A stretch of 64,000 nt of DNA, taken from NCBI RefSeq assembly GCF_030013205.1, contig NZ_CP122648.1; one strand, 5' to 3'. This DNA comes from Escherichia coli (GTDB taxonomy: Bacteria > Pseudomonadota > Gammaproteobacteria > Enterobacterales > Enterobacteriaceae). The notes under the pieces are model-generated. The model did no database searches. It saw only the letters and a list, made by a program, of their open reading frames with translations, and had not been told where the DNA came from. Positions 1 through 64,000 of this stretch are shown piece after piece. Every line of letters begins with the position of its first letter. Within the stretch, counting starts at the first letter, position 1. Made by a program: the position numbers and the translations under genes.

Positions 1-306
<306 letters not shown>

Positions 307-314
307 GAGAAAGT

Positions 315-1535
315 ATGACACCAGGCGGACAAGCTCAGATAGGTAATGTTGATCTCGTAAAACAGCTTAACAGCGCGGCGGTTTATCGCCTGATTGACCA
401 GTATGGGCCAATCTCGCGGATTCAGATTGCCGAGCAAAGCCAGCTTGCCCCCGCCAGCGTAACCAAAATTACGCGTCAGCTTATCGAACGCGGGCTGATC
501 AAAGAAGTTGATCAGCAGGCCTCCACCGGGGGCCGCCGCGCTATCTCTATCGTCACCGAAACCCGCAATTTCCACGCAATCGGTGTACGGCTTGGTCGTC
601 ACGACGCCACCATTACTCTGTTCGATCTCAGTAGCAAAGTGCTGGCAGAAGAACATTACCCGCTGCCGGAACGTACCCAGCAGACGCTGGAACATGCCCT
701 GCTGAATGCCATTGCTCAGTTTATTGATAGCTACCAGCGCAAGCTGCGCGAGCTGATTGCCATTTCCGTGATCCTGCCAGGGCTTGTTGACCCGGACAGC
801 GGCAAAATTCATTACATGCCGCATATTCAGGTAGAAAACTGGGGGCTGGTAGAAGCACTGGAAGAGCGTTTTAAAGTGACCTGTTTTGTCGGCCACGATA
901 TCCGTAGTCTGGCGCTGGCAGAGCACTACTTCGGTGCAAGTCAGGATTGCGAAGACTCCATTTTAGTGCGTGTCCATCGCGGGACCGGGGCAGGGATTAT
1001 CTCTAACGGGCGCATTTTTATTGGCCGCAACGGTAACGTCGGTGAAATTGGCCATATTCAGGTCGAACCGCTGGGTGAACGCTGCCACTGCGGCAACTTT
1101 GGCTGCCTGGAAACTATTGCTGCCAACGCTGCTATTGAACAACGGGTGTTGAATCTGTTAAAGCAGGGCTACCAGAGCCGCGTGCCGCTGGACGACTGCA
1201 CCATAAAAACTATCTGCAAAGCTGCGAACAAAGGCGATAGCCTGGCGTCGGAAGTGATTGAGTATGTGGGTCGTCATCTGGGCAAAACCATCGCCATTGC
1301 GATCAACTTATTTAATCCGCAAAAAATTGTTATTGCCGGTGAAATCACCGAAGCCGATAAAGTGCTGCTCCCTGCTATTGAAAGCTGCATTAATACCCAG
1401 GCGCTGAAGGCGTTTCGCACTAATCTTCCGGTGGTACGTTCTGAGTTGGATCACCGCTCGGCAATCGGCGCTTTTGCGCTGGTAAAACGCGCCATGCTCA
1501 ACGGTATTTTGCTCCAGCATTTGCTGGAAAATTAA
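315..1535 (+). CDS. nagC: N-acetylglucosamine repressor NagC (ROK family)
   Basis: 406-aa ORF MTPGGQAQIGNVDLVKQLNS..; ROK-type CHCGNFGCLE zinc motif; position between nagA and nagD. Confidence 0.95.
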   Translation: MTPGGQAQIGNVDLVKQLNSAAVYRLIDQYGPISRIQIAEQSQLAPASVTKITRQLIERGLIKEVDQQASTGGRRAISIVTETRNFHAIGVRLGRHDATITLFDLSSKVLAEEHYPLPERTQQTLEHALLNAIAQFIDSYQRKLRELIAISVILPGLVDPDSGKIHYMPHIQVENWGLVEALEERFKVTCFVGHDIRSLALAEHYFGASQDCEDSILVRVHRGTGAGIISNGRIFIGRNGNVGEIGHIQVEPLGERCHCGNFGCLETIAANAAIEQRVLNLLKQGYQSRVPLDDCTIKTICKAANKGDSLASEVIEYVGRHLGKTIAIAINLFNPQKIVIAGEITEADKVLLPAIESCINTQALKAFRTNLPVVRSELDHRSAIGAFALVKRAMLNGILLQHLLEN

Positions 1536-1582
1536 TGTGCTTTTATAGTGGCGCTTATTGTTGTCAATATTCTGGGTAGTCC

Positions 1583-2335
1583 ATGACCATTAAAAATGTA
1601 ATTTGCGATATCGACGGCGTGCTGATGCACGATAACGTCGCCGTACCGGGTGCAGCGGAATTTTTGCACGGGATTATGGATAAAGGCCTGCCGCTGGTGT
1701 TGCTGACCAACTATCCTTCGCAGACCGGGCAAGATCTGGCGAATCGCTTTGCCACTGCGGGTGTCGATGTGCCGGACAGCGTGTTTTATACCTCCGCGAT
1801 GGCAACCGCCGATTTCCTGCGTCGCCAGGAAGGCAAGAAAGCGTATGTGGTGGGCGAAGGCGCACTGATTCATGAACTGTACAAAGCCGGTTTCACTATT
1901 ACCGATGTGAACCCTGATTTTGTGATTGTTGGCGAAACGCGTTCCTACAACTGGGACATGATGCATAAAGCAGCCTATTTCGTCGCTAACGGTGCACGCT
2001 TTATCGCCACCAACCCGGACACCCACGGGCGCGGTTTTTATCCGGCCTGTGGCGCGCTATGCGCGGGGATCGAAAAAATCTCCGGACGTAAACCGTTCTA
2101 TGTTGGTAAGCCGAGTCCGTGGATCATCCGCGCAGCATTAAACAAAATGCAGGCGCATTCGGAAGAAACGGTGATTGTCGGCGATAACCTGCGTACCGAT
2201 ATTCTGGCGGGCTTCCAGGCCGGTCTGGAGACGATTCTGGTGCTTTCTGGTGTTTCATCGCTCGACGATATCGACAGTATGCCATTCCGCCCCAGCTGGA
2301 TTTACCCATCGGTCGCCGAAATCGACGTTATCTGA
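1583..2335 (+). CDS. nagD: UMP phosphatase NagD/UmpH (HAD superfamily)
   Basis: 250-aa ORF with HAD motif I (CDIDGVLMHD) near the N terminus; follows nagC. Confidence 0.95.
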   Translation: MTIKNVICDIDGVLMHDNVAVPGAAEFLHGIMDKGLPLVLLTNYPSQTGQDLANRFATAGVDVPDSVFYTSAMATADFLRRQEGKKAYVVGEGALIHELYKAGFTITDVNPDFVIVGETRSYNWDMMHKAAYFVANGARFIATNPDTHGRGFYPACGALCAGIEKISGRKPFYVGKPSPWIIRAALNKMQAHSEETVIVGDNLRTDILAGFQAGLETILVLSGVSSLDDIDSMPFRPSWIYPSVAEIDVI

Positions 2336-2591
2336 ATAGCAACCACGCCTCAGGGCGTGGTTTCTTATTTTTACCCATCACTAAAATTCGCCCATTCAAT
2401 AAAACCCGCCAAAAATTATCGATTCATCAATAAATACACCTCCACACCCTACCCTTTTTCATTAATCAGCAATCACCATTACGTTTTTTATTCCCCCCCT
2501 GCCAAATCGCTTGCGCACAGTGCTGCTTTGCGGCATTTTTTTAAACAAGCAAACACAACAAACAACAAATACCAGGTTAACGGAGAAGGTT

Positions 2592-4256
2592 ATGTGTTCA
2601 ATTTTTGGCGTATTCGATATCAAAACAGACGCAGTTGAGCTGCGTAAGAAAGCACTCGAACTGTCACGCCTGATGCGTCATCGTGGCCCGGACTGGTCCG
2701 GTATTTATGCCAGCGATAACGCCATTCTCGCCCACGAACGTCTGTCAATTGTTGACGTTAACGCGGGGGCGCAACCTCTCTACAACCAACAAAAAACTCA
2801 TGTGCTGGCGGTAAACGGTGAAATCTACAACCACCAGGCACTGCGCGCCGAATATGGCGATCGTTATCAGTTCCAGACCGGATCTGACTGCGAAGTGATC
2901 CTCGCGCTGTATCAGGAAAAAGGGCCGGAATTTCTCGACGACTTGCAGGGCATGTTTGCCTTTGCCCTGTACGACAGCGAAAAAGATGCATATCTGATTG
3001 GTCGCGACCATCTGGGGATCATCCCACTGTATATGGGCTATGACGAACACGGTCAGCTGTATGTGGCCTCAGAAATGAAAGCCCTGGTGCCAGTTTGCCG
3101 CACGATTAAAGAGTTCCCGGCGGGGAGCTATTTGTGGAGCCAGGACGGCGAAATCCGTTCTTATTATCACCGCGACTGGTTCGACTTTGATGCAGTGAAA
3201 GATAACGTGACCGACAAAAACGAGCTGCGTCAGGCACTGGAAGATTCCGTTAAAAGCCATCTGATGTCTGATGTGCCTTACGGTGTGCTGCTTTCTGGTG
3301 GTCTGGATTCCTCAATTATTTCCGCGATCACCAAGAAATACGCCGCCCGTCGCGTGGAAGATCAGGAACGTTCTGAAGCCTGGTGGCCGCAGTTACACTC
3401 CTTTGCTGTAGGTCTGCCGGGTTCACCGGATCTGAAAGCAGCCCAGGAAGTGGCAAACCATCTGGGCACTGTGCATCACGAAATTCACTTCACTGTACAG
3501 GAAGGTCTGGACGCCATCCGCGACGTGATTTACCACATCGAAACCTATGATGTGACCACTATTCGCGCTTCAACACCGATGTATTTAATGTCGCGTAAGA
3601 TCAAGGCGATGGGCATTAAAATGGTGCTGTCCGGTGAAGGTTCTGATGAAGTGTTTGGCGGTTATCTTTACTTCCACAAAGCACCGAATGCCAAAGAACT
3701 GCATGAAGAGACGGTGCGTAAACTGCTGGCCCTGCATATGTATGACTGCGCGCGTGCCAACAAAGCGATGTCAGCCTGGGGCGTGGAAGCACGCGTTCCG
3801 TTCCTCGACAAAAAATTCCTTGATGTGGCGATGCGTATTAACCCACAGGATAAAATGTGCGGTAACGGCAAAATGGAAAAACACATCCTGCGTGAATGTT
3901 TTGAAGCGTATCTGCCTGCAAGCGTGGCCTGGCGGCAGAAAGAGCAGTTCTCCGATGGCGTCGGTTACAGTTGGATCGATACCCTGAAAGAAGTGGCGGC
4001 GCAGCAGGTTTCTGATCAACAGCTGGAAACTGCCCACTTCCGCTTCCCGTACAACACGCCGACGTCCAAAGAAGCGTATCTGTACCGGGAGATCTTTGAA
4101 GAACTGTTCCCGCTTCCGAGCGCCGCAGAGTGCGTACCGGGCGGTCCTTCCGTCGCGTGTTCTTCCGCTAAAGCGATCGAATGGGATGAAGCGTTCAAAA
4201 AAATGGACGATCCATCTGGTCGTGCGGTTGGTGTTCACCAGTCGGCATATAAATAA
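2592..4256 (+). CDS. asnB: asparagine synthetase B (glutamine-hydrolysing)
   Basis: 554 aa beginning MCSIFGV (N-terminal Cys of class II amidotransferases), SGGLDSS PP-loop; ATG at 2592 preceded by GGAGAAGG; the longer track ORF from 2511 is an upstream extension. Confidence 0.95.
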   Translation: MCSIFGVFDIKTDAVELRKKALELSRLMRHRGPDWSGIYASDNAILAHERLSIVDVNAGAQPLYNQQKTHVLAVNGEIYNHQALRAEYGDRYQFQTGSDCEVILALYQEKGPEFLDDLQGMFAFALYDSEKDAYLIGRDHLGIIPLYMGYDEHGQLYVASEMKALVPVCRTIKEFPAGSYLWSQDGEIRSYYHRDWFDFDAVKDNVTDKNELRQALEDSVKSHLMSDVPYGVLLSGGLDSSIISAITKKYAARRVEDQERSEAWWPQLHSFAVGLPGSPDLKAAQEVANHLGTVHHEIHFTVQEGLDAIRDVIYHIETYDVTTIRASTPMYLMSRKIKAMGIKMVLSGEGSDEVFGGYLYFHKAPNAKELHEETVRKLLALHMYDCARANKAMSAWGVEARVPFLDKKFLDVAMRINPQDKMCGNGKMEKHILRECFEAYLPASVAWRQKEQFSDGVGYSWIDTLKEVAAQQVSDQQLETAHFRFPYNTPTSKEAYLYREIFEELFPLPSAAECVPGGPSVACSSAKAIEWDEAFKKMDDPSGRAVGVHQSAYK

Positions 4257-4270
4257 GACGTATAATATTG

Positions 4271-4296
4271 CCCCGGAGAAATCCGGGGCAATTTCA
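4271..4296 (+). terminator. probable asnB terminator hairpin
   Basis: CCCCGGA-GAAA-TCCGGGG stem-loop 15 bp after the asnB stop; weak U tract. Confidence 0.45.
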
Positions 4297-4567
4297 GTTA
4301 CTGGGGCGCTTGTTGATTCTGATATGCAGTAAGGAAATGTTCCGGGTTTGCCACATCGCTGTTTGACAACTCATCACTGTAGGCCAGTATTTCATAGATT
4401 AATTTCCCACCACTATTGTTGAATTCCGAATTTCATCCTGTATGACAAAAGAATGGCTGTAGGGTGGGGAAAAAACACAAAGTAAACAATAATTGACGAA
4501 TATAGCGCCATGCTGTTCGCAACCTAACCAAACAGTCACTTTCGAGCAATTTTCCTTGAAAAAGAGG

Positions 4568-4596
4568 TTGACGCTGCAAGGCTCTATACGCATAAT
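4568..4596 (+). promoter_or_regulatory. sigma70-type promoter of the tRNA operon (-35 TTGACG 4568-4573, 17-bp spacer, -10 CATAAT 4591-4596, GC-rich discriminator GCGCCCC)
   Basis: Hexamers and spacing read directly from the sequence, about 40 bp upstream of the first tRNA; GC-rich discriminator is typical of stringently controlled stable-RNA promoters. Confidence 0.5.
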
Positions 4597-4636
4597 GCGC
4601 CCCGCAACGCCGATAAGGTATCGCGAAAAAAAAGAT

Positions 4637-4713
4637 GGCTACGTAGCTCAGTTGGTTAGAGCACATCACTCATAATGATGGGGTCACAGGTTCGAATCCC
4701 GTCGTAGCCACCA
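4637..4713 (+). tRNA. metT: tRNA-Met (anticodon CAU, elongator)
   Basis: 77-nt sequence GGCTACGTAGCTCAGTTGGTTAGAGCACATCACTCATAATGATGGGGTCACAGGTTCGAATCCCGTCGTAGCCACCA with encoded CCA. Confidence 0.95.
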
Positions 4714-4721
4714 TCTTTTTT

Positions 4722-4806
4722 GCGGGAGTGGCGAAATTGGTAGACGCACCAGATTTAGGTTCTGGCGCCGCAAGGTGTGCGAGTTCAAGTCTCGCCTCCC
4801 GCACCA
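4722..4806 (+). tRNA. leuW: tRNA-Leu (anticodon UAG)
   Basis: 85-nt type II tRNA with long variable arm; anticodon loop TTTAGGT; encoded CCA. Confidence 0.95.
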
Positions 4807-4829
4807 TTCACCAGAAAGCGTTGTACGGA

Positions 4830-4904
4830 TGGGGTATCGCCAAGCGGTAAGGCACCGGTTTTTGATACCGGCATTCCCTGGTTCGAATCCAGGTACCCCA
4901 GCCA
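4830..4904 (+). tRNA. glnU: tRNA-Gln (anticodon UUG)
   Basis: 75-nt TGGGGTATCGCCAAGCGGTAAGGCACCGGTTTTTGATACCGG..CCAGCCA; anticodon TTG. Confidence 0.95.
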
Positions 4905-4938
4905 TATTCTTCGAGTAAGCGGTTCACCGCCCGGTTAT

Positions 4939-5013
4939 TGGGGTATCGCCAAGCGGTAAGGCACCGGTTTTTGATACCGGCATTCCCTGGTTCGAATCCA
5001 GGTACCCCAGCCA
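4939..5013 (+). tRNA. glnW: tRNA-Gln (anticodon UUG), identical second copy
   Basis: 75-nt sequence identical to the copy at 4830-4904. Confidence 0.95.
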
Positions 5014-5028
5014 TCGAAGAAACAATCT

Positions 5029-5105
5029 GGCTACGTAGCTCAGTTGGTTAGAGCACATCACTCATAATGATGGGGTCACAGGTTCGAATCCCGTCGTAGC
5101 CACCA
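5029..5105 (+). tRNA. metU: tRNA-Met (anticodon CAU), second copy
   Basis: 77-nt sequence identical to 4637-4713. Confidence 0.95.
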
Positions 5106-5153
5106 AATTCTGAATGTGTCGAATATGTTCGGCAAATTCAAAAACCAATTTGT

Positions 5154-5228
5154 TGGGGTATCGCCAAGCGGTAAGGCACCGGATTCTGATTCCGGCATTC
5201 CGAGGTTCGAATCCTCGTACCCCAGCCA
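5154..5228 (+). tRNA. glnV: tRNA-Gln (anticodon CUG)
   Basis: 75-nt tRNA with anticodon loop GGATTCTGATTCCGG (CTG); encoded CCA. Confidence 0.95.
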
Positions 5229-5232
5229 CATT

Positions 5233-5262
5233 AAAAAAGCTCGCTTCGGCGAGCTTTTTGCT
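5233..5262 (+). terminator. rho-independent terminator of the tRNA operon
   Basis: AAGCTCGC-TTCG-GCGAGCTT hairpin flanked by A run and followed by TTTTTG. Confidence 0.75.
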
Positions 5263-5280
5263 TTTCTGCGTTCATTCAAT

Positions 5281-5352
5281 GTCGAATGCGATGTTGACAC
5301 GTCTTATCCTTCAAAGTCGGATGCGACGCTGACGCGTCTTATCCGACCTACG
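5281..5352. repeat. two tandem REP-like palindromic units (BIME-like)
   Basis: GTCGAATGCGATGTTGACACGTCTTATCC and GTCGGATGCGACGCTGACGCGTCTTATCCGACCTACG resemble the REP consensus GCCGGATGCGGCG..CGCCTTATCCGGCCTAC. Confidence 0.5.
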
Positions 5353-5381
5353 GTTGGCATGCATCCGGCAATGTTGTAAGG

Positions 5382-6557
5382 CTACAACCCTAACGCATAT
5401 TTCAGCGCCTGACGTTTCAACACGCCAGCACGCTCCGCCGCCATCAAACCAAGATTACGCACAAAACGCAGTGGTGGCAGATTATTGCTGAATCCGGCAT
5501 AAAACAGATCCATACCGCTCTGCATAATGAAGTTATCCGCCATGCGCCGCATCTGGTAACGCTTGAGTATCGGATAACTGGCCCACGCTTCGCCATAGCT
5601 GCGAGCGTTGACCAGAACGTCAATCAGGGCATCGACATCACGATAACCAAGATTCACCCCCTGCCCCGCCAGCGGATGGATGGTGTGCGCGGCATCGCCC
5701 ACCAGCGCAAGCCCTGGCTGCACATACTGCAACGCATGGCGACGCGTCAGCGGAAACGCACCAGCGGCAAGCGGTGTCACGTAACCCAGACGCGACGGGA
5801 AATGCTTCACGATTTCCGCCTGGAGCTGTGCCATATTCATATTCTGCAACTGGCGAATGCGCGCCGGAGAGTCATACCACACCAGCGATGCCCAGTTATC
5901 AAACAACGGCAGAAACGCACGCGGTCCGTCTGGGGTAAATTGCTGCCAGGTGCTATCGCCGGGATCGTTCTCGCACTGTACGCTAATCAACATACACGAC
6001 TGCGCATACTGCCAGGCATGAACACCAATTCCCGCCATCTGCCGCACCTGCGAATTTGCGCCGTCGGCACCAATCACCAGCTTCGCGCGGATCGTTTCTC
6101 CACCCTTCAGTTCCAGTTCCTGAAGATCATCATGGCGATGCAGCGCAATCAGCGAGCCTGGCACACGTAACGTTACTTTCGGATGCGCTTCCAGCGCCTG
6201 CCACAGCGCCTGTTGCAGGACAGTGTTTTCCACCATGTAGCCAAGCAACGGTAGCTTAAGTTCAGCGGCGTCAAACACCACATGCGCCGTTTCCCACTCC
6301 CACGTTTCCAGTCTGCGGTAAGGATGGCAACGCATAGCCTGTACTGCATCCCAGACCCCTAACCCTTTAAGCAATGATACCGAAGCCGCACTAATCGCCG
6401 AGATCCGCACGTCCGGCTGGCTGTCAGCGACAAACGGTGCAGGTTGGGCATGTTCGATAACCATTACCGAAAATCCGTGCTGAGCCAGTCCCAGCGCCAG
6501 TGCGCCGCCGACCATTCCTCCGCCGACAATGGCAATTTCCGTTGGTTGATTTGTCAT
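5382..6557 (-). CDS. ubiF: 2-octaprenyl-3-methyl-6-methoxy-1,4-benzoquinol hydroxylase (FAD monooxygenase)
   Basis: 391 aa; N-terminal FAD fingerprint IVGGGMVGGALA; the track ORF is 2 codons longer (start 6563). Confidence 0.9.
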   Translation of the reverse strand: MTNQPTEIAIVGGGMVGGALALGLAQHGFSVMVIEHAQPAPFVADSQPDVRISAISAASVSLLKGLGVWDAVQAMRCHPYRRLETWEWETAHVVFDAAELKLPLLGYMVENTVLQQALWQALEAHPKVTLRVPGSLIALHRHDDLQELELKGGETIRAKLVIGADGANSQVRQMAGIGVHAWQYAQSCMLISVQCENDPGDSTWQQFTPDGPRAFLPLFDNWASLVWYDSPARIRQLQNMNMAQLQAEIVKHFPSRLGYVTPLAAGAFPLTRRHALQYVQPGLALVGDAAHTIHPLAGQGVNLGYRDVDALIDVLVNARSYGEAWASYPILKRYQMRRMADNFIMQSGMDLFYAGFSNNLPPLRFVRNLGLMAAERAGVLKRQALKYALGL

Positions 6558-6702
6558 GGTCAATCATCCTGTTAGCAATATGCTTTAAGTTTACAGGATT
6601 TTTACCCCCAAGGGCTGATAACGCTCATACTGGTCACAACGGCAGCAAAGCATTACACTATGCGCCCTGCATTCCTGGCTACTATTTCGCAAGAGCAAGT
6701 CG

Positions 6703-8127
6703 ATGACCAAAAAACTCCATATTAAAACCTGGGGCTGTCAGATGAACGAGTACGATTCATCGAAGATGGCCGATCTGCTGGATGCCACCCACGGCTATCA
6801 ACTGACCGACGTGGCGGAAGAAGCGGATGTGCTGCTGCTGAACACCTGCTCAATCCGCGAGAAGGCTCAGGAAAAAGTCTTCCATCAGTTGGGTCGCTGG
6901 AAACTGTTAAAAGAGAAGAATCCAGACCTGATTATCGGCGTCGGCGGCTGCGTGGCATCGCAAGAAGGTGAGCACATTCGCCAGCGCGCCCACTATGTCG
7001 ATATTATTTTTGGGCCGCAAACGCTGCACCGTCTGCCGGAGATGATCAACTCCGTGCGCGGCGACCGCAGCCCGGTTGTAGATATCAGCTTCCCGGAAAT
7101 CGAGAAGTTTGACCGTCTGCCGGAACCGCGCGCCGAAGGACCGACCGCGTTTGTCTCCATCATGGAAGGCTGCAATAAATATTGCACCTACTGCGTAGTG
7201 CCTTACACCCGTGGTGAAGAGGTAAGCCGTCCGTCCGACGATATTCTGTTTGAGATCGCCCAGCTTGCGGCTCAGGGCGTGCGTGAAGTTAACCTGCTCG
7301 GTCAGAACGTGAACGCCTGGCGTGGTGAAAACTACGACGGCACCACCGGATCGTTTGCCGATCTGCTGCGTCTGGTTGCTGCGATCGACGGGATCGATCG
7401 TATTCGCTTTACCACCAGCCATCCGATCGAATTCACCGACGATATCATCGAAGTGTACCGCGACACGCCGGAGCTGGTGAGCTTCCTGCATCTGCCGGTA
7501 CAGAGCGGTTCCGATCGCATTCTGAACCTGATGGGACGTACCCATACAGCGCTGGAGTACAAAGCGATCATCCGTAAACTGCGTGCGGCGCGTCCGGATA
7601 TTCAGATCAGTTCTGACTTCATCGTTGGCTTCCCTGGCGAAACCACCGAAGACTTCGAGAAAACGATGAAGCTGATTACCGACGTCAATTTCGACATGAG
7701 CTACAGCTTTATCTTCTCTGCACGTCCGGGTACGCCAGCCGCCGATATGGTTGATGATGTTCCGGAAGAAGAGAAGAAGCAGCGTCTGTATATTCTGCAA
7801 GAACGCATTAATCAGCAAGCGATGGCATGGAGCCGCCGAATGCTCGGCACCACCCAGCGTATTCTGGTAGAAGGTACATCGCGTAAGAGCATCATGGAGC
7901 TTTCCGGTCGCACTGAAAATAACCGCGTGGTTAACTTCGAAGGTACACCGGATATGATCGGTAAATTCGTCGATGTAGAAATTACCGACGTCTACCCGAA
8001 CTCTCTGCGCGGTAAAGTGGTGCGAACTGAAGATGAAATGGGTCTGCGCGTGGCAGAAACACCGGAATCGGTGATTGCCCGTACCCGCAAAGAAAACGAC
8101 CTTGGCGTGGGTTATTATCAGCCGTAA
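6703..8127 (+). CDS. miaB: tRNA-i6A37 methylthiotransferase MiaB (radical SAM)
   Basis: 474 aa; radical-SAM cysteine motif CNKYCTYC. Confidence 0.95.
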
Positions 8128-8279
8128 TTCTCAGGCCCGCCGTTCCGGTGGGCCTTGTTTTTTCTCTCTTTATCCCCATCTTTATCGCAATGCTTGCGCC
8201 TTTTTCCTGTGGCGTGAATAATTTCCTTATAGGCCGGTGAATGTTCAGCTTCCGGCGGCATACAGATAAGAGGAACGGT

Positions 8280-9320
8280 TTGAACATAGACACTCGCGAA
8301 ATCACCCTGGAGCCAGCAGACAACGCGCGTCTGTTGAGCCTGTGCGGCCCGTTTGATGACAACATCAAGCAGCTCGAACGCCGTCTCGGCATCGAGATCA
8401 ATCGCCGCGATAACCACTTTAAACTGACCGGCCGTCCGATTTGCGTCACCGCTGCGGCAGACATTCTGCGTAGCCTGTATGTCGATACTGCCCCGATGCG
8501 TGGTCAGATTCAGGATATCGAACCGGAACAGATCCACCTTGCGATTAAAGAAGCGCGGGTACTGGAGCAAAGCGCGGAGAGCGTGCCGGAGTACGGCAAA
8601 GCGGTCAATATCAAGACCAAACGCGGCGTAATTAAGCCGCGCACGCCAAACCAGGCGCAGTACATTGCCAATATTCTCGACCATGACATCACCTTCGGCG
8701 TTGGCCCGGCGGGTACGGGTAAAACCTACCTGGCAGTGGCTGCGGCAGTTGATGCCCTGGAGCGTCAGGAAATTCGCCGTATTCTCCTGACTCGTCCGGC
8801 GGTAGAAGCCGGTGAGAAACTGGGCTTCCTGCCTGGCGATTTAAGCCAGAAAGTAGATCCGTATCTGCGCCCGCTGTACGACGCGCTGTTTGAAATGCTG
8901 GGCTTTGAGAAAGTCGAGAAACTGATTGAGCGCAACGTTATTGAAGTCGCACCGCTGGCCTATATGCGTGGCCGTACGCTGAACGACGCGTTTATCATTC
9001 TCGATGAAAGCCAGAACACCACCATCGAACAGATGAAGATGTTCCTGACCCGTATCGGTTTTAACTCAAAAGCGGTTATCACCGGCGACGTCACACAGAT
9101 CGACCTGCCGCGTAATACTAAATCAGGCTTACGTCATGCCATCGAAGTGCTGGCCGATGTCGAAGAGATCAGCTTTAACTTCTTCCACAGCGAAGACGTG
9201 GTTCGTCACCCGGTGGTGGCGCGTATCGTTAACGCTTATGAAGCCTGGGAAGAAGCAGAACAAAAACGTAAAGCGGCGCTGGCAACAGAACGCAAGCGCG
9301 AAGAACAGGAACAAAAATGA
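8280..9320 (+). CDS. ybeZ: PhoH-like ATPase YbeZ
   Basis: Walker A GPAGTGKT; probable TTG start at 8280 giving 346 aa beginning (M)[11 protein letters not shown]; the track ORF begins at an upstream ATG (8241). Confidence 0.85.
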
Positions 9321-9784
9321 GTCAGGTGATCCTCGATTTACAACTGGCATGTGAAGATAATTCCGGGTTACCGGAAGAGAGCCAGTTTCAAACATGGCTG
9401 AATGCGGTGATCCCGCAGTTTCAGGAAGAGTCGGAAGTGACTATTCGCGTGGTCGATACCGCCGAAAGCCACAGTCTGAATCTGACCTATCGCGGTAAGG
9501 ATAAGCCGACCAACGTGCTCTCCTTCCCGTTTGAAGTGCCGCCTGGCATGGAAATGTCGCTACTGGGCGATCTGGTTATCTGCCGTCAGGTGGTTGAGAA
9601 GGAAGCTCAGGAGCAAGGCAAACCACTGGAGGCGCACTGGGCGCATATGGTGGTGCACGGCAGTCTGCATTTGTTAGGTTACGATCACATCGAAGATGAC
9701 GAAGCAGAAGAAATGGAAGCCCTCGAAACAGAGATTATGCTTGCTCTGGGCTATGAGGATCCGTACATTGCCGAGAAAGAATAA
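9317..9784 (+). CDS. ybeY: endoribonuclease YbeY (rRNA maturation)
   Basis: 155 aa; zinc-binding [11 protein letters not shown] motif; ATGA overlap with the ybeZ stop. Confidence 0.95.
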
Positions 9785-9873
9785 TTTGCCAGGCATTTGA
9801 CTGGCAGACGTCCCCGCCGTTGGTGATTAACGACGGCGTTTTGATTAACTAACATGAGAACCCATACGACGCC

Positions 9874-10752
9874 ATGAGCGACGACAATTCACACAGTAGT
9901 GACACGATAAGCAACAAGAAGGGATTTTTCTCCCTGTTACTCAGCCAACTTTTCCACGGTGAACCGAAAAACCGTGACGAACTGCTGGCGCTGATCCGTG
10001 ATTCCGGGCAGAACGACCTTATCGACGAAGATACGCGCGATATGCTCGAAGGGGTGATGGACATCGCAGACCAACGCGTCCGCGACATCATGATCCCCCG
10101 CTCCCAGATGATTACCCTGAAACGCAACCAGACGCTGGACGAATGCCTTGATGTCATCATCGAGTCTGCCCACTCACGTTTCCCGGTGATTAGCGAAGAC
10201 AAAGATCACATTGAAGGGATTCTGATGGCGAAAGACTTGCTGCCGTTTATGCGCAGCGATGCTGAAGCCTTCAGCATGGACAAAGTGTTACGTCAGGCAG
10301 TTGTCGTTCCTGAAAGTAAGCGCGTAGACCGGATGCTGAAAGAGTTTCGCTCTCAGCGTTACCACATGGCGATCGTCATTGACGAATTCGGTGGGGTTTC
10401 CGGTCTGGTGACCATTGAAGACATCCTGGAACTGATTGTTGGTGAGATTGAAGACGAGTATGACGAAGAAGATGATATCGACTTCCGTCAGCTGAGTCGT
10501 CATACCTGGACCGTGCGCGCACTGGCTTCCATTGAAGACTTCAACGAAGCGTTCGGCACCCACTTTAGCGATGAAGAGGTTGACACTATCGGTGGTCTGG
10601 TGATGCAGGCATTTGGGCATCTTCCGGCGCGTGGCGAAACCATCGACATCGACGGTTACCAGTTCAAAGTGGCGATGGCCGACAGTCGGCGTATCATTCA
10701 GGTTCATGTCAAAATCCCGGATGACTCACCCCAGCCGAAGCTGGATGAATAA
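9874..10752 (+). CDS. corC: CBS-domain Mg/Co efflux-associated protein CorC (YbeX)
   Basis: 292-aa ORF in the conserved miaB-ybeZ-ybeY-corC-lnt order. Confidence 0.9.
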
Positions 10753-10776
10753 AACCGAAACTGGATAGATAACTAC

Positions 10777-12315
10777 ATGGCTTTTGCCTCATTAATTGAA
10801 CGCCAGCGCATTCGCCTGCTGCTGGCGTTATTATTCGGTGCCTGCGGAACGCTGGCCTTCTCTCCTTACGACGTCTGGCCTGCGGCGATTATTTCGCTGA
10901 TGGGGCTTCAGGCGCTGACCTTTAACCGCCGTCCACTCCAGTCTGCCGCTATTGGCTTTTGCTGGGGATTTGGCCTCTTTGGCAGCGGTATTAACTGGGT
11001 CTATGTCAGCATCGCGACTTTTGGTGGAATGCCTGGCCCGGTTAACATCTTCCTGGTGGTGCTGCTGGCGGCGTATTTGTCGCTGTATACCGGACTGTTT
11101 GCTGGCGTGCTGTCGCGTCTGTGGCCGAAAACCACCTGGCTGCGCGTGGCGATTGCCGCCCCTGCTCTCTGGCAAGTGACCGAGTTTCTGCGCGGTTGGG
11201 TGCTGACCGGCTTCCCGTGGTTACAGTTCGGCTATAGCCAGATTGATGGCCCGTTAAAAGGGCTGGCACCGATAATGGGCGTGGAAGCCATTAACTTCCT
11301 GCTGATGATGGTTAGTGGCCTGCTGGCACTGGCGTTGGTCAAACGCAACTGGCGTCCGCTGGTAGTGGCCGTCGTGCTGTTTGCCCTTCCCTTCCCGCTG
11401 CGTTACATCCAGTGGTTTACCCCGCAACCGGAGAAAACCATTCAGGTTTCGATGGTTCAGGGCGATATTCCGCAATCACTGAAATGGGACGAAGGCCAGC
11501 TTCTTAATACGCTGAAGATTTACTACAACGCAACGGCACCGCTGATGGGCAAATCATCGTTGATTATCTGGCCGGAGTCGGCGATAACCGATCTGGAAAT
11601 TAATCAGCAACCGTTCCTCAAAGCACTGGACGGTGAGTTGCGCGATAAAGGGAGCTCGCTGGTAACCGGGATTGTTGACGCGCGTCTCAATAAGCAGAAC
11701 CGCTACGATACTTACAACACCATCATCACGCTGGGGAAAGGTGCGCCGTACAGCTACGAATCAGCCGATCGCTATAACAAAAACCATCTGGTGCCGTTTG
11801 GCGAGTTTGTCCCGCTGGAGTCGATTCTGCGTCCGTTAGCGCCGTTCTTTGATCTGCCGATGTCGTCGTTCAGCCGTGGGCCATATATCCAGCCACCGCT
11901 GTCGGTAAACGGTATTGAGCTTACTGCGGCTATTTGCTACGAGATCATTCTCGGCGAGCAAGTGCGTGATAACTTCCGCCCGGATACCGACTATCTGCTG
12001 ACTATCTCCAACGATGCGTGGTTTGGTAAGTCTATTGGTCCATGGCAGCACTTCCAGATGGCGCGAATGCGTGCGTTGGAGCTGGCGCGCCCATTGCTGC
12101 GTAGCACCAACAACGGTATTACGGCGGTGATTGGCCCGCAGGGTGAGATTCAGGCGATGATCCCGCAATTCACCCGCGAGGTGTTAACCACTAACGTGAC
12201 GCCGACTACCGGACTTACACCGTACGCACGTACCGGCAACTGGCCTCTGTGGGTGCTGACGGCACTGTTTGGTTTTGCTGCTGTGCTGATGAGCCTGCGT
12301 CAACGACGTAAATAA
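10777..12315 (+). CDS. lnt: apolipoprotein N-acyltransferase
   Basis: 512 aa; N-terminal polytopic membrane region followed by a C-N hydrolase domain. Confidence 0.95.
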
Positions 12316-12327
12316 TCCCTTCTTATC

Positions 12328-12390
12328 GTGCCGGAATACATCCCGTATTTCGGCACGCTCACCGGATGCGGCATCAGTGCGTTATCCGGA
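12328..12390. repeat. hairpin plus REP-like palindrome downstream of lnt
   Basis: GTGCCGGAATACATCCCGTATTTCGGCAC inverted repeat followed by ACCGGATGCGGCATCAGTGCGTTATCCGG. Confidence 0.4.
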
Positions 12391-12644
12391 TAACAAAATC
12401 CCCCTATCCAACTTTGGCACATCTATTGCTTTGTTATACAAGGCAAAGCTTGAACCAGCATCAGTACAACCCGGTTGCACCACAGCAATCCACGGGTAGC
12501 ACCAAAAGAGTGCATTTTAAGAATTTTGCTTCGGAATGGTGCGGCGCAACTCGCAAAAACAAACAATAAAACAGCAATATCTTTACATTTAGCCAAACTA
12601 AATGTTACCTAACAGGCACAACACTGCACAATAAAGTTGCAGAC

Positions 12645-12670
12645 GATAACAACACAAACACTCACAACGG
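12645..12670 (+). promoter_or_regulatory. C/A-rich element in the gltI 5' UTR, candidate GcvB sRNA target site
   Basis: GATAACAACACAAACACTCACAACGG lies about 40 nt upstream of the gltI start codon; gltI is a known GcvB target through a C/A-rich element. Confidence 0.35.
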
Positions 12671-12711
12671 GTATCCATGCGTTCTTAACGCAGAAGATAA
12701 AGGAGTTGGAT

Positions 12712-13620
12712 ATGCAATTACGTAAACCTGCCACAGCAATCCTGGCCCTGGCGCTTTCCGCAGGACTGGCACAGGCAGATGACGCCGCCCCGGCAGCAGG
12801 CAGTACGCTGGACAAAATCGCCAAAAACGGTGTGATTGTCGTCGGTCACCGTGAATCTTCAGTACCTTTCTCTTATTACGACAATCAGCAAAAAGTGGTG
12901 GGTTACTCGCAGGATTACTCCAACGCCATTGTTGAAGCAGTGAAAAAGAAACTCAACAAACCGGACTTGCAGGTGAAACTGATTCCGATCACCTCACAAA
13001 ACCGTATTCCTCTGCTGCAAAACGGCACTTTCGATTTTGAATGTGGTTCCACCACCAATAACGTCGAACGCCAGAAACAGGCGGCTTTCTCTGACACTAT
13101 TTTCGTGGTCGGCACGCGCCTGTTGACCAAAAAGGGGGGCGATATCAAAGATTTTGCCGACCTGAAAGGCAAAGCCGTAGTCGTCACTTCCGGCACTACT
13201 TCTGAAGTTTTGCTCAACAAACTGAATGAAGAGCAAAAAATGAATATGCGCATCATCAGCGCCAAAGATCACGGTGACTCTTTCCGCACCCTGGAAAGCG
13301 GTCGTGCCGTTGCCTTTATGATGGATGATGCTCTGCTGGCTGGTGAACGTGCGAAAGCGAAGAAACCAGACAACTGGGAAATCGTCGGCAAGCCGCAGTC
13401 TCAGGAAGCCTACGGTTGTATGTTGCGTAAAGACGATCCGCAGTTCAAAAAGCTGATGGATGACACCATCGCGCAGGTGCAGACCTCCGGTGAAGCGGAA
13501 AAATGGTTTGATAAATGGTTCAAAAATCCAATTCCGCCGAAAAACCTGAACATGAATTTCGAACTGTCAGACGAAATGAAAGCACTGTTCAAAGAACCGA
13601 ATGACAAGGCACTGAACTAA
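12712..13620 (+). CDS. gltI: glutamate/aspartate ABC transporter periplasmic binding protein
   Basis: 302 aa from the ATG at 12712 (RBS AAGGAG), signal peptide MQLRKPATAILALALSAGLAQA; the track ORF starts upstream at 12637. Confidence 0.95.
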   Translation: MQLRKPATAILALALSAGLAQADDAAPAAGSTLDKIAKNGVIVVGHRESSVPFSYYDNQQKVVGYSQDYSNAIVEAVKKKLNKPDLQVKLIPITSQNRIPLLQNGTFDFECGSTTNNVERQKQAAFSDTIFVVGTRLLTKKGGDIKDFADLKGKAVVVTSGTTSEVLLNKLNEEQKMNMRIISAKDHGDSFRTLESGRAVAFMMDDALLAGERAKAKKPDNWEIVGKPQSQEAYGCMLRKDDPQFKKLMDDTIAQVQTSGEAEKWFDKWFKNPIPPKNLNMNFELSDEMKALFKEPNDKALN

Positions 13621-13777
13621 TTACAAGAACCAGGGGCGGAAATTCCAGCCCTCTCGATTGTTACGTAGCACGGACAGACTATACGCCTGATGGTCGTTCC
13701 CCATCGGGCCTGAAAACCGCAATACGCTGGGTAACAATCTTCGAGGGTAGCAGTTAACGCTGCTACCCTCTTTTTTC
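13621..13777 (+). ncRNA. sroC: SroC sRNA locus (gltI 3' region / gltI-gltJ spacer)
   Basis: Intergenic stretch ending in a strong terminator (GAGGGTAGCAG-TTAAC-GCTGCTACCCTC followed by TTTTTT, 13743-13776); SroC is known to derive from this position; 5' end not determinable from sequence. Confidence 0.5.
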
Positions 13778-13789
13778 TGGAGTAGATTT

Positions 13790-14530
13790 ATGTCTATAGA
13801 CTGGAACTGGGGTATTTTTTTACAACAAGCCCCGTTCGGCAACACCACCTATCTTGGTTGGATCTGGAGTGGTTTTCAGGTGACGATCGCTTTGTCGATC
13901 TGCGCCTGGATTATCGCTTTCCTCGTCGGTTCATTTTTCGGCATTTTACGTACCGTTCCAAACCGTTTTCTCTCCGGTCTGGGTACGTTGTATGTCGAAC
14001 TGTTCCGCAACGTGCCGTTGATTGTGCAATTCTTTACCTGGTATCTGGTGATCCCGGAGCTGTTGCCGGAGAAAATCGGCATGTGGTTTAAGGCCGAGCT
14101 GGATCCCAATATTCAGTTTTTCCTTTCATCCATGCTTTGCCTGGGGCTGTTTACCGCCGCCCGTGTTTGCGAACAGGTACGCGCCGCGATTCAGTCGTTG
14201 CCGCGTGGGCAAAAGAATGCCGCGCTGGCAATGGGGCTGACGCTACCGCAGGCTTATCGCTACGTACTGCTGCCTAATGCTTATCGCGTTATCGTCCCGC
14301 CGATGACTTCCGAGATGATGAACCTGGTGAAAAACTCCGCCATCGCCTCGACTATCGGTCTGGTGGATATGGCAGCGCAGGCCGGTAAATTGCTTGATTA
14401 CTCAGCCCACGCCTGGGAGTCGTTTACCGCCATTACGCTTGCGTATGTGTTGATTAACGCTTTTATCATGCTGGTGATGACGCTGGTTGAACGTAAAGTT
14501 CGCCTGCCTGGCAACATGGGGGGCAAATAA
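13790..14530 (+). CDS. gltJ: glutamate/aspartate ABC transporter permease
   Basis: 246-aa polytopic membrane protein; operon context. Confidence 0.95.
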
Positions 14531-15204
14531 TGTACGAGTTTGACTGGAGTTCCATTGTCCCTTCCCTGCCATATCTGCTCGACGGGCTGGTGATCACGCT
14601 GAAAATCACCGTCACAGCAGTCGTGATTGGTATTTTGTGGGGCACCATGCTGGCGGTGATGCGCTTATCCAGCTTCGCGCCTGTTGCGTGGTTTGCCAAA
14701 GCCTACGTTAACGTGTTCCGCTCGATTCCTTTAGTTATGGTTTTGCTGTGGTTTTACCTGATTGTGCCGGGTTTTCTGCAAAACGTGCTGGGATTATCGC
14801 CAAAAAATGATATCCGTTTAATTTCGGCAATGGTGGCGTTTTCGATGTTTGAAGCGGCCTACTATTCAGAGATTATCCGTGCCGGTATTCAAAGTATTTC
14901 CCGTGGTCAGTCTAGCGCCGCGCTGGCGTTGGGGATGACTCACTGGCAGTCGATGAAACTGATTATTCTGCCGCAGGCTTTCCGCGCGATGGTGCCGCTG
15001 CTGCTCACTCAGGGCATCGTACTGTTCCAGGATACCTCACTGGTGTATGTGTTATCTCTGGCCGATTTCTTCCGTACCGCTTCAACCATTGGTGAGCGTG
15101 ATGGTACGCAGGTCGAGATGATCCTGTTTGCCGGATTTGTTTATTTCGTTATTAGCCTTAGCGCGTCGTTGTTGGTCAGCTACTTGAAAAGAAGGACAGC
15201 TTAA
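14530..15204 (+). CDS. gltK: glutamate/aspartate ABC transporter permease
   Basis: 224-aa membrane protein; start overlaps the gltJ stop by 1 nt. Confidence 0.95.
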
Positions 15205-15929
15205 TGATTACCCTGAAAAATGTTTCAAAATGGTATGGTCACTTTCAGGTGCTGACCGACTGCTCAACCGAAGTGAAAAAAGGCGAAGTGGTGGTGGTTT
15301 GCGGCCCGTCTGGTTCCGGCAAATCAACGCTGATTAAAACCGTCAACGGCCTCGAACCGGTGCAGCAAGGTGAAATTACCGTCGATGGCATCGTGGTTAA
15401 CGATAAGAAAACCGATCTGGCAAAGCTGCGTTCCCGCGTCGGGATGGTGTTCCAGCATTTCGAGTTGTTCCCCCATTTGTCGATTATTGAAAACCTGACC
15501 CTGGCGCAGGTGAAAGTGCTTAAACGCGATAAAGCACCCGCTCGTGAAAAAGCATTGAAATTGCTGGAGCGCGTGGGACTTTCCGCACATGCCAATAAAT
15601 TTCCGGCGCAGCTTTCCGGCGGTCAGCAACAGCGTGTGGCGATCGCTCGCGCATTGTGTATGGATCCTATTGCCATGCTGTTCGACGAACCGACATCGGC
15701 GCTGGATCCGGAGATGATCAACGAAGTGCTGGACGTAATGGTCGAACTGGCGAACGAAGGAATGACCATGATGGTGGTGACCCACGAAATGGGCTTTGCC
15801 CGTAAAGTGGCGAATCGGGTGATCTTTATGGACGAGGGTAAAATTGTCGAAGACTCGCCGAAAGACGCTTTCTTCGATGATCCGAAATCGGACCGCGCAA
15901 AAGACTTCCTCGCGAAAATCCTGCATTAA
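15204..15929 (+). CDS. gltL: glutamate/aspartate ABC transporter ATP-binding protein
   Basis: 241 aa; Walker [10 protein letters not shown] and ABC signature LSGGQQQR. Confidence 0.95.
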
Positions 15930-16046
15930 TCACTCTGGCGCGCATACCCAATTGCGCGCCATCTCACGCTTTATCGTTTCGCCCCTCGTATCTGTTACAT
16001 CCTGGCGTTACCCTTGTCGCAAAGAAGCACACAACAAGGAGCAACA

Positions 16047-16982
16047 ATGGCACTGCCAATTCTGTTAGATTGCGACCCAGGTCATGACGACGCTATCGCA
16101 ATAGTTCTCGCCCTCGCCTCACCAGAGCTTGATGTCAAAGCAATTACGTCTTCCGCCGGAAACCAGACACCAGAAAAAACCTTACGCAATGTTCTGCGTA
16201 TGCTGACCTTGCTTAATCGCACCGATATTCCGGTAGCAGGCGGCGCGGTAAAACCGTTAATGCGTGAGTTGATTATCGCGGACAATGTGCACGGCGAAAG
16301 CGGTCTCGACGGCCCGGCATTACCGGAACCGACGTTCGCACCGCAAAACTGTACGGCGGTAGAGCTGATGGCGAAAACACTACGTGAAAGTGCGGAACCT
16401 GTCACGATTGTTTCTACCGGACCGCAAACTAACGTTGCCTTGCTGCTCAATAGCCACCCGGAACTGCATAGCAAAATTGCCCGTATCGTGATTATGGGCG
16501 GTGCAATGGGGCTTGGTAACTGGACGCCTGCGGCTGAATTTAATATTTACGTTGACCCGGAAGCGGCAGAAATTGTCTTCCAGTCAGGGATCCCGGTGGT
16601 GATGGCCGGTCTGGATGTTACTCACAAAGCACAAATTCACGTTGAGGACACCGAGCGTTTCCGCGCCATTGGCAACCCTGTTTCAACCATTGTTGCCGAA
16701 CTGCTGGATTTCTTCCTCGAATATCATAAAGACGAAAAATGGGGCTTTGTCGGCGCACCGCTGCATGACCCATGCACCATCGCCTGGCTGTTAAAACCGG
16801 AGTTGTTTACCACTGTTGAGCGCTGGGTTGGCGTGGAAACACAAGGGAAATATACCCAGGGTATGACGGTTGTTGATTATTATTATCTGACCGGCAATAA
16901 ACCGAATGCTACTGTAATGGTCGATGTTGATCGTCAGGGCTTTGTTGATTTACTGGCTGATCGTCTGAAATTTTACGCTTAA
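16047..16982 (+). CDS. rihA: pyrimidine-specific ribonucleoside hydrolase RihA
   Basis: 311 aa from [18 protein letters not shown] (nucleoside hydrolase aspartate cluster); the track ORF starts 11 codons upstream. Confidence 0.9.
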
Positions 16983-16988
16983 TCACTC

Positions 16989-17013
16989 GCCGGATGACAT
17001 CACGCCATCCGGC
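16989..17013. other. palindromic hairpin at the convergent rihA/ybeL junction
   Basis: GCCGGATG-N9-CATCCGGC perfect 8-bp inverted repeat in the 44-bp spacer; no U tract. Confidence 0.4.
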
Positions 17014-17026
17014 ACCACTCATTTCA

Positions 17027-17509
17027 TTAAGGCTCGAACGGGCGTCTCTGGAACTGGTCATGACCACATTTCGGGCATAGCGTCAGCACTTCCGGTGTAT
17101 AGATCGGGAGATGGAAGTGACATTTCTCGCAGACCAGATTTCCCAGCCCTACCACTTCTCCGCTGTGATAAACCCCGTGATGATTGAGGTCCTGGAAAAC
17201 TTCGCGCCATTCAAGCTGCGTTTTATCGGTGATGTCTGCCAGCTCCTGCCACAAGCTTTCTTTAATCACCCGCATAAAGACGCTGTCAGACTCTTCTTTC
17301 AGGCTCTCTTCATAGCTCATGGCGAACTCTTCCAGGTCACGTCTGACAGCTCGCGTCAGCTCATCGACTTCGGTTCGCGTTAACTCCCCTGTTTTTATTA
17401 CGCGCTCGCGCGCCTGTTCCACCAGTGCGTCGATATCACGTTCGCCATTGCGCAGGCGTTCGCTCAGTGACGCGACCAGTTCACGGTAATATTGAGCAAC
17501 CTTGTTCAT
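17027..17509 (-). CDS. ybeL: DUF1451 zinc-ribbon protein YbeL
   Basis: 160 aa; C-terminal CEKCHF..CPKCGH zinc-ribbon motif. Confidence 0.9.
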   Translation of the reverse strand: MNKVAQYYRELVASLSERLRNGERDIDALVEQARERVIKTGELTRTEVDELTRAVRRDLEEFAMSYEESLKEESDSVFMRVIKESLWQELADITDKTQLEWREVFQDLNHHGVYHSGEVVGLGNLVCEKCHFHLPIYTPEVLTLCPKCGHDQFQRRPFEP

Positions 17510-17744
17510 CGTTTCATCTCCCGGGTCGTTAACTGACTATAATAATAGACGTTCTTTGTTCCTTGCTTTGCTAATACGCCCACAAACTCTGTAAATTAAT
17601 GTATGAATAATCCGGGCATCATTTCAACGTCGAGTGCGCGAAAGGCTGTTTTGACGCGGACGTTTGGGCTATGCTATGCGGATCTGAAAAACCACCTCAA
17701 ACGCTACTTTTGTAGCCGTAATGAAAACAGGACCACTGGCTGCC

Positions 17745-20327
17745 ATGCAAGAGCAATACCGCCCGGAAGAGATAGAATCCAAAGTACAGCTTCATTGGGA
17801 TGAGAAGCGCACATTTGAAGTAACCGAAGACGAGAGCAAAGAGAAGTATTACTGCCTGTCTATGCTTCCCTATCCTTCTGGTCGACTACACATGGGCCAC
17901 GTACGTAACTACACCATTGGTGACGTGATCGCCCGCTACCAGCGTATGCTGGGCAAAAACGTCCTGCAGCCGATCGGCTGGGACGCGTTTGGTCTGCCTG
18001 CGGAAGGCGCGGCGGTGAAAAACAACACCGCACCGGCACCGTGGACGTACGACAACATCGCGTACATGAAAAACCAGCTCAAAATGCTGGGCTTTGGTTA
18101 TGACTGGAGCCGCGAGCTGGCAACCTGTACACCGGAATACTACCGTTGGGAACAGAAATTCTTCACCGAGCTGTATAAAAAAGGCCTGGTATATAAGAAG
18201 ACTTCTGCAGTCAACTGGTGCCCGAACGACCAGACCGTACTGGCGAACGAACAAGTTATCGACGGCTGCTGCTGGCGCTGCGATACCAAAGTTGAGCGTA
18301 AAGAGATCCCGCAATGGTTTATCAAAATCACTGCTTACGCTGACGAGCTGCTCAACGATCTGGATAAACTGGATCACTGGCCAGACACCGTTAAAACAAT
18401 GCAGCGTAACTGGATCGGTCGTTCCGAAGGCGTGGAAATCACCTTCAACGTTAACGACTATGACAACACGCTGACCGTTTACACTACCCGCCCGGACACC
18501 TTTATGGGTTGTACCTACCTGGCGGTAGCGGCGGGTCATCCGCTGGCGCAGAAAGCGGCGGAAAATAATCCTGAACTGGCGGCCTTTATTGACGAATGCC
18601 GTAACACCAAAGTTGCCGAAGCTGAAATGGCAACGATGGAGAAAAAAGGCGTCGATACTGGCTTTAAAGCGGTTCACCCATTAACGGGCGAAGAAATTCC
18701 CGTTTGGGCAGCAAACTTCGTATTGATGGAGTACGGCACGGGCGCAGTTATGGCGGTTCCGGGTCACGACCAGCGCGACTACGAGTTTGCCTCTAAATAC
18801 GGCCTGAACATCAAACCGGTTATCCTGGCAGCTGACGGCTCTGAGCCAGATCTTTCTCAGCAAGCCCTGACTGAAAAAGGCGTTCTGTTCAACTCTGGCG
18901 AGTTCAACGGTCTTGACCATGAAGCGGCCTTCAACGCTATCGCCGATAAACTGACTGCGATGGGCGTTGGCGAGCGTAAAGTGAACTACCGCCTGCGCGA
19001 CTGGGGTGTTTCCCGTCAACGTTACTGGGGCGCGCCGATTCCGATGGTGACGCTGGAAGACGGTACCGTAATGCCGACCCCGGACGACCAGCTGCCGGTG
19101 ATCCTGCCGGAAGATGTGGTGATGGACGGTATTACCAGCCCGATTAAAGCAGATCCGGAGTGGGCAAAAACTACCGTTAACGGTATGCCAGCGCTGCGTG
19201 AAACCGACACTTTCGACACCTTTATGGAGTCCTCCTGGTACTATGCGCGCTACACTTGCCCGGAGTACAAAGAAGGTATGCTGGATTCCAAAGCGGCTAA
19301 CTACTGGCTGCCGGTGGATATCTACATTGGTGGTATCGAACACGCCATTATGCACCTGCTCTACTTCCGCTTCTTCCACAAACTGATGCGTGATGCAGGC
19401 ATGGTGAACTCTGACGAACCAGCGAAACAGTTACTGTGTCAGGGTATGGTGCTGGCAGATGCCTTCTACTATGTTGGCGAAAACGGCGAACGTAACTGGG
19501 TTTCCCCGGTTGATGCTATCGTTGAACGTGACGAGAAAGGCCGTATCGTGAAAGCGAAAGATGCGGCAGGCCATGAACTGGTTTATACCGGCATGAGCAA
19601 AATGTCCAAGTCGAAGAACAACGGTATCGACCCGCAGGTGATGGTTGAACGTTACGGCGCGGACACCGTTCGTCTGTTTATGATGTTTGCTTCTCCGGCT
19701 GATATGACTCTCGAATGGCAGGAATCCGGCGTGGAAGGGGCTAACCGCTTCCTGAAACGTGTCTGGAAACTGGTGTACGAGCACACAGCAAAAGGTGATG
19801 TTGCGGCACTGAACGTTGATGCACTGACTGAAGATCAGAAAGCGCTGCGTCGCGATGTGCATAAAACTATCGCTAAAGTGACCGATGATATCGGCCGTCG
19901 TCAGACCTTCAACACCGCAATTGCGGCGATTATGGAGCTGATGAACAAACTGGCGAAAGCACCGACCGATGGCGAGCAGGATCGCGCTCTGATGCAGGAA
20001 GCGCTGCTGGCCGTTGTCCGTATGCTTAACCCGTTCACCCCGCACATCTGCTTCACGCTGTGGCAGGAACTGAAAGGCGAAGGCGATATCGACAACGCAC
20101 CGTGGCCGGTTGCTGACGAAAAAGCGATGGTGGAAGACTCCACGCTGGTCGTGGTGCAGGTTAACGGTAAAGTCCGTGCAAAAATCACCGTTCCGGTGGA
20201 CGCAACGGAAGAACAGGTTCGCGAACGTGCTGGCCAGGAACATCTGGTAGCAAAATATCTTGATGGCGTTACCGTGCGTAAAGTGATTTACGTACCAGGT
20301 AAACTCCTCAATCTGGTCGTTGGCTAA
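17745..20327 (+). CDS. leuS: leucyl-tRNA synthetase
   Basis: 860 aa from MQEQYRPEE; HMGH (HIGH-type) and KMSKS class I synthetase motifs; the track ORF starts 8 codons upstream. Confidence 0.95.
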
Positions 20328-20341
20328 GCGCGGGAGGAAGC

Positions 20342-20923
20342 GTGCGATATCTGGCAACATTGTTGTTATCTCTGGCGGTGTTAATCACCGCCGGGTGTGG
20401 CTGGCATCTGCGTGATACCACGCAGGTTCCTTCCACTATGAAGGTCATGATCCTGGACTCAGGCGATCCGAACGGGCCATTAAGCCGTGCGGTGCGTAAC
20501 CAGTTACGTCTGAATGGTGTCGAGTTGCTTGATAAAGAAACCACGCGTAAGGACGTTCCATCCCTGCGTTTGGGTAAAGTGAGCATCGCGAAAGATACCG
20601 CATCGGTATTCCGTAACGGTCAAACAGCAGAGTATCAGATGATCATGACGGTCAATGCGACCGTGTTGATCCCCGGCCGTGACATCTACCCGATTAGCGC
20701 CAAAGTCTTCCGTTCGTTCTTCGATAACCCGCAAATGGCGTTAGCGAAAGATAACGAACAAGACATGATCGTAAAAGAGATGTACGACCGTGCTGCCGAA
20801 CAGCTGATTCGTAAGCTGCCAAGCATCCGTGCTGCGGATATTCGTTCCGACGAAGAACAGACGTCGACCACAACGGATACTCCGGCAACGCCTGCACGCG
20901 TCTCTACCACGCTGGGTAACTGA
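20342..20923 (+). CDS. lptE: LPS assembly lipoprotein LptE
   Basis: 193 aa with GTG start and lipobox LITAGC. Confidence 0.9.
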
Positions 20924-21954
20924 TGATTCGGTTGTACCCGGAACAACTCCGCGCGCAGCTCAATGAAGGGCTGCGCACGGCGTATCTTTTACTTGGTAAC
21001 GATCCTCTGTTATTGCAGGAAAGCCAGGACGCTATTCGTCAGGTAGCTGCGGTACAAGGATTCGAAGAACACCACACTTTTTCCATTGATCCCAACACTG
21101 ACTGGAATGCGATCTTTTCGTTATGCCAGGCCATGAGTCTGTTTGCCAGTCGACAAACGCTATTGCTGTTGTTACCAGAAAACGGACCGAATGCGGCGAT
21201 CAATGAACAACTTCTCACACTCACCGGACTTCTGCATGACGACCTGCTGTTGATCGTCCGCGGTAATAAATTAAGCAAAGCGCAAGAAAATGCCGCCTGG
21301 TTTACTGCTCTTGCGAATCGCAGCGTGCAGGTGACCTGTCAGACACCGGAGCAGGCTCAGCTTCCCCGCTGGGTTGCTGCGCGCGCAAAACAGCTCAACT
21401 TAGAACTGGATGACGCGGCGAATCAGGTGCTCTGCTACTGTTATGAAGGTAACCTGCTGGCGCTGGCTCAGGCACTGGAGCGTTTATCGCTACTCTGGCC
21501 AGACGGCAAACTGACATTACCTCGCGTTGAACAGGCGGTGAATGATGCCGCGCATTTCACCCCTTTTCATTGGGTTGATGCTTTGTTGATGGGAAAAAGT
21601 AAGCGCGCGTTGCATATTCTTCAGCAACTGCGTCTGGAAGGCAGCGAACCGGTTATTTTGTTGCGCACATTACAACGTGAACTGTTGTTACTGGTTAACC
21701 TGAAACGCCAGTCTGCCCATACGCCACTGCGTGCGTTGTTTGATAAGCATCGGGTATGGCAGAACCGCCGGGGCATGATGGGCGAGGCGTTAAATCGCTT
21801 AAGCCAGCCGCAGTTACGTCAGGCCGTGCAACTCCTGACACGAACGGAACTCACCCTCAAACAAGATTACGGTCAGTCAGTGTGGGCAGAGCTGGAAGGG
21901 TTATCTCTTCTGTTGTGCCATAAACCCCTGGCGGACGTATTTATCGACGGTTGA
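20923..21954 (+). CDS. holA: DNA polymerase III delta subunit
   Basis: 343 aa; start overlaps the lptE stop (TGATG); conserved leuS-lptE-holA-nadD order. Confidence 0.95.
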
Positions 21955-21955
21955 T

Positions 21956-22597
21956 ATGAAATCTTTACAGGCTCTGTTTGGCGGCACCTTTGATCCGGTG
22001 CACTATGGACATCTTAAACCCGTGGAAACGCTGGCGAATTTGATTGGTCTGACGCGGGTCACAATCATCCCTAATAATGTTCCTCCGCATCGTCCCCAGC
22101 CGGAAGCGAACAGCGTGCAGCGTAAACACATGCTTGAACTGGCGATTGCCGACAAGCCATTATTTACTCTTGATGAACGCGAGCTAAAGCGCAATGCCCC
22201 CTCTTACACTGCGCAAACACTGAAAGAGTGGCGGCAGGAACAAGGGCCAGACGTGCCGCTGGCGTTTATTATAGGTCAGGATTCACTGCTGACCTTTCCG
22301 ACCTGGTACGAATACGAAACGATACTCGACAATGCACATTTGATCGTCTGTCGGCGTCCAGGTTACCCACTTGAAATGGCGCAACCGCAATACCAGCAAT
22401 GGCTGGAAGATCATTTGACACATAACCCGGAAGATCTTCACCTTCAGCCTGCCGGTAAAATTTATCTGGCTGAAACGCCGTGGTTTAACATCTCGGCGAC
22501 CATCATCCGCGAACGTTTGCAAAACGGTGAATCGTGTGAGGATTTATTGCCGGAACCGGTACTGACTTACATTAACCAACAAGGCTTGTATCGCTGA
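21956..22597 (+). CDS. nadD: nicotinate-nucleotide adenylyltransferase
   Basis: 213 aa; nucleotidyltransferase motif [11 protein letters not shown]. Confidence 0.95.
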
Positions 22598-22620
22598 TAC
22601 CTGTCGTTACGGAGGGCATG

Positions 22621-23232
22621 ATGCGACTGTGGTTAATTCGTCATGGTGAAACGCAAGCGAATATCGATGGTCTGTACAGCGGTCATGCTCCCACACCCCT
22701 GACTGCGCGCGGTATTGAGCAAGCGCAAAATCTGCATACGCTGCTACATGGTGTTTCCTTTGACCTGGTTTTATGCAGTGAACTGGAACGGGCACAGCAT
22801 ACCGCGCGACGGGTTCTCAGTGATCGCCAGCTTCCCGTGCAAATCATCCCTGAACTCAACGAAATGTTTTTTGGCGACTGGGAGATGCGACATCATCGCG
22901 ACCTCATGCAAGAAGATGCCGAAAACTATAGCGCGTGGTGCAATGACTGGCAGCATGCTATCCCCACGAACGGTGAAGGATTTCAGGCATTTTCACAACG
23001 TGTGGAACGGTTTATCGCAAGGCTTAGTGAATTTCAGCACTATCAGAATATTTTAGTCGTCAGCCATCAGGGTGTACTGAGTCTGTTAATCGCCCGTTTA
23101 ATTGGTATGCCTGCCGAAGCTATGTGGCATTTTCGCGTTGACCAGGGGTGTTGGAGCGCCATTGATATCAACCAAAAATTCGCGACGCTACGCGTCCTCA
23201 ATAGCCGTGCCATCGGGGTCGAGAATGCATGA
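22621..23232 (+). CDS. cobC: histidine-phosphatase family protein CobC/PhpB (alpha-ribazole phosphatase-like)
   Basis: 203 aa; RHGETQAN catalytic motif; alternative start one codon upstream (22618). Confidence 0.9.
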   Translation: MRLWLIRHGETQANIDGLYSGHAPTPLTARGIEQAQNLHTLLHGVSFDLVLCSELERAQHTARRVLSDRQLPVQIIPELNEMFFGDWEMRHHRDLMQEDAENYSAWCNDWQHAIPTNGEGFQAFSQRVERFIARLSEFQHYQNILVVSHQGVLSLLIARLIGMPAEAMWHFRVDQGCWSAIDINQKFATLRVLNSRAIGVENA

Positions 23233-23473
23233 CTTTTCTGTTTTTTTACGGGTAAGCCGCAACGACCATTGACAGCCCCGGGCAGGCTGATATTCTCCGC
23301 AGCCAGACTTTTTTCGCCAGACACGACTTTGTAGAAATTGTTTTACAAAAATGGCGATGCAATCTGCGGCGCGGGGTGGGATGATAGCCCACTTTCGAAA
23401 GCCGATTCGGCGACAATTGTCCCGAAATCGCCTCTGGTTCAGGTATACTGACAGACCATTTTTATCTATTTGA

Positions 23474-23809
<336 letters not shown>

Positions 23810-23812
23810 TGC

Positions 23813-24280
23813 GTGAAGCTGCAACTTGTCGCCGTGGGAACGAAAATGCCGGACTGGGTACAAACCGGTTTTACCGAGTACCTGCGTCGTTTTCCGAAAG
23901 ATATGCCCTTCGAGCTGATTGAAATTCCGGCCGGAAAACGCGGCAAGAATGCGGACATCAAGCGCATACTCGACAAAGAGGGTGAGCAGATGTTGGCGGC
24001 CGCAGGCAAAAACCGCATTGTCACCCTCGATATTCCAGGCAAGCCCTGGGATACGCCGCAGTTAGCCGCTGAGCTGGAACGCTGGAAGCTGGATGGTCGC
24101 GACGTCAGTCTACTGATTGGCGGGCCTGAAGGGTTGTCGCCTGCCTGTAAAGCGGCGGCGGAGCAGAGCTGGTCGCTGTCGGCGCTTACCCTCCCCCATC
24201 CGTTGGTTCGCGTGCTGGTCGCAGAGAGTCTGTACCGGGCGTGGAGCATCACCACCAACCATCCTTATCACCGTGAGTGA
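23813..24280 (+). CDS. rlmH: 23S rRNA (pseudouridine1915-N3)-methyltransferase RlmH (YbeA)
   Basis: 155-aa SPOUT-type ORF immediately after rsfS. Confidence 0.9.
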
Positions 24281-24310
24281 TAAGGGAGCTTTGAGTAGAA
24301 AACGCAGCGG

Positions 24311-26212
24311 ATGAAACTACAGAACTCTTTTCGCGACTATACGGCAGAGTCCGCGCTGTTTGTGCGCCGGGCGCTGGTCGCCTTTTTGGGGATTTTGCTG
24401 CTGACCGGCGTGCTTATCGCCAACCTGTATAATCTGCAAATTGTTCGCTTTACCGATTACCAGACCCGCTCTAATGAAAACCGCATTAAACTGGTGCCTA
24501 TCGCGCCCAGCCGCGGCATTATCTACGACCGTAACGGTATCCCTCTGGCACTTAACCGCACTATCTACCAGATAGAGATGATGCCGGAGAAAGTCGATAA
24601 CGTGCAGCAAACGCTGGACGCTTTGCGCAGCGTGGTAGATCTGACCGATGACGATATTGCTGCATTCCGAAAAGAGCGCGCACGTTCACACCGTTTCACC
24701 TCCATTCCGGTGAAAACTAACCTGACCGAAGTACAAGTGGCGCGCTTTGCCGTCAATCAGTACCGTTTTCCGGGTGTTGAAGTTAAAGGCTATAAACGTC
24801 GTTACTATCCTTACGGTTCGGCGTTGACCCACGTCATCGGCTATGTGTCGAAAATCAACGATAAAGACGTCGAACGCCTGAATAATGACGGCAAACTGGC
24901 CAACTATGCGGCAACGCATGATATAGGTAAGCTGGGCATTGAGCGTTACTATGAAGACGTGCTGCACGGTCAGACTGGTTATGAAGAGGTTGAAGTTAAC
25001 AACCGTGGGCGTGTTATCCGCCAGTTAAAAGAAGTACCACCGCAAGCCGGACACGATATTTACCTGACGCTGGATCTCAAACTCCAGCAATATATTGAAA
25101 CGCTGCTGGCGGGTAGCCGCGCAGCTGTGGTAGTCACCGATCCGCGTACAGGTGGGGTGCTGGCGCTGGTTTCCACGCCTAGTTATGACCCAAACCTATT
25201 TGTTGACGGTATCTCCAGCAAAGATTATTCCGCCTTGCTGAACGACCCGAATACACCGCTGGTGAACCGCGCCACACAGGGGGTTTATCCTCCCGCGTCT
25301 ACAGTTAAACCCTATGTGGCGGTTTCGGCATTGAGCGCCGGAGTGATCACGCGCAATACGACGCTGTTTGACCCAGGCTGGTGGCAACTGCCAGGTTCGG
25401 AAAAACGTTATCGTGACTGGAAAAAATGGGGCCACGGGCGTCTGAATGTCACAAGATCGCTGGAAGAATCTGCGGATACCTTCTTCTATCAGGTGGCCTA
25501 CGATATGGGAATCGATCGCCTCTCCGAATGGATGGGTAAATTCGGTTATGGTCATTACACCGGTATCGACCTGGCGGAAGAACGTTCCGGCAACATGCCT
25601 ACCCGCGAATGGAAACAGAAACGCTTTAAAAAACCGTGGTATCAGGGTGACACCATTCCGGTTGGTATCGGTCAGGGTTACTGGACAGCGACCCCAATCC
25701 AGATGAGTAAGGCACTGATGATCCTGATTAATGACGGTATCGTGAAGGTTCCGCATTTGCTGATGAGCACCGCCGAAGACGGCAAACAGGTGCCATGGGT
25801 ACAACCGCATGAACCGCCCGTCGGCGATATTCATTCCGGTTACTGGGAGCTGGCAAAAGACGGTATGTACGGTGTTGCTAACCGCCCTAACGGTACGGCG
25901 CATAAATACTTTGCCAGCGCACCGTACAAAATTGCGGCGAAATCTGGTACAGCTCAGGTCTTCGGTCTGAAAGCGAACGAAACCTATAATGCGCACAAAA
26001 TTGCCGAGCGTTTACGTGACCACAAACTGATGACTGCCTTTGCGCCATACAACAATCCGCAAGTGGCTGTCGCCATGATTCTGGAGAACGGTGGCGCGGG
26101 TCCAGCGGTTGGTACGCTGATGCGCCAGATCCTCGACCACATTATGCTGGGTGATAACAACACCGATCTGCCTGCGGAAAATCCAGCGGTTGCCGCAGCG
26201 GAGGACCATTAA
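24311..26212 (+). CDS. mrdA: peptidoglycan D,D-transpeptidase PBP2
   Basis: 633 aa; N-terminal membrane anchor; SxxK active-site motif STVK. Confidence 0.95.
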
Positions 26213-26214
26213 TC

Positions 26215-27327
26215 ATGACGGATAATCCGAATAAAAAAACATTCTGGGATAAAGTCCATCTCGATCCCACAATGCTGCTGATCTTACTGGCATTGCTGGT
26301 TTACAGCGCCCTGGTTATCTGGAGCGCCAGCGGTCAGGATATTGGCATGATGGAGCGTAAAATCGGCCAAATCGCGATGGGTCTGGTCATCATGGTGGTG
26401 ATGGCGCAAATTCCTCCACGCGTTTATGAAGGCTGGGCCCCCTATCTCTATATCATCTGTATTATTTTGCTGGTGGCAGTAGATGCTTTTGGTGCCATCT
26501 CTAAAGGCGCTCAACGCTGGCTGGACCTCGGTATCGTTCGTTTTCAGCCGTCGGAAATTGCCAAAATAGCCGTACCACTGATGGTAGCGCGCTTTATCAA
26601 CCGCGACGTTTGCCCGCCATCGTTGAAGAACACTGGCATCGCGCTGGTGCTGATATTTATGCCCACGCTGCTGGTGGCTGCACAGCCTGACCTGGGAACA
26701 TCAATCCTCGTTGCGCTTTCCGGTCTGTTTGTACTGTTCCTCTCTGGCCTTAGCTGGCGTCTGATTGGCGTCGCAGTAGTGCTGGTAGCGGCGTTCATTC
26801 CGATTCTGTGGTTCTTCCTGATGCATGATTACCAGCGCCAGCGCGTAATGATGCTCCTGGACCCGGAATCAGACCCACTCGGCGCGGGCTATCACATTAT
26901 TCAGTCTAAAATTGCTATTGGCTCCGGCGGATTACGCGGCAAAGGCTGGCTGCACGGCACTCAGTCACAACTTGAATTTCTCCCCGAACGCCATACCGAC
27001 TTTATCTTCGCGGTACTGGCGGAAGAGCTGGGATTAGTGGGCATTTTGATTCTGCTCGCTCTCTACATTCTGCTGATCATGCGCGGGCTGTGGATAGCCG
27101 CCAGAGCGCAAACCACCTTTGGTCGCGTCATGGCTGGCGGCTTAATGCTGATATTATTCGTTTATGTCTTCGTAAATATTGGTATGGTAAGCGGTATTCT
27201 GCCGGTTGTAGGGGTTCCGCTCCCACTGGTCAGTTATGGAGGATCGGCGCTAATTGTGCTGATGGCTGGGTTCGGGATTGTAATGTCAATCCACACCCAC
27301 AGGAAAATGTTGTCGAAAAGCGTGTAA
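26215..27327 (+). CDS. mrdB: peptidoglycan glycosyltransferase RodA (SEDS family)
   Basis: 370-aa polytopic membrane protein directly after mrdA. Confidence 0.95.
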
Positions 27328-27337
27328 GAGGTGCGCA

Positions 27338-28426
27338 ATGCGTAAGCAGTGGCTCGGGATCTGCATCGCGGCAGGAATGCTCGCGGCATGTACAAGCGAT
27401 GATGGTCAGCAACAGACGGTAAGTGTACCGCAGCCTGCGGTATGTAACGGCCCCATAGTTGAAATTAGCGGGGCGGACCCGCGTTTCGAACCACTGAACG
27501 CGACGGCAAATCAGGATTACCAGCGCGACGGTAAAAGCTACAAAATCGTGCAGGATCCGTCTCGATTTAGCCAGGCGGGACTGGCGGCAATCTATGATGC
27601 CGAACCCGGCAGTAACCTGACGGCCTCTGGCGAAGCATTCGATCCGACACAGTTGACGGCGGCCCATCCAACGCTTCCGATCCCCAGCTACGCCAGAATC
27701 ACTAACCTGGCTAACGGGCGAATGATCGTGGTGCGCATTAATGATCGCGGTCCTTACGGCAACGACCGCGTTATTTCGCTTTCTCGCGCGGCAGCTGACC
27801 GTCTTAACACGTCAAACAACACCAAAGTTCGTATCGATCCGATTATTGTCGCCCAGGATGGTTCGCTTTCTGGTCCTGGTATGGCTTGTACCACAGTTGC
27901 CAAACAGACTTACGCCCTGCCTGCACCTCCCGATTTAAGCGGTGGCGCGGGAACAAGTTCAGTGTCTGGCCCGCAGGGTGACATTCTTCCGGTCAGTAAT
28001 TCGACGCTAAAAAGCGAAGATCCGACCGGCGCGCCGGTAACCAGCAGCGGTTTCCTCGGTGCACCAACGACGTTAGCGCCTGGTGTGCTGGAAGGCAGCG
28101 AACCAACACCTGCGCCACAGCCCGTTGTTACAGCCCCCTCGACAACGCCTGCAACCTCGCCTGCAATGGTGACACCGCAAGCCGCCTCACAAAGCGCCAG
28201 CGGCAACTTTATGGTGCAAGTCGGGGCCGTTAGCGATCAGGCTCGTGCGCAACAGTACCAACAGCAACTGGGACAGAAGTTCGGCGTCCCCGGTCGCGTA
28301 ACTCAAAATGGCGCGGTCTGGCGGATCCAGCTTGGCCCATTCGCCAGCAAAGCCGAAGCCAGTACCTTGCAGCAACGTTTGCAAACCGAAGCCCAATTAC
28401 AGTCATTTATTACCACCGCGCAGTAG
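27338..28426 (+). CDS. rlpA: septal-ring lytic transglycosylase RlpA (lipoprotein)
   Basis: 362 aa; lipobox MLAAC; Pro/Thr/Ala-rich linker; C-terminal SPOR-type region. Confidence 0.9.
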   Translation: MRKQWLGICIAAGMLAACTSDDGQQQTVSVPQPAVCNGPIVEISGADPRFEPLNATANQDYQRDGKSYKIVQDPSRFSQAGLAAIYDAEPGSNLTASGEAFDPTQLTAAHPTLPIPSYARITNLANGRMIVVRINDRGPYGNDRVISLSRAAADRLNTSNNTKVRIDPIIVAQDGSLSGPGMACTTVAKQTYALPAPPDLSGGAGTSSVSGPQGDILPVSNSTLKSEDPTGAPVTSSGFLGAPTTLAPGVLEGSEPTPAPQPVVTAPSTTPATSPAMVTPQAASQSASGNFMVQVGAVSDQARAQQYQQQLGQKFGVPGRVTQNGAVWRIQLGPFASKAEASTLQQRLQTEAQLQSFITTAQ

Positions 28427-28565
28427 CGTAAAGCAGGCATCTGATGTGTCAATTTCTGTAAATGACGTTAACAAAGTCACGCGGAAAGTCAGATGCCTGC
28501 CGGTAGTGCATTTGCTATAGTAGGGCACTTTTTTTAATTCCATCACGGATGTCGTAGTTCAGACC

Positions 28566-29777
28566 ATGAATACCATTTTTTCCGCTCGTATCATGAAGCG
28601 CCTAGCGCTCACCACGGCTCTTTGCACAGCCTTTATCTCTGCTGCACATGCCGATGACCTGAATATCAAAACTATGATCCCGGGTGTACCGCAGATCGAT
28701 GCGGAGTCCTACATCCTGATTGACTATAACTCCGGCAAAGTGCTCGCCGAACAGAACGCAGATGTCCGCCGCGATCCTGCCAGCCTGACCAAAATGATGA
28801 CCAGTTACGTTATCGGCCAGGCAATGAAAGCCGGTAAATTTAAAGAAACTGATTTAGTCACTATCGGCAACGACGCATGGGCCACCGGTAACCCGGTGTT
28901 TAAAGGTTCTTCACTGATGTTCCTCAAACCGGGCATGCAGGTTCCGGTTTCTCAGCTGATCCGCGGTATTAACCTGCAATCGGGTAACGATGCTTGTGTC
29001 GCCATGGCCGATTTTGCCGCTGGTAGCCAGGACGCTTTTGTTGGCTTGATGAACAGCTACGTTAACGCCCTGGGCCTGAAAAATACCCACTTCCAGACGG
29101 TACATGGTCTGGATGCTGATGGTCAGTACAGCTCCGCGCGAGATATGGCGCTGATCGGCCAGGCGTTGATCCGTGACGTACCGAATGAATACTCGATCTA
29201 TAAAGAAAAAGAATTTACGTTTAACGGTATTCGCCAGCTGAACCGTAACGGTCTGTTATGGGATAACAGCCTGAATGTCGACGGCATCAAAACCGGACAC
29301 ACTGACAAAGCAGGTTACAACCTTGTTGCTTCTGCGACTGAAGGCCAGATGCGCTTGATCTCTGCGGTGATGGGCGGACGTACTTTTAAAGGCCGTGAAG
29401 CCGAAAGTAAAAAACTGCTGACCTGGGGCTTCCGTTTCTTCGAAACCGTTAACCCACTGAAAGTAGGTAAAGAGTTCGCCTCTGAACCGGTTTGGTTTGG
29501 TGATTCTGATCGCGCTTCGTTAGGTGTTGATAAAGACGTGTATCTGACCATTCCGCGTGGCCGCATGAAAGATCTGAAAGCCAGCTATGTGCTGAACAGC
29601 AGTGAATTGCATGCGCCGCTGCAAAAGAATCAGGTCGTCGGTACTATCAACTTCCAGCTTGATGGCAAAACGATCGAACAACGCCCGCTGGTTGTGCTGC
29701 AAGAAATCCCGGAAGGCAACTTCTTCGGCAAAATCATTGATTACATTAAATTAATGTTCCATCACTGGTTTGGTTAA
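28566..29777 (+). CDS. dacA: D-alanyl-D-alanine carboxypeptidase PBP5
   Basis: 403 aa; signal peptide; SxxK motif SLTK. Confidence 0.95.
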
Positions 29778-29886
29778 AAATCGAACACTTGAAAGTGTAA
29801 TTTCCGTCCCCATATACTAAGCATCAGTAAAAAACTCCCGCCTTCTGGCGGGAGTTGCTATTTAATTACGTTACGCCGGAGCTGAC

Positions 29887-30150
29887 ATGAAAACCAAACT
29901 TAACGAACTGCTTGAATTCCCTACTCCTTTTACTTACAAAGTTATGGGGCAGGCGTTACCTGAGCTGGTTGATCAGGTGGTTGAAGTGGTACAGCGCCAT
30001 GCGCCAGGTGACTACACCCCAACGGTAAAACCAAGCAGCAAAGGCAACTACCACTCGGTATCTATCACTATCAACGCTACTCATATCGAGCAGGTTGAAA
30101 CACTGTATGAAGAACTGGGCAAAATCGATATTGTCCGCATGGTTCTGTAA
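29887..30150 (+). CDS. ybeD: UPF0250 protein YbeD
   Basis: 87-aa ORF between dacA and lipB, conserved order. Confidence 0.9.
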
Positions 30151-30250
30151 CTCGCTTCTCCGTTACCCGGCTCCTGGTCGGGTAACTCCCCTCTCCTCGC
30201 TGTGATATACTTTTCCCCCACTTTTACTCATTCTCCACGGAGATGCCGTT

Positions 30251-30892
30251 TTGTATCAGGATAAAATTCTTGTCCGCCAGCTCGGTCTTCAGCCTTACGA
30301 GCCAATTTCCCAGGCTATGCATGAATTCACCGATACCCGCGATGATAGTACCCTTGATGAAATCTGGCTGGTCGAGCACTATCCGGTATTCACCCAAGGG
30401 CAGGCAGGAAAAGCGGAGCACATTTTAATGCCGGGTGATATTCCGGTGATTCAGAGCGATCGCGGTGGGCAGGTGACTTATCACGGGCCGGGGCAACAGG
30501 TGATGTATGTGTTGCTTAACCTGAAACGCCGTAAACTCGGTGTGCGTGAACTGGTGACCTTGCTTGAGCAAACAGTGGTGAATACCCTGGCTGAACTGGG
30601 TATAGAAGCGCATCCTCGGGCTGACGCGCCTGGTGTCTATGTCGGGGAAAAGAAAATTTGCTCACTGGGTTTACGTATTCGACGCGGTTGTTCATTCCAC
30701 GGTCTGGCATTAAACGTCAATATGGATCTTTCACCATTTTTACGTATTAATCCTTGTGGGTATGCCGGAATGGAAATGGCTAAAATATCACAATGGAAAC
30801 CCGAAGCGACGACTAATAATATTGCACCGCGTTTACTGGAAAATATTTTAGCGCTACTAAACAATCCTGACTTCGAATATATTACCGCTTAA
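30251..30892 (+). CDS. lipB: octanoyltransferase LipB
   Basis: 213-aa ORF with TTG start. Confidence 0.9.
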
Positions 30893-31151
30893 TTGCATAC
30901 CTCAATGGCCCAATTTACACTGGGTCATTACTCATAATACCTGCTAATGCTTTACATCTCCTTCGCGTTTGTATATTTTCTTTATCACTTGCAGAAATGC
31001 GATGCTACGCCTTGCTCCGTAACTCACCCCATTGATTAACTTATTGAAATAGTTGATTATGGTGAGCAAAAGCGTTCCGTTCCAATTAGACATAAGATTA
31101 TTGTAATTTTTTTAAATATTATTTTTCCATGAATAAAATTGGAGTAAGTGC

Positions 31152-32105
31152 GTGGATAGTAATAATCAAATTGAAACCTGTTTAAGCAGAAAGTCGTCAG
31201 AAGGTAAACCACAAATATTTACAACCTTACGAAATATTGATCTTAACCTTCTGACTATTTTTGAAGCTGTATATGTACATAAAGGGATCGTTAATGCAGC
31301 GAAAGTGCTTAATCTGACACCCTCGGCAATCAGTCAGTCTATTCAGAAACTGCGCGTTATATTCCCTGACCCATTGTTTATTCGCAAAGGCCAGGGTGTC
31401 ACTCCTACCGCATTTGCGATGCATCTACATGAGTATATCAGTCAGGGCCTTGAGTCCATTCTTGGCGCGCTGGATATCGAAGGAAGCTATGATAAGCAAC
31501 GAACGATAACTATTGCGACCACCCCCTCGGTCGGAGCCCTGGTCCTTCCTGTCATCTATCGGGCGATTAAATCTCACTATCCGCAGCTTTTACTGCGCAA
31601 CCCCCCCATCAGCGACGCGGAAAACCAACTCAGTCAGTTTCAAACCGATCTCATCATCGATAACATGTTTTGCACCAATCGTACGGTGCAACATCATGTT
31701 CTGTTCACCGACAATATGGTGTTAATTTGCCGCGAGGGAAATCCACTACTCTCTTTAGAAGATGACAGGGAGACTATCGACAACGCTGCGCATATACTCC
31801 TGTTACCGGAAGGGCAAAATTTCAGCGGTCTGCGGCAGAGAGTTCAAGAGATGTTTCCGGACCGGCAAATCAGTTTCACCAGCTACAACATTTTGACAAT
31901 CGCTGCACTGGTTGCCAACAGTGACATGTTAGCGATTATTCCCAGCCGTTTTTATAACCTGTTTAGCCGTTGCTGGCCGCTGGAAAAACTGCCTTTTCCG
32001 TCCTTAAATGATGAGCAAATAGATTTCTCTATCCACTACAACAAATTCAGCCTGCGTGATCCCATCCTGCACGGGGTAATAGATGTTATCCGTAATGCAT
32101 TTTGA
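31152..32105 (+). CDS. ybeF: LysR-family transcriptional regulator YbeF
   Basis: 317 aa, GTG start; N-terminal HTH LNLLTIFEAVYVHKGIVNAAKVLNLTPSAISQSIQKLR; AT-rich. Confidence 0.85.
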   Translation: MDSNNQIETCLSRKSSEGKPQIFTTLRNIDLNLLTIFEAVYVHKGIVNAAKVLNLTPSAISQSIQKLRVIFPDPLFIRKGQGVTPTAFAMHLHEYISQGLESILGALDIEGSYDKQRTITIATTPSVGALVLPVIYRAIKSHYPQLLLRNPPISDAENQLSQFQTDLIIDNMFCTNRTVQHHVLFTDNMVLICREGNPLLSLEDDRETIDNAAHILLLPEGQNFSGLRQRVQEMFPDRQISFTSYNILTIAALVANSDMLAIIPSRFYNLFSRCWPLEKLPFPSLNDEQIDFSIHYNKFSLRDPILHGVIDVIRNAF

Positions 32106-32313
32106 AAAAGTATTGTTACAGCCAGATCACAGCGAAGAACGAAAAAATGGCACAATCCAACAACAATTTTACATTTTCGCGACCGCTTTGGCTGCTTTCA
32201 GGTCCGTTTCAATGATATACTGCCAGTCGTTAATTCAAAAATAGTTGATAATTACAACAATCTATTGAATTGAAACGCTTTCCTTCGTAATTCGCAACTG
32301 GAACACGCACGCT

Positions 32314-33279
32314 ATGAGTAAACCCATTGTGATGGAACGCGGTGTTAAATACCGCGATGCCGATAAGATGGCCCTTATCCCGGTTAAAAACGTGGCAACA
32401 GAGCGCGAAGCCCTGCTGCGCAAGCCGGAATGGATGAAAATCAAGCTTCCAGCGGACTCTACACGTATCCAGGGCATCAAAGCGGCAATGCGCAAAAATG
32501 GCCTGCATTCTGTCTGCGAGGAAGCCTCCTGCCCTAACCTGGCGGAATGCTTCAACCACGGCACAGCAACGTTTATGATCCTCGGCGCTATTTGTACCCG
32601 CCGTTGTCCGTTCTGTGACGTTGCCCACGGTCGCCCGGTAGCTCCGGATGCCAATGAACCAGTGAAACTGGCGCAGACCATTGCCGATATGGCGCTGCGT
32701 TATGTGGTTATCACCTCCGTTGACCGTGATGACCTGCGCGATGGCGGTGCCCAGCACTTTGCGGATTGCATTACTGCCATTCGGGAAAAAAGCCCGCAAA
32801 TCAAAATTGAAACTCTGGTGCCGGATTTCCGCGGTCGTATGGATCGTGCTCTGGATATTCTAACCGCCACACCACCAGATGTGTTCAACCATAACCTGGA
32901 AAACGTACCGCGTATTTACCGTCAGGTACGGCCTGGTGCAGATTACAACTGGTCGCTGAAGCTGCTGGAACGCTTTAAAGAAGCGCATCCGGAAATCCCG
33001 ACCAAGTCTGGTCTGATGGTGGGTCTGGGTGAAACCAATGAAGAAATTATTGAGGTAATGCGCGACCTGCGCCGTCATGGTGTGACGATGTTAACGCTGG
33101 GGCAATATTTGCAGCCAAGCCGCCATCACCTGCCGGTTCAACGTTACGTTAGCCCGGATGAGTTCGACGAAATGAAAGCCGAAGCGCTGGCGATGGGCTT
33201 TACCCATGCTGCATGCGGTCCGTTTGTCCGCTCGTCTTACCACGCCGATTTGCAGGCGAAAGGGATGGAAGTTAAGTAA
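32314..33279 (+). CDS. lipA: lipoyl synthase (radical SAM)
   Basis: 321 aa; cysteine motifs CPNLAEC and CTRRCPFC. Confidence 0.95.
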
Positions 33280-33310
33280 TCCTGTAATAATTACTTACAT
33301 CTGTCTGATA

Positions 33311-33340
33311 AAAAACCCGCTTTTTGAAGCGGTTTTTTTT
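33311..33340. terminator. bidirectional terminator between lipA and tatE
   Basis: A run, CCGCTT-TTTG-AAGCGG stem-loop, then T run. Confidence 0.65.
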
Positions 33341-33380
33341 GTATCGAACAAGATATTGAGGGAGCGTCCTGCTCGCCACG

Positions 33381-33584
33381 TCACTCTTTATGAGAGAGCT
33401 TTTCAGCCTGAAGATCAACGTCTGCGCCTTTTTTCGCCGCAGCATCGTCATCATTCATCGCCTTCTTGAACCCTTTAATGGCCGCTCCAAGGTCTCCGCC
33501 CAGCGTACGTAACTTCTTAGTCCCAAACAGCAGAACGACCAGCGCCGCAACTACCAGCAGTTTGGTAATACTAATCTCACCCAT
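33381..33584 (-). CDS. tatE: twin-arginine translocase subunit TatE
   Basis: 67 aa [26 protein letters not shown].. (TatA/E family). Confidence 0.9.
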
Positions 33585-33712
33585 AGATACCTTCTTGACA
33601 TATAACCGGCAACAGAACGCGCCTTAAAAACCAGAGAATATTAACGGTCATTCGACGCGCGCACACAATAGCAATCTGTAACAAGGTGAATCAAGCGCCG
33701 AGTAAAAAAACA

Positions 33713-34507
33713 TCATAATAATTGCGGCGGCGCAAAGCGACGGTTGTTTAAGACGGGCAGTTGCGCGCGCACCTGACGCACACGTTCGGGCGTCACTTCC
33801 GCCATAATGAGTGCAGGCATTTCTGACGCTGCCGCAATGGTGACGCCAAAGGGATCTATAATCCGGCTTTGCCCGATATTTTTGTTCCCGCACTCCCCCG
33901 CCGCCACCATATAACAGGTGGTATCCAGCGCACGAGCGGCAAGCAACGTTGACCAGTGATGCTCTTTGAGCGGCCCACGAACCCAGGCGGCAGGAAGTAC
34001 CAGGATTTCAGCTCCCTGTAATGCCTGTGCCAGCGCCAGCTCTGGAAAGCGTAAGTCATAACAGGTCATCAGACCGACCTTCATCCCTTCCACCTCCAGT
34101 AACGGAGCTATTTCATTACCAGCATCAACATGGCGTGATTCCTGAATGGCAAATGCATCATAGAGATGCAGTTTGGCATAACGGGCGACGATGTTTCCTG
34201 CCTGTAGCGCCACCAGCATATTCCATGCGCGCCCCGGCGTTGAAGGAACATGAATCGTCAGAATTGTCGTCATCATGTTACGTTTACTTTCTCGCCGTAA
34301 ACGTCCGAGGAATTCGCCTTCCAGCAGCTGTGCTGATTTAACCGATAGATCTGCATCATGATCATCACGCGCCAACAATGCTTCCGGCAGGACAAACAGC
34401 GAAACGTCGTTTTCCGCCGCCTGCGCCATCAACGAGGCACAAATCTCAGCGTTCTTTTCCCACACAGATGTAACAGCAAACTGTCCTGCAGCAACCAGCA
34501 TTGCCAC
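33713..34507 (-). CDS. ybeM: C-N hydrolase (nitrilase superfamily) YbeM, apparently intact
   Basis: 264-aa uninterrupted ORF with catalytic-cysteine context [12 protein letters not shown]; the true start may be the second Met (34501). Confidence 0.8.
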
Positions 34508-34593
34508 CTCCTGTCAGAGTCGTAAAATTCGCCAACGACGATTATTCGGCGTTACACTTATCACTCATACAAATCAAATAGCAGGATTTTGCA

Positions 34594-34977
34594 GTGTTAC
34601 AACTTCTTTTAGCAGTTTTTATTGGCGGTGGTACGGGAAGCGTGGCGAGATGGCTGTTAAGTATGCGATTTAACCCGCTGCATCAGGCGATTCCGTTGGG
34701 GACGCTGGCTGCAAACCTGATTGGGGCATTCATCATAGGAATGGGATTCGCCTGGTTTAGCAGGATGACGAACATTGATCCAGTGTGGAAAGTATTAATC
34801 ACCACCGGATTTTGTGGCGGTCTAACAACCTTCTCAACATTTTCGGCAGAAGTGGTGTTTTTGTTACAAGAGGGCCGCTTAGGCTGGGCGTTACTGAACG
34901 TTTTCGTCAACCTTTTGGGGTCTTTTGCCATGACCGCACTGGCTTTCTGGCTGTTTTCCGCCTCAACCGCACACTAA
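34594..34977 (+). CDS. crcB: fluoride channel CrcB/FluC
   Basis: 127-aa small four-helix membrane protein. Confidence 0.9.
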
Positions 34978-34982
34978 AGACC

Positions 34983-35011
34983 AAAAAAAACCCGCTGATT
35001 AAGCGGGTTTT
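34983..35011. terminator. bidirectional terminator between crcB and cspE
   Basis: A8 run, CCCGCT-GATTA-AGCGGG hairpin, then TTTTG. Confidence 0.7.
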
Positions 35012-35030
35012 GAATTCTTGCTGACGTATC

Positions 35031-35240
35031 TTACAGAGCGATTACGTTTGCAGCAGAAGGGCCTTTGGCACCGTTAGTGATTTCGAACTCTACGCGCTGA
35101 CCTTCAGCAAGAGTTTTAAAACCATTAGTCTGGATTGCAGAGAAGTGTACAAACACGTCTTTGCTGCCGTCTTCCGGAGTAATGAAACCGAATCCTTTGG
35201 ACTCATTAAACCACTTAACGTTACCTTTAATCTTAGACAT
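35031..35240 (-). CDS. cspE: cold-shock-domain protein CspE
   Basis: 69 aa [20 protein letters not shown]..; the track ORF extends 28 codons upstream. Confidence 0.95.
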
Positions 35241-35414
35241 CAAAATTACCTTTACATGAAAAATAGACACAAATGCTGTGTCGGTTACCAGTACACCAAT
35301 TGTGGTACGCTTTGTCCAGTGCAACTTTACTAAAAAGTGATAAAAGTCGCGTTATTTTTGATGTTAATTATTTTACCCATTGATTTTAAAGAGTTTACTA
35401 AAATTTCATTTGTC

Positions 35415-35975
35415 TCAAAACTGAAAGCGCATCCAGGCAAAGTACACATTGCCATTGTTATAGGTACCCGGAATGTAGGTCATCTGAAAAGTCACTGGAC
35501 CATAACCCACAGAGGCCAATGGCAGTAGAACCGGGAGAGGGATGTAATTCCAGTTATCGCGTGCCGTTACGCCAGCGGTGAATCCCAGTCCTAAATGAAA
35601 ATTTTCATCCGCCAGCGGTCGCCAGGTACTTTCCCATCCGTATCCGGCAATCGGTTCCCATTTGTTCCACGAGTCCTTAAATGCCATGGCATACAGGCCA
35701 TGCCAGTTTCCTTTTTCATCCCAACGCGACTGACCAAAACCGCCACCCCACGGTCGCTCGTTATAGCGATCGGTTTTTTCTTTGTCGTAAGCGAAACGAG
35801 CATGCCAGGTGATGGCAGGAATATATAAATCATAATGTTCAGGCTGTTGCCAGGTTTGTGTAATATTTTCTCCAAACGTTGTCATCCACTCATCTGCGTT
35901 AGCAAAAACTTTACCAACGCTGATTAACTGAATAAAAACAAAGGAAAAGATAGCGACATATTTACTCACGTTCAT
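35415..35975 (-). CDS. pagP: lipid A palmitoyltransferase PagP (outer membrane)
   Basis: 186 aa from [14 protein letters not shown]..; the track ORF is 8 codons longer. Confidence 0.9.
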
Positions 35976-36460
35976 TTGTGACCATAAAACATTTATCAAA
36001 AATCTACTACTAGCATAGCAAAGCTACAATTAACATAACCTTAATAGCCCCAACATAAAGAACAATCTGAATAGCTGCTCTATTTATTTCCGCTTGTTTA
36101 AGTTAAATATTTCCGCGCATCGATTAAAGATGATGTATCGTTTTCTGCGATGGGAATAGTCAAAAAAGAAAAACCAAGTATTTTTTGATGACAAAATGCA
36201 ACCAAGGAAAAATTTCTTTATTTTTTAATTGGATACAAAAATCACCTTAACGAAGAATATAATATATATCGTCAACCCATGCTCATGGCAGATTATTTTC
36301 TGAGCACGCAACCGCAGCTAACACCATTGCTATTAACAAATTTGCATCAATCCGCCATCAATTTACACACATTATTATGTGGTAATTGCCAAACGCTAAA
36401 TATGCGTTTTGTTATCTATGTATAAAAACAGCAACTTCAATGTCTTAATGGCAGTTTTTC

Positions 36461-36474
36461 TTGATTTTAATCAG
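36461..36474. promoter_or_regulatory. FNR-like site TTGAT-TTTA-ATCAG upstream of dcuC
   Basis: 9/10 match to TTGAT-N4-ATCAA, centred about 96 bp upstream of the dcuC ATG; dcuC is known to be anaerobically induced. Confidence 0.4.
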
Positions 36475-36563
36475 CATTCATCGCCAATTTATTGGGCATA
36501 TTTTTTCCTTAAGTTTTAGGAATTTTTTATTATTTACTTTGGGGCCTGGAGACAGGAAAAATT

Positions 36564-37949
36564 ATGCTGACATTCATTGAACTCCTTATTGGGGTTGTGG
36601 TTATTGTGGGTGTAGCTCGCTACATCATTAAAGGGTATTCCGCCACTGGCGTGTTATTTGTCGGTGGCCTGTTATTGCTGATTATCAGTGCCATTATGGG
36701 GCACAAAGTGTTACCGTCCAGCCAGGCTTCAACAGGCTACAGCGCCACGGATATCGTTGAATACGTTAAAATATTGCTAATGAGCCGCGGCGGCGACCTC
36801 GGCATGATGATTATGATGCTGTGTGGCTTTGCCGCTTACATGACCCATATCGGCGCGAATGATATGGTGGTCAAGCTGGCGTCAAAACCATTGCAGTATA
36901 TTAACTCCCCTTACCTGCTGATGATTGCCGCCTATTTTGTCGCCTGTCTGATGTCTCTGGCCGTCTCTTCCGCGACCGGTCTGGGTGTTTTGCTGATGGC
37001 AACCCTGTTTCCGGTGATGGTAAACGTTGGTATCAGCCGTGGTGCAGCTGCTGCTATTTGTGCCTCCCCGGCGGCGATTATTCTCGCACCGACTTCAGGG
37101 GATGTGGTGCTGGCGGCGCAGGCTTCCGAAATGTCGCTGATTGACTTCGCCTTCAAAACGACGCTGCCTATCTCAATTGCTGCAATTATCGGCATGGCGA
37201 TCGCCCACTTCTTCTGGCAACGTTATCTGGATAAAAAAGAGCACATCTCTCATGAAATGTTAGATGTCAGTGAAATCACCACCACTGCTCCTGCGTTTTA
37301 TGCCATTTTGCCGTTCACGCCGATCATCGGAGTGCTGATTTTTGACGGCAAATGGGGTCCGCAATTACACATCATCACTATTCTGGTGATTTGTATGCTG
37401 ATTGCCTCCATTCTGGAGTTCATCCGCAGCTTTAATACCCAGAAAGTTTTCTCTGGTCTGGAAGTGGCTTATCGCGGGATGGCAGATGCGTTTGCTAACG
37501 TGGTGATGCTGCTGGTTGCCGCTGGGGTATTCGCTCAGGGGCTTAGCACCATCGGCTTTATTCAAAGTCTGATTTCTATCGCCACCTCGTTTGGTTCGGC
37601 GAGTATCATCCTGATGCTGGTATTAGTGATCCTGACAATGCTGGCGGCAGTCACGACCGGTTCAGGCAATGCGCCGTTTTATGCGTTTGTTGAGATGATC
37701 CCGAAACTGGCGCACTCTTCCGGCATTAACCCGGCGTATTTGACTATCCCAATGCTGCAGGCGTCAAACCTCGGTCGTACCCTGTCACCCGTTTCTGGCG
37801 TAGTCGTTGCGGTTGCCGGGATGGCGAAAATCTCACCATTTGAAGTCGTAAAACGCACCTCGGTGCCGGTGCTTGTTGGTTTGGTGATTGTTATCGTTGC
37901 TACAGAGCTGATGGTGCCAGGAACGGCAGCCGCGGTCACAGGCAAGTAA
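36564..37949 (+). CDS. dcuC: anaerobic C4-dicarboxylate transporter DcuC
   Basis: 461-aa polytopic membrane protein. Confidence 0.9.
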   Translation: MLTFIELLIGVVVIVGVARYIIKGYSATGVLFVGGLLLLIISAIMGHKVLPSSQASTGYSATDIVEYVKILLMSRGGDLGMMIMMLCGFAAYMTHIGANDMVVKLASKPLQYINSPYLLMIAAYFVACLMSLAVSSATGLGVLLMATLFPVMVNVGISRGAAAAICASPAAIILAPTSGDVVLAAQASEMSLIDFAFKTTLPISIAAIIGMAIAHFFWQRYLDKKEHISHEMLDVSEITTTAPAFYAILPFTPIIGVLIFDGKWGPQLHIITILVICMLIASILEFIRSFNTQKVFSGLEVAYRGMADAFANVVMLLVAAGVFAQGLSTIGFIQSLISIATSFGSASIILMLVLVILTMLAAVTTGSGNAPFYAFVEMIPKLAHSSGINPAYLTIPMLQASNLGRTLSPVSGVVVAVAGMAKISPFEVVKRTSVPVLVGLVIVIVATELMVPGTAAAVTGK

Positions 37950-37957
37950 ATAGTCAT

Positions 37958-37984
37958 GCCGGAGGCAAGTTTCCTCCGGCTTTA
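37958..37984. terminator. hairpin between convergent dcuC and dpiA
   Basis: GCCGGAGG-CAAGTTT-CCTCCGGC perfect 8-bp stem. Confidence 0.5.
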
Positions 37985-37989
37985 TCATG

Positions 37990-38670
37990 TCACCCACTGT
38001 GGTATATGCGTTGCGGTCTGCCAACTTTGCCGTGAACAATTTCAGCAATAATCAGATGGCGGCTGGCGCAATATTCAAGATAACGTCTGGCAGTGGTGCG
38101 GCTGATAGTCAGTGCCTGCGCCACCGTTTCTGCCGTATGTTGCACACCAGGCTCTTTAAACAGTTTTCGCACTGCGTTTAGCGTCAAGGGGTCAATGCCG
38201 GTCGGCAGTTCGTCTTTGGGTTCACCGCGAGCATAGGCATTAAACATCTCATCAATTTGCTTCTGGCTGGCGCTATCAATACTTTCCAGCATATGTTTAC
38301 GCTGGCGGAAACGGGTTAGCGTTTGCCCCAGACGTTCATAGGCAATTGGCTTAATGAGATAATCAAATACACCACAACGTACGGCTTCAGACACCGTTTC
38401 CATATCACTGGCTGCAGTGGTAAACACCACGTCGCCGGGATAATGCGCCTGCACCAGTTCATGCAGTAAATTAATCCCTCTACCGTCAGGAAGATAGTTA
38501 TCGAGCAAGATTAGCCCCGGCTTAAAACGCTCGATCATCATTCGGGCCTGCGCCAGGTTTCCCGCCAGTAATATCTGACTGAATCCGGGAATGTGACGAA
38601 TATATTCCGCATGCATCTCTGCCAGCGGCGTTTCGTCCTCAACGATCAATAGGGTTAATGGAGCTGTCAT
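37990..38670 (-). CDS. dpiA: two-component response regulator DpiA (CitB)
   Basis: 226 aa; receiver domain (LLDNYLPDG) plus C-terminal HTH. Confidence 0.9.
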   Translation of the reverse strand: MTAPLTLLIVEDETPLAEMHAEYIRHIPGFSQILLAGNLAQARMMIERFKPGLILLDNYLPDGRGINLLHELVQAHYPGDVVFTTAASDMETVSEAVRCGVFDYLIKPIAYERLGQTLTRFRQRKHMLESIDSASQKQIDEMFNAYARGEPKDELPTGIDPLTLNAVRKLFKEPGVQHTAETVAQALTISRTTARRYLEYCASRHLIIAEIVHGKVGRPQRIYHSG

Positions 38671-40297
38671 TAGGTTTCACTTTCGGAATATAGATTGAAA
38701 ATAAGGTACCGCAGGGATCATTATCTTCGAGAGTGATAACACCACCGCAGCGCGTTACGTAGCTGGCAATCAAGTACAACCCAATGCCATGTTCACCGGG
38801 CTCGTCAGCACGCGTACTGACACCCTGCTCAAATATTTTGTCTCGTAGAGACTCTGGAACGCCGCAGCCCTGATCGGCGACTTCAATCACCACATCATCG
38901 CCTTCATCGCTGAGGAATAATTCAACGATCTTGTTTCCTTCATCGCTACGTAGGCTGGCTTCGAAGGCGTTATCAAGTAAATTGCCAACAATGGCTGCAA
39001 ACTCGGTGCTGTCCAGTCCTGGCGGCAGTTGCGAAAGCTGACTTCCGGGGACGATGACCATTTTTAGCCCCAGTTCGCGGGCGCGCTGCACTTTACCAAA
39101 AAGCAGCCCCGCCACCTGGCGATCGGCAAACGCCTCGCGCAGGCTATCAATAAGCTGTTGCTGGGCCTGAGACTCCCCCTGCACCATCGCCAACACGCGA
39201 TCATACTCTTTCATCTGCAACAGACCATTGAGCGTCGACATCCAATTGAGATGCTCGTGTCGCAATGTGCGCAGGCTCTCGACGTATTGTTTAATTTGCG
39301 TCAGTTGCGCATTGAGGGTGGATATTTCGTCTTTACTACGAAAGCTGATAATGGCCCCCAGCAAATCATCACCAGAACGAATAGCTTCCCGGTTGGCAAT
39401 AACGCTCAGACCGTTAAAGTTCGCCACCACATCCTGTCGTTTTTCATCAATCTGTTCGGTAAAGAAATCGGCGGGCCTGACCACTTCAGCAATGGGTTTA
39501 CCCAACCATTGCCGTCCGGGGGAGCTCAGCCCCAGCATCTTTCTTGCGTTACGATTGATGGCGGTAATGTAACCGTGCGGATCCACCGCAATGAGCCCTT
39601 CATAAACCGAACTAAACAGCGCCTCTTGCTGACGGACCACGCGTGCGATTTGCTTTGGCTCCATGCCCATCATCTGCCGACGGATATGCGCGGCCAGGAA
39701 CCACGACAGCAACATCAGAATCCCTAACAGCACGACAAACACGCCAGCCATCGGTAATAAAAACTCAGCCCGCCAGCTATCGATTTTACTCACCAGGTAG
39801 CCAATCGACACCACGCCGATGACTTTTCCATCGTCATCAAAGATTGGCGTTTTGGCACGCATCGCCATGCCAATTGACCCTTTCCCGGTGATGAAGTAGC
39901 TCTCCCCTTTCTCCAGCGCGCCCGGTTTGGTGAACTGCATAGGATAACCAATTTTCTCCGGATTAGGATGGTAAAGACGAATCGAGTGCCGATCGCCAAT
40001 CACCACATAATCGAAATCAGTATCTCTTTGTAATTTATCAGCGATGGTCGCCAGCCTCTTGTAGTCACGCGTTTTCACTGCGCTGATGATACTGTCATTA
40101 GAAGCAATAATTTTTGCCTGATTCATTGCCATATCGCGCACATGAAGCGTTAAATAGTCCTCAAAACTGGCCGTAAAATATTGCGCCAGGGCTGCAATGA
40201 CAAATATTGAGAACACCAGAATCAGCAAAAAGATACGCAGCGGAAATGCCAGTCTTTGGAAAAATGCAAACTGTTTATTCTCGTTAAGCTGCAACAT
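38639..40297 (-). CDS. dpiB: sensor histidine kinase DpiB (CitA), citrate-sensing
   Basis: 552 aa from MLQLNENKQ; two TM segments flanking a periplasmic domain; H-box LRHEHLNWMSTL; overlaps dpiA by 32 nt. Confidence 0.9.
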   Translation of the reverse strand: MLQLNENKQFAFFQRLAFPLRIFLLILVFSIFVIAALAQYFTASFEDYLTLHVRDMAMNQAKIIASNDSIISAVKTRDYKRLATIADKLQRDTDFDYVVIGDRHSIRLYHPNPEKIGYPMQFTKPGALEKGESYFITGKGSIGMAMRAKTPIFDDDGKVIGVVSIGYLVSKIDSWRAEFLLPMAGVFVVLLGILMLLSWFLAAHIRRQMMGMEPKQIARVVRQQEALFSSVYEGLIAVDPHGYITAINRNARKMLGLSSPGRQWLGKPIAEVVRPADFFTEQIDEKRQDVVANFNGLSVIANREAIRSGDDLLGAIISFRSKDEISTLNAQLTQIKQYVESLRTLRHEHLNWMSTLNGLLQMKEYDRVLAMVQGESQAQQQLIDSLREAFADRQVAGLLFGKVQRARELGLKMVIVPGSQLSQLPPGLDSTEFAAIVGNLLDNAFEASLRSDEGNKIVELFLSDEGDDVVIEVADQGCGVPESLRDKIFEQGVSTRADEPGEHGIGLYLIASYVTRCGGVITLEDNDPCGTLFSIYIPKVKPNDSSINPIDR

Positions 40298-40676
40298 TGT
40301 TTTCCTTGCGGGTTGTCCCGAGCCTCTTTGACGAATGTAATTAAAATGTTGAATCAAAATACATAGATATTAAATATAATCGTGGCAAATTTTATTCATT
40401 AAATCAATTAAATCACTTAAACCTGCGGGTCATTTCGTAATTACATTAATTAAAAAACTTAAAACCATTAAATAAATAAAAAACCACTAACTCTATGTGA
40501 AATAAATCAAAATTTCACGCTGCAATACTCCTTAGGATGTATAGCGAAAGGAGAAAAAGATATACCTCGATCGCCCCCCTTTCTCCCAAGTGAAAATAAA
40601 AGGTTATCAGTTTGCAACATCGAACAACATTTGTTGCAAATCGATAACAACATGCACCTTCAGGATACTATTTATT

Positions 40677-41735
40677 ATGTTCGGCAATGATATTTTCACC
40701 CGTGTAAAACGTTCAGAAAATAAAAAAATGGCGGAAATCGCCCAATTCCTGCATGAAAATGATTTGAGCGTTGACACCACAGTCGAAGTATTTATTACCG
40801 TAACCCGCGATGAAAAGCTTATCGCGTGCGGTGGAATTGCCGGAAATATTATTAAATGCGTTGCTATCAGTGAATCCGTTCGCGGTGAAGGACTGGCGCT
40901 GACATTAGCCACCGAGCTAATTAACCTCGCCTATGAGCGGCACAGCACGCATCTGTTTATTTATACCAAAACCGAATACGAGGCGCTGTTCCGCCAGTGC
41001 GGTTTTTCCACGCTGACCAGTGTACCCGGCGTGATGGTGCTGATGGAAAACAGCGCCACGCGACTGAAACGCTATGCCGAATCGCTGAAAAAATTTCGTC
41101 ATCCAGGGAACAAGATTGGCTGCATTGTGATGAACGCCAATCCCTTTACGAATGGTCACCGTTATCTGATTCAACAGGCTGCAGCACAGTGCGACTGGTT
41201 GCATCTGTTTTTAGTTAAAGAAGATTCTTCACGCTTTCCCTATGAAGACCGGCTGGATCTGGTGTTAAAAGGCACCGCCGATATTCCACGCCTGACTGTG
41301 CATCGCGGCTCCGAATACATCATCTCCCGCGCTACGTTCCCTTGCTACTTCATTAAAGAACAGAGCGTCATTAACCATTGTTACACCGAAATTGATCTGA
41401 AGATTTTCCGTCAGTACCTCGCTCCCGCGCTGGGTGTAACTCACCGCTTTGTCGGTACTGAACCCTTTTGTCGCGTTACCGCCCAGTACAACCAGGATAT
41501 GCGCTACTGGCTGGAAACGCCGACTATCTCCGCACCGCCCATCGAACTGGTTGAAATTGAGCGGCTGCGTTACCAGGAGATGCCGATATCCGCTTCCCGG
41601 GTACGTCAACTGCTGGCGAAAAACGATCTCACGGCTATCGCGCCGCTGGTCCCTGCAGTCACGCTGCATTATTTGCAGAACCTGCTTGAGCACTCCCGCC
41701 AGGACGCGGCAGCTCGTCAAAAGACCCCCGCATGA
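40677..41735 (+). CDS. citC: [citrate (pro-3S)-lyase] ligase
   Basis: 352 aa from MFGNDIFTRV; the track ORF starts 29 codons upstream. Confidence 0.9.
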   Translation: MFGNDIFTRVKRSENKKMAEIAQFLHENDLSVDTTVEVFITVTRDEKLIACGGIAGNIIKCVAISESVRGEGLALTLATELINLAYERHSTHLFIYTKTEYEALFRQCGFSTLTSVPGVMVLMENSATRLKRYAESLKKFRHPGNKIGCIVMNANPFTNGHRYLIQQAAAQCDWLHLFLVKEDSSRFPYEDRLDLVLKGTADIPRLTVHRGSEYIISRATFPCYFIKEQSVINHCYTEIDLKIFRQYLAPALGVTHRFVGTEPFCRVTAQYNQDMRYWLETPTISAPPIELVEIERLRYQEMPISASRVRQLLAKNDLTAIAPLVPAVTLHYLQNLLEHSRQDAAARQKTPA

Positions 41736-41749
41736 GAAACAGGTGAAAA

Positions 41750-42046
41750 ATGAAAATAAACCAGCCCGCCGTTGCAGGCACCCTTGAGTCTGGGGATGTG
41801 ATGATACGCATCGCCCCACTCGATACGCAGGATATCGACCTGCAAATCAACAGCAGCGTTGAGAAACAGTTTGGCGATGCAATTCGCACCACCATTCTGG
41901 ACGTTCTCGCCCGCTACAACGTGCGCGGCGTACAGCTGAATGTCGATGATAAAGGCGCACTGGACTGCATTTTACGTGCACGACTGGAAGCCCTGCTGGC
42001 ACGCGCCAGCGGTATCCCGGCTCTGCCATGGGAGGATTGCCAATGA
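41750..42046 (+). CDS. citD: citrate lyase acyl carrier protein (gamma subunit)
   Basis: 98-aa ORF, operon position. Confidence 0.9.
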
Positions 42047-42951
42047 TTTCCGCTTCGCTGCAACAACGTAAAACTCGCACCCGCCGCAGCATGTTGTTTG
42101 TGCCTGGTGCCAATGCCGCGATGGTCAGCAACTCCTTCATCTACCCGGCTGATGCCCTGATGTTTGACCTCGAAGACTCCGTGGCATTGCGTGAAAAAGA
42201 TACCGCCCGCCGCATGGTTTACCACGCGCTGCAACATCCGCTGTATCGCGATATTGAAACCATTGTGCGTGTAAACGCGCTGGATTCCGAATGGGGTGTT
42301 AACGACCTGGAAGCCGTCGTTCGCGGTGGTGCGGACGTTGTGCGTCTGCCGAAAACCGATACCGCTCAGGATGTTCTGGATATCGAAAAAGAGATCCTGC
42401 GTATCGAAAAAGCCTGTGGTCGTGAACCCGGCAGTACCGGCTTGCTGGCGGCGATTGAATCTCCGCTGGGCATTACCCGCGCAGTGGAAATCGCTCACGC
42501 TTCCGAGCGTTTGATCGGTATCGCCCTCGGTGCAGAAGACTATGTGCGCAACCTGCGTACAGAACGCTCCCCGGAAGGAACTGAACTGCTGTTCGCTCGC
42601 TGCTCCATTTTGCAGGCCGCGCGCTCTGCGGGTATTCAGGCGTTCGATACCGTCTATTCCGACGCTAACAACGAAGCCGGATTCCTGCAAGAAGCCGCCC
42701 ACATCAAACAGCTGGGCTTTGACGGCAAATCGCTGATCAACCCGCGTCAGATTGATCTGCTGCACAACCTCTACGCACCGACCCAGAAAGAAGTGGATCA
42801 CGCCCGCCGCGTCGTAGAAGCCGCTGAAGCCGCCGCTCGCGAAGGCCTCGGCGTAGTTTCCCTGAACGGCAAGATGGTGGACGGTCCGGTTATCGATCGC
42901 GCCCGTCTGGTGCTCTCCCGCGCAGAACTTTCCGGCATCGGCGAAGAATAA
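42043..42951 (+). CDS. citE: citrate lyase beta subunit (citryl-CoA lyase)
   Basis: 302 aa from [10 protein letters not shown]; ATGA overlap with citD. Confidence 0.9.
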
Positions 42952-42961
42952 GGCAATCAAA

Positions 42962-44494
42962 ATGACGCAGAAAATTGAACAATCTCAACGACAAGAACGG
43001 GTAGCGGCCTGGAATCGTCGCGCTGAATGCGATCTTGCCACTTTCCAAAACTCACCAAAGCAAACCTACCAGGCTGAAAAAGCGCGCGATCGCAAACTGT
43101 GCGCCAACCTGGAAGAAGCGATTCGTCGCTCGGGTTTACAGGACGGCATGACGGTTTCCTTCCATCACGCTTTCCGTGGCGGTGACCTGACCGTCAATAT
43201 GGTGATGGACGTCATCGCGAAGATGGGCTTTAAAAACCTGACCCTGGCCTCCAGCTCCCTGAGTGATTGCCATGCGCCGCTGGTAGAACACATTCGCCAG
43301 GGCGTGGTTACCCGCATTTATACCTCTGGCCTGCGCGGTCCACTGGCGGAAGAAATCTCCCGTGGTCTGCTGGCGGAACCGGTGCAAATCCACTCTCACG
43401 GCGGACGTGTGCATCTGGTACAGAGCGGCGAACTGAATATAGACGTGGCTTTCCTCGGCGTCCCGTCCTGTGATGAATTCGGTAATGCCAACGGCTACAC
43501 CGGTAAAGCCTGCTGCGGCTCCCTCGGCTATGCAATGGTTGATGCCGACAACGCGAAACAGGTTGTGATGCTCACTGAAGAACTGCTGCCTTATCCTCAT
43601 AATCCGGCAAGCATTGAGCAAGATCAGGTTGATCTGATCGTCAAAGTTGATCGCGTTGGCGATGCCGCGAAAATCGGCGCTGGCGCGACCCGTATGACCA
43701 CTAACCCGCGCGAACTGCTTATTGCCCGTAGCGCTGCGGATGTGATTGTCAACTCAGGCTACTTTAAAGAAGGTTTCTCCATGCAGACCGGCACCGGCGG
43801 CGCATCGCTGGCGGTAACCCGTTTCCTGGAAGACAAAATGCGTAGCCGCGATATTCGCGCCGACTTCGCCCTTGGCGGTATTACTGCAACGATGGTTGAT
43901 CTGCACGAAAAAGGTCTGATCCGCAAACTGCTGGATGTACAGAGCTTTGACAGCCACGCTGCACAATCGCTGGCCCGTAACCCCAATCACATCGAAATCA
44001 GCGCCAACCAGTACGCTAACTGGGGTTCAAAAGGCGCATCGGTTGATCGTCTCGACGTGGTGGTACTGAGCGCGCTGGAAATTGACACCCAGTTCAACGT
44101 TAACGTGCTGACCGGCTCTGACGGCGTACTGCGTGGTGCTTCCGGTGGTCACTGCGATACCGCGATTGCCTCTGCGCTTTCCATCATCGTCGCGCCGCTG
44201 GTACGCGGCCGTATTCCGACTCTGGTGGATAACGTGCTGACCTGCATCACCCCGGGCTCCAGTGTCGATATTCTGGTCACAGACCACGGTATCGCAGTTA
44301 ACCCGGCACGTCCGGAACTGGCAGAACGTCTGCAGGAAGCGGGGATCAAAGTGGTTTCTATTGAGTGGCTGCGTGAACGTGCGCGTCTGCTGACCGGTGA
44401 ACCACAGCCGATTGAATTCACCGACCGCGTCGTTGCTGTTGTGCGTTACCGCGATGGCTCGGTGATCGATGTTGTGCATCAGGTGAAGGAATAA
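42962..44494 (+). CDS. citF: citrate lyase alpha subunit
   Basis: 510-aa ORF. Confidence 0.95.
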   Translation: MTQKIEQSQRQERVAAWNRRAECDLATFQNSPKQTYQAEKARDRKLCANLEEAIRRSGLQDGMTVSFHHAFRGGDLTVNMVMDVIAKMGFKNLTLASSSLSDCHAPLVEHIRQGVVTRIYTSGLRGPLAEEISRGLLAEPVQIHSHGGRVHLVQSGELNIDVAFLGVPSCDEFGNANGYTGKACCGSLGYAMVDADNAKQVVMLTEELLPYPHNPASIEQDQVDLIVKVDRVGDAAKIGAGATRMTTNPRELLIARSAADVIVNSGYFKEGFSMQTGTGGASLAVTRFLEDKMRSRDIRADFALGGITATMVDLHEKGLIRKLLDVQSFDSHAAQSLARNPNHIEISANQYANWGSKGASVDRLDVVVLSALEIDTQFNVNVLTGSDGVLRGASGGHCDTAIASALSIIVAPLVRGRIPTLVDNVLTCITPGSSVDILVTDHGIAVNPARPELAERLQEAGIKVVSIEWLRERARLLTGEPQPIEFTDRVVAVVRYRDGSVIDVVHQVKE

Positions 44495-44497
44495 GCC

Positions 44498-45902
<1,405 letters not shown>

Positions 45903-45951
45903 TAATTTAAGCACTTGATAAAATTGGAATATTAATTGTCGGAGAACCCGT

Positions 45952-47415
45952 ATGTCTTTAGCAAAAGATAATATATGGAAATTATTGGCGCCCTTGGTGG
46001 TGATGGGTGTCATGTTTCTTATCCCTGTACCTGACGGTATGCCGCCGCAGGCGTGGCATTACTTTGCAGTGTTTGTGGCAATGATTGTCGGCATGATCCT
46101 CGAGCCAATTCCGGCAACAGCGATCAGTTTTATTGCGGTTACTATTTGCGTTATTGGCAGTAATTACCTGCTCTTTGATGCCAAAGAATTAGCTGACCCA
46201 GCGTTTAATGCGCAAAAACAGGCGCTGAAATGGGGTCTGGCTGGTTTTTCCAGCACCACGGTATGGCTGGTATTTGGCGCATTTATTTTTGCATTAGGGT
46301 ATGAAGTTTCCGGGTTAGGCCGTCGTATTGCCCTTTTCCTGGTGAAATTCATGGGCAAACGCACGCTGACGTTGGGTTATGCGATTGTCATTATCGACAT
46401 TCTGCTGGCACCGTTTACACCGTCCAACACCGCGCGTACCGGGGGTACGGTTTTTCCGGTCATTAAAAACCTGCCGCCGCTGTTTAAATCATTCCCGAAC
46501 GATCCGTCCGCGCGTCGTATTGGCGGCTATTTGATGTGGATGATGGTCATTAGTACCAGTCTGAGTTCGTCCATGTTTGTCACCGGTGCGGCACCAAACG
46601 TGCTGGGTCTGGAGTTCGTCAGCAAAATTGCCGGTATCCAGATTAGCTGGTTGCAGTGGTTCCTCTGCTTCCTGCCGGTTGGGGTTATCTTGCTTATCAT
46701 TGCGCCGTGGCTTTCCTACGTGCTGTACAAACCGGAAATCACACACAGTGAAGAAGTGGCAACCTGGGCGGGTGATGAACTAAAAACCATGGGTGCGCTG
46801 ACACGCAGAGAGTGGACGCTGATTGGTCTTGTATTGCTCAGCTTAGGTTTGTGGGTATTTGGCAGTGAAGTCATTAATGCTACTGCGGTAGGTCTGCTGG
46901 CAGTTTCGCTAATGCTGGCCCTGCACGTTGTGCCGTGGAAAGACATTACCCGCTATAACAGCGCATGGAACACACTGGTCAACCTGGCAACTCTGGTTGT
47001 GATGGCTAATGGCCTGACTCGTTCTGGTTTTATTGACTGGTTCGCCGGTACCATGAGTACGCACCTGGAAGGATTCTCACCAAACGCAACGGTGATTGTA
47101 CTGGTTCTGGTGTTCTACTTTGCACACTACCTGTTTGCTAGCCTGTCTGCGCACACCGCAACCATGCTGCCGGTTATTCTGGCCGTCGGTAAAGGTATTC
47201 CGGGCGTACCAATGGAACAACTGTGTATTCTGCTGGTGCTGTCTATCGGTATCATGGGCTGTCTGACGCCGTATGCAACCGGTCCTGGGGTGATTATTTA
47301 CGGCTGTGGCTATGTGAAATCAAAAGATTACTGGCGACTTGGTGCAATCTTCGGGGTGATTTACATCTCTATGCTGCTGTTGGTTGGCTGGCCGATTCTC
47401 GCCATGTGGAACTAA
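45952..47415 (+). CDS. citT: citrate:succinate antiporter
   Basis: 487-aa polytopic membrane transporter. Confidence 0.95.
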   Translation: MSLAKDNIWKLLAPLVVMGVMFLIPVPDGMPPQAWHYFAVFVAMIVGMILEPIPATAISFIAVTICVIGSNYLLFDAKELADPAFNAQKQALKWGLAGFSSTTVWLVFGAFIFALGYEVSGLGRRIALFLVKFMGKRTLTLGYAIVIIDILLAPFTPSNTARTGGTVFPVIKNLPPLFKSFPNDPSARRIGGYLMWMMVISTSLSSSMFVTGAAPNVLGLEFVSKIAGIQISWLQWFLCFLPVGVILLIIAPWLSYVLYKPEITHSEEVATWAGDELKTMGALTRREWTLIGLVLLSLGLWVFGSEVINATAVGLLAVSLMLALHVVPWKDITRYNSAWNTLVNLATLVVMANGLTRSGFIDWFAGTMSTHLEGFSPNATVIVLVLVFYFAHYLFASLSAHTATMLPVILAVGKGIPGVPMEQLCILLVLSIGIMGCLTPYATGPGVIIYGCGYVKSKDYWRLGAIFGVIYISMLLLVGWPILAMWN

Positions 47416-47446
47416 TACGTTCGCCAAACGCTGAATAAATCATCAC

Positions 47447-47480
47447 GCCCGCCAGGTAAGCCCACCTGGCGGGCTTTTTT
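47447..47480 (+). terminator. rho-independent terminator of citT
   Basis: GCCCGCCAGGT-AAGCCC-ACCTGGCGGGC followed by TTTTTT. Confidence 0.8.
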
Positions 47481-47528
47481 ATGATTTAATAGATAGTATT
47501 CAGTGTATGTATGAGTTCCACACCCATT

Positions 47529-48335
47529 ATGAAAGCATTCTGGCGTAACGCCGCGTTGCTCGCGGTTTCTCTGCTTCCCTTCTCTTCTGCCAACGCCGTA
47601 GCGTTGCAGGCAAAACAGTATGGCGATTTTGATCGCTATGTCCTGGCCCTCTCATGGCAAACCGGATTTTGCCAGAGTCAACACGATCGAAATCGTAACG
47701 AACGAGATGAATGTCGCCTGCAAACCGAAACGACCAACAAAGCTGATTTTCTGACCGTACATGGTCTGTGGCCAGGATTGCCTAAATCGGTTGCTGCCCG
47801 TGGTGTTGATGAACGCCGCTGGATGCGCTTCGGTTGCGCTACTCGCCCAATCCCGAATCTACCAGAAGCGCGCGCCAGCCGAATGTGTTCATCGCCGGAA
47901 ACCGGGTTATCGCTGGAAACGGCAGCTAAACTAAGTGAAGTCATGCCAGGAGCTGGCGGACGTTCCTGCCTGGAACGCTACGAATATGCCAAACACGGTG
48001 CCTGCTTTGGTTTTGATCCAGACGCATACTTCGGCACGATGGTACGCCTGAATCAAGAAATTAAAGAGAGCGAAGCCGGAAAATTCCTTGCGGATAACTA
48101 CGGTAACACAGTGAGCCGCCGTGACTTTGATGCCGCCTTTGCCAAAAGCTGGGGAAAAGAGAACGTGAAAGCAGTTAAGCTAACGTGCCAGGGTAACCCT
48201 GCGTATTTGACTGAAATTCAGATCTCGATCAAAGCTGACGCCATCAACGCTCCGCTTTCTGCCAACTCATTCTTGCCACAACCACACCCAGGCAACTGTG
48301 GCAAAACCTTTGTGATTGATAAAGCAGGTTATTAA
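47529..48335 (+). CDS. rna: periplasmic ribonuclease I (RNase T2 family)
   Basis: 268 aa from MKAFWRNAALLAVSLLPFSSANA (signal peptide); HGLWP active-site motif. Confidence 0.95.
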   Translation: MKAFWRNAALLAVSLLPFSSANAVALQAKQYGDFDRYVLALSWQTGFCQSQHDRNRNERDECRLQTETTNKADFLTVHGLWPGLPKSVAARGVDERRWMRFGCATRPIPNLPEARASRMCSSPETGLSLETAAKLSEVMPGAGGRSCLERYEYAKHGACFGFDPDAYFGTMVRLNQEIKESEAGKFLADNYGNTVSRRDFDAAFAKSWGKENVKAVKLTCQGNPAYLTEIQISIKADAINAPLSANSFLPQPHPGNCGKTFVIDKAGY

Positions 48336-48481
48336 TCCTCTGATTTACAAAACACGCTAATTCGTCTTCCATAAACCATGACGATTAAGATTTATACATA
48401 ATGCGCTACATTGAGGAATTCCCTGAATGTGACGCAAATCACTTCAAAGAGTGAGCAACAGTCAGTATCATCATGTGAGTT

Positions 48482-48517
48482 AAACCCTCGCCGCCTGACG
48501 GTGAGGGTTTTCTTTTG
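48482..48517 (+). terminator. rho-independent terminator of rna
   Basis: AACCCTCGCCG-CCTGA-CGGTGAGGGTT followed by TTCTTTTG. Confidence 0.7.
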
Positions 48518-48564
48518 GGTATGTTTATCTGCGACACTCGCAGTACCGACGACATGGAGTAAAA

Positions 48565-48975
48565 ATGTCCAGACCAACTATCATCATTAACGACCTGGAT
48601 GCCGAACGCATCGATATTCTGCTGGAGCAACCCGCCTATGCTGGTTTGCCAATCGCCGACGCGTTAAACGCAGAGTTGGATCGCGCCCAAATGTGTTCGC
48701 CAGAAGAGATGCCACACGACGTGGTGACAATGAACAGCCGGGTTAAATTCCGCAATCTTAGCGATGGCGAAGTGCGTGTGCGCACGCTGGTGTATCCGGC
48801 AAAAATGACCGACAGCAATACTCAGCTTTCCGTTATGGCTCCGGTAGGTGCTGCACTGCTGGGGCTGCGCGTTGGCGATTCCATTCACTGGGAACTTCCG
48901 GGCGGCGTTGCAACCCACCTTGAAGTGCTGGAACTCGAATACCAGCCAGAAGCTGCTGGCGACTACCTGCTTTAA
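48565..48975 (+). CDS. rnk: regulator of nucleoside diphosphate kinase Rnk (GreA/B-like)
   Basis: 136-aa [32 protein letters not shown].. Confidence 0.9.
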
Positions 48976-49009
48976 TCCCATCTGCACAAGCGATAACTCG
49001 CTTTGCCCA

Positions 49010-49033
49010 GAGGATGCACTCGCATCCTCTTTT
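49010..49033 (+). terminator. rho-independent terminator of rnk
   Basis: GAGGATGC-ACTC-GCATCCTC followed by TTTT. Confidence 0.7.
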
Positions 49034-49117
49034 CGCTCAAATATCAACCAGATTTATCATTTTGCTCTTAAGCGCAGCATTCTAATCTGAACTGGTTATT
49101 CATCTGCGGAACCTCAT

Positions 49118-49207
49118 ATGAGCGAAGCTCTCGGTATCACTGCATTTTATATATTCATAGCCGCGATTATTGTTGCTGCAGTGCTATACCTTGAACAACG
49201 CTGGTAG
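49118..49207 (+). CDS. candidate 29-aa single-pass membrane peptide (MSEALGITAFYIFIAAIIVAAVLYLEQRW)
   Basis: Short ORF below the track cutoff, translated by hand; one hydrophobic helix; weak RBS; no homology evidence. Confidence 0.2.
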   Translation: MSEALGITAFYIFIAAIIVAAVLYLEQRW

Positions 49208-49330
49208 CGCCTGGTTTTATTTATTTTCCAGCTCAATAGCAAATTCAGATCAAATCAGCCTCGCAAATCATAGATTCATAACCAATAATGTGCTGTTATG
49301 TATACATGCAAAAACAAGGAGAGAATGCTT

Positions 49331-49759
49331 ATGTACAAGACAATCATCATGCCAGTGGATGTTTTCGAAATGGAATTGAGCGACAAAGCTGTTCGCCACG
49401 CTGAATTCCTCGCCCAGGATGACGGAGTTATTCATCTACTTCACGTACTACCCGGGTCAGCCAGCCTGAGCCTGCACCGTTTTGCCGCTGATGTGCGTCG
49501 TTTTGAAGAGCATCTGCAACATGAAGCAGAAGAACGTCTGCAAACGATGGTCAGCCACTTCACCATCGATCCTTCCCGCATTAAGCAACATGTCCGTTTT
49601 GGTAGCGTGCGGGATGAAGTCAATGAGTTGGCAGAAGAACTGGGGGCTGATGTTGTAGTTATCGGTTCGCGCAACCCTTCGATTTCGACCCATCTGTTAG
49701 GTTCTAACGCCTCGAGCGTGATCCGCCACGCCAATCTGCCGGTGCTGGTTGTGCGTTAA
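49331..49759 (+). CDS. uspG: universal stress protein UspG (YbdQ)
   Basis: 142 aa from [19 protein letters not shown].. with RBS AAGGAGAG; the track ORF starts 11 codons upstream. Confidence 0.9.
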
Positions 49760-49829
49760 TTGCCAGAATAAATATCCCGCCCTGCCCGGAGCCATCCCGG
49801 CGGGGCTTTTTATTGCCATAATAAATATC

Positions 49830-50535
49830 CTCCGGCATAGCCGGAGGTTTTTCAAATGCGCCTATAAGGCTCTCTTACCAGCCGCGCCCTAACAGGCGCA
49901 CACGATCTGACATTTGCATCCAACTTCGTTACTTACGGCCCGTAAACGGGCTGCCCGGATAGGGAATCGATAACTGCTCTCCCATTTTATCCTCTTCAAG
50001 CTGGTGCTTTATGTAATCCTGTATCTTCGCCGTGTTCTTACCCACTGTATCGACGTAGTACCCTCTGCACCAGAACTCCCTGTTCCTGTATTTGAATTTC
50101 AAATCACCAAACTGCTCGTAAAGCATCAGACTGCTTTTCCCTTTCAGATATCCCATAAACCCGGATACGCTCATTTTGGGCGGGATCTCCACAAGCATAT
50201 GGATATGATCTGCACAGCATTCAGCTTCCAGAATCCGTACGCTTTTCCACTCACACAGCTTTCTCAAAATACTGCCTATTGCTCTACGCTTCTCTCTGTA
50301 GAACACCTGTCTTCGGTATTTTGGCGCAAAAACTATGTGATATTTACAGTTCCATCGGGTGTGCGCTAAGCTCTTTTCGTTCCCCATTGGGACCCCCTTT
50401 TGATTTCTTGTTTGACACTTGCAGTTGCCAGACCGCAAGGTGTTTTAACAAATCAAAAGGGGTTTTAATAACTGGCTCAAAGCTGAAAGCTTTCCGGAAC
50501 CCCCAGCCTAGCTGGGGGTTTTCTGTGCACAAAAA
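49830..50535 (-). mobile_element. IS200-family insertion sequence (boundaries approximate, +/- about 30 bp)
   Basis: Contains a 152-aa Y1 (HUH) transposase gene; upstream of it the characteristic perfect hairpin CCCCCAGC-CTA-GCTGGGGG (50500-50518) and a second stem-loop (CCCCTTTTGATTTG..CAAATCAAAAGGGG) occluding the RBS; size about 0.7 kb as expected for IS200. Confidence 0.8.
49929..50387 (-). CDS. tnpA: IS200 transposase TnpA (Y1/HUH)
   Basis: MGNEKSLAHTRWNCKYHIVFAPKYRR..ADHIHMLVEIPPK.. with HUH motif HIH; near-identical to the IS200 TnpA I recall from Salmonella; the track ORF starts 17 codons upstream. Confidence 0.9.
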   Translation of the reverse strand: MGNEKSLAHTRWNCKYHIVFAPKYRRQVFYREKRRAIGSILRKLCEWKSVRILEAECCADHIHMLVEIPPKMSVSGFMGYLKGKSSLMLYEQFGDLKFKYRNREFWCRGYYVDTVGKNTAKIQDYIKHQLEEDKMGEQLSIPYPGSPFTGRK

Positions 50536-50560
50536 AGCCGCCAGGTTTGACCCCGGCGGC
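50531..50560 (-). terminator. rho-independent terminator of ahpF
   Basis: On the minus strand GCCGCCGGGG-TCAAA-CCTGGCGGC followed by TTTTTT, 30 bp after the ahpF stop. Confidence 0.7.
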
Positions 50561-50590
50561 TAAGCAATTGCAGGTGAATCTTACTTCTTC

Positions 50591-52156
50591 TTATGCTGTT
50601 TTGGTGCGAATCAGGTAGTCAAAAGCACTCAGAGAGGCTTTGGCACCTTCGCCAGTGGCGATGATGATCTGCTTGTACGGAACCGTTGTACAGTCACCCG
50701 CTGCGAACACGCCTTTCACGTTGGTTTCGCATTTCGCATCAATGATAATCTCGCCCATGCGGTTACGTTCGACTGCGCCTTCGAGCCAGTTGGTGTTCGG
50801 CAGCAGACCAATCTGCACGAAAATACCGGCCAGTTCGATGTTGTGAATATCGCCGCTGACACGATCGCGATATTCCAGACCTACGACTTTGCTACCGTCG
50901 CCTTTCACTTCCGTGGTTTGCGCATTCAGAATAATGTCGACGTTTTTCAGGCTGCGCAGTTTGTCCTGCAGAACCTGGTCGGCTTTCATTTCTGGCGCAA
51001 ATTCCAGCAGCGTTACGTGCTCAACGATACCCGCCAGGTCAATTGCCGCTTCCACGCCGGAGTTACCGCCGCCGATAACCGCTACGCGTTTACCTTTAAA
51101 CAGCGGGCCGTCGCAGTGCGGGCAGTAGGTCACGCCTTTGGTGCGATACTGATCTTCGCCCGGAACGTTCATGTTGCGCCATTTTGCACCGGTCGCCACG
51201 ATAATGCTGCGTGCTTTCAGTACCGCGCCAGAAGCTGTTTCAATCTGATGCAGGCCACCTTCAACCGCTGCCGGGATCAGTTTGCTGGCGCTCTGGCTGT
51301 CGATCACATCAACGTCGTATTCATCAACGTGAACTTTCAGCGCACCTGCCAGTTTCTGGCCTTCGGTCTTCGGTACAGAAATGTAGTTTTCGATATCAAC
51401 GGTATCGAGGATCTGACCACCAAAACGTTCGCCCATCAAACCAGTACGGATACCTTTACGTGCGGAGTAAATTGCTGCCGCTGCACCCGCCGGGCCGGAA
51501 CCGACGATTAATACGTCATAAGCATCACGCTTGTTCAGCTCTTCTGCCGCACGTTTTTCCGCGCCAGTATCAATTTTGGCGACGATTTCAGTCAACGTCA
51601 TGCGACCCTGACCAAACTCTTTCCCGTTTACGAACACTGCCGGAACGCCCATCACGTTGCGATCGGTGATTTCGTTCTGGAAGGTGCCGCCGTCAATTGC
51701 AGTGTGCTTGATGCGCGGGTTCAGTACGCTCATCAGGTTCAGCGCCTGCACCACATCCGGGCAGTTGTGGCAAGAGAGCGAGTAATAGGTTTCGAATTCA
51801 AAATCACCGTCAATATGGCGAATCTGCTCCAGCAGAGACTGCGCTTCTTTCGACGGATGACCACCTGTCCACAGCAACGCCAGTACCAGCGAGGTAAACT
51901 CGTGGCCCAGCGGGGAGCCTGCAAAACGTGGCCCCTGGTTGGAACCTGGCTTGGTGATCAGGAAAGACGGCTTACGCACTGGCAAGCTGTTATCTTCTTT
52001 AAAGGTGACTTTGTCTGACAGTTCTGCGATTTCAGCCAACAGTTCCTTGATTTCTGCCGATTTAGCGCTGTCATCCAGCGTGGCAATTAACTCAACAGGC
52101 TTGGTCAATTTCTCAAGGTAAGCCTTGAGTTGAGTTTTCATATTTGTGTCGAGCAT
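50591..52156 (-). CDS. ahpF: alkyl hydroperoxide reductase subunit F
   Basis: 521 aa from [16 protein letters not shown]; redox CxxC pairs CHNCPDV and CPHCDG; FAD/NAD Rossmann motifs. Confidence 0.95.
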
Positions 52157-52326
52157 GTTTATCTCCTGGGCTTTAAACATCATCATGCAAGCGGCCTCTG
52201 CGGCTACCTGGATGCAGCTTGCATCATGGTGCGGGGAAGAAAATCGGGTGCCGCAGCACCCGAAGAATTAGGTGAATTTCCGAAGTATTTCGCGCCGGAG
52301 TTGGTAGCGCGAAAGACGAAGGAAAT

Positions 52327-52890
52327 TTAGATTTTACCAACCAGGTCCAGAGACGGAGCCAGAGTTGCTTCACCTTCTTTCCATTTAGCCGGGCAAACTT
52401 CACCTGGGTGAGAAGCTACGTACTGTGCTGCTTTGATTTTACGCAGCAGGTCAGACGCGTCACGGCCAATGCCTTCAGCGGTAACTTCGATTGCCTGGAT
52501 GATACCCTGCGGGTCAACAACGAAGGTCGCACGGTCAGCCAGACCTTCATCTTCACGCATGTTGTCGAAGTTACGGGTCAGGGCGCCAGTCGGGTCGCCG
52601 ATCATCGCATATTTGATTTTAGCGATGGTTTCAGAGCTGCTGTGCCATGCTTTGTGGGTGAAGTGAGTATCGGTAGATACTGCGTATACGTCTACGCCCA
52701 GTTTCTGCAGTTCTTCGTAGTGGTCAGCAACGTCACCCAGTTCGGTCGGGCATACGAAAGTAAAGTCAGCCGGGTAGAAGAAGAAGACGCTCCAGCGGCC
52801 TTCGGTATCTTTTTCGGTGATTTCGATGAATTCGCCGTTTTTGAATGCCTGGTTTTTAAAAGGTTTAATTTTGGTGTTAATCAAGGACAT
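52327..52890 (-). CDS. ahpC: alkyl hydroperoxide reductase subunit C (peroxiredoxin)
   Basis: 187 aa; peroxidatic Cys motif FTFVCPTE. Confidence 0.95.
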
Positions 52891-53261
52891 CTATACTTCC
52901 TCCGTGTTTTCGATGAGATGTAAGGTAACCAATTTTTGCCGATTCGGCTAATGCGTTTCCATTATCAAATCGATAAGTTTTACCTTACAACCTTCGTAAG
53001 ACAACTTTGTGAACTTTGCACCGCCAGCGGCGATAAAAAGTAAAATGGCCCCCTTTCCAGGTGACCGTGTAATCTGAACTACCCTTTGGTATCTTCAGCG
53101 CCTGCCTGCAGGCTGAGGTGTTGCCCTTACAAATGCAACAACGACATGGATTACAACACCCTCATAAACAAAGGGCAATCACCTGATCTAAGCTCTTACC
53201 TATGGCAGTGATAGGTTATGCCTTTTACCCGACTTTTGCACTGACTGAAAAGGACAAATTA

Positions 53262-54008
53262 ATGTTAAAAAAGATACTTTTACTGGCTCTGCTTCCTGCA
53301 ATCGCCTTCGCAGAGGAACTTCCTGCCCCAGTAAAAGCGATTGAAAAACAGGGCATTACAATCATCAAAACGTTCGATGCTCCCGGAGGAATGAAAGGTT
53401 ATCTCGGAAAGTATCAGGATATGGGCGTCACCATCTACCTGACTCCAGATGGTAAGCACGCTATCTCCGGTTACATGTACAACGAGAAAGGTGAAAACCT
53501 GAGTAACACACTTATCGAAAAAGAAATTTACGCACCAGCCGGACGCGAAATGTGGCAACGGATGGAACAATCCCACTGGCTCCTCGACGGTAAAAAAGAC
53601 GCGCCGGTCATTGTTTACGTCTTCGCCGATCCGTTCTGCCCATATTGTAAACAGTTCTGGCAGCAGGCGCGCCCGTGGGTAGATTCTGGCAAAGTGCAAT
53701 TAAGAACATTGTTGGTTGGGGTTATCAAGCCAGAAAGCCCGGCGACAGCAGCGGCAATTCTTGCCGCCAAAGATCCCGCAAAAACCTGGCAAGAATATGA
53801 AGCCTCTGGTGGCAAGCTTAAGCTAAACGTGCCTGCAAACGTAAGTACAGAGCAAATGAAAGTGTTAAGCGACAACGAGAAACTCATGGACGATCTGGGG
53901 GCAAATGTCACACCAGCTATCTACTACATGAGTAAGGAAAATACACTGCAACAGGCCGTGGGGTTGCCCGATCAGAAAACGCTTAATATCATTATGGGGA
54001 ATAAATAA
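53262..54008 (+). CDS. dsbG: periplasmic thiol:disulfide isomerase DsbG
   Basis: 248 aa from [17 protein letters not shown] (signal peptide); CPYC active site; the track ORF starts 20 codons upstream. Confidence 0.9.
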
Positions 54009-54215
54009 AAGATAATTCATGGATGGTTGAAATATATCCCTGTTTTTCAACCATCCTAAAAAAGCATGAATTGCTCGCTCTGCCCTAAGTGGCTGTGCTA
54101 TTTTAGAAAAACTTAATTCTGAGTTAAGCAAAAAAACATAATACAAATAAATACAACAGCAACATTATTGAACAAATGAATGATTTATAGAAGAGATAAT
54201 ATAACGGAGTATGTT

Positions 54216-55118
54216 ATGGCGAATCTTTATGACCTAAAAAAATTTGATCTGAATTTACTGGTCATATTTGAGTGCATTTATCAACACCTCAGCATTAGCA
54301 AAGCAGCAGAATCATTATATATAACGCCCTCTGCTGTTAGTCAGTCGTTACAACGTTTACGTGCGCAATTTAATGACCCGTTATTCATTCGCTCAGGGAA
54401 AGGTATCGCGCCGACTACGACAGGGTTAAATCTGCATCATCATCTTGAGAAAAATCTCAGAGGCCTTGAACAAACGATCAATATTGTTAATAAGTCTGAG
54501 CTAAAGAAAAATTTTATTATCTACGGTCCTCAGCTTATTTCTTGTACTAATAACAACATGCTAATCCGCTGTCTTAGACAAGATACTTCAATCGATATAG
54601 AATGCCATGACATACTGCTTTCAGCTGAAAATGCCGAAGAACTGTTGGTTCAACGCAAAACTGACCTGGCAATTACACTACAACCAGTAATTAGCCGCTC
54701 TGTCATCTGCATGCCGTTACATACTATTCGCAATTCTCTTATATGTAGCAACAAACATCCTCGTATTACCGATACCAGTAACTATGAACAAATTATCGCC
54801 GAAGAATTCACCTTGTTGATATCTAAATCAGCAGGGATTGACGAAATTCAAATGGACATAGATGAACGTTTTATGAACCGTAAAGTTTCATTTCGCAGTT
54901 CTTCTTTGTTGACGATAATTAATAGTATTTCTGTTACTGACTTATTGGGCATTGTGCCCACCGAACTGTACGATTTACATCGTGATTTTTTGAAGTTACA
55001 AGAGATAAAACTGGAACAACCACTTCCTGCGGTTAAACTTTATATTTCCTATAACAAGGCTTCGTTGAACAACCTTGTCTTCTCACGATTCATAGATCGT
55101 TTAAATGATAGCTTCTGA
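54216..55118 (+). CDS. ybdO: LysR-family transcriptional regulator YbdO
   Basis: 300 aa from MANLYDLKKFDLNLLVIFECIY.. (HTH ..ITPSAVSQSLQRLR..); strongly AT-rich; the track ORF starts 12 codons upstream. Confidence 0.85.
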   Translation: MANLYDLKKFDLNLLVIFECIYQHLSISKAAESLYITPSAVSQSLQRLRAQFNDPLFIRSGKGIAPTTTGLNLHHHLEKNLRGLEQTINIVNKSELKKNFIIYGPQLISCTNNNMLIRCLRQDTSIDIECHDILLSAENAEELLVQRKTDLAITLQPVISRSVICMPLHTIRNSLICSNKHPRITDTSNYEQIIAEEFTLLISKSAGIDEIQMDIDERFMNRKVSFRSSSLLTIINSISVTDLLGIVPTELYDLHRDFLKLQEIKLEQPLPAVKLYISYNKASLNNLVFSRFIDRLNDSF

Positions 55119-55264
55119 TTTAATACCACTGATAAATGTTATATTACGCATCAATTGATTCATTGTGTGAATATAAAATAATGTGCTCTATCTTGCTTCG
55201 TTTACCCTATAATTAGCGGATTCATCTCACGAGTCACCCCGTAACGTTCAGAGAGCGTTTTCAG

Positions 55265-56485
55265 ATGTCTATTTATAAAATCCCGCTTCCACTGAATATT
55301 CTGGAAGCTGCAAAAGAACGTATTACCTGGACACTTAACACCCTACCCCGCGTCTGCGTTTCTTTTTCGGGTGGTAAAGATTCCGGATTAATGCTGCATC
55401 TGACCGCCGAACTTGCCCGACAAATGGGCAAAAAAATTTGTGTTTTATTTATCGACTGGGAAGCTCAGTTCTCTTGCACCATTAACTATGTTCAGTCCCT
55501 GCGCGAGTTGTACACCGATGTCATCGAAGAGTTTTACTGGGTTGCACTCCCGCTTACAACGCAAAATTCCCTATCACAATACCAACCCGAATGGCAGTGC
55601 TGGGAACCTGATGTCGAATGGGTACGTCAGCCTCCGCAAGATGCGATAACCGATCCTGACTTTTTCTCCTTTTACCAGCCAGGCATGACCTTCGAACAAT
55701 TTGTGCGTGAGTTTGCCGAATGGTTTTCACAAAAACGTCCGGCGGCGATGATGATCGGCATCCGTGCGGATGAGTCCTACAACCGTTTTGTCGCCATCGC
55801 CAGTTTAAATAAACAACGTTTTGCCGATGATAAGCCCTGGACCACTGCCGCACCAGGCGGTCATAGCTGGTACATTTACCCCATCTACGACTGGAAAGTC
55901 GCTGATATCTGGACCTGGTATGCAAATCATCAAAGTCTCTGCAACCCACTGTATAACCTAATGTATCAGGCAGGCGTTCCTCTGCGTCATATGCGAATTT
56001 GCGAACCTTTTGGCCCGGAGCAACGACAAGGATTATGGCTCTATCACGTTATCGAACCGGATCGCTGGGCTGCTATGTGCGCACGAGTCAGCGGGGTAAA
56101 AAGTGGCGGCATTTACGCCGGACATGACAACCATTTTTATGGTCATCGGAAAATCCTCAAGCCCGAACATTTAGACTGGCAGGAGTATGCATTATTGCTA
56201 CTCAACAGCATGCCGGAGAAAACAGCTGAGCATTATCGCAATAAAATCGCCATTTATTTGCACTGGTATCAGAAAAAAGGCATCGAGGTTCCACAAACCC
56301 AGCAAGGGGACATTGGCGCGAAAGATATCCCCTCCTGGCGGCGAATATGCAAAGTTTTACTCAATAACGATTACTGGTGTCGGGCATTATCATTTAGCCC
56401 GACCAAAGCGAAGAACTATCAGCGTTATAACGAACGAATAAAAGGAAAACGTCAGGAATGGGGGATACTATGCAACAACGATTAA
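55265..56485 (+). CDS. ybdN: PAPS-reductase-like PP-loop ATP-pyrophosphatase family protein YbdN (IbrA homologue)
   Basis: 406 aa; PP-loop motif VSFSGGKDSGLM near the N terminus. Confidence 0.85.
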   Translation: MSIYKIPLPLNILEAAKERITWTLNTLPRVCVSFSGGKDSGLMLHLTAELARQMGKKICVLFIDWEAQFSCTINYVQSLRELYTDVIEEFYWVALPLTTQNSLSQYQPEWQCWEPDVEWVRQPPQDAITDPDFFSFYQPGMTFEQFVREFAEWFSQKRPAAMMIGIRADESYNRFVAIASLNKQRFADDKPWTTAAPGGHSWYIYPIYDWKVADIWTWYANHQSLCNPLYNLMYQAGVPLRHMRICEPFGPEQRQGLWLYHVIEPDRWAAMCARVSGVKSGGIYAGHDNHFYGHRKILKPEHLDWQEYALLLLNSMPEKTAEHYRNKIAIYLHWYQKKGIEVPQTQQGDIGAKDIPSWRRICKVLLNNDYWCRALSFSPTKAKNYQRYNERIKGKRQEWGILCNND

Positions 56486-57087
56486 CGCAGGATTTAACCC
56501 AATTTCTCGCCAGCTTGCCGGAAGACGATCGCATCAAAGCGATTAATGAAATCCGCATGGCGATCCATAAGGTCAGTCCTTTTCGTGAAGAGCCGGTGCA
56601 TTGTGTTTTGTGGGTGAAAAATAGCCAGCTCGTGCCGAATGATTACAATCCCAATAATGTGGCACCACCAGAGAAGAAACTGCTGCAAAAATCCATTGAA
56701 ATAGATGGCTTTACGCAACCCATTGTGGTCACGCATACAGATAAAAATGCTCTGGAAATTGTTGATGGTTTTCACCGCCATGAAATAGGTAAAGGCTTAT
56801 CATCGTTAAAATTACGCTTAAAAGGTTATTTGCCAGTAACCTGTCTGGAAGGTACACGTAATCAACGCATCGCCGCGACTATTCGTCATAACCGCGCCCG
56901 TGGTCGCCATCAAATCACTGCCATGTCCGAAATTGTTCGTGAACTCAGCCAGTTGGGATGGGACGATCATAAAATCGGCAAAGAGCTGGGAATGGACAGC
57001 GACGAGGTGCTGCGCCTGAAACAAATTAACGGCCTGCAAGAACTGTTTGCCGACCGTCAATTTTCCCGCGCATGGACGGTTAAATAA
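56458..57087 (+). CDS. ybdM: ParB/sulfiredoxin-like domain protein YbdM (IbrB homologue)
   Basis: 209 aa; DGFHRHE motif of the ParB/Srx (DGQHR-like) fold; overlaps ybdN by 28 nt. Confidence 0.8.
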   Translation: MGDTMQQRLTQDLTQFLASLPEDDRIKAINEIRMAIHKVSPFREEPVHCVLWVKNSQLVPNDYNPNNVAPPEKKLLQKSIEIDGFTQPIVVTHTDKNALEIVDGFHRHEIGKGLSSLKLRLKGYLPVTCLEGTRNQRIAATIRHNRARGRHQITAMSEIVRELSQLGWDDHKIGKELGMDSDEVLRLKQINGLQELFADRQFSRAWTVK

Positions 57088-58248
57088 CTACAGCTGGCGC
57101 AGGCGTTCAGCGGCTGCCAGCAACGTCGATTCCTTCTTGGCAAAACAGAGACGAATCAGTTTATGGGGGAAGGGATCGGCGCAAAACACCGACAGCGGAA
57201 TCGCCGCTACACCGTGCTCCCGCGTCAGCCACTGGCAAAACTCAACATCATCCAGCGTAGACACGGCGCTGTAATTCACCAGCAAAAAGTATGTACCTTC
57301 GCACGGTAAAATCTCCAGCCGGCTTTCACTTAAGGCATTCACCAGAATATCGCGTTTTTGGCGATAAAAGTCCGGTAACGCAAGATAATGCTCAGGTTCT
57401 GCACGTAGCATATCCGCAAGTGCCAGCTGTGCCGGGGTATTCACCGAAAAGGTCAGATACTGGTGTACCTTGCGAATTTCAGCGCTGATGGGCGCTGGCG
57501 CAACGCAATAACCCACTTTCCAGCCGGTCATATGATAGGTCTTGCCAAATGAAGAAACTGCCACCGCCCGCTCACGCAGCTGCGGATGCGCCAGCACGCT
57601 GGCATGGCCCTGTTGTGAAAAGTTGATGTGCTCGTAAACTTCATCGCTAATGACAAAAATCTCGTGCCCGGCAATTGCCTGCCACAAAGCGGCGAAATCA
57701 GCCTGCTGCCAGACAGTTGCACTGGGGTTATGCGGGGTGTTGAGGATCACCTGTCGGGTGCGCTCGCTTAACAATGCGGCAAATTCCTGCCAGTCCACGC
57801 GAAAATGCGGTGGTTGCAGTGCAATACGTTTCACTATTCCCCCCGAAAGCGCGATGGCGGGCGCGTAACTGTCATAGCTGGGATCAAAGCAGATCACTTC
57901 ATCACCATTGCGCACCAATGCGGTAATCGCTGCATATAACGCTTCCGTCGCCCCTGCCGTTACGGTGATATCACTATCGGCATCCGGTTGATAGCCATAC
58001 AGACGTTCCGTTTTCTGAGCAATCGCCTCGCGCAAGGCCTGCACGCCAGTCATAGGCGCGTATTGGTTTGCCCCCTGGTCAACATGGTACGCCAGCCGCT
58101 CCTGCAAATAGCGCGGACCATCAAAATCAGGAAAGCCTTGCGACAGGTTAATCGCCTGGTGTTGCTGCGCCAACGCGCTCATCTGGGTGAAAATAGTGGT
58201 GCCAAGTTGTGGAAGTTTGCTTTGTGGAATCAGAGGGTTATTTGTCAT
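57088..58248 (-). CDS. ybdL: methionine aminotransferase YbdL (PLP-dependent)
   Basis: 386 aa; PLP-lysine context SSFGKTYHMTGWKVGY; its stop codon abuts the ybdM stop. Confidence 0.9.
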   Translation of the reverse strand: MTNNPLIPQSKLPQLGTTIFTQMSALAQQHQAINLSQGFPDFDGPRYLQERLAYHVDQGANQYAPMTGVQALREAIAQKTERLYGYQPDADSDITVTAGATEALYAAITALVRNGDEVICFDPSYDSYAPAIALSGGIVKRIALQPPHFRVDWQEFAALLSERTRQVILNTPHNPSATVWQQADFAALWQAIAGHEIFVISDEVYEHINFSQQGHASVLAHPQLRERAVAVSSFGKTYHMTGWKVGYCVAPAPISAEIRKVHQYLTFSVNTPAQLALADMLRAEPEHYLALPDFYRQKRDILVNALSESRLEILPCEGTYFLLVNYSAVSTLDDVEFCQWLTREHGVAAIPLSVFCADPFPHKLIRLCFAKKESTLLAAAERLRQL

Positions 58249-58355
58249 TTTTTATTGTGCCTGACGAAGTTGTGTTGAAGGCACTATAACACGATGCTAG
58301 TATTTGGCAATCAAGACGTTTAGATGTCTAAATAAAACAATAAGGACAACACAAC

Positions 58356-59444
58356 ATGCCTCACAATCCTATCCGCGTGGTCGTAGGCCCGGCTAACTAC
58401 TTTTCACATCCAGGAAGTTTCAATCACCTGCACGATTTTTTCACTGATGAACAACTTTCTCGCGCGGTGTGGATCTACGGCGAACGCGCCATTGCTGCGG
58501 CGCAAACAAAACTTCCGCCAGCGTTTGAACTGCCAGGGGCAAAGCATTTTTTGTTTCGCGGTCATTGCAGCGAAAGCGGTGTACAACAACTGGCGGCTGA
58601 CTCCGGTGACGATCGCAGCGTGGTGATTGGCGTCGGCGGCGGCGCACTGCTCGACACCGCAAAAGCCCTCGCCCGCCGTCTCGGTCTGCCGTTTGTTGCC
58701 GTTCCGACGATAGCCGCTACCTGCGCCGCCTGGACACCGCTCTCCGTCTGGTATAACGATGCCGGACAGGCGCTGCATTTTGAGATTTTCGACGACGCCA
58801 ATTTTATGGTGCTGGTGGAACCAGAGATTATCCTCAATGCGCCGCAACAATATCTGCTGGCGGGGATCGGTGACACGCTGGCGAAATGGTATGAAGCGGT
58901 GGTGCTGGCTCCGCAACCAGAAACGTTGCCGCTAACCGTGCGGCTGGGGATCAATAATGCGCAGGCCATTCGCGACGTCTTGTTAAACAGTAGCGAACAG
59001 GCGCTTGCCGATCAGCAAAATCACCAGTTAACGCAATCATTTTGCGATGTGGTGGATGCCATTATTGCTGGTGGTGGGATGGTCGGTGGTCTGGGCGATC
59101 GTTTTACGCGTGTGGCGGCGGCCCATGCCGTGCATAACGGTCTGACCGTTTTGCCGCAAACCGAGAAGTTTCTCCACGGCACCAAAGTCGCCTACGGAAT
59201 TCTGGTGCAAAGCGCCTTGCTGGGTCAGGATGATGTGCTGGCGCAATTAACTGGAGCGTATCAGCGTTTTCATCTGCCGACTACGCTGGCGGAGCTGGAA
59301 GTGGATATCAATAATCAGGCGGAGATCGACAAAGTGATTGCCCACACCTTGCGTCCGGTGGAATCCATTCATTACCTGCCAGTCACGCTGACACCAGATA
59401 CGTTGCGTGCAGCGTTCGAAAAAGTGGAATCGTTTAAAGCCTGA
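58356..59444 (+). CDS. ybdH: glycerol-dehydrogenase-like (iron-ADH family) oxidoreductase YbdH
   Basis: 362 aa; GVGGGALLDTAK nucleotide-binding motif. Confidence 0.9.
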   Translation: MPHNPIRVVVGPANYFSHPGSFNHLHDFFTDEQLSRAVWIYGERAIAAAQTKLPPAFELPGAKHFLFRGHCSESGVQQLAADSGDDRSVVIGVGGGALLDTAKALARRLGLPFVAVPTIAATCAAWTPLSVWYNDAGQALHFEIFDDANFMVLVEPEIILNAPQQYLLAGIGDTLAKWYEAVVLAPQPETLPLTVRLGINNAQAIRDVLLNSSEQALADQQNHQLTQSFCDVVDAIIAGGGMVGGLGDRFTRVAAAHAVHNGLTVLPQTEKFLHGTKVAYGILVQSALLGQDDVLAQLTGAYQRFHLPTTLAELEVDINNQAEIDKVIAHTLRPVESIHYLPVTLTPDTLRAAFEKVESFKA

Positions 59445-59453
59445 CGTACATAT

Positions 59454-59651
59454 TTAGCAGCAGCGCGCGCCGCCTTTTCCACCGTAGCGCGCGTCCTGCC
59501 GCTCACGGAAAAACTCCTCGTAGGTCATCGGCGTTTGATCGGGATGGTTAACCCGCATATGTTCGACATAGTTGTCGTAATCAGGCATACCAATCATCAG
59601 TTTCGCCGCCTGACCTAAATATTTTCCGGCTTTTGCCAGTGAATCAAACAT
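59454..59651 (-). CDS. ybdD: small DUF466 protein YbdD (co-transcribed with cstA)
   Basis: 65 aa [65 protein letters not shown]; the track ORF is 1 codon longer. Confidence 0.85.
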
Positions 59652-59716
59652 CAATACCTCCGGTAAACAGGTTGCTGAGAGAGTGCATTAATAGCTATCA
59701 ACGCACTTGGTCAGTC

Positions 59717-59786
59717 CCCTCGCCCCATCGGGGAGAGGGTTAGGGTGAGGGGGAACTCTCGGAGCCATGCCAACATTCCCCCTCAC
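59717..59786. repeat. compound palindromic element in the cstA-ybdD spacer
   Basis: Two adjacent inverted repeats: CCCCTCGCCCC-ATC-GGGGAGAGGG (59717-59739) and GTGAGGGGGAA-N20-TTCCCCCTCAC (59745-59786). Confidence 0.5.
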
Positions 59787-59793
59787 TCTGACT

Positions 59794-61899
59794 TTAGTGC
59801 GCGCCTTTCGCCTGCGCCACGATCTCCTCGACATTTTCCGGCATCGGCTCATATGGCGTTTCTTTCGCCGTTGGCTTCGGCTCTTTCAATGCCGCAAGTG
59901 CCGTCTTAATCGAGAACAGTGCCAGAACCACCACGACCACCATAAAGAAGATGGTTAACCCGGCATCCAGACGGTTGTTGAACACCAGTTGCGCCAGCTG
60001 TGACTCAGTATACTGCGATGGAATATTGCCGCTGTCGATCATTGCCTGGAACTTGTTAGCAATCGCCAGGAAGCCGACTTTCGCATCCGGGCTAAACGCT
60101 TTCTGCCAGCCTGCGGTCAGGGTACAAATCAGCAGCCAGGCCGTTGGTACCAGCGCCACCCAGGCGTAACGTTGACGTTTCATTTTGAACAACACTACGG
60201 CACAGAGCATCAGCGCCATCCCTGCCAGCATCTGGTTGGCAATACCAAACAGCGGCCACAGAGTGTTAATACCGCCCAGCGGATCGACCACTCCCTGATG
60301 GAGGAAGTAGCCCCACGCCAGTACGCACAGCGCCGTTGCCAGCAGGTTAGCAGGCAGTGAATCGGTCCGTTTCAGGCCCGGAGACACCACGCCCAGCAGA
60401 TCCTGCAACATAAAGCGCGCAGCACGCGTACCTGCATCCACCGCCGTCAGAATAAACAGTGCTTCAAACAAAATGGCGAAGTGATACCAGAACGCCACAT
60501 CCATCATGCCGCCCAGCGCGCCGTGCAGAATGTAGGCCATCCCCACCGCCAGCGTCGGCGCACCGCCCGCACGGGAAATGATCGACTGTTCACCCACTTC
60601 GCTGGCAATCTGGTTGAGCGTATCTGGTGTAATGCTAAATCCCCAGCTACTCACCACTTGCGCTGCAGAAGCGACCACATCCGCCGTACCTGCCGGAGCC
60701 AGCACCGCCATCGGGCTGTTCATAGCGAAGTACACACCCGGATCGATGATACAGGCGGAAACCAGCGCCATAATCGCTACGAAGGATTCCATTAACATCC
60801 CGCCGTAGCCGATAAAACACGCCTGCCCTTCGTTCGCCAGCATCTTCGGCGTGGTACCGGAAGAGATCAGCGCATGGAAGCCAGACACCGCGCCACAAGC
60901 GATGGTGATAAACAGGAACGGGAACAGGTTACCGGTCCATACCGGGCCAGTGCCATCGACAAATTTAGTTAGCGCAGGCATGGTCAGCGTCGGGCGCATA
61001 ATCAAAATGCCTACCGCCAGACCGACGATGGTCCCGATTTTCAGGAAGGTTGAGAGGTAGTCGCGCGGGGCCAGCAACAGCCACACCGGCAGCACCGCCG
61101 CCACAAAACCGTAACCCACCAGCATCCAGGTCAGCTGCACGCCGGTAAAGTCAAAGTACGGTGCCCAGGTCGGACTTTCTGCCACCCAGCCGCCAGAGAT
61201 AATGGCGAAAATCAGGAACACCAGGCCGATGACCGACACTTCGCCAATACGCCCCGGACGCAGATAGCGCAGGTAGATCCCCATAAACAGCGCCAGCGGA
61301 ATAGTGAACGCAACGGTATACGTTCCCCACGGGCTATGAGTCAGGGCTTTCACCACGATCATCGCCAGCACGGCAAGGATAATGACCATGATCATAAAGC
61401 AGGCCACCAGCGCTATCACCCCGGCGGTTGGCCCCATCTCTTCTTTGACCAGCTCACCCAGCGAGCGACCATCGCGGCGCGTAGAAACAAACAGCACCAT
61501 GAAATCCTGCACCGCACCGGCGAGAACCACCCCGGCGAGCAGCCAGATCATCCCCGGCAGGTAGCCCATTTGCGCTGCCAGCACCGGCCCAACCAGCGGA
61601 CCTGCTCCGGCAATGGCCGCAAAATGGTGACCGAACAGCACTTTCTTGTCCGTCGGCACATAGTCCAGCCCGTCGTTATGGCGCACCGCTGGCGTCATAC
61701 GCGTCGGGTCAACCGCCAGCACATTTTTGGCGATATACAGACCATAAAAACGGTAAGCGATCAGATAGATACAGACCGACGCCACCACAATCCACAGCGC
61801 GTTGATCTGTTCCCCACGATTTAAAGCAATATATCCCAGAGCAAATGCTCCCATTACAGAGAGCACTGTCCAGACGAGGTATTTCCCTGATTTGTTCAT
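59794..61899 (-). CDS. cstA: carbon starvation protein A (peptide/pyruvate transporter)
   Basis: 701-aa polytopic membrane protein. Confidence 0.95.
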   Translation of the reverse strand: MNKSGKYLVWTVLSVMGAFALGYIALNRGEQINALWIVVASVCIYLIAYRFYGLYIAKNVLAVDPTRMTPAVRHNDGLDYVPTDKKVLFGHHFAAIAGAGPLVGPVLAAQMGYLPGMIWLLAGVVLAGAVQDFMVLFVSTRRDGRSLGELVKEEMGPTAGVIALVACFMIMVIILAVLAMIVVKALTHSPWGTYTVAFTIPLALFMGIYLRYLRPGRIGEVSVIGLVFLIFAIISGGWVAESPTWAPYFDFTGVQLTWMLVGYGFVAAVLPVWLLLAPRDYLSTFLKIGTIVGLAVGILIMRPTLTMPALTKFVDGTGPVWTGNLFPFLFITIACGAVSGFHALISSGTTPKMLANEGQACFIGYGGMLMESFVAIMALVSACIIDPGVYFAMNSPMAVLAPAGTADVVASAAQVVSSWGFSITPDTLNQIASEVGEQSIISRAGGAPTLAVGMAYILHGALGGMMDVAFWYHFAILFEALFILTAVDAGTRAARFMLQDLLGVVSPGLKRTDSLPANLLATALCVLAWGYFLHQGVVDPLGGINTLWPLFGIANQMLAGMALMLCAVVLFKMKRQRYAWVALVPTAWLLICTLTAGWQKAFSPDAKVGFLAIANKFQAMIDSGNIPSQYTESQLAQLVFNNRLDAGLTIFFMVVVVVLALFSIKTALAALKEPKPTAKETPYEPMPENVEEIVAQAKGAH

Positions 61900-62079
61900 A
61901 GTTGTTATCCGTGTGCGTGTCCATAGAGATGTTACATTTTGTTTCTATAACATCTTTGTGCAATTTAACAACACAGCAACTATGTAAATCCGAGTTGAAA
62001 CCAATATTTAACTTAACAATGTTAACTCGATCACTCCGTTAACCGAGTTTTCCTGCAATCTCATATAATTCTGTCGGGT

Positions 62080-62493
62080 TCATCCCAAAACTGCCGTACC
62101 CAGCCGACAAGTGCAGCAACGCCGCCCCTGTTCATCGAAAACGACGATTTCCCAGCTCTGATTTTGCCGCCCAAGATGCAACGGCTGGCAGACGCCGCGT
62201 ACCTTGCCTTCAGACACCGGGCGATGATGGGTGGCGTTAAGTTCCGTGCCCACCACACACTGTCCGTCGCAGGTCATCATAAATCCGGCCATCGATCCCA
62301 GCGTTTCCGCCAGCGCCGCCGACGCGCCGCCATGCAGCAGGCCAAACGGCTGATGAGTACGGGTATCAACCGGCATTTCGGCTTCCAGCACATCATCGTC
62401 CAGACGGGTGTAAACGATTCCCAGATGCGCCACCATTGTGTTATCGCTGGTGGCGTTCAGCTCGTCGAGCGTTAAATGGCGTTTCCAGATCAT
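62080..62493 (-). CDS. entH: proofreading hotdog-fold thioesterase EntH (YbdB)
   Basis: 137-aa ORF directly downstream of entA. Confidence 0.9.
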
Positions 62494-62495
62494 GC

Positions 62496-63242
62496 TTATG
62501 CCCCCAGCGTTGAGCCGCCATCGACCACAATATCCTGTAGGGTGATATGGCTGGCGAGATCAGAGGCGAGGAACAAAATCGTATTGGCGATCTCCTGTGG
62601 ACGGGCGATTTTCCCCAGCGGAATGCCGAGTTTAAACTGCTCGCCAAAGCCGCGAATACGCTGCTCTTCGGCGTCATCGCTCACCCACAGCGTGCGTTGC
62701 ATATCGGTGTCGGTGGAACCCGGCGAAACCACATTACAGCGCACGCCGCTACCCGCCAGTTCCAGCCCAACGCTCAACGCCAGGCTTTTCAGCGCCGCTT
62801 TCGACGCGCCATAAGCACTCATACCAATGCGCGGCGTGTGTGCGGCGTCGGACGCAACAGTAACAATCGCCCCGCCCCGCTGACGGCGAAACTGGTTCAT
62901 GGTCTGCTGGAACAGGTTAAACGCACCACCGACATTGACCGCAAAAGTCTGCTGCCAGTCCTCCTTACTGAGCTGATCGGTCGCGCCCATGCGCAAAATT
63001 CCCGCCGCATTGACCAGCACGTCCAGTCGCTCCGTTTCAGCTAACAGTCGCTGACATACCTGCGCCACCTGCGCAGCATCGGCAACATCCATCACTTCGG
63101 TCGCAAAGGGATATTGCTCCTGAGCGAACGCTTGATCAAAACCAGTGACTTTCGCTCCCGCCTCAACAAACGCCAGCGCCGTGGCGTAGCCGATACCTTT
63201 CCCTGCGCCAGTTACCCAGACATTTTTACCGCTGAAATCCAT
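62496..63242 (-). CDS. entA: 2,3-dihydro-2,3-dihydroxybenzoate dehydrogenase
   Basis: 248 aa from [20 protein letters not shown] (SDR Rossmann motif); the track ORF is 10 codons longer. Confidence 0.95.
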
Positions 63243-64000
63243 TATTTCACCTCGCGGGAAAGTAGCTTCCACCAGGCGTCGATGGTCGGGTTTTTCGCCA
63301 GCATGACAAAGTCGATATCGCCATGCACTTTGCGCCAGCGCGCCGCCAGCGCCATCATGCGCACCGAATCCAGACCGTAGTCGATCAGGTTGTCGTCATC
63401 GAACGGTTCATCGGACTCGTCCAGCAACGGCAGGATCACCTCACGCAGCGCCGCTTTGCTGGCGGGGATAGGTGCTGGCAGTAATTCTTCGGTCATCACC
63501 ACCCGGCCAGAACGTCCGGCCACATATTTCAGCGACATCAAATGCTCGTCACGGCTGAAATCGGCCAGCGCATCTGCCACCATAAACGGTTTAATATCGC
63601 GCATAAATGCGTCGGTTGCGGTGGTCATACAGCCAATGTGGGCATATACCCCGGTAATAATCAGCTGGTTACGTCCACTCTCTTTCAGCATTTGCTCCAG
63701 CGGGGAACGATGAAACGCGCTGTAGCGCCACTTCACCAGCACCGTGTCGTCGGCATCTGGCGTCAGGCTATCCACCACCTTTTGCTGTTCCGGCGAACGG
63801 GTCAGGCCAGGCCCCCACATATCATTCAACAGCGCCCGATCTTCATCGCTCTGCTCTTTCGGCTGGGCGGTGTAATAAACCGGGATATTGTGCTGTTTGC
63901 AGTAGTCGCGTAGTGCCGCAATATTCGCGATCACCTGCTCCATCATCGGGCAGTTCTCGCCCCAGAAGCTGACAAAATAGTCCTGCATATCATGGATTAA
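63242..64000 (-). CDS. entB: isochorismatase / aryl carrier protein EntB, C-terminal part (5' end beyond window)
   Basis: Open to the window edge; ..MQDYFVSFWGENCPMMEQVIANIAALRDY.. and C-terminal ArCP (..DYGLDSVRMMALAARWRK..); stop overlaps the entA start by 1 nt. Confidence 0.9.
   Translation of the reverse strand, partial: LIHDMQDYFVSFWGENCPMMEQVIANIAALRDYCKQHNIPVYYTAQPKEQSDEDRALLNDMWGPGLTRSPEQQKVVDSLTPDADDTVLVKWRYSAFHRSPLEQMLKESGRNQLIITGVYAHIGCMTTATDAFMRDIKPFMVADALADFSRDEHLMSLKYVAGRSGRVVMTEELLPAPIPASKAALREVILPLLDESDEPFDDDNLIDYGLDSVRMMALAARWRKVHGDIDFVMLAKNPTIDAWWKLLSREVK

Follow-up and report, generated by a model that had tools for sequence, protein, structure and literature searches.

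Tandem tRNA genes provide classic cases of gene loss and gain by unequal recombination, reportedly described for the tyrT/tyrV su3 duplicates by Russell et al. in 1970; duplicate tRNA2Gln genes are said to have been reported by Inokuchi et al. in 1979 (cited in PMC4444293). Unequal exchange and slipped misalignment are established routes for tandem repeats of ~100 bp, reportedly in work of the Lovett laboratory among others. Our literature search on unequal recombination at tyrT/tyrV returned nothing relevant, and a bioRxiv mobilome paper considered as a source for it was rejected, as it attributes tRNA signals to RNA/DNA heteroduplex artefacts. The duplicate tRNA2Gln genes and their genetics are now classical, and supE is now assigned to glnX (PMC4444293, PMC11148124). 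In K-12, experiments showed that the metT operon is expressed as a single transcript from which RNase E or RNase G removes the terminator, after which RNase P acts (PMC2241853). All K-12 genes for the CUG anticodon lie in this operon; K-12 has no genes other than leuW, glnU, and glnW for the anticodons of these three, and deletion of the operon required complementation (PMC11480407). Salmonella Typhimurium has the same seven-gene operon, and spontaneous recombination between metT and metU within it has been described on a Salmonella plasmid (PMC5400242). More generally, E. coli strains differ in many tRNA genes by one copy, up or down (PMC4539685). Here, we describe a metT operon with six genes and compare it with these systems.

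RESULTS

Six tRNA genes in the metT operon

The sequence analyzed, hereafter the window, is a stretch of 64,000 nt from Escherichia coli (assembly GCF_030013205.1, contig NZ_CP122648.1); over its first 50 kb, it matches the chromosome of the pig strain ETEC4079 (NZ_CP122643.1) at 100% identity. ARAGORN identified exactly six tRNA genes in the whole 64 kb, all of them in one cluster at 4637-5228 and none outside it, in the same place and order that the original prediction had given, namely, Met(CAU)-Leu(UAG)-Gln(UUG)-Gln(UUG)-Met(CAU)-Gln(CUG). All six are on the plus strand and are base-for-base identical to their K-12 counterparts: a tRNA-Met(CAU) gene equivalent to metT (4637-4713), a tRNA-Leu(UAG) gene equivalent to leuW (4722-4806), a tRNA-Gln(UUG) gene equivalent to glnU (4830-4904), its tandem copy 109 bp downstream, equivalent to glnW (4939-5013), a second tRNA-Met(CAU) gene equivalent to metU (5029-5105), and the sole tRNA-Gln(CUG) gene (5154-5228), which is identical to K-12 glnV and which we interpret below as a putative glnV/glnX fusion. 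As also predicted, the two Met genes share one sequence, as do the two Gln(UUG) genes.

In the annotation of ETEC4079, the tRNA genes (4637-5228) are located between asnB (2592-4256) and ubiF (5382-6557, minus strand) and run in the same direction as asnB; the neighbors in K-12 are the same, and the surroundings of the cluster in the ETEC4079 record, from nagA to the ent genes, are ordinary core genome. Judged by both position and sequence, the cluster is the conserved enterobacterial metT tRNA operon. Much farther downstream, at ~49929-50387 of the window, the same annotation places an IS200C-family transposase gene between uspG and ahpF.

A consensus scan of the region upstream of the cluster gave a promoter-like site on the plus strand at 4568-4596, consisting of TTGACG and CATAAT separated by 17 nt and followed by a G+C-rich stretch (GCGCCCCGC); it is identical in K-12 and has 10/12 matches to the consensus, although one such site is no more than shuffled sequences give. 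Because shuffles give as many sites, its putative role as the promoter is based on position and conservation and not on the scan. The strong terminator that the original prediction had noted after the last gene is a Rho-independent terminator on the plus strand at 5234-5269, identical in K-12, in which a hairpin with an 11-bp perfect stem (5234-5259; AAAAAGCTCGC-TTCG-GCGAGCTTTTT) is followed by a T-rich tail. On sequence comparison, the elements for transcription and processing are unchanged from K-12, and the operon would be expressed in the same way, with one promoter giving one transcript that ends at one terminator, RNase E or G taking off the terminator, and RNase P separating the tRNAs. 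Just past the terminator, at 5272-5347, there are two tandem 35-nt units that are 83% alike and conserved in K-12, the second of which is an imperfect palindrome (GTCGGATGCGACGC / GCGTCTTATCCGAC); we take these units to resemble REP/BIME elements.

A single 112-bp difference from seven-gene operons

The K-12 operon had been given in the original prediction as having seven genes, one Gln(CUG) repeat unit more than the window, and this is indeed the case: K-12 MG1655 carries seven genes, including glnV and glnX, and the alignment shows that exactly one 112-bp unit is missing from the window. Against both MG1655 and another seven-gene strain, HUE1, the difference appears as a single clean gap of 112 bp, made up of one 75-bp Gln(CUG) gene and the 37-bp spacer between glnV and glnX. 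What the window retains on the upstream side is the spacer that precedes glnV in seven-gene genomes (5106-5153, plus strand; alignment with K-12 and HUE1), and on the downstream side it retains the terminator that follows glnX.

K-12 glnV and glnX are the same over their full 75 bp, and counting the GT shared before each copy, the identical tract of the parental copies is 77 bp long. Because glnV is identical to glnX, the change is scarless, and its junction could be anywhere within 5152-5228, the 77-bp stretch that is the same in both parental copies. The alignment supports the idea that this exact loss of one period is the product expected from misaligned identical tandem copies, whether through recombination or slippage.

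Frequency and recurrence of copy-number change in E. coli

Copy numbers were counted in 5426 complete E. coli genomes using short BLAST queries with strict E-value limits of our own design that only an uninterrupted alignment can pass, rather than through annotation of each genome. Whole-locus BLAST was dropped for counting since it joined overlapping pieces of seven-gene genomes on one strand only; seven-gene genomes were covered to 100% on one strand and to 69% on the other, and the figure of 1962 records at 80% or more is therefore not a count of six-gene genomes. A 77-nt probe across the glnV-glnX junction had a match in 5268 of the 5426 genomes (97%). The run from the metU spacer through a single Gln(CUG) gene to the terminator was uninterrupted in 151 genomes (2.8%), some of which may be assembly artefacts, and glnW-metU was also intact upstream in 133 of these 151. 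Together, the junction-positive and single-copy genomes account for 5419 of the 5426.

Expansions were detected as well: a spacer-tRNA-spacer probe applied to the same 5426 genomes revealed three or more Gln(CUG) copies in 27, so contractions (151) are roughly five times as numerous as expansions in this sample. Copy states from one to five Gln(CUG) genes were seen, and also three Gln(UUG) genes. The K-12 laboratory derivative GM4792 (NZ_CP011343.2; locus L006, 1702-2224) has a ten-gene operon in which five identical tandem Gln(CUG) genes follow one another every 112 bp. The other tandem pair varies too, with an intact leuW-glnU-spacer-glnW segment missing in 87 genomes, and the O111:H8 strain TW05614 (locus L041, 2362-2869) carries Gln(UUG) in three tandem copies and Gln(CUG) in one, which still makes seven genes.

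Among the single-copy genomes are E24377A (NC_009801.1), E2348/69 (NC_011601.1), O26 RM10386, and O157:H7 7636. When 2376 bp of asnB and ubiF were compared in 16 genomes, the single-copy genomes fell on at least five well-separated flank branches, each beside seven-gene genomes. Three pairs had discordant copy numbers and zero SNPs in these flanks, namely, the window and the pig strain EC581, O157:H7 7636 and TT12B, and O111:H8 TW05614 and 08-4347, the last of which has an ordinary seven-gene operon. Since single-copy genomes are scattered next to seven-gene genomes in this way, the change is recurrent and independent and not one inherited allele.

Anomalous records at the locus

In the record of MC1061 (NZ_CP195014.1; locus L005, 1940-2138), the operon is down to a single Met gene, which has the flank found upstream of metT and the spacer found downstream of metU, and a single Gln(CUG) gene; leuW, glnU, and glnW are missing. 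We considered MC1061 as a K-12 deletion that arose in the laboratory and rejected this, since the record is without these sole-anticodon genes; it is probably an assembly collapse and was left out as evidence. In the PapRG-04-4 record (locus L034, 830-1010), one Gln gene is annotated as "tRNA-OTHER" with 71 nt and its neighbor has 76 nt; these anomalies are probably assembly indel errors and not real variants. TUM2820 (locus L033, 1411-1547) has an aberrant 137 nt between metU and Gln(CUG), in which the normal spacer occurs twice, on either side of the first 42 nt of a Gln(CUG) gene, and which may be either an illegitimate rearrangement or an assembly error.

Altered Gln copy numbers were also observed in Enterobacteriaceae outside E. 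coli (loci L009, L016, L024, and L025). Three Gln(CUG) copies are present in Superficieibacter electus and a single one in both Escherichia sp. MOD1-EC7003 and Trabulsiella odontotermitis, and Escherichia whittamii, represented by a low-coverage short-read assembly, has a five-gene operon with one of each Gln type. Either copy-number instability or assembly collapse at the locus extends beyond E. coli.

DISCUSSION

The best explanation for the window, to which we assign a probability of roughly 0.9, is a metT operon in which one of two identical tandem Gln(CUG) genes was deleted by misalignment of the copies. The ancestral lineage carried glnV and glnX as identical tandem tRNA-Gln(CUG) genes; misalignment of the two 75-bp copies would then have removed exactly one 112-bp period, either through RecA-dependent, unequal homologous exchange between sister chromosomes or through slippage during replication, as the data fit both, and would have left one hybrid gene that is preceded by the flank of glnV and followed by that of glnX. 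The deletion is recent, as it is common to the pig ETEC/O139:H1 clade and absent from the closest sequenced relative, and it is one among many contractions and expansions that the locus has undergone independently.

The original prediction had allowed for either loss or non-gain of the repeat unit by recombination between tandem copies, and only the first of these held up. For non-gain, six genes would be ancestral and the glnV/glnX duplication would have come later in other E. coli lineages, a history that has nothing in its favor beyond the bare difference in gene count; against it, two copies are present not only in 97% of E. coli but also in most of the family. In a pattern scan covering one genome per bacterial species, 25 loci came from Enterobacteriaceae species representatives, and in 20 of the 25, metU is followed by two Gln(CUG) genes in tandem; E. 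albertii, Salmonella enterica arizonae, Citrobacter, Enterobacter, Raoultella, Kluyvera, and Trabulsiella guamensis are among these 20 (the remaining five have three copies [n = 1], one copy [n = 3], or a locus end that cuts off the operon [n = 1]). In addition, EC581, which is the closest sequenced relative outside the clade of the window and 99.8% identical to it over 25 kb, has seven genes and flanks identical to those of the window: over window positions 3700-6700 (3001 bases), there are 0 SNPs, and the sole difference is the 112-bp unit. Non-gain was rejected on these outgroup and sister-strain data as having practically no likelihood, and by the same comparisons, we read the six-gene state here as a loss. 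EC581 also bears on whether the six-gene allele could have been imported by homologous recombination from another single-copy lineage. Many single-copy lineages exist as possible donors, but the flanks of the window match those of a seven-gene strain with 0 SNPs in 3 kb, and every other single-copy genome sampled is 73-107 SNPs per 2376 bp away; an import would have carried only the tRNA genes, which are invariant anyway. Given the EC581-identical flanks, horizontal import was rejected as highly improbable, and because an import of the tRNA genes alone would be indistinguishable, these genes being invariant, local deletion is preferred on grounds of parsimony. The six genes could, in turn, be an assembly artefact, with the strain really having seven genes and the assembler having collapsed the 112-bp tandem repeat, and some records do look this way: that of MC1061 shows only Met and Gln(CUG) and none of the sole-anticodon genes, the low-coverage short-read assembly of E. 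whittamii has both Gln pairs down to one, and the tRNA genes of PapRG-04-4 are damaged by indels. Against a collapse in the window, at least 14 complete six-gene genomes match it at ~100% over 25 kb in one uninterrupted piece; their accessions span several series, with origins in Belgium, South Korea, and elsewhere, and include the CP122xxx ETEC set, O139:H1 strains W13-16 and P15-25, and K_EC180, while 1604D011 is identical over a shorter operon-end query. The reference genomes E24377A and E2348/69 also have six genes, and four E2348/69 or O127:H6 records agree on a single copy. A typical read is longer than the 112-bp repeat period. Repeat collapse is, from this agreement of sequences, decidedly unlikely as the cause of the six-gene state in the lineage of the window, and deletion of one tandem copy remains our preferred reading.

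There is one Gln(CUG) gene match per chromosome in the lineage of the window, against a median of two in all genomes, and the strain thus has a single chromosomal tRNA-Gln(CUG) gene, which halves the gene dosage and leaves no backup copy. CAG is the commoner glutamine codon in E. coli and is read by tRNA-Gln(CUG); a supE-type amber suppressor mutation or an inactivating mutation in the single gene would remove the only dedicated CAG reader. One could propose that the loss was selected, with tRNA-Gln(CUG) dosage tuned by reversible changes between one and five copies, both tandem Gln pairs serving selection as a fast, reversible dosage dial, and the single copy being advantageous, and so adaptive, in the pig-associated ETEC/O139:H1 clade. 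The single-copy state does persist in a clade of which at least 14 strains have been sequenced, contractions and expansions both exist, and in O111:H8 TW05614, three Gln(UUG) genes occur together with a single Gln(CUG) gene. We consider this proposal unlikely nonetheless, both for the dial in general and for the clade in particular, as the state is rare (2.8%) and scattered, which is what would be expected of a neutral or mildly deleterious recurrent mutation, and persistence in the clade is equally explained by descent. The effect of the loss on fitness is more plausibly near-neutral; the persistence of the clade and the overall rarity of the state suggest a cost that may be small, perhaps not zero.

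Annotators should not treat a metT operon with six genes as an error, since it occurs in ~3% of complete E. coli genomes; at the same time, some records look collapsed at this locus, and tRNA counts from "complete" assemblies should be used with care. The finding itself matters little, being an ordinary recurrent change in copy number, and the locus illustrates cleanly, in nature, how units of a short tandem repeat are repeatedly gained and lost.

In relation to published work, the operon of the window is already known: it is the metT operon in a known kind of variant, and six-gene forms have already been annotated in RefSeq. The six-gene operons of E24377A, E2348/69, O26 RM10386, and O157:H7 7636 have the same Met-Leu-Gln-Gln-Met-Gln architecture as the window, but their flanking haplotypes are unlike that of the window, and they are thus independent events. 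With the K-12 operon, the window shares the position between asnB and ubiF, the promoter region, the gene order, the spacers, and the terminator; it differs by the absence of 112 bp, which leaves one Gln(CUG) gene where K-12 has two, and by a few spacer SNPs and one-base length differences in two spacer homopolymer runs, one in the metT-leuW spacer (4714-4721), which is one T shorter than in K-12, and one in the metU-Gln spacer (5140-5146), which is one A longer, with the tRNA genes themselves invariant. One-copy variation in tRNA genes between E. coli strains, as in the window, is the subject of an earlier comparison, the main text of which makes no mention of Gln (0 occurrences; PMC4539685). 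A published frequency for the glnV/glnX copy-number polymorphism was not found in the literature searched; such a frequency is a statistic and not a new kind of feature. The closest parallels are the classic tandem tRNA duplicates and the metT x metU recombination in Salmonella, in which, as at the present locus, the direct repeats are identical, exactly one period is lost, and reciprocal expansions occur. The classic cases were followed as segregation in the laboratory, whereas the window belongs to natural standing variation over thousands of genomes.

Follow-up and report, generated by a model that had tools for sequence, protein, structure and literature searches.

The closest described counterpart of the locus is that of Escherichia coli K-12, in which an IS5 copy, listed as gltI/lnt or insH3, lies between lnt and gltI (PMC11677980, PMC4591121, PMC9731577, PMC1174868). 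IS5 targets CTAA or CTAG (PMC11677980), and the locus has been cited as an example of IS5 altering regulation (PMC9208149). Both sigma-70 and sigma-54 promoters are stated for gltIJKL, and the induction of SroC under nitrogen limitation is dependent on promoters upstream (PMC9731577). ChIP-seq in K-12 detected a sigma-54 site, OS04, that was assigned to 'insH3' on account of the IS5 downstream of it in that strain (PMC4591121), and an NtrC peak (688381-688461) that was assigned to gltIJKL (PMC4066584). By gSELEX, the RpoN holoenzyme and NtrC were both placed in the K-12 insH/lnt spacer (PMC8743547). Published work attributes the weak nitrogen-limitation induction of K-12 to the separation caused by IS5, and intact induction is reported for O157 and O111 strains. 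Binding of sigma-54 and NtrC and the effect of IS5 are taken here from that literature, with the coordinates, the IS5 junction, the allele frequencies, the outgroup comparison and the conservation coming from the present analysis.

We analysed a stretch of 64,000 nucleotides of E. coli DNA (the window), which carries ybeY, corC, lnt, gltI, gltJ, gltK and gltL on its plus strand. The lnt gene (apolipoprotein N-acyltransferase; 10777-12315, plus strand; 512 aa, C-terminus ...SLRQRRK), assigned from its ORF and from annotation in matching E. coli genomes, ends with a TAA stop at 12313-12315. The gltI gene (periplasmic glutamate/aspartate-binding protein; 12712-13620, plus strand; 302 aa), assigned from its ORF frame and the annotation of matching genomes, starts with an ATG at 12712 and encodes a protein with 87-99% identity to the GltI of 80 enterobacterial loci. 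The spacer between them thus measures 396 bp (12316-12711), exactly as delimited in an earlier note on this DNA. The sRNA sroC, which comes from the 3' end of the gltI mRNA, was identified at 13616-13778 on the plus strand (Rfam RF00369; 174.8 bits, E = 9e-38). The earlier note was also correct that the spacer is free of insertion sequences: the IS5 terminal repeat had no match in the 64-kb window at up to 3 mismatches, and the spacer contains no ORF longer than 67 aa.

That K-12 carries IS5 between lnt and gltI, which the earlier note had stated, is confirmed by RefSeq annotation, by alignment and by the published lists. The RefSeq record of K-12 (O16:H48) has an 'IS5-like element IS5 family transposase' annotated between the two genes, and alignment to this locus gave colinear flanks, with window 12000-12612 corresponding to 2883-3495 and window 12605-13000 to 4687-5082, and with the window in the uninterrupted state. 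The BLAST breakpoints fall at window 12612 and 12605, and the difference of 1199 bp is made up of a complete IS5 of 1195 bp and a 4-bp duplication of CTAA. At the K-12 junctions the inverted ends of IS5 (GGAAGGTGCGAA...TTCGCACCTTCC) have CTAA on either side, the element is oriented like lnt and gltI, and the duplicated CTAA lies 99 bp from the gltI ATG. In the window a single CTAA (YTAR type) is found at 12609-12612 between colinear flanks, so the junction sequences and breakpoints identify it as the unoccupied form of the target that is occupied and duplicated in K-12. Identity to K-12 falls to 92-94% across window 12200-12500, with most flanking 150-bp windows at 96-100%. We are highly confident that 12316-12711 is a native, never-interrupted regulatory region of the glutamate/aspartate transporter operon gltIJKL-sroC, in an arrangement ancestral to Enterobacteriaceae, from which K-12 differs by IS5. 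The IS5 difference is real but already known and ordinary.

Searches of 5,426 complete E. coli genomes resolved three allele classes at this locus. The intact short spacer seen in the window is carried by 1,834 genomes and an alternative segment of about 2.2 kb by 3,232; the K-12 IS5 junction was recovered in one piece from 353 genomes with a 200-bp query and from 351 with a stricter 58-bp query. Together the classes add up to 5,417-5,419 genomes, and the remainder includes rearrangements such as that in KD602. The uninterrupted short spacer is not the majority state of E. coli, since 3,232 of the 5,426 genomes carry the different 2.2-kb allele. A 796-bp query over the spacer matched 5,424 of the 5,426 complete genomes; identity to the window of at least 99% over this query was found in just 22 of 5,425 records, indicating an uncommon variant of the short allele. 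In KD602 (L003, 4276-6597) an IS1 adjoins a truncated rhomboid gene and a truncated ybeQ, and the locus lacks gltIJKL, an arrangement suggestive of a deletion associated with IS1.

The long allele, present in BL21, C, HS and 042 and in most E. coli, has the same lnt and gltI as the window and is identical to it from about 12467 to gltI, whereas about 2.2 kb (772-3000 of the BL21 locus, L002) stand in place of window 12300 to about 12410. The BL21 segment encodes, on the opposite strand between lnt and gltI, a 625-aa 'rhomboid family intramembrane serine protease' with a Rhomboid domain by Pfam (3e-29) and YVTN-type beta-propeller repeats at its C-terminal end. Unlike the window, this allele has a different REP of its own and a true intrinsic terminator after lnt. 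The rhomboid gene is an annotated accessory gene and not a discovery, and a search of a literature collection for a rhomboid gene at the lnt-gltI locus found nothing relevant. Copies of the long allele within E. coli differ by up to about 6.5%. Homology between the short and the long allele ends at 12299, five codons before the lnt stop and inside the gene, so the last five residues of Lnt are RQRRK in the window and RARKR in BL21 and other long-allele strains. High identity resumes only from 12467; the intervening 12410-12466 can be aligned between the two alleles, at only about 60% identity. The two alleles are not related by a clean insertion. In BL21-RIPL (L002, 5738-6227) the annotation gives gltL as a truncated pseudogene with a tRNA-Val behind it, and beyond window position 15560 or so the identity of the two sequences falls steeply to about 54%.

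The locus was then compared across Enterobacteriaceae, with species-representative genomes scanned with a GltI query to give 80 loci, in which lnt, gltI and the rhomboid protein were sought with tblastn. Of the 80 loci, 78 yielded both lnt and gltI, all of them colinear, with spacers of 334-881 bp that mostly measured 350-450 bp; the exceptions were two Escherichia loci with the rhomboid allele. In every non-Escherichia species with both genes (about 75 in all), for example of Salmonella, Citrobacter, Enterobacter, Klebsiella, Kluyvera, Buttiauxella, Cedecea and Atlantibacter, gltI directly follows lnt, and tblastn found no rhomboid homologue between the two genes in any of them. Within Escherichia, a short allele of 395-396 bp with the hairpin of the window was present in E. 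albertii, Escherichia sp. E1V33 and E. coli SCPM-O-B-8794, and the long allele was present in E. whittamii and Escherichia sp. MOD1-EC7003, whose protein is 91.5-92.6% identical to that of the BL21 gene. The presence of both alleles in several Escherichia species points to a shared polymorphism or to repeated transfer. Two records of the sample are probably mislabelled or contaminated assemblies: 'Chryseobacterium sp. 18061' contains an enterobacterial lnt-gltI locus with a GltI that is 91% identical, and the spacer of 'Citrobacter freundii M-21' aligns closely with those of Atlantibacter.

As the outgroups have a short spacer without the rhomboid gene, the window represents the ancestral enterobacterial arrangement, and the rhomboid segment is an Escherichia-specific acquisition that is still polymorphic. 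The reverse reading, in which the short spacer is a derived state left by secondary deletion of the 2.2-kb segment, would fit the majority status of the long allele in E. coli, its occurrence in E. whittamii and MOD1-EC7003, and the lack of a clean insertion relation between the alleles, with 12300 to about 12410 replaced and the stretch to 12466 strongly diverged. It is nevertheless very unlikely, given that the sampled non-Escherichia species are all short and that the 395-396-bp allele, hairpin included, recurs in E. albertii and two other Escherichia genomes. Furthermore, blastn at word size 7 found nothing left of the rhomboid gene in the window, and the sigma-54 site of the window is one base from that of Salmonella, with the long-allele version, TGGCATGTAAGTTGCT, further off.

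A second way of reaching the present sequence with one CTAA would be that IS5 was once present in this lineage and was lost by precise excision, the window being a revertant. Precise excision does leave a single CTAA and could not be told by sequence alone from a site that was never occupied. Three observations make it highly improbable compared with a never-interrupted spacer. Occupancy is limited to the roughly 351-353 junction genomes, and a sample of 46 full-length rows taken across their ranking (4.47-4.76 Mb; MG1655, DH1, TG1, JM109, TOP10, MC4100 and others) reads in all 46 cases as K-12-lineage laboratory strains, lineage being read from names and genome sizes with no typing. Where the locus was read directly, the CTAA site is unoccupied: in BL21, E. 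whittamii, MOD1-EC7003, E1V33 and SCPM-O-B-8794, with CTAG in E. albertii and MOD1-EC7003. Finally, around 12200-12500 the window and K-12 disagree at 6-8% of positions, which sets the window apart from recent K-12 derivatives. IS elements are well known for causing gaps in assemblies, but an assembly artefact by repeat collapse has next to no probability here, as the 796-bp query is 100% identical to the finished chromosome of E. coli CFSAN018748, 1,834 complete genomes are equally continuous, and a collapsed repeat would not leave behind one CTAA between flanks that are perfectly colinear.

The earlier note had described the spacer as containing only a hairpin, a REP-like palindrome and the gltI leader; both structures are present, but "only" was wrong, as a sigma-54 promoter, NtrC-like sites and other conserved blocks lie between lnt and gltI. 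Directly after lnt, a perfect-stem hairpin (13-bp stem, 5-nt loop; 12327-12357, plus strand) was identified by folding of 12310-12400 (91 nt), which gave -34.2 kcal/mol (z = -5.45 relative to shuffles). The second stem of this fold is a single REP-like unit (12360-12389, plus strand), a fuzzy consensus match 4 edits from the REP consensus of about 35 bp, with one further such match in the 64-kb window. Against Rfam the palindrome scored 23.7 bits for naRNA4 (REP325-derived), below the threshold of 59.5, and nothing else was found over the spacer. The hairpin recurs in E. albertii and Escherichia sp. E1V33, both with short alleles, and is absent from other genera, and the segment from lnt to the sigma-54 promoter is not conserved between genera, although it usually holds some palindrome or terminator. 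We considered the hairpin as an intrinsic terminator. The sequence behind its stem, CTCACCGG, lacks the T-run of a canonical one, and a scan for intrinsic terminators returned none in the spacer. The hairpin and the REP-like palindrome probably act as a 3'-end or mRNA-stabilising structure of the ybeZ-ybeY-corC-lnt transcript.

A sigma-54 promoter (TTGGCACATCTATTGCT; GG at 12416-17, GC at 12428-29) was located at 12414-12430 on the plus strand by consensus match and by identity of its 17-mer to the K-12 ChIP-seq site OS04 (PMC4591121). A search for TGGCACN5TTGCW with no mismatch gave a single hit in the window, at 12415-12430 on the plus strand, with GG-N10-GC spacing. Conservation was assessed in spacer alignments of 22 and then 39 enterobacterial species, and across the 39 the GGC...TTGC core is invariant or nearly so. 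The sigma-54 transcription start would lie at about 12441, leaving a leader of about 271 nt. A second sigma-54 promoter was considered at 12615-12629 (AGGCACAACACTGCA) and rejected, its GG-to-GC spacing being one base short and its GG not conserved in other genera. In long-allele strains the motif TGGCATGTAAGTTGCT stands in the same register, 52 bp before homology resumes.

Downstream of this promoter, a cluster of NtrC-like sites (12475-12543) was recognised by reading against the NtrC consensus, TGCACCN4TGGTGCA, and by conservation. It consists of a TGCACCA half-site (12476-82), AGCACCAAAAGAGTGCA (12498-12514) and TGCTTCGGAATGGTGCG (12527-12543), and its GCACC...GTGCA elements are invariant in the 39 species. 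The published K-12 NtrC peak maps to window 12420-12500 or thereabouts, assuming an ungapped K-12 alignment. In all 39 species the sites are downstream of the sigma-54 start, with centres at roughly +43, +65 and +94, and they lie about 85-135 bp upstream of a sigma-70-like promoter. NtrC enhancers are usually positioned upstream, and the layout here inverts that of glnAp1/glnAp2. Because sites downstream of a sigma-54 start are atypical, the geometry of activation is one that we infer.

A near-invariant block (TGGTGCGGCGCAnnTCGCAAAAAnAAACAAT; 12537-12567) was defined by the 39-species alignment, in which the predicted pairs of the block never vary and thus provide no evidence for RNA structure. 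The sigma-70-like promoter (12582-12611, plus strand) would comprise a -35 element TTTACA (12582-87) and TGtTACCTA (12603-11). TTTACA and TAAATGnTA are invariant in the 39 species, and TGtTACCTA reads TGtTAACAA in other genera. A scan for consensus sigma-70 promoters called none in the spacer, and the -10 of the proposed promoter is poor in E. coli, so the promoter is put forward from conservation only.

The 5' UTR of gltI contains a C/A-rich element (GATAACAACACAAACACTCACAAC; 12645-12668, plus strand) upstream of the Shine-Dalgarno sequence, of which ATAACAAC...TCAC is conserved across genera in the 39-species alignment. Such an element has been described for Salmonella gltI as a target of the GcvB sRNA and a translational enhancer (PMC4474525), and 12645-12668 is, by analogy, a putative GcvB target of gltI in the window. 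A small hairpin just upstream of the Shine-Dalgarno sequence (12678-12692, plus strand) was found with RNAalifold (alignment columns 313-332). Five of its pairs show changes on both sides, such as GC to AU in three sequences, and the compensatory changes of the leader across genera (GCGT/ACGC, GCAT/ATGC, GCC/GGC) are confined to it. The Shine-Dalgarno sequence, AAGGAG, is at 12700-12705 on the plus strand, with AGGAG invariant in the 39 species. That the leader, of about 271 nt, holds a structured RNA or riboswitch was also considered and rejected, as the covariation term from RNAalifold over the 39 species amounted to just -0.41 kcal/mol; leader pairs outside the hairpin that precedes the Shine-Dalgarno sequence are all invariant.

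Read from lnt onwards, the spacer is ordered as hairpin, REP-like palindrome, sigma-54 promoter, NtrC-like sites, sigma-70-like promoter, C/A-rich 5' UTR and ribosome-binding site. In K-12 a complete IS5 inserted in one event at the CTAA at 12609-12612. This CTAA comes after the sigma-54 promoter and the NtrC-like sites, where the sigma-70-like promoter ends, so in K-12 the sigma-54 promoter and the NtrC-like sites and, presumably, the sigma-70-like promoter are moved 1.2 kb from gltI. With no IS5 in the spacer, induction of gltIJKL and SroC by NtrC and sigma-54 under nitrogen limitation should be intact in the strain of the window, in line with the reports on O157 and O111 strains.

Three features of the region are mildly unusual and fall outside the original claim: the conserved placement of the NtrC-like sites past the sigma-54 start, the invariant block 12537-12567, and the short/long polymorphism across Escherichia. 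NtrC bound at a downstream enhancer might activate the sigma-54 promoter far upstream and also modulate the proximal promoter, and the block 12537-12567 might bind a further factor. The short and long alleles, the latter with the rhomboid/beta-propeller gene and altered Lnt C-terminus, could be an old polymorphism maintained across species. These readings are tentative and on balance doubtful.

Compared with Salmonella enterica, where the gltI promoter is dependent on NtrC and sigma-54, the window shares a short lnt-gltI spacer (353 bp in subsp. diarizonae) and the same order of NtrC-like sites, TTTACA box, C/A-rich element and Shine-Dalgarno sequence. The sigma-54 site of Salmonella LT2 gltI, TGGCACGTCTATTGCTTT, is 1 base from that of the window (PMC3844500), and the long-allele version, as seen above, is further from it. 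The segment between lnt and the sigma-54 site, in contrast, is unrelated, with one REP-like palindrome and no 13-bp hairpin in Salmonella, and Salmonella does not have the CTAA target because it reads ACAAAC where Escherichia reads CCTAAC. The K-12 locus (lnt-insH3(IS5)-gltI, b0655-b0657) has orthologous flanks, the same sigma-54 17-mer, NtrC-like sites, CTAA, leader and gltI, and an identity to the window of 92-100% per 150-bp window; it differs in the 1195-bp IS5 and the second CTAA after window 12612, neither of which the window has. IS5 being peculiar to the K-12 lineage, regulation data from K-12 are not representative of most E. coli at this locus. The two thirds of E. coli genomes with another allele, carrying the rhomboid gene, are useful to keep in view when promoters are compared between strains. 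The IS5 of K-12 is thus best regarded as a laboratory-lineage peculiarity that blunts nitrogen-limitation control of gltIJKL and SroC, and the window as the wild-type wiring.

What the first reader, a model, noticed from the sequence alone, without database searches (positions are those of the whole stretch)
12611..13789. glt locus carries both ends of the GcvB-SroC regulatory loop
Seen in sequence: a C/A-rich tract (..AACAACACAAACACTCACAACGG..) lies just upstream of the gltI RBS, and a structured spacer with a strong terminator separates gltI from gltJ. Established knowledge: the gltI mRNA is repressed by the sRNA GcvB through a C/A-rich element, and the stable SroC sRNA is processed from the gltI-gltJ region and acts as a sponge that destabilises GcvB. 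Nothing novel, but it is a regulatory layer that CDS-only annotation would miss.
Basis: partly seen in the sequence, partly recalled or inferred. Interest (0 to 1): 0.25.

Follow-up and report, generated by a model that had tools for sequence, protein, structure and literature searches.

The report
Known GcvB–SroC loop at gltI
This stretch of an E. coli chromosome is the glutamate/aspartate transporter gene gltI, which carries the binding site for the small RNA GcvB in front of it and the small RNA SroC, which destroys GcvB, behind it; the circuit is real here but already well described, so the finding is ordinary.

Summary
The observation and the interpretation both hold, and nothing here is new.

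- **Organism and genes.** The window is E. coli. gltI is 12712..13620 and gltJ starts at 13790.
- **SroC.** Rfam's sroC model (RF00369) matches 13616-13778 (+) over its full length at 174.8 bits (cut-off 45). All 163 bases equal the annotated K-12 sroC. It ends in a 12-bp terminator hairpin and a U-run just before the gltJ ribosome-binding site.
- **GcvB contacts in SroC.** Both published contacts are present, 14 nt apart: GGACAGAC (13672-13679) pairs with GcvB 156-163, and UCGUUCC (13694-13700) pairs with GcvB 13-19.
- **C/A-rich tract.** It lies at 12648-12670, which is -64 to -42 from the AUG and 29 nt upstream of the Shine-Dalgarno. It sits unpaired between two conserved hairpins. It pairs with GcvB region R1 at -40.1 kcal/mol, the best of 31,980 windows in the 64 kb, and no shuffle of 300 reached this value.
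- **Conservation.** Both elements are conserved next to gltI in at least 14 genera of Enterobacteriaceae, with compensatory base changes in the SroC stems.
The tract acts as a distal translation enhancer, not as an RBS-adjacent site. SroC starts inside gltI. The terminator must be leaky. gcvB itself lies outside the window.

The parts
12415..12430 (+). Distal sigma-54-type promoter motif TGGCACatctaTTGCT (-24/-12 elements), about 297 nt upstream of the gltI ATG. It is the nitrogen-limitation input to the operon and hence to SroC.
   Evidence: The motif TGG[CT]A[CT]-N5-TTGC[AT] was found at -286 to -332 in 40 of 40 enterobacterial gltI loci, with a variable N5. [quoted passage not shown] The exact transcription start was not determined here.
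12476..12548 (+). Conserved NtrC-like half-sites and palindromes: TGCACCA at 12476, AGCACCAAAAGAGTGCA at 12499-12515, GGTGCGGCGCAC at 12537-12548. They lie between the two promoters.
   Evidence: These are conserved blocks in a 20-genome alignment of the lnt-gltI spacer. They resemble the NtrC consensus TGCACC(A/T)4TGGTGCA quoted in PMC4987338. Assignment to NtrC is inference.
12582..12611 (+). Putative proximal sigma-70 promoter: -35 TTTACA (12582-12587), 18-nt spacer, extended -10 TGtTACCTA (12603-12611). In K-12, IS5 is inserted at CTAA 12609-12612, within this -10.
   Evidence: The block TTTACATTaAGCCAaACTAAATGtTAAC is nearly invariant across genera. The K-12 IS5D junction was mapped. The consensus scan did not call it, because it lacks T at -10 position 6, so the assignment is inference. 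The literature says a sigma-70 promoter exists (PMC9731577).
12624..12642 (+). Leader hairpin 1 (CUGCA...UGCAG), on the 5' side of the GcvB site.
   Evidence: It appears in the MFE and centroid fold. The three pairs that RNAalifold placed in this hairpin (the U-A, G-C and C-G pairs of the stem) are standard pairs in 44-45 of 45 loci.
12648..12670 (+). C/A-rich element: the GcvB R1 target site and translational enhancer of gltI. The full predicted duplex spans 12635-12670.
   Evidence: Sequence read. The duplex with GcvB nt 62-94 is -40.1 kcal/mol, or -18.6 after opening costs. It ranks 1 of 31,980 windows, and 0 of 300 shuffles reached it. It is unpaired in the centroid and consensus folds. 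A homologous tract is present in all but one of the 45 aligned enterobacterial loci, the exception being Intestinirhabdus L043. The Salmonella homologue is experimentally defined, as summarised in PMC3879156 and PMC11347164.
12679..12691 (+). Leader hairpin 2 (GCGUU-CUU-AACGC), between the GcvB site and the Shine-Dalgarno.
   Evidence: Five consensus pairs, three of them with compensatory changes (for example C-G to U-A in 6 loci and G-C to A-U in 4).
12700..12714 (+). gltI Shine-Dalgarno AAGGAG (12700-12705) and ATG (12712-12714).
   Evidence: Sequence read. The RefSeq CDS of a strain identical over window 12400-14000 maps to 12712..13620.
12712..13620 (+). gltI, the periplasmic glutamate/aspartate-binding protein (302 aa). 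It is the first gene of gltIJKL and the parental mRNA of SroC.
   Evidence: Annotation of an identical sequence; translation.
13616..13778 (+). SroC sRNA (163 nt). Its 5' end lies 5 nt inside the gltI ORF and is the RNase E processing site. Its 3' end is at the terminator.
   Evidence: Rfam RF00369 at 174.8 bits, full length. It is 163/163 identical to K-12 sroC b4763, which has the same ends. Structure on 47 distinct sequences: 91% of cells paired against 40-54% in slid controls, and 15 pairs with compensatory changes. RNase E cleavage 'exactly where SroC is processed' in E. coli (PMC11347164).
13672..13679 (+). SroC nt 57-64, GGACAGAC: pairs with GcvB nt 156-163 GUCUGUCC (R3 in SL4). SroC C60 corresponds to the published Salmonella C63, which pairs with GcvB G160.
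   Evidence: Exact 8-nt complementarity. Matches the site description and compensatory mutants in PMC4474525 and the R3 mutations G156C, G160C and C162G in PMC9299463.
13694..13700 (+). SroC nt 79-85, UCGUUCC, in the SL2 loop: pairs with GcvB nt 13-19 GGAACGA (SL1). SroC C84 corresponds to the published Salmonella C87, which pairs with GcvB G14.
   Evidence: Exact 7-nt complementarity, 14 nt from the other site, as described in PMC4474525. The loop GGTCGTTCCCC is invariant in 48 of 48 aligned sequences, and this is independent of the pattern used to fetch them.
13743..13776 (+). Rho-independent terminator: 12-bp stem 13743-13770 with loop UUAA, then U6 at 13771-13776. It makes the SroC 3' end and the short gltI-sroC transcript. 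It must be leaky for gltJKL to be expressed.
   Evidence: Terminator scan; -21.3 kcal/mol. Nine of 12 stem pairs never vary across genera. Described as leaky in PMC4474525, and two transcript sizes are reported in PMC11347164.
13780..13792 (+). gltJ ribosome-binding site GGAG (13780-13783) and ATG (13790-13792), starting 4 nt after the U-tract.
   Evidence: Sequence read; annotation.

Best explanation
This is the native E. coli gltI-sroC unit, and it holds both cis-encoded ends of the published GcvB/SroC circuit.

Step 1 (inferred from conserved motifs and the literature). The operon is transcribed from a proximal sigma-70-type promoter and a distal, NtrC-dependent sigma-54 promoter.

Step 2 (pairing shown in silico here; regulation shown in Salmonella and supported by E. 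coli interactome data). The gltI leader displays a single-stranded C/A-rich element between two small hairpins, 42-64 nt upstream of the AUG. This element enhances translation. The G/U-rich R1 region of the Hfq-dependent sRNA GcvB pairs with it, lowers 30S binding and so represses GltI synthesis, and favours RNase E decay of the mRNA.

Step 3 (ends and structure shown here; the processing enzyme taken from the literature). Transcription often stops at a leaky intrinsic terminator in the gltI-gltJ spacer. RNase E cuts 5 nt before the end of the gltI ORF and releases the stable 163-nt SroC.

Step 4 (complementarity shown here; function taken from compensatory-mutation experiments in Salmonella, with the E. 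coli pair reported functional). SroC uses two short sites 14 nt apart to pair with GcvB SL1 (nt 13-19) and R3/SL4 (nt 156-163). This triggers RNase E degradation of GcvB.

Net effect. Expression of glt mRNA lowers GcvB. That de-represses gltI itself and the rest of the GcvB regulon of amino-acid transporters and enzymes. GcvB in turn promotes production of its own sponge. Because this strain lacks the K-12 IS5 insertion, SroC output is expected to respond to nitrogen limitation, as reported for O157, O111 and Salmonella.
For: Identity and SroC:
- Rfam sroC at 174.8 bits, full length.
- 163/163 identity to K-12 sroC with identical ends.
- The leader is identical to K-12 from 12609 to the ATG.

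GcvB pairing with the tract:
- GcvB R1 duplex of -40.1 kcal/mol, net -18.6.
- Best of 31,980 windows; 0 of 300 shuffles reached it.
- The tract is unpaired between conserved hairpins.

SroC pairing with GcvB:
- The two contacts are present with the published spacing, and they land on the published GcvB residues G14, G156 and G160.

Conservation:
- 57 of 97 pattern matches lie directly after a gltI homologue in at least 14 enterobacterial genera.
- The SroC structure is supported by covariation.
- The SL2 loop is invariant.
- The C/A tract is conserved in all but one of the 45 aligned gltI leaders.

The partner gene:
- gcvB is present in 5425 of 5426 complete E. coli genomes, at 99% identity or more in 5389.

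Literature: PMC4474525, PMC3879156, PMC9299463, PMC11347164, PMC9731577, PMC9438474.
Against: - Nothing was measured in this strain.
- gcvB is not in the window (no Rfam GcvB hit), so its presence and sequence are inferred from its near-universality in E. coli.
- Short complementarities between SroC and GcvB are not statistically compelling on their own: 7-mer matches p about 0.04 and 8-mer matches p about 0.11 against mononucleotide shuffles of SroC.
- Runner-up R1 duplexes elsewhere in the window reach -37.7 kcal/mol, so hybridisation energy alone is not specific.
- In E. coli K-12, compensatory-mutation tests of GcvB pairing at the gltI 5' UTR were reported as inconclusive (PMC11347164). 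PMC9299463 lists gltI and sroC as 'conserved' rather than 'verified' in E. coli.
- The transcription start sites were not determined. The proximal promoter did not pass the simple sigma-70 scan.
Confidence: 0.94

Rival explanations
1. The C/A-rich tract is only a cis-acting translation enhancer (ACA/CA repeats that help 30S recruitment), and its complementarity to GcvB is a by-product of composition. GcvB would not meaningfully control gltI in E. coli.
For: CA-rich sequences enhance translation independently of GcvB (PMC3879156). C/A-rich 23-mers are not rare in the window (70 positions on the + strand). Shuffles of the leader already average -26.9 kcal/mol with R1. E. coli compensatory-mutation tests at this site were inconclusive (PMC11347164).
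Against: The native order of bases pairs better than every one of 300 composition-preserving shuffles, and better than every other window in 64 kb. GcvB-gltI chimeras or enrichment are seen in RIL-seq, CLASH and MAPS in E. coli (PMC9299463 Table 1). gltI mRNA loss through RNase E occurs only in gcvB+ cells (PMC11347164). Direct footprinting and regulation are shown in Salmonella for the homologous tract (summarised). The two roles are also not exclusive.
Confidence: 0.03
2. The gltI-gltJ spacer is simply an intra-operon attenuator that sets the excess of binding protein over membrane components. The 163-nt RNA would then be an inert decay remnant with no trans-acting role.
For: A strong-looking terminator sits between the first gene and the rest of an ABC-transporter operon, which is a common way to over-produce the periplasmic binding protein (discussed in PMC4474525). 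[quoted passage not shown]
Against: An attenuator does not need 120 nt of conserved, covarying structure upstream of the terminator, nor an invariant 11-nt loop that matches GcvB SL1. About 70% of GcvB chimeras in stationary-phase E. coli are with SroC (PMC9299463). Compensatory mutants prove base-pairing-dependent GcvB decay (PMC4474525). The attenuator role is real, but it comes in addition to the sponge role.
Confidence: 0.02
3. The main business of SroC in this strain is something other than GcvB: sponging MgrR (which affects eptB and polymyxin sensitivity) or repressing fliE/flhBAE (motility). The GcvB loop would then be a minor side activity.
For: These further targets are reported (PMC9438474).
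Against: The most conserved single-stranded segments of SroC are exactly the two GcvB contacts. A search for SroC-MgrR complementarity found only an 8-mer involving the MgrR terminator and nothing at the conserved SroC loops. GcvB-SroC is by far the dominant SroC interaction in RIL-seq. This reading supplements the main one and does not replace it.
Confidence: 0.05

Closest known systems
SroC sRNA (Rfam RF00369; E. coli K-12 b4763; Salmonella SroC of Miyakoshi, Chao & Vogel 2015, PMC4474525)
   Same: The sequence matches K-12 at 163 of 163 bases. It has the same position (last 5 nt of gltI through the gltI-gltJ terminator), the same three-hairpin architecture and the same two GcvB contacts 14 nt apart.
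   Different: Nothing differs in SroC itself. Upstream, this strain lacks the IS5 (insH3) that K-12 carries 104 nt before the gltI ATG. It therefore keeps the native promoters. The published consequence is nitrogen-limitation induction of SroC in IS5-free strains but only marginal induction in K-12 (PMC9731577). Numbering is offset by 3 nt from Salmonella SroC.
GcvB R1 / C/A-rich target sites; the gltI translational enhancer of Salmonella (Sharma et al. 2007, as summarised in PMC3879156 and PMC11347164)
   Same: A C/A-rich, unstructured element well upstream of the Shine-Dalgarno (here ending at -42; reported as 45 nt upstream of the AUG in Salmonella). It is complementary to the G/U-rich R1 of GcvB.
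   Different: The E. coli/Escherichia tract is 7 nt longer (extra CAAACAC) than the tract in Salmonella, Enterobacter and some Citrobacter. This gives a longer predicted duplex. Direct verification at this site in E. coli is weaker than in Salmonella.
Other sRNA sponges and traps made from mRNAs or precursors, and 3'UTR-derived sRNAs (chbBC spacer trapping ChiX; GlnZ from the glnA 3'UTR; SdhX; OppZ)
   Same: A regulatory RNA is released from, or embedded in, an operon transcript. It shares the operon's terminator, is matured by RNase E and acts through Hfq (PMC9438474; PMC4474525).
   Different: SroC comes from an internal, leaky terminator between the first and second genes rather than from the operon's end. 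Its chief target is another sRNA, and that sRNA itself represses the parental mRNA, which closes a loop. Unlike the chbBC-ChiX case, decay of the sRNA is carried out by RNase E rather than PNPase.

Membership tests
SroC (Rfam RF00369) | Covariance-model score at or above the curated gathering score, over the full model | tested here: met
   174.8 bits against a gathering score of 45; E = 7.4e-37; model positions 1-163 of 163; window 13616-13778 (+).
SroC (Rfam RF00369) | Lies on the sense strand at the 3' end of gltI / in the gltI-gltJ spacer of a gltIJKL operon | tested here: met
   gltI is 12712..13620 and gltJ starts at 13790, followed by gltK and gltL. SroC overlaps the last 5 nt of gltI. 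In 57 other enterobacterial genomes the SroC core also follows a gltI homologue.
SroC (Rfam RF00369) | 3' end formed by a Rho-independent terminator shared with the short gltI mRNA | tested here: met
   A 12-bp stem with 7 GC pairs plus U6 at 13743-13776; -21.3 kcal/mol. Actual termination efficiency was not measured.
SroC (Rfam RF00369) | Conserved secondary structure (SL1, long SL2, terminator) supported by covariation | tested here: met
   MFE -66.3 kcal/mol, z = -6.5. 91% of cells paired against 40-54% in slid controls. 15 pairs with changes on both sides. Covariation score 0.202 against 0.04-0.06. The sample was fetched with an exact SroC core pattern, so it is biased towards conserved copies.
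SroC (Rfam RF00369) | Two GcvB-binding sites of 7-8 nt, 14 nt apart, complementary to GcvB SL1 and R3/SL4 | tested here: met
   SroC 57-64 pairs with GcvB 156-163, and SroC 79-85 pairs with GcvB 13-19; the gap between them is 14 nt. This agrees with PMC4474525. The K-12 GcvB sequence was used.
SroC (Rfam RF00369) | Processed species (5' monophosphate, RNase E- and Hfq-dependent maturation) with no promoter of its own | not testable with these tools
   No sigma-70-like site was found anywhere in 12300-13900, which is consistent with this feature. Processing itself is known only from experiments (PMC4474525; PMC11347164).
SroC (Rfam RF00369) | Destabilises GcvB in vivo (sponge activity) | not testable with these tools
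   Shown in Salmonella and reported functional for the E. coli pair (PMC4474525). The sequence here is identical to K-12.
GcvB R1 target mRNAs (C/A-rich site class) | C/A-rich, single-stranded element in the 5' region of an amino-acid transport or metabolism mRNA | tested here: met
   12648-12670 is 87% C+A. It is unpaired in the centroid fold and in the 45-sequence consensus fold, and is flanked by two hairpins.
GcvB R1 target mRNAs (C/A-rich site class) | Extended complementarity to GcvB R1 beyond what composition gives | tested here: met
   -40.1 kcal/mol with GcvB nt 62-94, net -18.6 after opening energies. Rank 1 of 31,980 windows. 0 of 300 dinucleotide shuffles reached it, z = -4.5.
GcvB R1 target mRNAs (C/A-rich site class) | Site conserved in orthologous leaders | tested here: met
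   ATAACAAC...TCACAAYGGG is present at the same place in all but one of the 45 aligned leaders. The exception is Intestinirhabdus alba L043. In 34 of the 43 other genomes tested the best R1 duplex fell on the homologous tract or overlapped it.
GcvB R1 target mRNAs (C/A-rich site class) | GcvB- and Hfq-dependent repression in vivo | not testable with these tools
   Verified in Salmonella. In E. coli it is listed as 'conserved', with RIL-seq, CLASH and MAPS support (PMC9299463), and gltI mRNA decay is GcvB-dependent (PMC11347164). Compensatory mutants there were inconclusive.
GcvB-SroC loop as a whole | A gcvB gene in the same genome | tested here: inconclusive
   It is not in this 64-kb window (no GcvB hit). 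gcvB was found in 5425 of 5426 complete E. coli genomes, at 99% identity or more in 5389, so its presence here is a strong inference only.

The most novel reading that the evidence does not exclude
The SroC terminator may be a regulated switch rather than a passive leaky terminator. Across at least 14 genera, 9 of its 12 stem pairs and the adjacent 14 nt (AUCUUCGAGGGUAG, 13737-13750) never vary, whereas 6 of the 9 pairs of the SL2 apical stem in the same sequences carry compensatory changes. Such sequence-level constraint on a terminator stem could mean that a cis-acting alternative pairing, or a trans-acting factor, sets the ratio of termination to read-through. One candidate pairing is the CCCUC at 13649-13653 competing with the terminator's 3' arm for GAGGG at 13743-13747. 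Termination releases SroC and makes gltI only; read-through gives gltJKL. Miyakoshi et al. raised this possibility in 2015 and left it open. Both partners are invariant, so covariation cannot test it here.
Probability: 0.1. Interest if true: 0.4.

Novelty: already known. Interest (0 to 1): 0.1.

Why it matters
As a discovery it matters little, because the circuit was published in 2007-2015 and extended in 2021-2024.

As annotation it has some value:
- The RefSeq record of a strain whose locus is identical over window 12400-14000 carries no feature for SroC or for the GcvB site. A CDS-only view therefore hides the element that sets GcvB levels, and GcvB controls a regulon of more than 50 amino-acid transport and metabolism genes.
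- This strain has the IS5-free wild-type promoter region. Results on SroC induction obtained in K-12 should not be transferred to it. The nitrogen-limitation response reported for O157, O111 and Salmonella is the better expectation.

Tried and rejected
- **Full-length duplex folding.** RNAduplex on full-length GcvB against the leader or SroC gave meaningless 180-nt 'duplexes' of about -79 kcal/mol. I replaced it with windowed duplexes plus opening energies.
- **Frame error.** My first tblastn used a gltI translation one base out of frame, because I had placed the ATG at 12713. I corrected the ATG to 12712 and repeated the search. The coordinates in my first notebook entry are off by one.
- **Chance matches in the genome scan.** The genome-contig scan with a 15-base SroC core returned 40 chance matches in unrelated phyla. 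I kept only the 57 loci adjacent to a gltI homologue.
- **SL1 in the consensus fold.** RNAalifold did not recover SL1 on the MAFFT alignment. Projecting the E. coli MFE structure showed SL1 is 88% paired.
- **A second sigma-54 promoter.** I looked for one downstream of the NtrC-like sites. The only candidate, AGGCAC-N4-CTGCA at 12614-12628, has the wrong spacing and is not conserved, so I rejected it.
- **MgrR and the invariant terminator.** I tested whether MgrR pairing explains the invariant terminator region of SroC. Only an 8-mer against MgrR's own terminator turned up, so this is not supported.
- **Small ORFs.** The 7-codon ORF AUGGUCGUUCCCCAUCGGGCCUGA inside SroC and the 75-aa antisense ORF at 13621..13848 were dismissed. 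The first has no Shine-Dalgarno and its start and stop are not conserved. The second is a purely mechanical ORF across a structured RNA.
- **Primary source.** The Sharma 2007 paper could not be read. Its content is cited through later papers.
Full report
**What the window is.** Megablast of 12400-14000 finds the region in 5423 of 5426 complete E. coli genomes. It is 100% identical in a set of swine ETEC/O139 strains, where it is annotated gltI-gltJ. The window's + strand corresponds to the K-12 minus strand. The gene order is nagC-nagD-asnB-tRNA cluster-ubiF-miaB-ybeZ-ybeY-corC-lnt-gltIJKL-rihA. gltI is 12712..13620 (ATG at 12712, Shine-Dalgarno AAGGAG at 12700-12705). gltJ starts at 13790. 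An early note of mine placed the ATG one base too far; this was corrected.

**Checking the observation: the 3' end.**
- Rfam's sroC model matches 13616-13778 (+) at 174.8 bits against a gathering score of 45, E = 7.4e-37, covering model positions 1-163.
- K-12 annotates sroC (b4763) with exactly these ends, overlapping the last 5 nt of gltI. The window is identical to it at all 163 positions.
- The RNA folds into a short SL1, a long SL2 and a terminator. The MFE is -66.3 kcal/mol, z = -6.5 against dinucleotide shuffles.
- The terminator is a perfect 12-bp stem (13743-13770, -21.3 kcal/mol) followed by U6. The gltJ ribosome-binding site starts 4 nt after the U-run.
- So the 'structured spacer with a strong terminator' is real. 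Two qualifications apply. The sRNA begins inside the gltI ORF, not in the spacer. And because gltJKL lie downstream with no promoter-like site in between, the terminator has to be leaky. The literature says the same (PMC4474525; two transcript sizes in PMC11347164).

**Checking the observation: the 5' end.**
- The quoted tract is at 12648-12670, which is -64 to -42 from the AUG. It ends 29 nt before the Shine-Dalgarno.
- I took GcvB from K-12 (L002:397-602) and found an almost continuous duplex between GcvB nt 62-94 (the G/U-rich R1) and 12635-12670. The hybridisation energy is -40.1 kcal/mol. After subtracting opening energies of 13.7 (GcvB) and 7.8 (mRNA) it is -18.6 kcal/mol.
- Scanning every 42-nt window of the 64 kb on both strands, this site ranks first of 31,980 (mean -17.9, sd 4.4). 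The runners-up reach -37.7. Those I located (about 11087 to 11135 on the minus strand, and 44561 on the plus strand) lie antisense to lnt and inside the citX coding region respectively; the others were not mapped.
- The leader is itself C/A-rich, so I also shuffled it while preserving dinucleotides. The result was -26.9 +/- 2.9, and none of 300 shuffles reached -40.1.
- C/A-richness by itself is not unusual. The ordered complementarity is what stands out.

**Anatomy of the leader.** Single-sequence folding and a consensus fold of 45 enterobacterial leaders agree on the following order:
- a small hairpin at 12624-12642;
- an unpaired C/A-rich stretch;
- a second hairpin at 12679-12691, in which three of five pairs show compensatory changes;
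- the Shine-Dalgarno.

The GcvB site is therefore displayed single-stranded, well outside the ribosome footprint.

**The SroC-GcvB contacts.**
- Exact complementarities are SroC 57-64 GGACAGAC with GcvB 156-163 GUCUGUCC, and SroC 79-85 UCGUUCC with GcvB 13-19 GGAACGA. They are 14 nt apart in SroC.
- This reproduces the published picture: two sites of 7-8 nt, 14 nt apart in SroC and far apart in GcvB; T1 protections at GcvB G14, G18 and G156; and compensatory pairs C63-G160 and C87-G14 in Salmonella numbering, which is offset by 3 nt.
- It also fits the E. coli R3 mutations G156C, G160C and C162G.
- Taken alone, such short matches are only weakly significant (p about 0.04-0.1 against shuffles). 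Their weight comes from sequence identity with a tested RNA and from conservation.

**Related sequences.**
- A scan of one genome per species with the SroC core AGCACGGACNNACTATA gave 97 matches. Of these, 57 lie immediately after a gltI homologue (88-99% amino-acid identity). The genera include Escherichia, Salmonella, Citrobacter, Enterobacter, Klebsiella/Raoultella, Kluyvera, Kosakonia, Phytobacter, Siccibacter, Lelliottia, Pluralibacter, Huaxiibacter, Superficieibacter and Intestinirhabdus.
- On 47 distinct SroC sequences the E. coli structure is 91% paired, against 40-54% when partners are slid. Fifteen pairs show compensatory changes, and the covariation score is 0.202 against 0.04-0.06. 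RNAalifold independently recovers SL2 and the terminator.
- The SL2 loop GGUCGUUCCCC was not part of the search pattern, yet it is invariant in all 48 sequences.
- Upstream, the tract ATAACAAC...TCACAAYGGG is present at the same position in all but one of the 45 aligned leaders. In 34 of the 43 other genomes tested, the best R1 duplex fell on the homologous tract or overlapped it.
- Salmonella, Enterobacter and some Citrobacter have a tract 7 nt shorter than that of Escherichia.
- Intestinirhabdus alba keeps the SroC core but lacks the C/A tract. It is a natural case with only one end of the loop.

**The missing third component.** gcvB is not in the window. It is present in 5425 of 5426 complete E. 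coli genomes, at 99% identity or more to K-12 in 5389. Using the K-12 sequence is therefore a safe inference, but it remains an inference.

**How it works.** GcvB represses GltI synthesis at the leader. The same transcript, after termination in the spacer and RNase E cleavage at 13615/13616, releases SroC. SroC pairs with GcvB and triggers its RNase E-dependent decay, which de-represses gltI and the rest of the regulon (PMC4474525). In E. coli about 70% of GcvB chimeras in stationary phase are with SroC (PMC9299463). The major RNase E site maps exactly to the SroC 5' end, and GcvB itself promotes SroC production (PMC11347164). The circuit is thus also a negative feedback on GcvB. SroC has further reported targets: MgrR, fliE and flhBAE (PMC9438474). 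What is shown here is sequence, structure, complementarity and conservation. Processing, Hfq dependence and regulation are taken from the literature.

- K-12 carries IS5D/insH3 inserted at the CTAA at 12609-12612, 104 nt before the ATG. The window does not, nor do 5070 of 5426 genomes, which are uninterrupted across the site.
- In the intact spacer I find a sigma-54 motif, TGGCAC-N5-TTGCT, at 12415-12430. It is conserved in 40 of 40 genomes with a variable spacer.
- NtrC-like palindromes lie at 12476-12548, and a nearly invariant block at 12582-12611 looks like TTTACA-N18-TGnTAnCnA. The IS5 of K-12 lands in the -10 of that block.
- All of this is already in the literature. gltIJKL has sigma-70 and sigma-54 promoters. 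[quoted passage not shown] NtrC control is covered.
- For this strain it means the loop's input should include nitrogen status.

**Comparison and verdict.** Every sequence-testable defining feature of SroC and of an R1-type GcvB target is met (see the membership table). The in vivo features cannot be tested here. The finding is a correct recognition of a published circuit, so its novelty is 'already known'.

The only loose end with some novelty is the striking invariance of the terminator stem and its 5' flank across genera, in contrast with the freely covarying SL2. This fits the authors' unanswered suggestion of regulated termination. I could not test it, and I give it a low probability.

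Noticed in passing
window 2541-2575 (+), upstream of asnB (2593-4256): A second C/A-rich leader tract (AAACAAGCAAACACAACAAACAACAAATACCAGG) lies 18-52 nt before the asnB ATG. It was among the better GcvB R1 duplexes in the window scan (-29.2 kcal/mol with 30-nt windows). asnB is listed as a verified R1 target of GcvB in E. coli (PMC9299463 Table 1). The window therefore holds two GcvB targets, not one.
   Followed up: partly
window 12415-12430, 12476-12548, 12582-12612: A sigma-54 promoter motif is conserved in 40 of 40 enterobacterial gltI upstream regions. Oddly, the conserved NtrC-like palindromes (for example AGCACCAAAAGAGTGCA at 12499-12515) lie downstream of it and upstream of the proximal sigma-70-like block. 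The K-12 IS5 insertion site (CTAA 12609-12612) falls in the -10 of that block. The window lacks IS5, as do 5070 of 5426 E. coli genomes. If the coordinates of the NtrC ChIP-seq peak in PMC4066584 are in the older K-12 numbering, as I recall, the peak maps to about 12420-12500.
   Followed up: partly
window 13737-13770: The SroC terminator stem and the 14 nt before it (ATCTTCGAGGGTAG) are invariant across at least 14 genera; 9 of 12 stem pairs never vary. The apical stem of SL2, by contrast, shows compensatory changes in 6 of 9 pairs in the same sequences. This is unusual for a plain intrinsic terminator. MgrR pairing does not explain it.
   Followed up: partly
L029 (Citrobacter braakii), L054 (Kosakonia sp.), L091 and L098 (Phytobacter), L043 (Intestinirhabdus alba); L017 and L052 (Siccibacter): Five genomes carry an insertion of roughly 130 nt between the gltI stop codon and SroC SL1. 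This would separate the usual RNase E site from the sRNA body. The two Siccibacter genomes diverge after SL2 and lack the shared terminator. Intestinirhabdus also lacks the C/A tract in its leader.
   Followed up: no
window 4637-5228 (+): The tRNA cluster has six genes: Met-Leu-Gln(ttg)-Gln(ttg)-Met-Gln(ctg). The RefSeq strain that is 100% identical across gltI has seven (Met-Leu-Gln-Gln-Met-Gln-Gln), and everything upstream is shifted by 113 nt. The window therefore comes from a different strain with one tRNA-Gln repeat fewer, or from an assembly in which the tandem repeat collapsed.
   Followed up: partly
window 50397-50520 (-), 48411-48519 (+), 34983-35341 (-), 53035-53128 (-): There are four other Rfam hits above their gathering scores. 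STnc490 scores 146 bits and lies next to an IS200 tnpA that starts at 49930. The rnk leader scores 125 bits and lies upstream of rnk. A cspA-type thermoregulator scores 119 bits and spans cspE and its leader. STnc70 scores 44 bits. None of these, nor sroC, is annotated in the RefSeq record of the matching strain, which lists only CDS and tRNA features.
   Followed up: no
window 12342-12395 (+): Just after lnt there is a 12-bp inverted repeat, GTGCCGGAATAC...GTATTTCGGCAC. It is followed by a REP-like palindromic unit, GCCGGATGCGGCATCAGTGCGTTATCCGGAT. REP-like units occupy the same spot in several other genera.
   Followed up: no

Follow-up and report, generated by a model that had tools for sequence, protein, structure and literature searches.

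In E. coli K-12, a block of genes lies between rihA and ybeL. In the stretch of E. coli DNA analysed here, a window of 64,000 nucleotides, the same two genes face each other across a spacer of 44 bp that contains a perfect palindrome. This raises the question of whether the junction is the trace of a lost island or an allele in its own right, and of what the palindrome is. Most probably, the site between rihA and ybeL has an old presence/absence polymorphism, of which the window has the islet-free allele, with a degenerate, collapsed hairpin of the REP/BIME type that is likely to be a shared 3′-end structure. The anatomy of the junction, the allele frequencies, the mutual exclusivity of the alleles, the similarity of the hairpin arms to REPs, the age of both alleles and the other cargo of the site elsewhere are all matters of observation.

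Structure of the rihA–ybeL junction

The junction has the following features, in window coordinates.

16047–16982, + strand: rihA, pyrimidine-specific ribonucleoside hydrolase (311 aa plus stop; tblastn, 100% identity to K-12 RihA over 311 aa)
16983–17026, no strand: intergenic spacer between the convergent genes rihA and ybeL, the islet-free junction (44 bp)
16989–17013, no strand: putative REP-derived hairpin (perfect 8-bp stem, 16989–16996 with 17006–17013; 9-nt loop)
16990–17026, no strand: segment specific to the empty allele (carriers have 5.2–8.0 kb instead; 7,976 bp in K-12)
17027–17509, − strand: ybeL, DUF1451 zinc-ribbon protein (160 aa plus stop; tblastn, 100% identity to K-12 YbeL; Pfam PF07295)

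Both proteins are orthologues of their K-12 namesakes. On the NCBIfam equivalog NF007761, with a cutoff of 433, RihA reaches 643.6 bits; YbeL reaches 299.7 bits on NCBIfam PRK11032, where the cutoff is 183. The gene identities match the RefSeq annotation of E. coli CFSAN018748, which is 100% identical to the window in this region. The stop codon of rihA (TAA) is at 16980–16982 and that of ybeL at 17027–17029 (TTA on the + strand). The sole structured feature between them is GCCGGATG-ACATCACGC-CATCCGGC, which begins 6 nt past the rihA stop and finishes 13 nt before the ybeL stop. A direct reading of the sequence thus confirms the arrangement given in a preliminary description of this DNA, with rihA and the convergent ybeL 44 bp apart and a palindrome of 8-bp stem and N9 loop between them.

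The breakpoints of the window relative to K-12, read directly from the junction sequences, are located at ~16989/16990 and 17026/17027. The megablast alignments of carrier genomes end at query positions 587–590 (window 16986–16989) and restart at query position 627 (window 17026). About 37 bp are specific to the empty allele, including the whole palindrome, and the two alleles have in common only the ybeL stop region and, past the rihA stop, ~6 nt (CACWCG). A tblastn search found the HscC block to be entirely absent from the window.

A second difference from K-12 is found between lnt and gltI, where K-12 has an IS5 element (L001, 7083–8063) and neither the window (~12316–12712) nor CFSAN018748 has one. 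The lnt–gltI spacer of the window contains a REP-like stretch, ccggatgcggcatcagtgcgttatccgg, at ~12361–12390.

The HscC block in carrier strains

In K-12, the stop codons of rihA and ybeL are 7,976 bp apart, in agreement with the ~8 kb of the preliminary description, and the two genes are not adjacent. The interval contains hscC, djlC, ybeU, ybeT, djlB, ybeR and ybeQ. The order and the hscC and djl genes had been given correctly, as had the Sel1 repeats of YbeQ and YbeT, but YbeR and YbeU, which had also been described as Sel1-repeat proteins, are DUF1266 proteins. The block therefore combines an Hsp70 (HscC), J-proteins (DjlC and DjlB), DUF1266 proteins and Sel1-repeat proteins. It occupies exactly the junction of the window in ~82% of complete E. 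coli genomes, whereas the window has none of it. HscC together with the membrane-anchored J-proteins DjlB and DjlC has been described as a third Hsp70 system, with low abundance and a Cd2+ phenotype, and HscC as sporadic in its distribution and dispensable (PMC8215388). No description of the rihA–ybeL polymorphism was found in the literature, only mentions in gene lists and this Hsp70 review.

Part of the K-12 block (L001, 14397–20490) is an old tandem duplication of 2,797 bp, in which djlC-ybeU-ybeT and djlB-ybeR-ybeQ share 72–77% nucleotide identity. The basic module looks like hscC followed by a single trio of J-protein, DUF1266 and Sel1 genes, as in the enterobacterial contig L095 (see below). 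A role of the block as a defence island was considered and rejected, as a scan of eight block proteins against PADLOC-DB gave no meaningful match. Seven of the eight had no match, and YbeQ had one weak partial match (E = 1.2e-4 over ~48 residues).

The palindrome could be an att-like site or a scar, left behind when a mobile hscC island was recently lost. The block is variable among strains and slightly richer in AT than its flanks (46.9% versus 51–53% GC in K-12), and the palindrome lies exactly at the junction, all of which would agree with such a loss. Against it, the annotation of the K-12 block contains no integrase or transposase, and no direct or inverted terminal repeats of at least 20 nt were found at its ends. 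Lacking these and flanking repeats, the block is not a genomic island of the integrase type.

Distribution of the two alleles in E. coli

The two alleles were surveyed in 5,426 complete E. coli genomes. In about 964 of these (18%), rihA and ybeL are contiguous, and a 75-bp junction probe matches 962 genomes. The window is thus in the empty state of a variable islet, as had been proposed, and shares this state with many other strains. The K-12 block is matched in 4,449 genomes, in 3,663 of them over at least 80% of its length. The two counts, 4,449 with the block and 964 empty, are consistent with there being no copy elsewhere in the empty strains.

With a 36-nt hairpin probe (E ≤ 10), every empty genome gives one match and the carriers give none. 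The hairpin and the block are mutually exclusive. The preliminary description had suggested looking for the palindrome on either side of the islet where the islet is present. The block edges of K-12, Escherichia sp. E1V33, E. whittamii and MOD1-EC7003 do not contain it, and the only REP in the interior is a different, canonical one. The palindrome does mark the junction in the sense that it lies inside the ~37 bp specific to the empty allele, but it is not a site of insertion or excision. It characterises the empty allele and is no footprint of an island that came or went.

The empty allele is found in diverse strains. The junction is 100% identical to that of the window in ST38 and in pig ETEC/O139 strains, and 97–99% identical in Nissle 1917, 536, ATCC 25922, PMV-1 and APEC O2-211. 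In HS, it is 87% identical, with a spacer of 39 bp. Strains such as ST38, Nissle 1917, 536, ATCC 25922 and HS represent phylogroups D, B2 and A. Three variants of the empty spacer are observed, two of 44 bp and one of 39 bp.

With these data, a recent deletion scar is highly improbable. A hairpin that occurs in no carrier genome cannot be a remnant of the block ends. Moreover, the same spacer is present in 962 genomes of several phylogroups, and it has co-diverged in a separate Escherichia lineage (see below).

Among the carriers, ~785 of the 5,426 genomes have short forms of the block (decayed, 5.2 kb) that match 66–71% of its length. In TUM2830 (L087/L094), 5,169 bp of the block are left after a 2.8-kb deletion that took out most of djlB, ybeR and the 5′ part of ybeQ. 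In NCTC10537 (L088), djlC is frameshifted and ybeU, ybeT and djlB are missing, as if djlC and djlB had recombined. In O157:H7 NE122 (L093), there are internal stop codons in djlC and ybeQ. The short forms represent at least two independent decays, and the block is decaying in several lineages independently.

The hairpin and its relation to REPs

The motif GCCGGATG-N3-20-CATCCGGC occurs once in the 64-kb window and in none of 100 shuffled sequences. As RNA of the + (rihA) strand, the hairpin has a predicted folding energy of −14.8 kcal/mol (z = −4.95), and none of 200 shuffled sequences folds as well. On the − (ybeL) strand, G-U pairs lengthen the stem to 11 pairs and the energy is −19.6 kcal/mol. 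An Rfam scan of 16700–17300 found no family at E ≤ 1.

REPs have been defined as imperfect palindromes of 30–40 nt with a stem mismatch and a GTAG foot (CTAC in the inverted form, iREP), and binding and cleavage by TnpA-REP require both the GTAG and the mismatch (PMC3333891). The hairpin of the window resembles a y-type REP of the Bachellier/Gilson nomenclature (summarised in PMC3333891) in several respects. Its arms, GCCGGATG and CATCCGGC, match the y-type consensus, and it is an extragenic, stable stem-loop between convergent genes and near their stop codons. It differs from a y-type REP in that it is only 25 nt long, its stem is perfect, with no mismatch, and its flanks (5′ flank TCACTC, 3′ flank ACCACT) contain neither GTAG nor CTAC. 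It is also single-copy, as the 36-nt probe matches each empty genome at a single position. In addition, the window has one hairpin rather than the two opposed REPs with a linker that make up a BIME. Since it fails the definition of a REP, it is referred to here as a REP/BIME-derived remnant. Without the GTAG and the mismatch, it should be inert to TnpA-REP.

Some islet-free relatives, namely C. portucalensis (L007), C. youngae (L012) and S. arizonae (L022), have complete iREP-linker-REP units between rihA and ybeL; the unit of C. portucalensis reads GCCGGATGGCGCTAACGCTTATCCGGCCTAC-linker-GTAGGCCGGATAAGACGC...CGCCATCCGGC. A multiple alignment pairs the arms of the hairpin with the outer arms of such a unit in C. 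portucalensis and in S. enterica arizonae. A collapsed form like that of the window is found in Citrobacter sp. FP75, whose rihA–ybeL spacer contains TGCCGGATGG-CGATA-CCATCCGGCA. To judge from these alignments, the hairpin is most likely a collapsed REP remnant, in which the 5′ arm of an inverted REP is joined to the 3′ arm of a REP. It would have originated by collapse of a BIME. This ancestry draws on the similarity of the arms and on their position, and REP arms, being consensus sequences, align regardless of ancestry. REPs could also have colonised the spacer independently in different lineages, because Enterobacter fills the same spacer with unrelated repeats.

In the Enterobacter spacers (L043, L046, L050, L059 and L060), the repeat is a different one, present in one to three copies, GCGGCCTGATGCCCTCACCCC...CCCTCTCCC-N3-GGGAGAGGG, and a hairpin, AAAACGGCAAC-N-GTTGCCGTTTT, often comes after it. 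It seems that the rihA–ybeL spacer has a repeat family of its own in each genus.

The hairpin could instead derive from a REP inside the block. In carriers, a canonical y-type inverted REP, GCCGGATGCGGCGTAAACGCTGCATCCGGC, is located between the convergent genes hscC and djlC (L001, 14346–14375), and its 8-nt arms are shared with the hairpin of the window. The hairpin of the window would then be this internal REP, with the DNA on both sides deleted, or else the block would have been built by two insertions around an ancestral REP. The sequence that follows the hscC stop (TAA-ACACGG) is similar to that found downstream of rihA, which is TAA-TCACTC in the window, TAA-(T)ACACG in carriers and TAA-TACAC in Citrobacter. 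The hscC-djl spacer of L095 has a hairpin as well. However, the shared arms are merely the REP consensus, the loops differ (ACATCACGC versus CGGCGTAAACGCTG) and the 3′ flanks are unrelated. This origin would also need two independent and precise deletions or insertions that end at stop codons, and in Salmonella there is no REP between hscC and djlC. We consider it unlikely.

A possible role at the 3′ ends of the rihA and ybeL transcripts

A stable, GC-rich hairpin that lies between convergent genes and near both stop codons could also be a plain bidirectional intrinsic terminator for rihA and ybeL, unrelated to REPs. The stem is GC-rich as expected, but there is no T (U) tract beside it on either strand, and a terminator scan of 16500–17800 found no terminator-like site. 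Moreover, the arms of the hairpin do not differ from those of the REP consensus, and in related species this spacer contains bona fide BIMEs with which they align. Little probability can be given to this explanation.

As a REP-derived remnant, the hairpin most likely forms a shared 3′-end structure for the rihA and ybeL transcripts, as is the case with REP hairpins. In this role it would act as a barrier to 3′ exonucleases and a weak block to transcription rather than as a canonical intrinsic terminator, and it would protect both convergent mRNAs and hinder readthrough. We infer this function at the RNA level by analogy with REPs. REPs located this near a stop codon are reported to affect translation termination, and work by Liang, Rudd and Deutscher in 2015 reportedly concerns REPs near stop codons and trans-translation. 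In carriers, ybeL is followed by a hairpin with a T-run, which it shares with ybeQ. On the ybeL strand, this hairpin is the reverse complement of GGGCCGGGGAATTTCATTCGGCCC, followed by TTGTTTTT.

The same site in other Enterobacteriaceae

The neighborhood of ybeL was collected from 80 species and the K-12 proteins were mapped onto it. The set is without E. albertii, E. fergusonii, S. bongori and the E. coli type strain; four loci were too short, and 76 are informative. The gene adjoining ybeL is rihA in 33 of the 76 species and, with rihA absent, gltL in 27, so that 60 have no insert at the site. The hscC block is found in three species, all of them Escherichia, and other inserts in 13. Across loci L016–L082, many Enterobacteriaceae (27 + 6 species) lack rihA, among them Kosakonia, several Citrobacter, Siccibacter, Pluralibacter and Klebsiella; in these, gltL either adjoins ybeL or has only cargo between it and ybeL.

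Loci with other cargo beside ybeL are located at the following positions.

L014: 10552–16827
L018: 10536–18736
L048: 10559–13917
L055, L053, L069 and L077
L032: 5849–6328

The cargo differs among taxa. Citrobacter sp. MGH106 has a chaperone-usher fimbrial operon at the site (6.9 kb), and the 8.6-kb insert of Citrobacter Cu233 is similar to it by the sizes and order of its ORFs. In Leclercia, TpsA/TpsB two-partner secretion genes are present (3.9 kb); Klebsiella oxytoca/grimontii and Silvania have ORFs that are like these secretion genes by size and N-terminus. In Enterobacter quasihormaechei, the site is occupied by an orphan Hcp gene.

Additional DNA is also observed beside a block. In MOD1-EC7003 (L006, 10578–12916), ~2.4 kb lie between ybeL and ybeQ, with an apparently split J-domain gene (DjlC-like, 29% identity) and a gene for a 321-aa protein with a signal peptide, whose family was not assigned. 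Superficieibacter electus (L035, 10591–11547) encodes a 318-aa protein at this site that shares 54% identity with the latter, and Superficieibacter sp. 1612_C1 has a similar 318-aa ORF there (L067, 10593–11549). Uncharacterised secreted proteins are encoded at the site in other taxa as well.

Integration hot spots that work without an integrase, and strain-variable regions between core genes, exist in Enterobacteriaceae. The rihA–ybeL site is like them in having conserved flanks (gltL/rihA and ybeL/leuS) and a different cargo in each taxon. There is no tRNA gene, integrase or attachment repeat at the site, and the window represents its unoccupied state.

A more far-reaching view would make the spacer downstream of ybeL a site of cargo exchange that is marked by REPs or BIMEs, needs no integrase and is in use throughout the Enterobacteriaceae. 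The alleles would then be an ancient and possibly balanced polymorphism, with the HscC block and the empty state both maintained since before the Escherichia lineages diverged, and the REP/BIME would be the substrate of recombination. Exchange would start, for example, from cleavage of the TnpA-REP type or from breakage promoted by the hairpin, and the hairpin of the window would be a processed product. This view is doubtful, and an old polymorphism with a REP-derived hairpin in the islet-free allele is the reading that we retain.

Age of the two alleles

The block is old. When K-12 is compared with E. whittamii, most block genes have dS values of 0.31–0.50, with 0.89 for ybeQ, compared to 0.22–0.58 for the flanks. 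The dN values of the block are 5–30 times those of the flanks, except for hscC, where they are equal. S. enterica subsp. enterica has a related block at the same site, in the order rihA-[412-aa ORF]-hscC-djlC-DUF1266-djlB-DUF1266-Sel1-ybeL, and the spacer upstream of hscC is homologous there. For E. coli and Salmonella, dS of the block is saturated, and the protein identities are 83% for HscC and 46–63% for the others, with 91–95% for the flanks. These values rule out a recent transfer of the block between Escherichia and Salmonella. Judged by sequence divergence, the block has co-diverged with its flanks across Escherichia, and it lies at the same site in Salmonella enterica.

The Salmonella enterica locus has several features of its own. 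The 412-aa ORF in the rihA–hscC interval (L089/L090, 8687–9925) has no match in Pfam, NCBIfam or PADLOC, and there is no equivalent of ybeT. Downstream of ybeL, genes for a sigma-54 activator, KdgT and others are found that are not there in E. coli.

A single-module form, hscC-djl-DUF1266-Sel1, is present in L095 (Logan SRR26188678, 1–9032), with ~77% nucleotide identity to K-12. A decayed 3′ end of rihA is located just upstream of its hscC block, with a cysteate-racemase-like gene to the left. Between the block and ybeL, genes for RibD_C, AlaE and a 315-aa protein of no assigned family are inserted.

The empty allele is old as well. SCPM-O-B-8794, which is labelled E. coli and is empty, has a 39-bp hairpin spacer that differs from that of HS at 3 of 45 positions. 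Its flanks are 6–9% (left) and 3–4% (right) divergent, and by a flank divergence of 5–7% it is about as distant from E. coli as E. whittamii is. The spacer has co-diverged with the flanks in this divergent Escherichia lineage. A transfer of the 39-bp allele from the SCPM-O-B-8794 lineage to HS was considered and rejected, as the flanks of HS are no closer to SCPM-O-B-8794 than those of other E. coli are.

The polarity of the change can be read in two ways. The origin of the block goes back at least to the split between Escherichia and Salmonella, which favors an ancient loss as the origin of the empty allele. The lack of an insert in 60 of the 76 informative species favors ancestral emptiness. 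With an ancient loss, the block would have been lost once and the spacer then occupied by a REP; the alternative is that the spacer from before the insertion was retained.

Probable exchange of the two states between lineages

Nissle 1917 (empty) and TUM2830 (short block) have nearly identical flanks, with a divergence of 0.2–0.3% beyond ybeL and 1.04% inside ybeL. For HS and K-12, the corresponding values are 0.28% further out and 1.45% in ybeL. Two sites in ybeL follow the state of the islet in six genomes, and the empty strain JNE151685 breaks the pattern at site 10. The flanks mostly track the strain background. In this small sample of six genomes and few SNPs, the pattern is the one that would arise if short tracts of homologous recombination swapped the state. 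Homologous recombination in the conserved flanks appears to move the empty and block states from one lineage to another. In the block allele, the HscC/DjlC-DjlB/DUF1266/Sel1 block stands in place of ~37 bp, including the hairpin.

Implications

The rihA–ybeL junction is an ordinary polymorphism in gene content, an indel that is visible in any pan-genome comparison. As a result of it, ~18% of complete E. coli genomes, including the window strain, Nissle 1917, 536, ATCC 25922, HS and ST38, have no HscC, DjlB or DjlC. This absence, together with the decay of the block in other lineages, fits the published view of HscC as a sporadic and dispensable chaperone (PMC8215388). The junction is a clean and easily typed marker for the presence or absence of the block, and the empty strains are natural knock-outs for studying the function of HscC.

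What the first reader, a model, noticed from the sequence alone, without database searches (positions are those of the whole stretch)
31152..32105. ybeF and ybdO are AT-rich paralogous LysR regulators about 22 kb apart
Seen in sequence: the N-terminal regions align closely (ybeF IDLNLLTIFEAVYVHKGIVNAAKVLNLTPSAISQSIQKLRVIFPDPLFIRKGQGVTPT versus ybdO FDLNLLVIFECIYQHLSISKAAESLYITPSAVSQSLQRLRAQFNDPLFIRSGKGIAPT), and both genes are conspicuously AT-rich compared with their neighbours. This suggests an old duplication or two acquisitions of the same regulator family, both likely H-NS targets. ybdO (54216-55118) precedes the ybdNM pair; ybeF sits between lipB and lipA with no obvious target operon.
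Basis: seen in the sequence. Interest (0 to 1): 0.3.

Follow-up and report, generated by a model that had tools for sequence, protein, structure and literature searches.

The report
Known paralogous LysR regulators YbeF and CitR
ybeF and ybdO (now named citR) are each other's closest relatives among E. coli's LysR-type regulators and both lie in H-NS-bound DNA, but this is already published, so the finding is correct and ordinary.

Summary
The window is E. coli chromosome. ybeF (31152-32105) and ybdO/citR (54216-55118) are real LysR-type regulator genes 22.1 kb apart. The proteins align over their full length (30% identity, E 1e-41). AT-richness is strong for ybdO (37% GC, lowest of 58 ORFs) but mild for ybeF (45%, mostly its promoter and 5' end).

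All of this is published. [quoted passage not shown] Higashi 2016 and Fan 2022 show H-NS represses ybdO. Shimada 2014 marks an H-NS site in the lipB-ybeF spacer.

What I add:
- Both belong to a fast-evolving subfamily whose named members are all Enterobacterales (79% bootstrap, excludes LeuO and YidZ), but they are not demonstrably sister groups.
- Both positions are syntenic across genera, which favours old vertical inheritance over two recent acquisitions.
- No ybdNM-like partner accompanies ybeF elsewhere.
- A ybeF segment is missing from 1054 of 5426 complete E. coli genomes, including ST131; the two genomes inspected carry annotated ybeF pseudogenes.
- citR exists in E. coli as two allele classes about 20% apart in nucleotides, with saturated synonymous sites and an invariant DNA-binding domain.

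The parts
31152..32105 (+). ybeF coding sequence (317 aa, GTG start), a LysR-type regulator of the YbeF family
   Evidence: ORF. Pfam HTH_1 at residues 31-89 and LysR_substrate at 116-316. NCBIfam NF008554 611.9 bits, cut-off 277. RefSeq annotates the identical sequence as ybeF.
31242..31418 (+). Region of ybeF that encodes the winged helix-turn-helix (residues 31-89)
Evidence: Pfam PF00126, E 1.5e-14.
31497..32099 (+). Region of ybeF that encodes the effector-binding domain (residues 116-316)
   Evidence: Pfam PF03466, E 2.8e-16. This domain carries the similarity that is specific to the YbeF-CitR pair.
30893..31151 (.). AT-rich lipB-ybeF spacer, reported to hold an H-NS binding site
   Evidence: GC 38.6% over 31001-31500. 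The spacer is marked HNS in the Shimada 2014 genomic SELEX table. lipB is listed as H-NS-bound in Higashi 2016 Table S2. The spacer is not conserved between genera.
30952..30978 (+). ybeF promoter TTTACA-15-TATATT
   Evidence: The hexamers given by Shimada 2014 are present in the window sequence. The consensus scan finds an overlapping site.
31676..32067 (.). ybeF segment deleted in many E. coli genomes (ST131, SE15 and others)
   Evidence: The query 31690-32055 finds no match in 1054 of 5426 complete genomes. Deletion end-points were mapped in OV24 and DS566-1, where RefSeq marks ybeF as a frameshifted, incomplete pseudogene. The same junction is present in EC958, JJ1886 and SE15.
31327..31521 (.). 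Second, nested ybeF deletion found in a subset of the genomes above
   Evidence: The query 31335-31515 finds no match in 393 of 5426 genomes. End-points mapped in DS566-1.
32190..32313 (+). Conserved non-coding block directly upstream of lipA; candidate lipA control region. It is not shown to be a YbeF target.
   Evidence: Highly conserved between E. coli, Klebsiella and Mangrovibacter and partly in Rahnella. Contains TGATATACT at 32213-32221, which resembles an extended -10 element. Shimada's lipA promoter ATGGCA-17-TACATT lies at 32148-32176. No Rfam match and no significant RNA fold.
54216..55118 (+). ybdO/citR coding sequence (300 aa), a LysR-type repressor
   Evidence: ORF. NCBIfam NF047710 CitR 452.9 bits, cut-off 400. 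Pfam HTH_1 and LysR_substrate. RefSeq annotates the identical sequence as citR. The K-12 homologue is b0603 citR.
54249..54425 (+). Region of citR that encodes the winged helix-turn-helix
   Evidence: Pfam PF00126 at residues 24-82 of the 312-aa ORF. The first 110 residues are identical between the window and K-12 alleles, although about 61% of synonymous sites in the first 100 codons differ.
53966..54379 (+). citR promoter region with the published H-NS-dependent elements: URE at -250 to -176, transcription start at about -107 (near 54109), DRE at +27 to +164
   Evidence: Positions are transferred from K-12 numbering in Higashi 2016. The spacer length differs by 1 bp, so positions are approximate. 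GC 34.6% over 54001-54500.
54869..54900 (.). Position that corresponds to the strongest CitR ChIP-exo peak in K-12 (636934-636965). It lies inside the citR ORF, 365-396 bp upstream of the ybdN start codon.
   Evidence: Gao 2021 supplementary dataset, signal/noise 97. Mapped without gaps onto the window. 7 of 32 bases differ from K-12, and I found no T-N11-A dyad with 5 or more complementary pairs. A promoter-like site lies at 54892-54919.
54000..55400 (.). Island of very high allelic divergence within E. coli, centred on citR
   Evidence: Window versus K-12 is 68-87% identical here against about 98% in the background. The genome-wide distribution is bimodal: 1771 genomes at >=95%, 5 at 90-95% and 3568 at 60-90%. 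The pattern is discordant with the flanks in a three-way alignment.
55265..57087 (+). ybdN (PAPS-reductase-like/DUF3440) and ybdM (ParB-N/IbrB-like), the co-directional downstream genes reported to be repressed by CitR
   Evidence: ORFs, Pfam, K-12 names. In a citR deletion, ybdN rises by log2 5.5 and ybdM by log2 2.5.

Best explanation
ybeF and ybdO/citR are two long-diverged members of one fast-evolving, LeuO-related branch of the LysR family whose named members are all Enterobacterales. They are the only two members seen in E. coli, so within that genome each is the other's closest paralogue. They come from old duplication(s) inside a multi-copy subfamily, not from a recent or local duplication. 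Each has since been inherited vertically at a fixed position: ybeF between lipB and lipA, and citR between dsbG and ybdL.

Both proteins have the standard LysR build: an N-terminal winged helix-turn-helix, a linker, and a C-terminal effector-binding domain of the periplasmic-binding-protein type.

Shown in the literature: citR sits in AT-rich DNA. Its promoter is silenced by H-NS through elements upstream and downstream of the start site, and acid pH relieves that silencing. CitR binds its own locus and represses ybdNM. It also binds several other H-NS-controlled loci, including the K1 capsule promoter.

Inferred: ybeF has its own sigma-70 promoter in an H-NS-bound spacer and is probably also weakly expressed. 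Its targets are unknown. It is dispensable in E. coli, because roughly a fifth of complete genomes lack part of it. I infer that the subfamily works as LeuO does, as H-NS-silenced regulators that act on other H-NS-bound AT-rich promoters.
For: - Full-length alignment: 30% identity, E 1e-41.
- Reciprocal second-best NCBIfam models, well above LeuO, BsrA and YidZ.
- The pair-specific similarity lies in the effector domain.
- NJ tree with 200 bootstraps: YbeF clade 97%, CitR clade 98%, joint 58-member clade 79% that excludes LeuO and YidZ.
- Every named member of that clade is from Enterobacterales and none is a further E. coli protein.
- lipB-ybeF-lipA order is kept in Klebsiella, Mangrovibacter and Rahnella and is reported for Salmonella and Enterobacter.
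- dsbG-citR-(ybdNM)-ybdL order is kept in Salmonella and Franconibacter.
- The CitR protein tree follows the species tree.
- Both are fast-evolving. CitR is 54.5% identical between E. coli and Salmonella, where the neighbouring genes are 78-98%. YbeF is 53.8% identical between E. coli and Klebsiella, where lipB is 81% and lipA 96%.
- Published statement of paralogy and of ybdNM repression.
- Published H-NS control of ybdO and an H-NS site at the ybeF spacer.
- CitR ChIP-exo sites at ybgD, ygiL and yjjP. The ybgD and yjjP spacers are marked as H-NS sites.
- ybeF deletions in 1054 of 5426 genomes.
Against: - YbeF and CitR are not resolved as sister groups. Branching inside the 58-member clade has 30% support or less. 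Hafnia, Edwardsiella and Rahnella relatives are closer to CitR than YbeF is. The number and order of duplications is therefore unknown.
- The tree is neighbour-joining on proteins that are about 30% identical, which is a weak method at this depth.
- ybeF is not AT-rich in Klebsiella (57.6% against 56.3% for the locus), so H-NS targeting of ybeF may be specific to some lineages.
- The YbeF ChIP-exo peaks are near noise (signal/noise 1.1-4.3), so nothing is known about what it binds.
- The LeuO-like antagonist idea rests on co-location of sites. There is no experiment behind it.
- The de-repression of ybdNM in the citR deletion could partly be read-through from the deletion cassette. This is my own caveat and was not tested.
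Confidence: 0.82

Rival explanations
1. The two genes are independent horizontal acquisitions of the same regulator family. On this view they are xenogeneic AT-rich DNA captured and silenced by H-NS, rather than descendants of a duplication in an enterobacterial ancestor.
For: - citR is AT-rich in every lineage examined: 37% in E. coli, 39.1% against 51.3% for the locus in Salmonella, and 49.8% against 58.0% in Franconibacter.
- Higashi 2016 treats ybdO as a horizontally transferred gene.
- CitR has a narrow distribution (Escherichia, Citrobacter, Salmonella, Franconibacter).
- ybeF is absent from the Yersinia pestis ybeD-lipB-lipA cluster.
- The subfamily is patchy and multi-copy in other genera.
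Against: - Both genes keep exactly the same neighbours across genera, and for ybeF across two families.
- The CitR tree mirrors the species tree.
- The YbeF identity ladder also follows phylogeny: other Escherichia about 82%, Citrobacter and Salmonella 67-72%, Enterobacter and Kosakonia 64-68%, Klebsiella 53%, Rahnella 43%.
- No mobile-element genes flank either gene.
- Any acquisition would have to predate the divergence of these genera. At that age it cannot be told apart from ancient duplication with vertical descent.
Confidence: 0.1
2. The resemblance is only generic LysR-family similarity, concentrated in the helix-turn-helix, and the two proteins are no closer to each other than to other E. 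coli LysR regulators.
For: Similarity in the DNA-binding domain is almost as high to LeuO and YidZ (39-44%) as between the pair (44%).
Against: - Reciprocal NCBIfam scores are 168-181 bits, against 111 bits or less for any other E. coli family model.
- Effector-domain alignment scores are about twice those to LeuO or YidZ.
- The joint clade that excludes LeuO and YidZ has 79% bootstrap support.
- An independent published statement of paralogy exists.
Confidence: 0.03
3. The two paralogues form a functional pair dedicated to citrate metabolism. They flank the citrate lyase (cit) locus and jointly regulate it, as Rodionova 2022 suggested.
For: - The cit-dpi cluster (about 38.0-47.4 kb) lies between the two genes in the window.
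- citCDEF is reported up in a citR deletion, with a growth effect on citrate at pH 6.5. The paper reports clustering with cit in E. coli, Salmonella and Citrobacter.
Against: - No CitR or YbeF ChIP-exo peak lies at the cit genes.
- The linkage dissolves outside the closest relatives. In Klebsiella, dcuC is followed directly by rna with no cit genes. In Rahnella, ybeF has unrelated downstream genes. In Franconibacter, citR has neither cit genes nor ybdNM beside it.
- ybeF is always tied to lipB and lipA, not to cit.
- ybeF is partly deleted in about 19% of E. coli genomes.
Confidence: 0.15

Closest known systems
CitR (YbdO, b0603) and YbeF (b0629) of E. coli K-12, as described by Rodionova et al. 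2022 (Sci Rep 12:7274) and Gao et al. 2021 (NAR 49:9696)
   Same: These are the same genes. The window YbeF is 98.1% identical to K-12 YbeF. The paper already states the 30% paralogy, H-NS control of citR and repression of ybdNM.
   Different: The window carries the other citR allele class: 88.7% amino-acid and 79.8% nucleotide identity to K-12. The K-12 ChIP-exo site differs at 7 of 32 bases in this allele.
LeuO, the H-NS-antagonising LysR regulator of Enterobacteriaceae
   Same: LeuO is the next-closest E. coli family for both proteins (111 and 99 bits). It shares the 'DLNLL...PLF.R...G..PT' N-terminal pattern. From my own knowledge, leuO is itself H-NS-silenced and acts at H-NS-bound promoters. 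CitR's distal ChIP-exo sites are also at H-NS-marked or cryptic fimbrial loci.
   Different: LeuO lies outside the 79%-supported YbeF/CitR clade. Its effector domain is only 16-18% identical. Both proteins score far below the LeuO model cut-off of 262 bits. No H-NS antagonism has been shown for YbeF or CitR.
DntR/NahR-type LysR regulators with solved structures (1UTB, 1UTH, 2UYE, 5AE4) and PDB entry 2ESN, described there as a 'probable transcriptional regulator'
   Same: These are the best solved-structure relatives of YbeF (E about 4e-19, covering residues 24-290). The two-domain LysR architecture is the same.
   Different: The relationship is distant. DntR senses aromatic ligands. No ligand is known or predictable for YbeF or CitR, and no structure of either has been solved.
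Classical LysR arrangement, with the regulator divergent from its target operon and a T-N11-A operator in the shared spacer
   Same: The protein family is the same. Autoregulation is reported for CitR.
   Different: Both genes here are co-directional with their downstream neighbours (ybeF to lipA, citR to ybdNM). The strongest CitR peak lies inside its own coding region, and I found no clear T-N11-A dyad there.

Membership tests
LysR-type transcriptional regulators (LTTR) | N-terminal winged helix-turn-helix of the LysR type (Pfam PF00126) | tested here: met
   YbeF residues 31-89, E 1.5e-14. CitR residues 24-82 of the 312-aa ORF, E 8.5e-19. Both are above the gathering score.
LysR-type transcriptional regulators (LTTR) | C-terminal LysR substrate-binding domain (PF03466) in a protein of about 300 aa | tested here: met
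   YbeF residues 116-316, 60 bits. CitR residues 149-310, 40.9 bits. The cut-off is 28 bits. Lengths are 317 and 300 aa.
LysR-type transcriptional regulators (LTTR) | Binds a T-N11-A dyad, usually in a spacer shared with a divergently transcribed target | tested here: inconclusive
   No T-N11-A dyad with 5 or more complementary pairs lies at or near the position of the K-12 ChIP-exo peak. Both genes are co-directional with their neighbours. DNA binding itself cannot be tested with these tools.
NCBIfam NF008554, YbeF family transcriptional regulator (equivalog) | Whole-protein score at or above the curated cut-off of 277 bits | tested here: met
   The window's YbeF scores 611.9 bits over model positions 1-317 of 317. 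CitR scores only 167.8 bits and so is not a member.
NCBIfam NF047710, DNA-binding transcriptional repressor CitR (equivalog) | Whole-protein score at or above the curated cut-off of 400 bits | tested here: met
   The window's YbdO scores 452.9 bits. YbeF scores only 180.7 bits and so is not a member.
LeuO (NCBIfam NF007063) | Whole-protein score at or above the cut-off of 262 bits | tested here: not met
   YbeF scores 111.4 bits and CitR 99.3 bits. E. coli LeuO falls outside the joint clade.
H-NS-silenced xenogeneic (horizontally acquired) genes | Markedly lower G+C than the host genome | tested here: met
   Met for citR: 37.0% against a 51.8% mean in E. coli, and also low in Salmonella and Franconibacter. 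Only weakly met for ybeF: 45.2% in E. coli, and not lower than the locus in Klebsiella.
H-NS-silenced xenogeneic (horizontally acquired) genes | H-NS occupancy and de-repression in an hns mutant | not testable with these tools
   From the literature only. ybdO is bound and repressed (Higashi 2016, Fan 2022). The lipB-ybeF spacer holds an H-NS SELEX site, and lipB is listed as H-NS-bound. I found no hns-mutant expression data for ybeF.
H-NS-silenced xenogeneic (horizontally acquired) genes | Recent acquisition: patchy presence, no conserved synteny, links to mobile elements | tested here: not met
   Synteny is conserved across genera for both genes. The gene tree follows the species tree. No mobile-element genes are adjacent.

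The most novel reading that the evidence does not exclude
The paralogy itself is known. The evidence does not exclude the following reading.

(a) citR is held in E. coli as two old allele classes. They differ at about 71% of synonymous sites but have an identical DNA-binding domain, with dN/dS about 0.03. They are shared across lineages in conflict with the flanking DNA. This would be a balanced or recombination-shuffled polymorphism, centred on the effector domain and the citR-ybdN control region.

(b) The YbeF/CitR subfamily works like LeuO, as H-NS-silenced regulators that act on other H-NS-bound loci such as cryptic fimbriae and capsule genes.

(c) ybeF is being lost by stepwise deletion in ST131 and related strains.
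Probability: 0.3. Interest if true: 0.45.

Novelty: already known. Interest (0 to 1): 0.2.

Why it matters
The finding as stated adds nothing to the literature. The paralogy, the H-NS control of ybdO and the link to ybdNM are all published.

Its modest value is as a pointer. YbeF is still a regulator of unknown function, sitting between the two lipoate-synthesis genes in Enterobacteriaceae and in Rahnella. The population data gathered here show that E. coli can do without it. They also show that its paralogue citR, by contrast, is strongly conserved at the protein level while carrying an unusually deep two-allele polymorphism. If that polymorphism is maintained by selection, citR-ybdNM would be a useful case for studying how H-NS-bound regulators diversify within a species.

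Tried and rejected
1. Recent or segmental duplication is rejected. There is no nucleotide similarity between the two 4-kb regions, and the flanking genes are unrelated.

2. A ybdNM-like partner next to ybeF homologues was not found in Klebsiella, Mangrovibacter or Rahnella. Franconibacter citR also lacks ybdNM, so the ybdNM link is not universal even for citR.

3. A strict sister-group relationship could not be shown. Internal nodes have 30% bootstrap support or less.

4. A uniformly fast local clock fails as the explanation for the citR dimorphism. Window and OV24 differ by 2-4% both in citR and in the flanks, while both differ from K-12 by 11-25% in citR only. Import from outside the genus is also unlikely, because both alleles group together below E. 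albertii.

5. An RNA element in the conserved lipA leader was not supported. There is no Rfam hit in the leader (the three weak sub-threshold matches lie at 33207-33342, near the end of lipA), and the fold z-score is -0.44.

6. A T-N11-A operator at the CitR ChIP-exo position was not found.

7. I tried to read Feng and Cronan 2014 on lipoate regulation and ybeF, but the paper is not held. A search for IbrA/IbrB literature returned only unrelated retinal-barrier papers.

NCBIfam ranking and the representative-library search served as proxies.
Full report
**What the window is.** The 64-kb window is E. coli chromosome. It is 100% identical over the ybeF region to porcine ETEC/O139 strains, and the region matches 5424 of 5426 complete E. 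coli genomes. It runs opposite to K-12 numbering. The gene order is dacA-ybeD-lipB-ybeF-lipA-tatE ... dcuC-dpiAB-citCDEFXGT-rna-rnk ... ahpCF-dsbG-ybdO-ybdN-ybdM-ybdL. In current K-12 annotation ybdO is citR, 'DNA-binding transcriptional repressor CitR', and ybeF is 'putative DNA-binding transcriptional regulator YbeF'.

**Checking the observation.**
- ybeF is a GTG-started 317-aa ORF at 31152-32105. It matches the NCBIfam YbeF model end to end (611.9 bits).
- ybdO is best read from 54216 (300 aa; CitR model 452.9 bits).
- Both proteins have the Pfam LysR helix-turn-helix and LysR substrate-binding domains.
- Over the full length, BLASTP gives 30% identity across 302 residues, E 1e-41.
- There is no DNA-level similarity between the loci.
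- ybdO is very AT-rich: 37.0% GC and GC3 35.5%, the lowest of 58 ORFs (mean 51.8%, sd 3.9).
- ybeF is only mildly AT-rich: 45.2% GC, close to lipB at 47.7% and pagP at 45.3%. Its really AT-rich part is the upstream spacer and 5' end (38.6% over 31001-31500).

**Is the similarity more than generic?** Yes. Against 18,950 NCBIfam models, each protein's second-best family is the other's:
- YbeF on the CitR model scores 180.7 bits, against 118 for BsrA, 111 for LeuO and 69 for YidZ.
- CitR on the YbeF model scores 167.8 bits, against 99 for LeuO and 90 for BsrA.

Splitting the proteins by domain is informative. The effector domain is what sets the pair apart: 27% identity and score 136, against 16-23% and scores 57-77 for the full-length alignments to LeuO and YidZ (CitR-YidZ aligned over only 36 residues, score 9).

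**Wider family.** I ran a profile search of 1.84 billion cluster representatives and built a neighbour-joining tree of 111 full-length relatives with 200 bootstraps.
- The YbeF clade (E. coli, Klebsiella, Mangrovibacter, Rahnella) has 97% support.
- The CitR clade (E. coli, Salmonella, Franconibacter) has 98% support.
- The smallest clade that contains both has 58 members and 79% support. It excludes E. coli LeuO and YidZ.
- Inside that clade the branching is unresolved (30% or less).
- Several third-party members are closer to CitR than YbeF is.
- Every named member comes from Enterobacterales: Hafnia, Edwardsiella, Rahnella, Scandinavium, Pseudescherichia, Enterobacillus, Ewingella, Dryocola, Budvicia and Buttiauxella. 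Several genera hold more than one copy. No further E. coli member appeared.

The two genes are thus E. coli's two representatives of a multi-copy subfamily seen so far only in Enterobacterales. They are paralogues, but not demonstrably a simple sister pair.

**Duplication or two acquisitions?** Synteny argues for long vertical descent.
- lipB-ybeF-lipA is conserved in Klebsiella (53.8% protein identity), Mangrovibacter (47.6%) and Rahnella (42.7%, family Yersiniaceae). The same order is reported for Salmonella and Enterobacter, while Yersinia pestis lacks ybeF.
- dsbG-citR-ybdN-ybdM-ybdL is conserved in Salmonella. Franconibacter has dsbG-citR-ybdL without ybdNM.
- The CitR protein tree follows the species tree: E. 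coli alleles, then E. albertii at 75-79%, Citrobacter at 55-61%, Salmonella at 54% and Franconibacter at 45%.
- The YbeF identity ladder does the same and is taxonomically broader.
- Other subfamily members sit in unrelated contexts: beside a chaperone-usher fimbrial operon, between rmf and fabA, and next to narGHJI.
- No ybdNM-like partner accompanies ybeF anywhere.

Both regulators evolve far faster than their neighbours. CitR is 54.5% identical between E. coli and Salmonella, where neighbouring genes are 78-98%. YbeF is 53.8% identical between E. coli and Klebsiella, where lipB is 81% and lipA 96%. Low G+C is conserved for citR in Salmonella and Franconibacter. It is not conserved for ybeF in Klebsiella.

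**What is already published.**
- Rodionova et al. [quoted passage not shown] They name YbdO CitR and report a ChIP-exo peak at its own locus. In a citR deletion ybdN rises by log2 5.5 and ybdM by log2 2.5. They also report effects of both mutants on lrhA and the flagellar regulon.
- Higashi et al. 2016 show that H-NS binds and represses ybdO through upstream and downstream elements. They picked ybdO because it is among the most variable H-NS-bound genes. Their table also lists lipB as H-NS-bound.
- Fan et al. 2022 show that H-NS binds the ybdO promoter, that acid pH relieves the repression, and that YbdO activates the K1 capsule promoter.
- Shimada et al. 2014 list a ybeF promoter, TTTACA-15-TATATT, in a spacer marked as holding an H-NS SELEX site, and a separate lipA promoter. 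I found both promoters in the window, at 30952-30978 and 32148-32176.
- The Gao et al. 2021 dataset gives four CitR sites: one inside the citR ORF, plus ybgD, ygiL and yjjP. It gives only near-noise sites for YbeF.

One discrepancy stands out. The strongest CitR peak (K-12 636934-636965, window 54869-54900) lies inside the coding region, 365-396 bp upstream of ybdN. It is not upstream of citR as the text of the later paper says. I found no clear T-N11-A dyad there.

**How it most likely works.**

*Shown in the literature:* citR is an H-NS-silenced, acid-inducible LysR regulator. It binds its own locus, represses the co-directional ybdNM genes, and can activate the kpsM capsule promoter.

*Inferred:* two of CitR's three distal ChIP-exo sites (ybgD and yjjP) lie in spacers marked as H-NS sites. 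ygiL and ybgD are annotated as putative fimbrial genes. A close homologue sits next to a fimbrial operon. LeuO is the nearest characterised E. coli relative. From these I infer a LeuO-like role at H-NS-bound promoters.

*YbeF:* it has the same protein architecture and its own promoter in an H-NS-bound spacer, but no credible targets. Its invariable position upstream of lipA, and a strongly conserved block of about 125 bp before lipA, make lipA a candidate target. However, lipA has its own promoter, and strains with deleted ybeF keep lipA.

The proposed link of both genes to citrate lyase rests on synteny that disappears in Klebsiella, Rahnella and Franconibacter.

**Additional observations within E. 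coli.**

*ybeF.* The 3' segment 31690-32055 is missing from 1054 of 5426 complete genomes, and the segment 31335-31515 from 393. In OV24 and DS566-1 the deletions map to 31676-32067 and additionally 31327-31521, and RefSeq marks ybeF there as a frameshifted, incomplete pseudogene. The first deletion is present in ST131 strains (EC958, JJ1886) and in SE15. Between the window and K-12, ybeF has an ordinary dS (0.043) but dN/dS of 0.19, against about 0 for lipA and lipB.

*citR.* The gene is present in 5344 of 5426 genomes but is dimorphic. 1771 genomes are at least 95% identical to the window allele, 5 fall at 90-95%, and 3568 fall at 60-90%. K-12 and O157:H7 are at about 80%. The divergence is a sharply bounded island at about 54000-55400, with 68-87% identity against about 98% in the background.

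Between the two alleles pS is 0.71 (saturated), pN is 0.062 and dN/dS is about 0.03. The first 110 residues are identical. In a three-way alignment the window allele groups with OV24 (which carries the ST131-type ybeF deletion) at 96-98%, although in several flank segments the window is closer to K-12. Both alleles sit together below E. albertii in the protein tree. This looks like an old intra-species polymorphism under purifying selection, shuffled by recombination. It is neither a uniformly fast clock nor an import from another genus. Higashi et al. described the high variability. I did not find the two-class structure or its discordance with the flanks stated in the papers I read.

**Verdict.** Interest is low. 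The within-species patterns at both genes are the only parts that might repay further work.

Noticed in passing
window 54000-55400 (citR and both flanking spacers): citR is dimorphic in E. coli. 1771 genomes are at least 95% identical to the window allele, 3568 are at 60-90% (K-12 and O157 at about 80%), and only 5 lie in between. Synonymous sites are saturated (pS 0.71), dN/dS is about 0.03, and the first 110 residues are identical. Allele sharing is discordant with the flanking DNA.
   Followed up: partly
window 31676-32067 and 31327-31521 (inside ybeF): Segments of ybeF are missing from 1054 and 393 of 5426 complete E. coli genomes. In the two genomes inspected these are nested deletions and RefSeq annotates ybeF as a pseudogene. 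The larger deletion is present in ST131 (EC958, JJ1886) and in SE15.
   Followed up: partly
window 54869-54900: The strongest published CitR ChIP-exo peak maps inside the citR coding region, 365-396 bp upstream of ybdN, although the later paper describes it as upstream of citR. A promoter-like site lies next to it at 54892-54919. The sequence differs at 7 of 32 bases between the two allele classes.
   Followed up: partly
window 32190-32313 (upstream of lipA): The last 125 bp or so before the lipA start codon are almost invariant between E. coli, Klebsiella and Mangrovibacter and partly conserved in Rahnella. The block includes TGATATACT, which resembles an extended -10 element, at 32213-32221. 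The lipB-ybeF spacer is not conserved. There is no Rfam match here and no significant RNA fold.
   Followed up: partly
window 49037-50513: Compared with K-12, ybdR is missing between rnk and uspG. About 690 bp not found in K-12 lie between uspG and ahpF and carry an IS200-like (Y1_Tnp) transposase ORF at 49929-50438 on the minus strand.
   Followed up: partly
window 55265-57087 (ybdN, ybdM); L009: ybdN is a PAPS-reductase-like/DUF3440 protein, and ybdM is a ParB-N protein that RefSeq labels 'IbrB-like' in strain OV24. The pair is absent next to citR in Franconibacter. ybdM is itself unusually divergent between the window and K-12 (dS 0.45).
   Followed up: no
L018 (E. coli strain 52F4), corresponding to window 31075 onward: One genome lacks all of ybeF and most of lipA (lipA annotated as a truncated pseudogene). 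This would predict lipoate auxotrophy, or it may be an assembly artefact.
   Followed up: no
ybeF-lipA spacer and citR in other E. coli genomes (hits H14, H94): There is an IS1 insertion between ybeF and lipA in strain MSB1_4I, and an IS1 insertion in citR in strain MB7671.
   Followed up: no
window 31152-32105 (YbeF protein): A 2024 screen reports YbeF as one of 32 chromosomal E. coli proteins translocated through the F-plasmid type IV secretion system, with internal and C-terminal signals. This is unexplained and unrelated to the paralogy.
   Followed up: no
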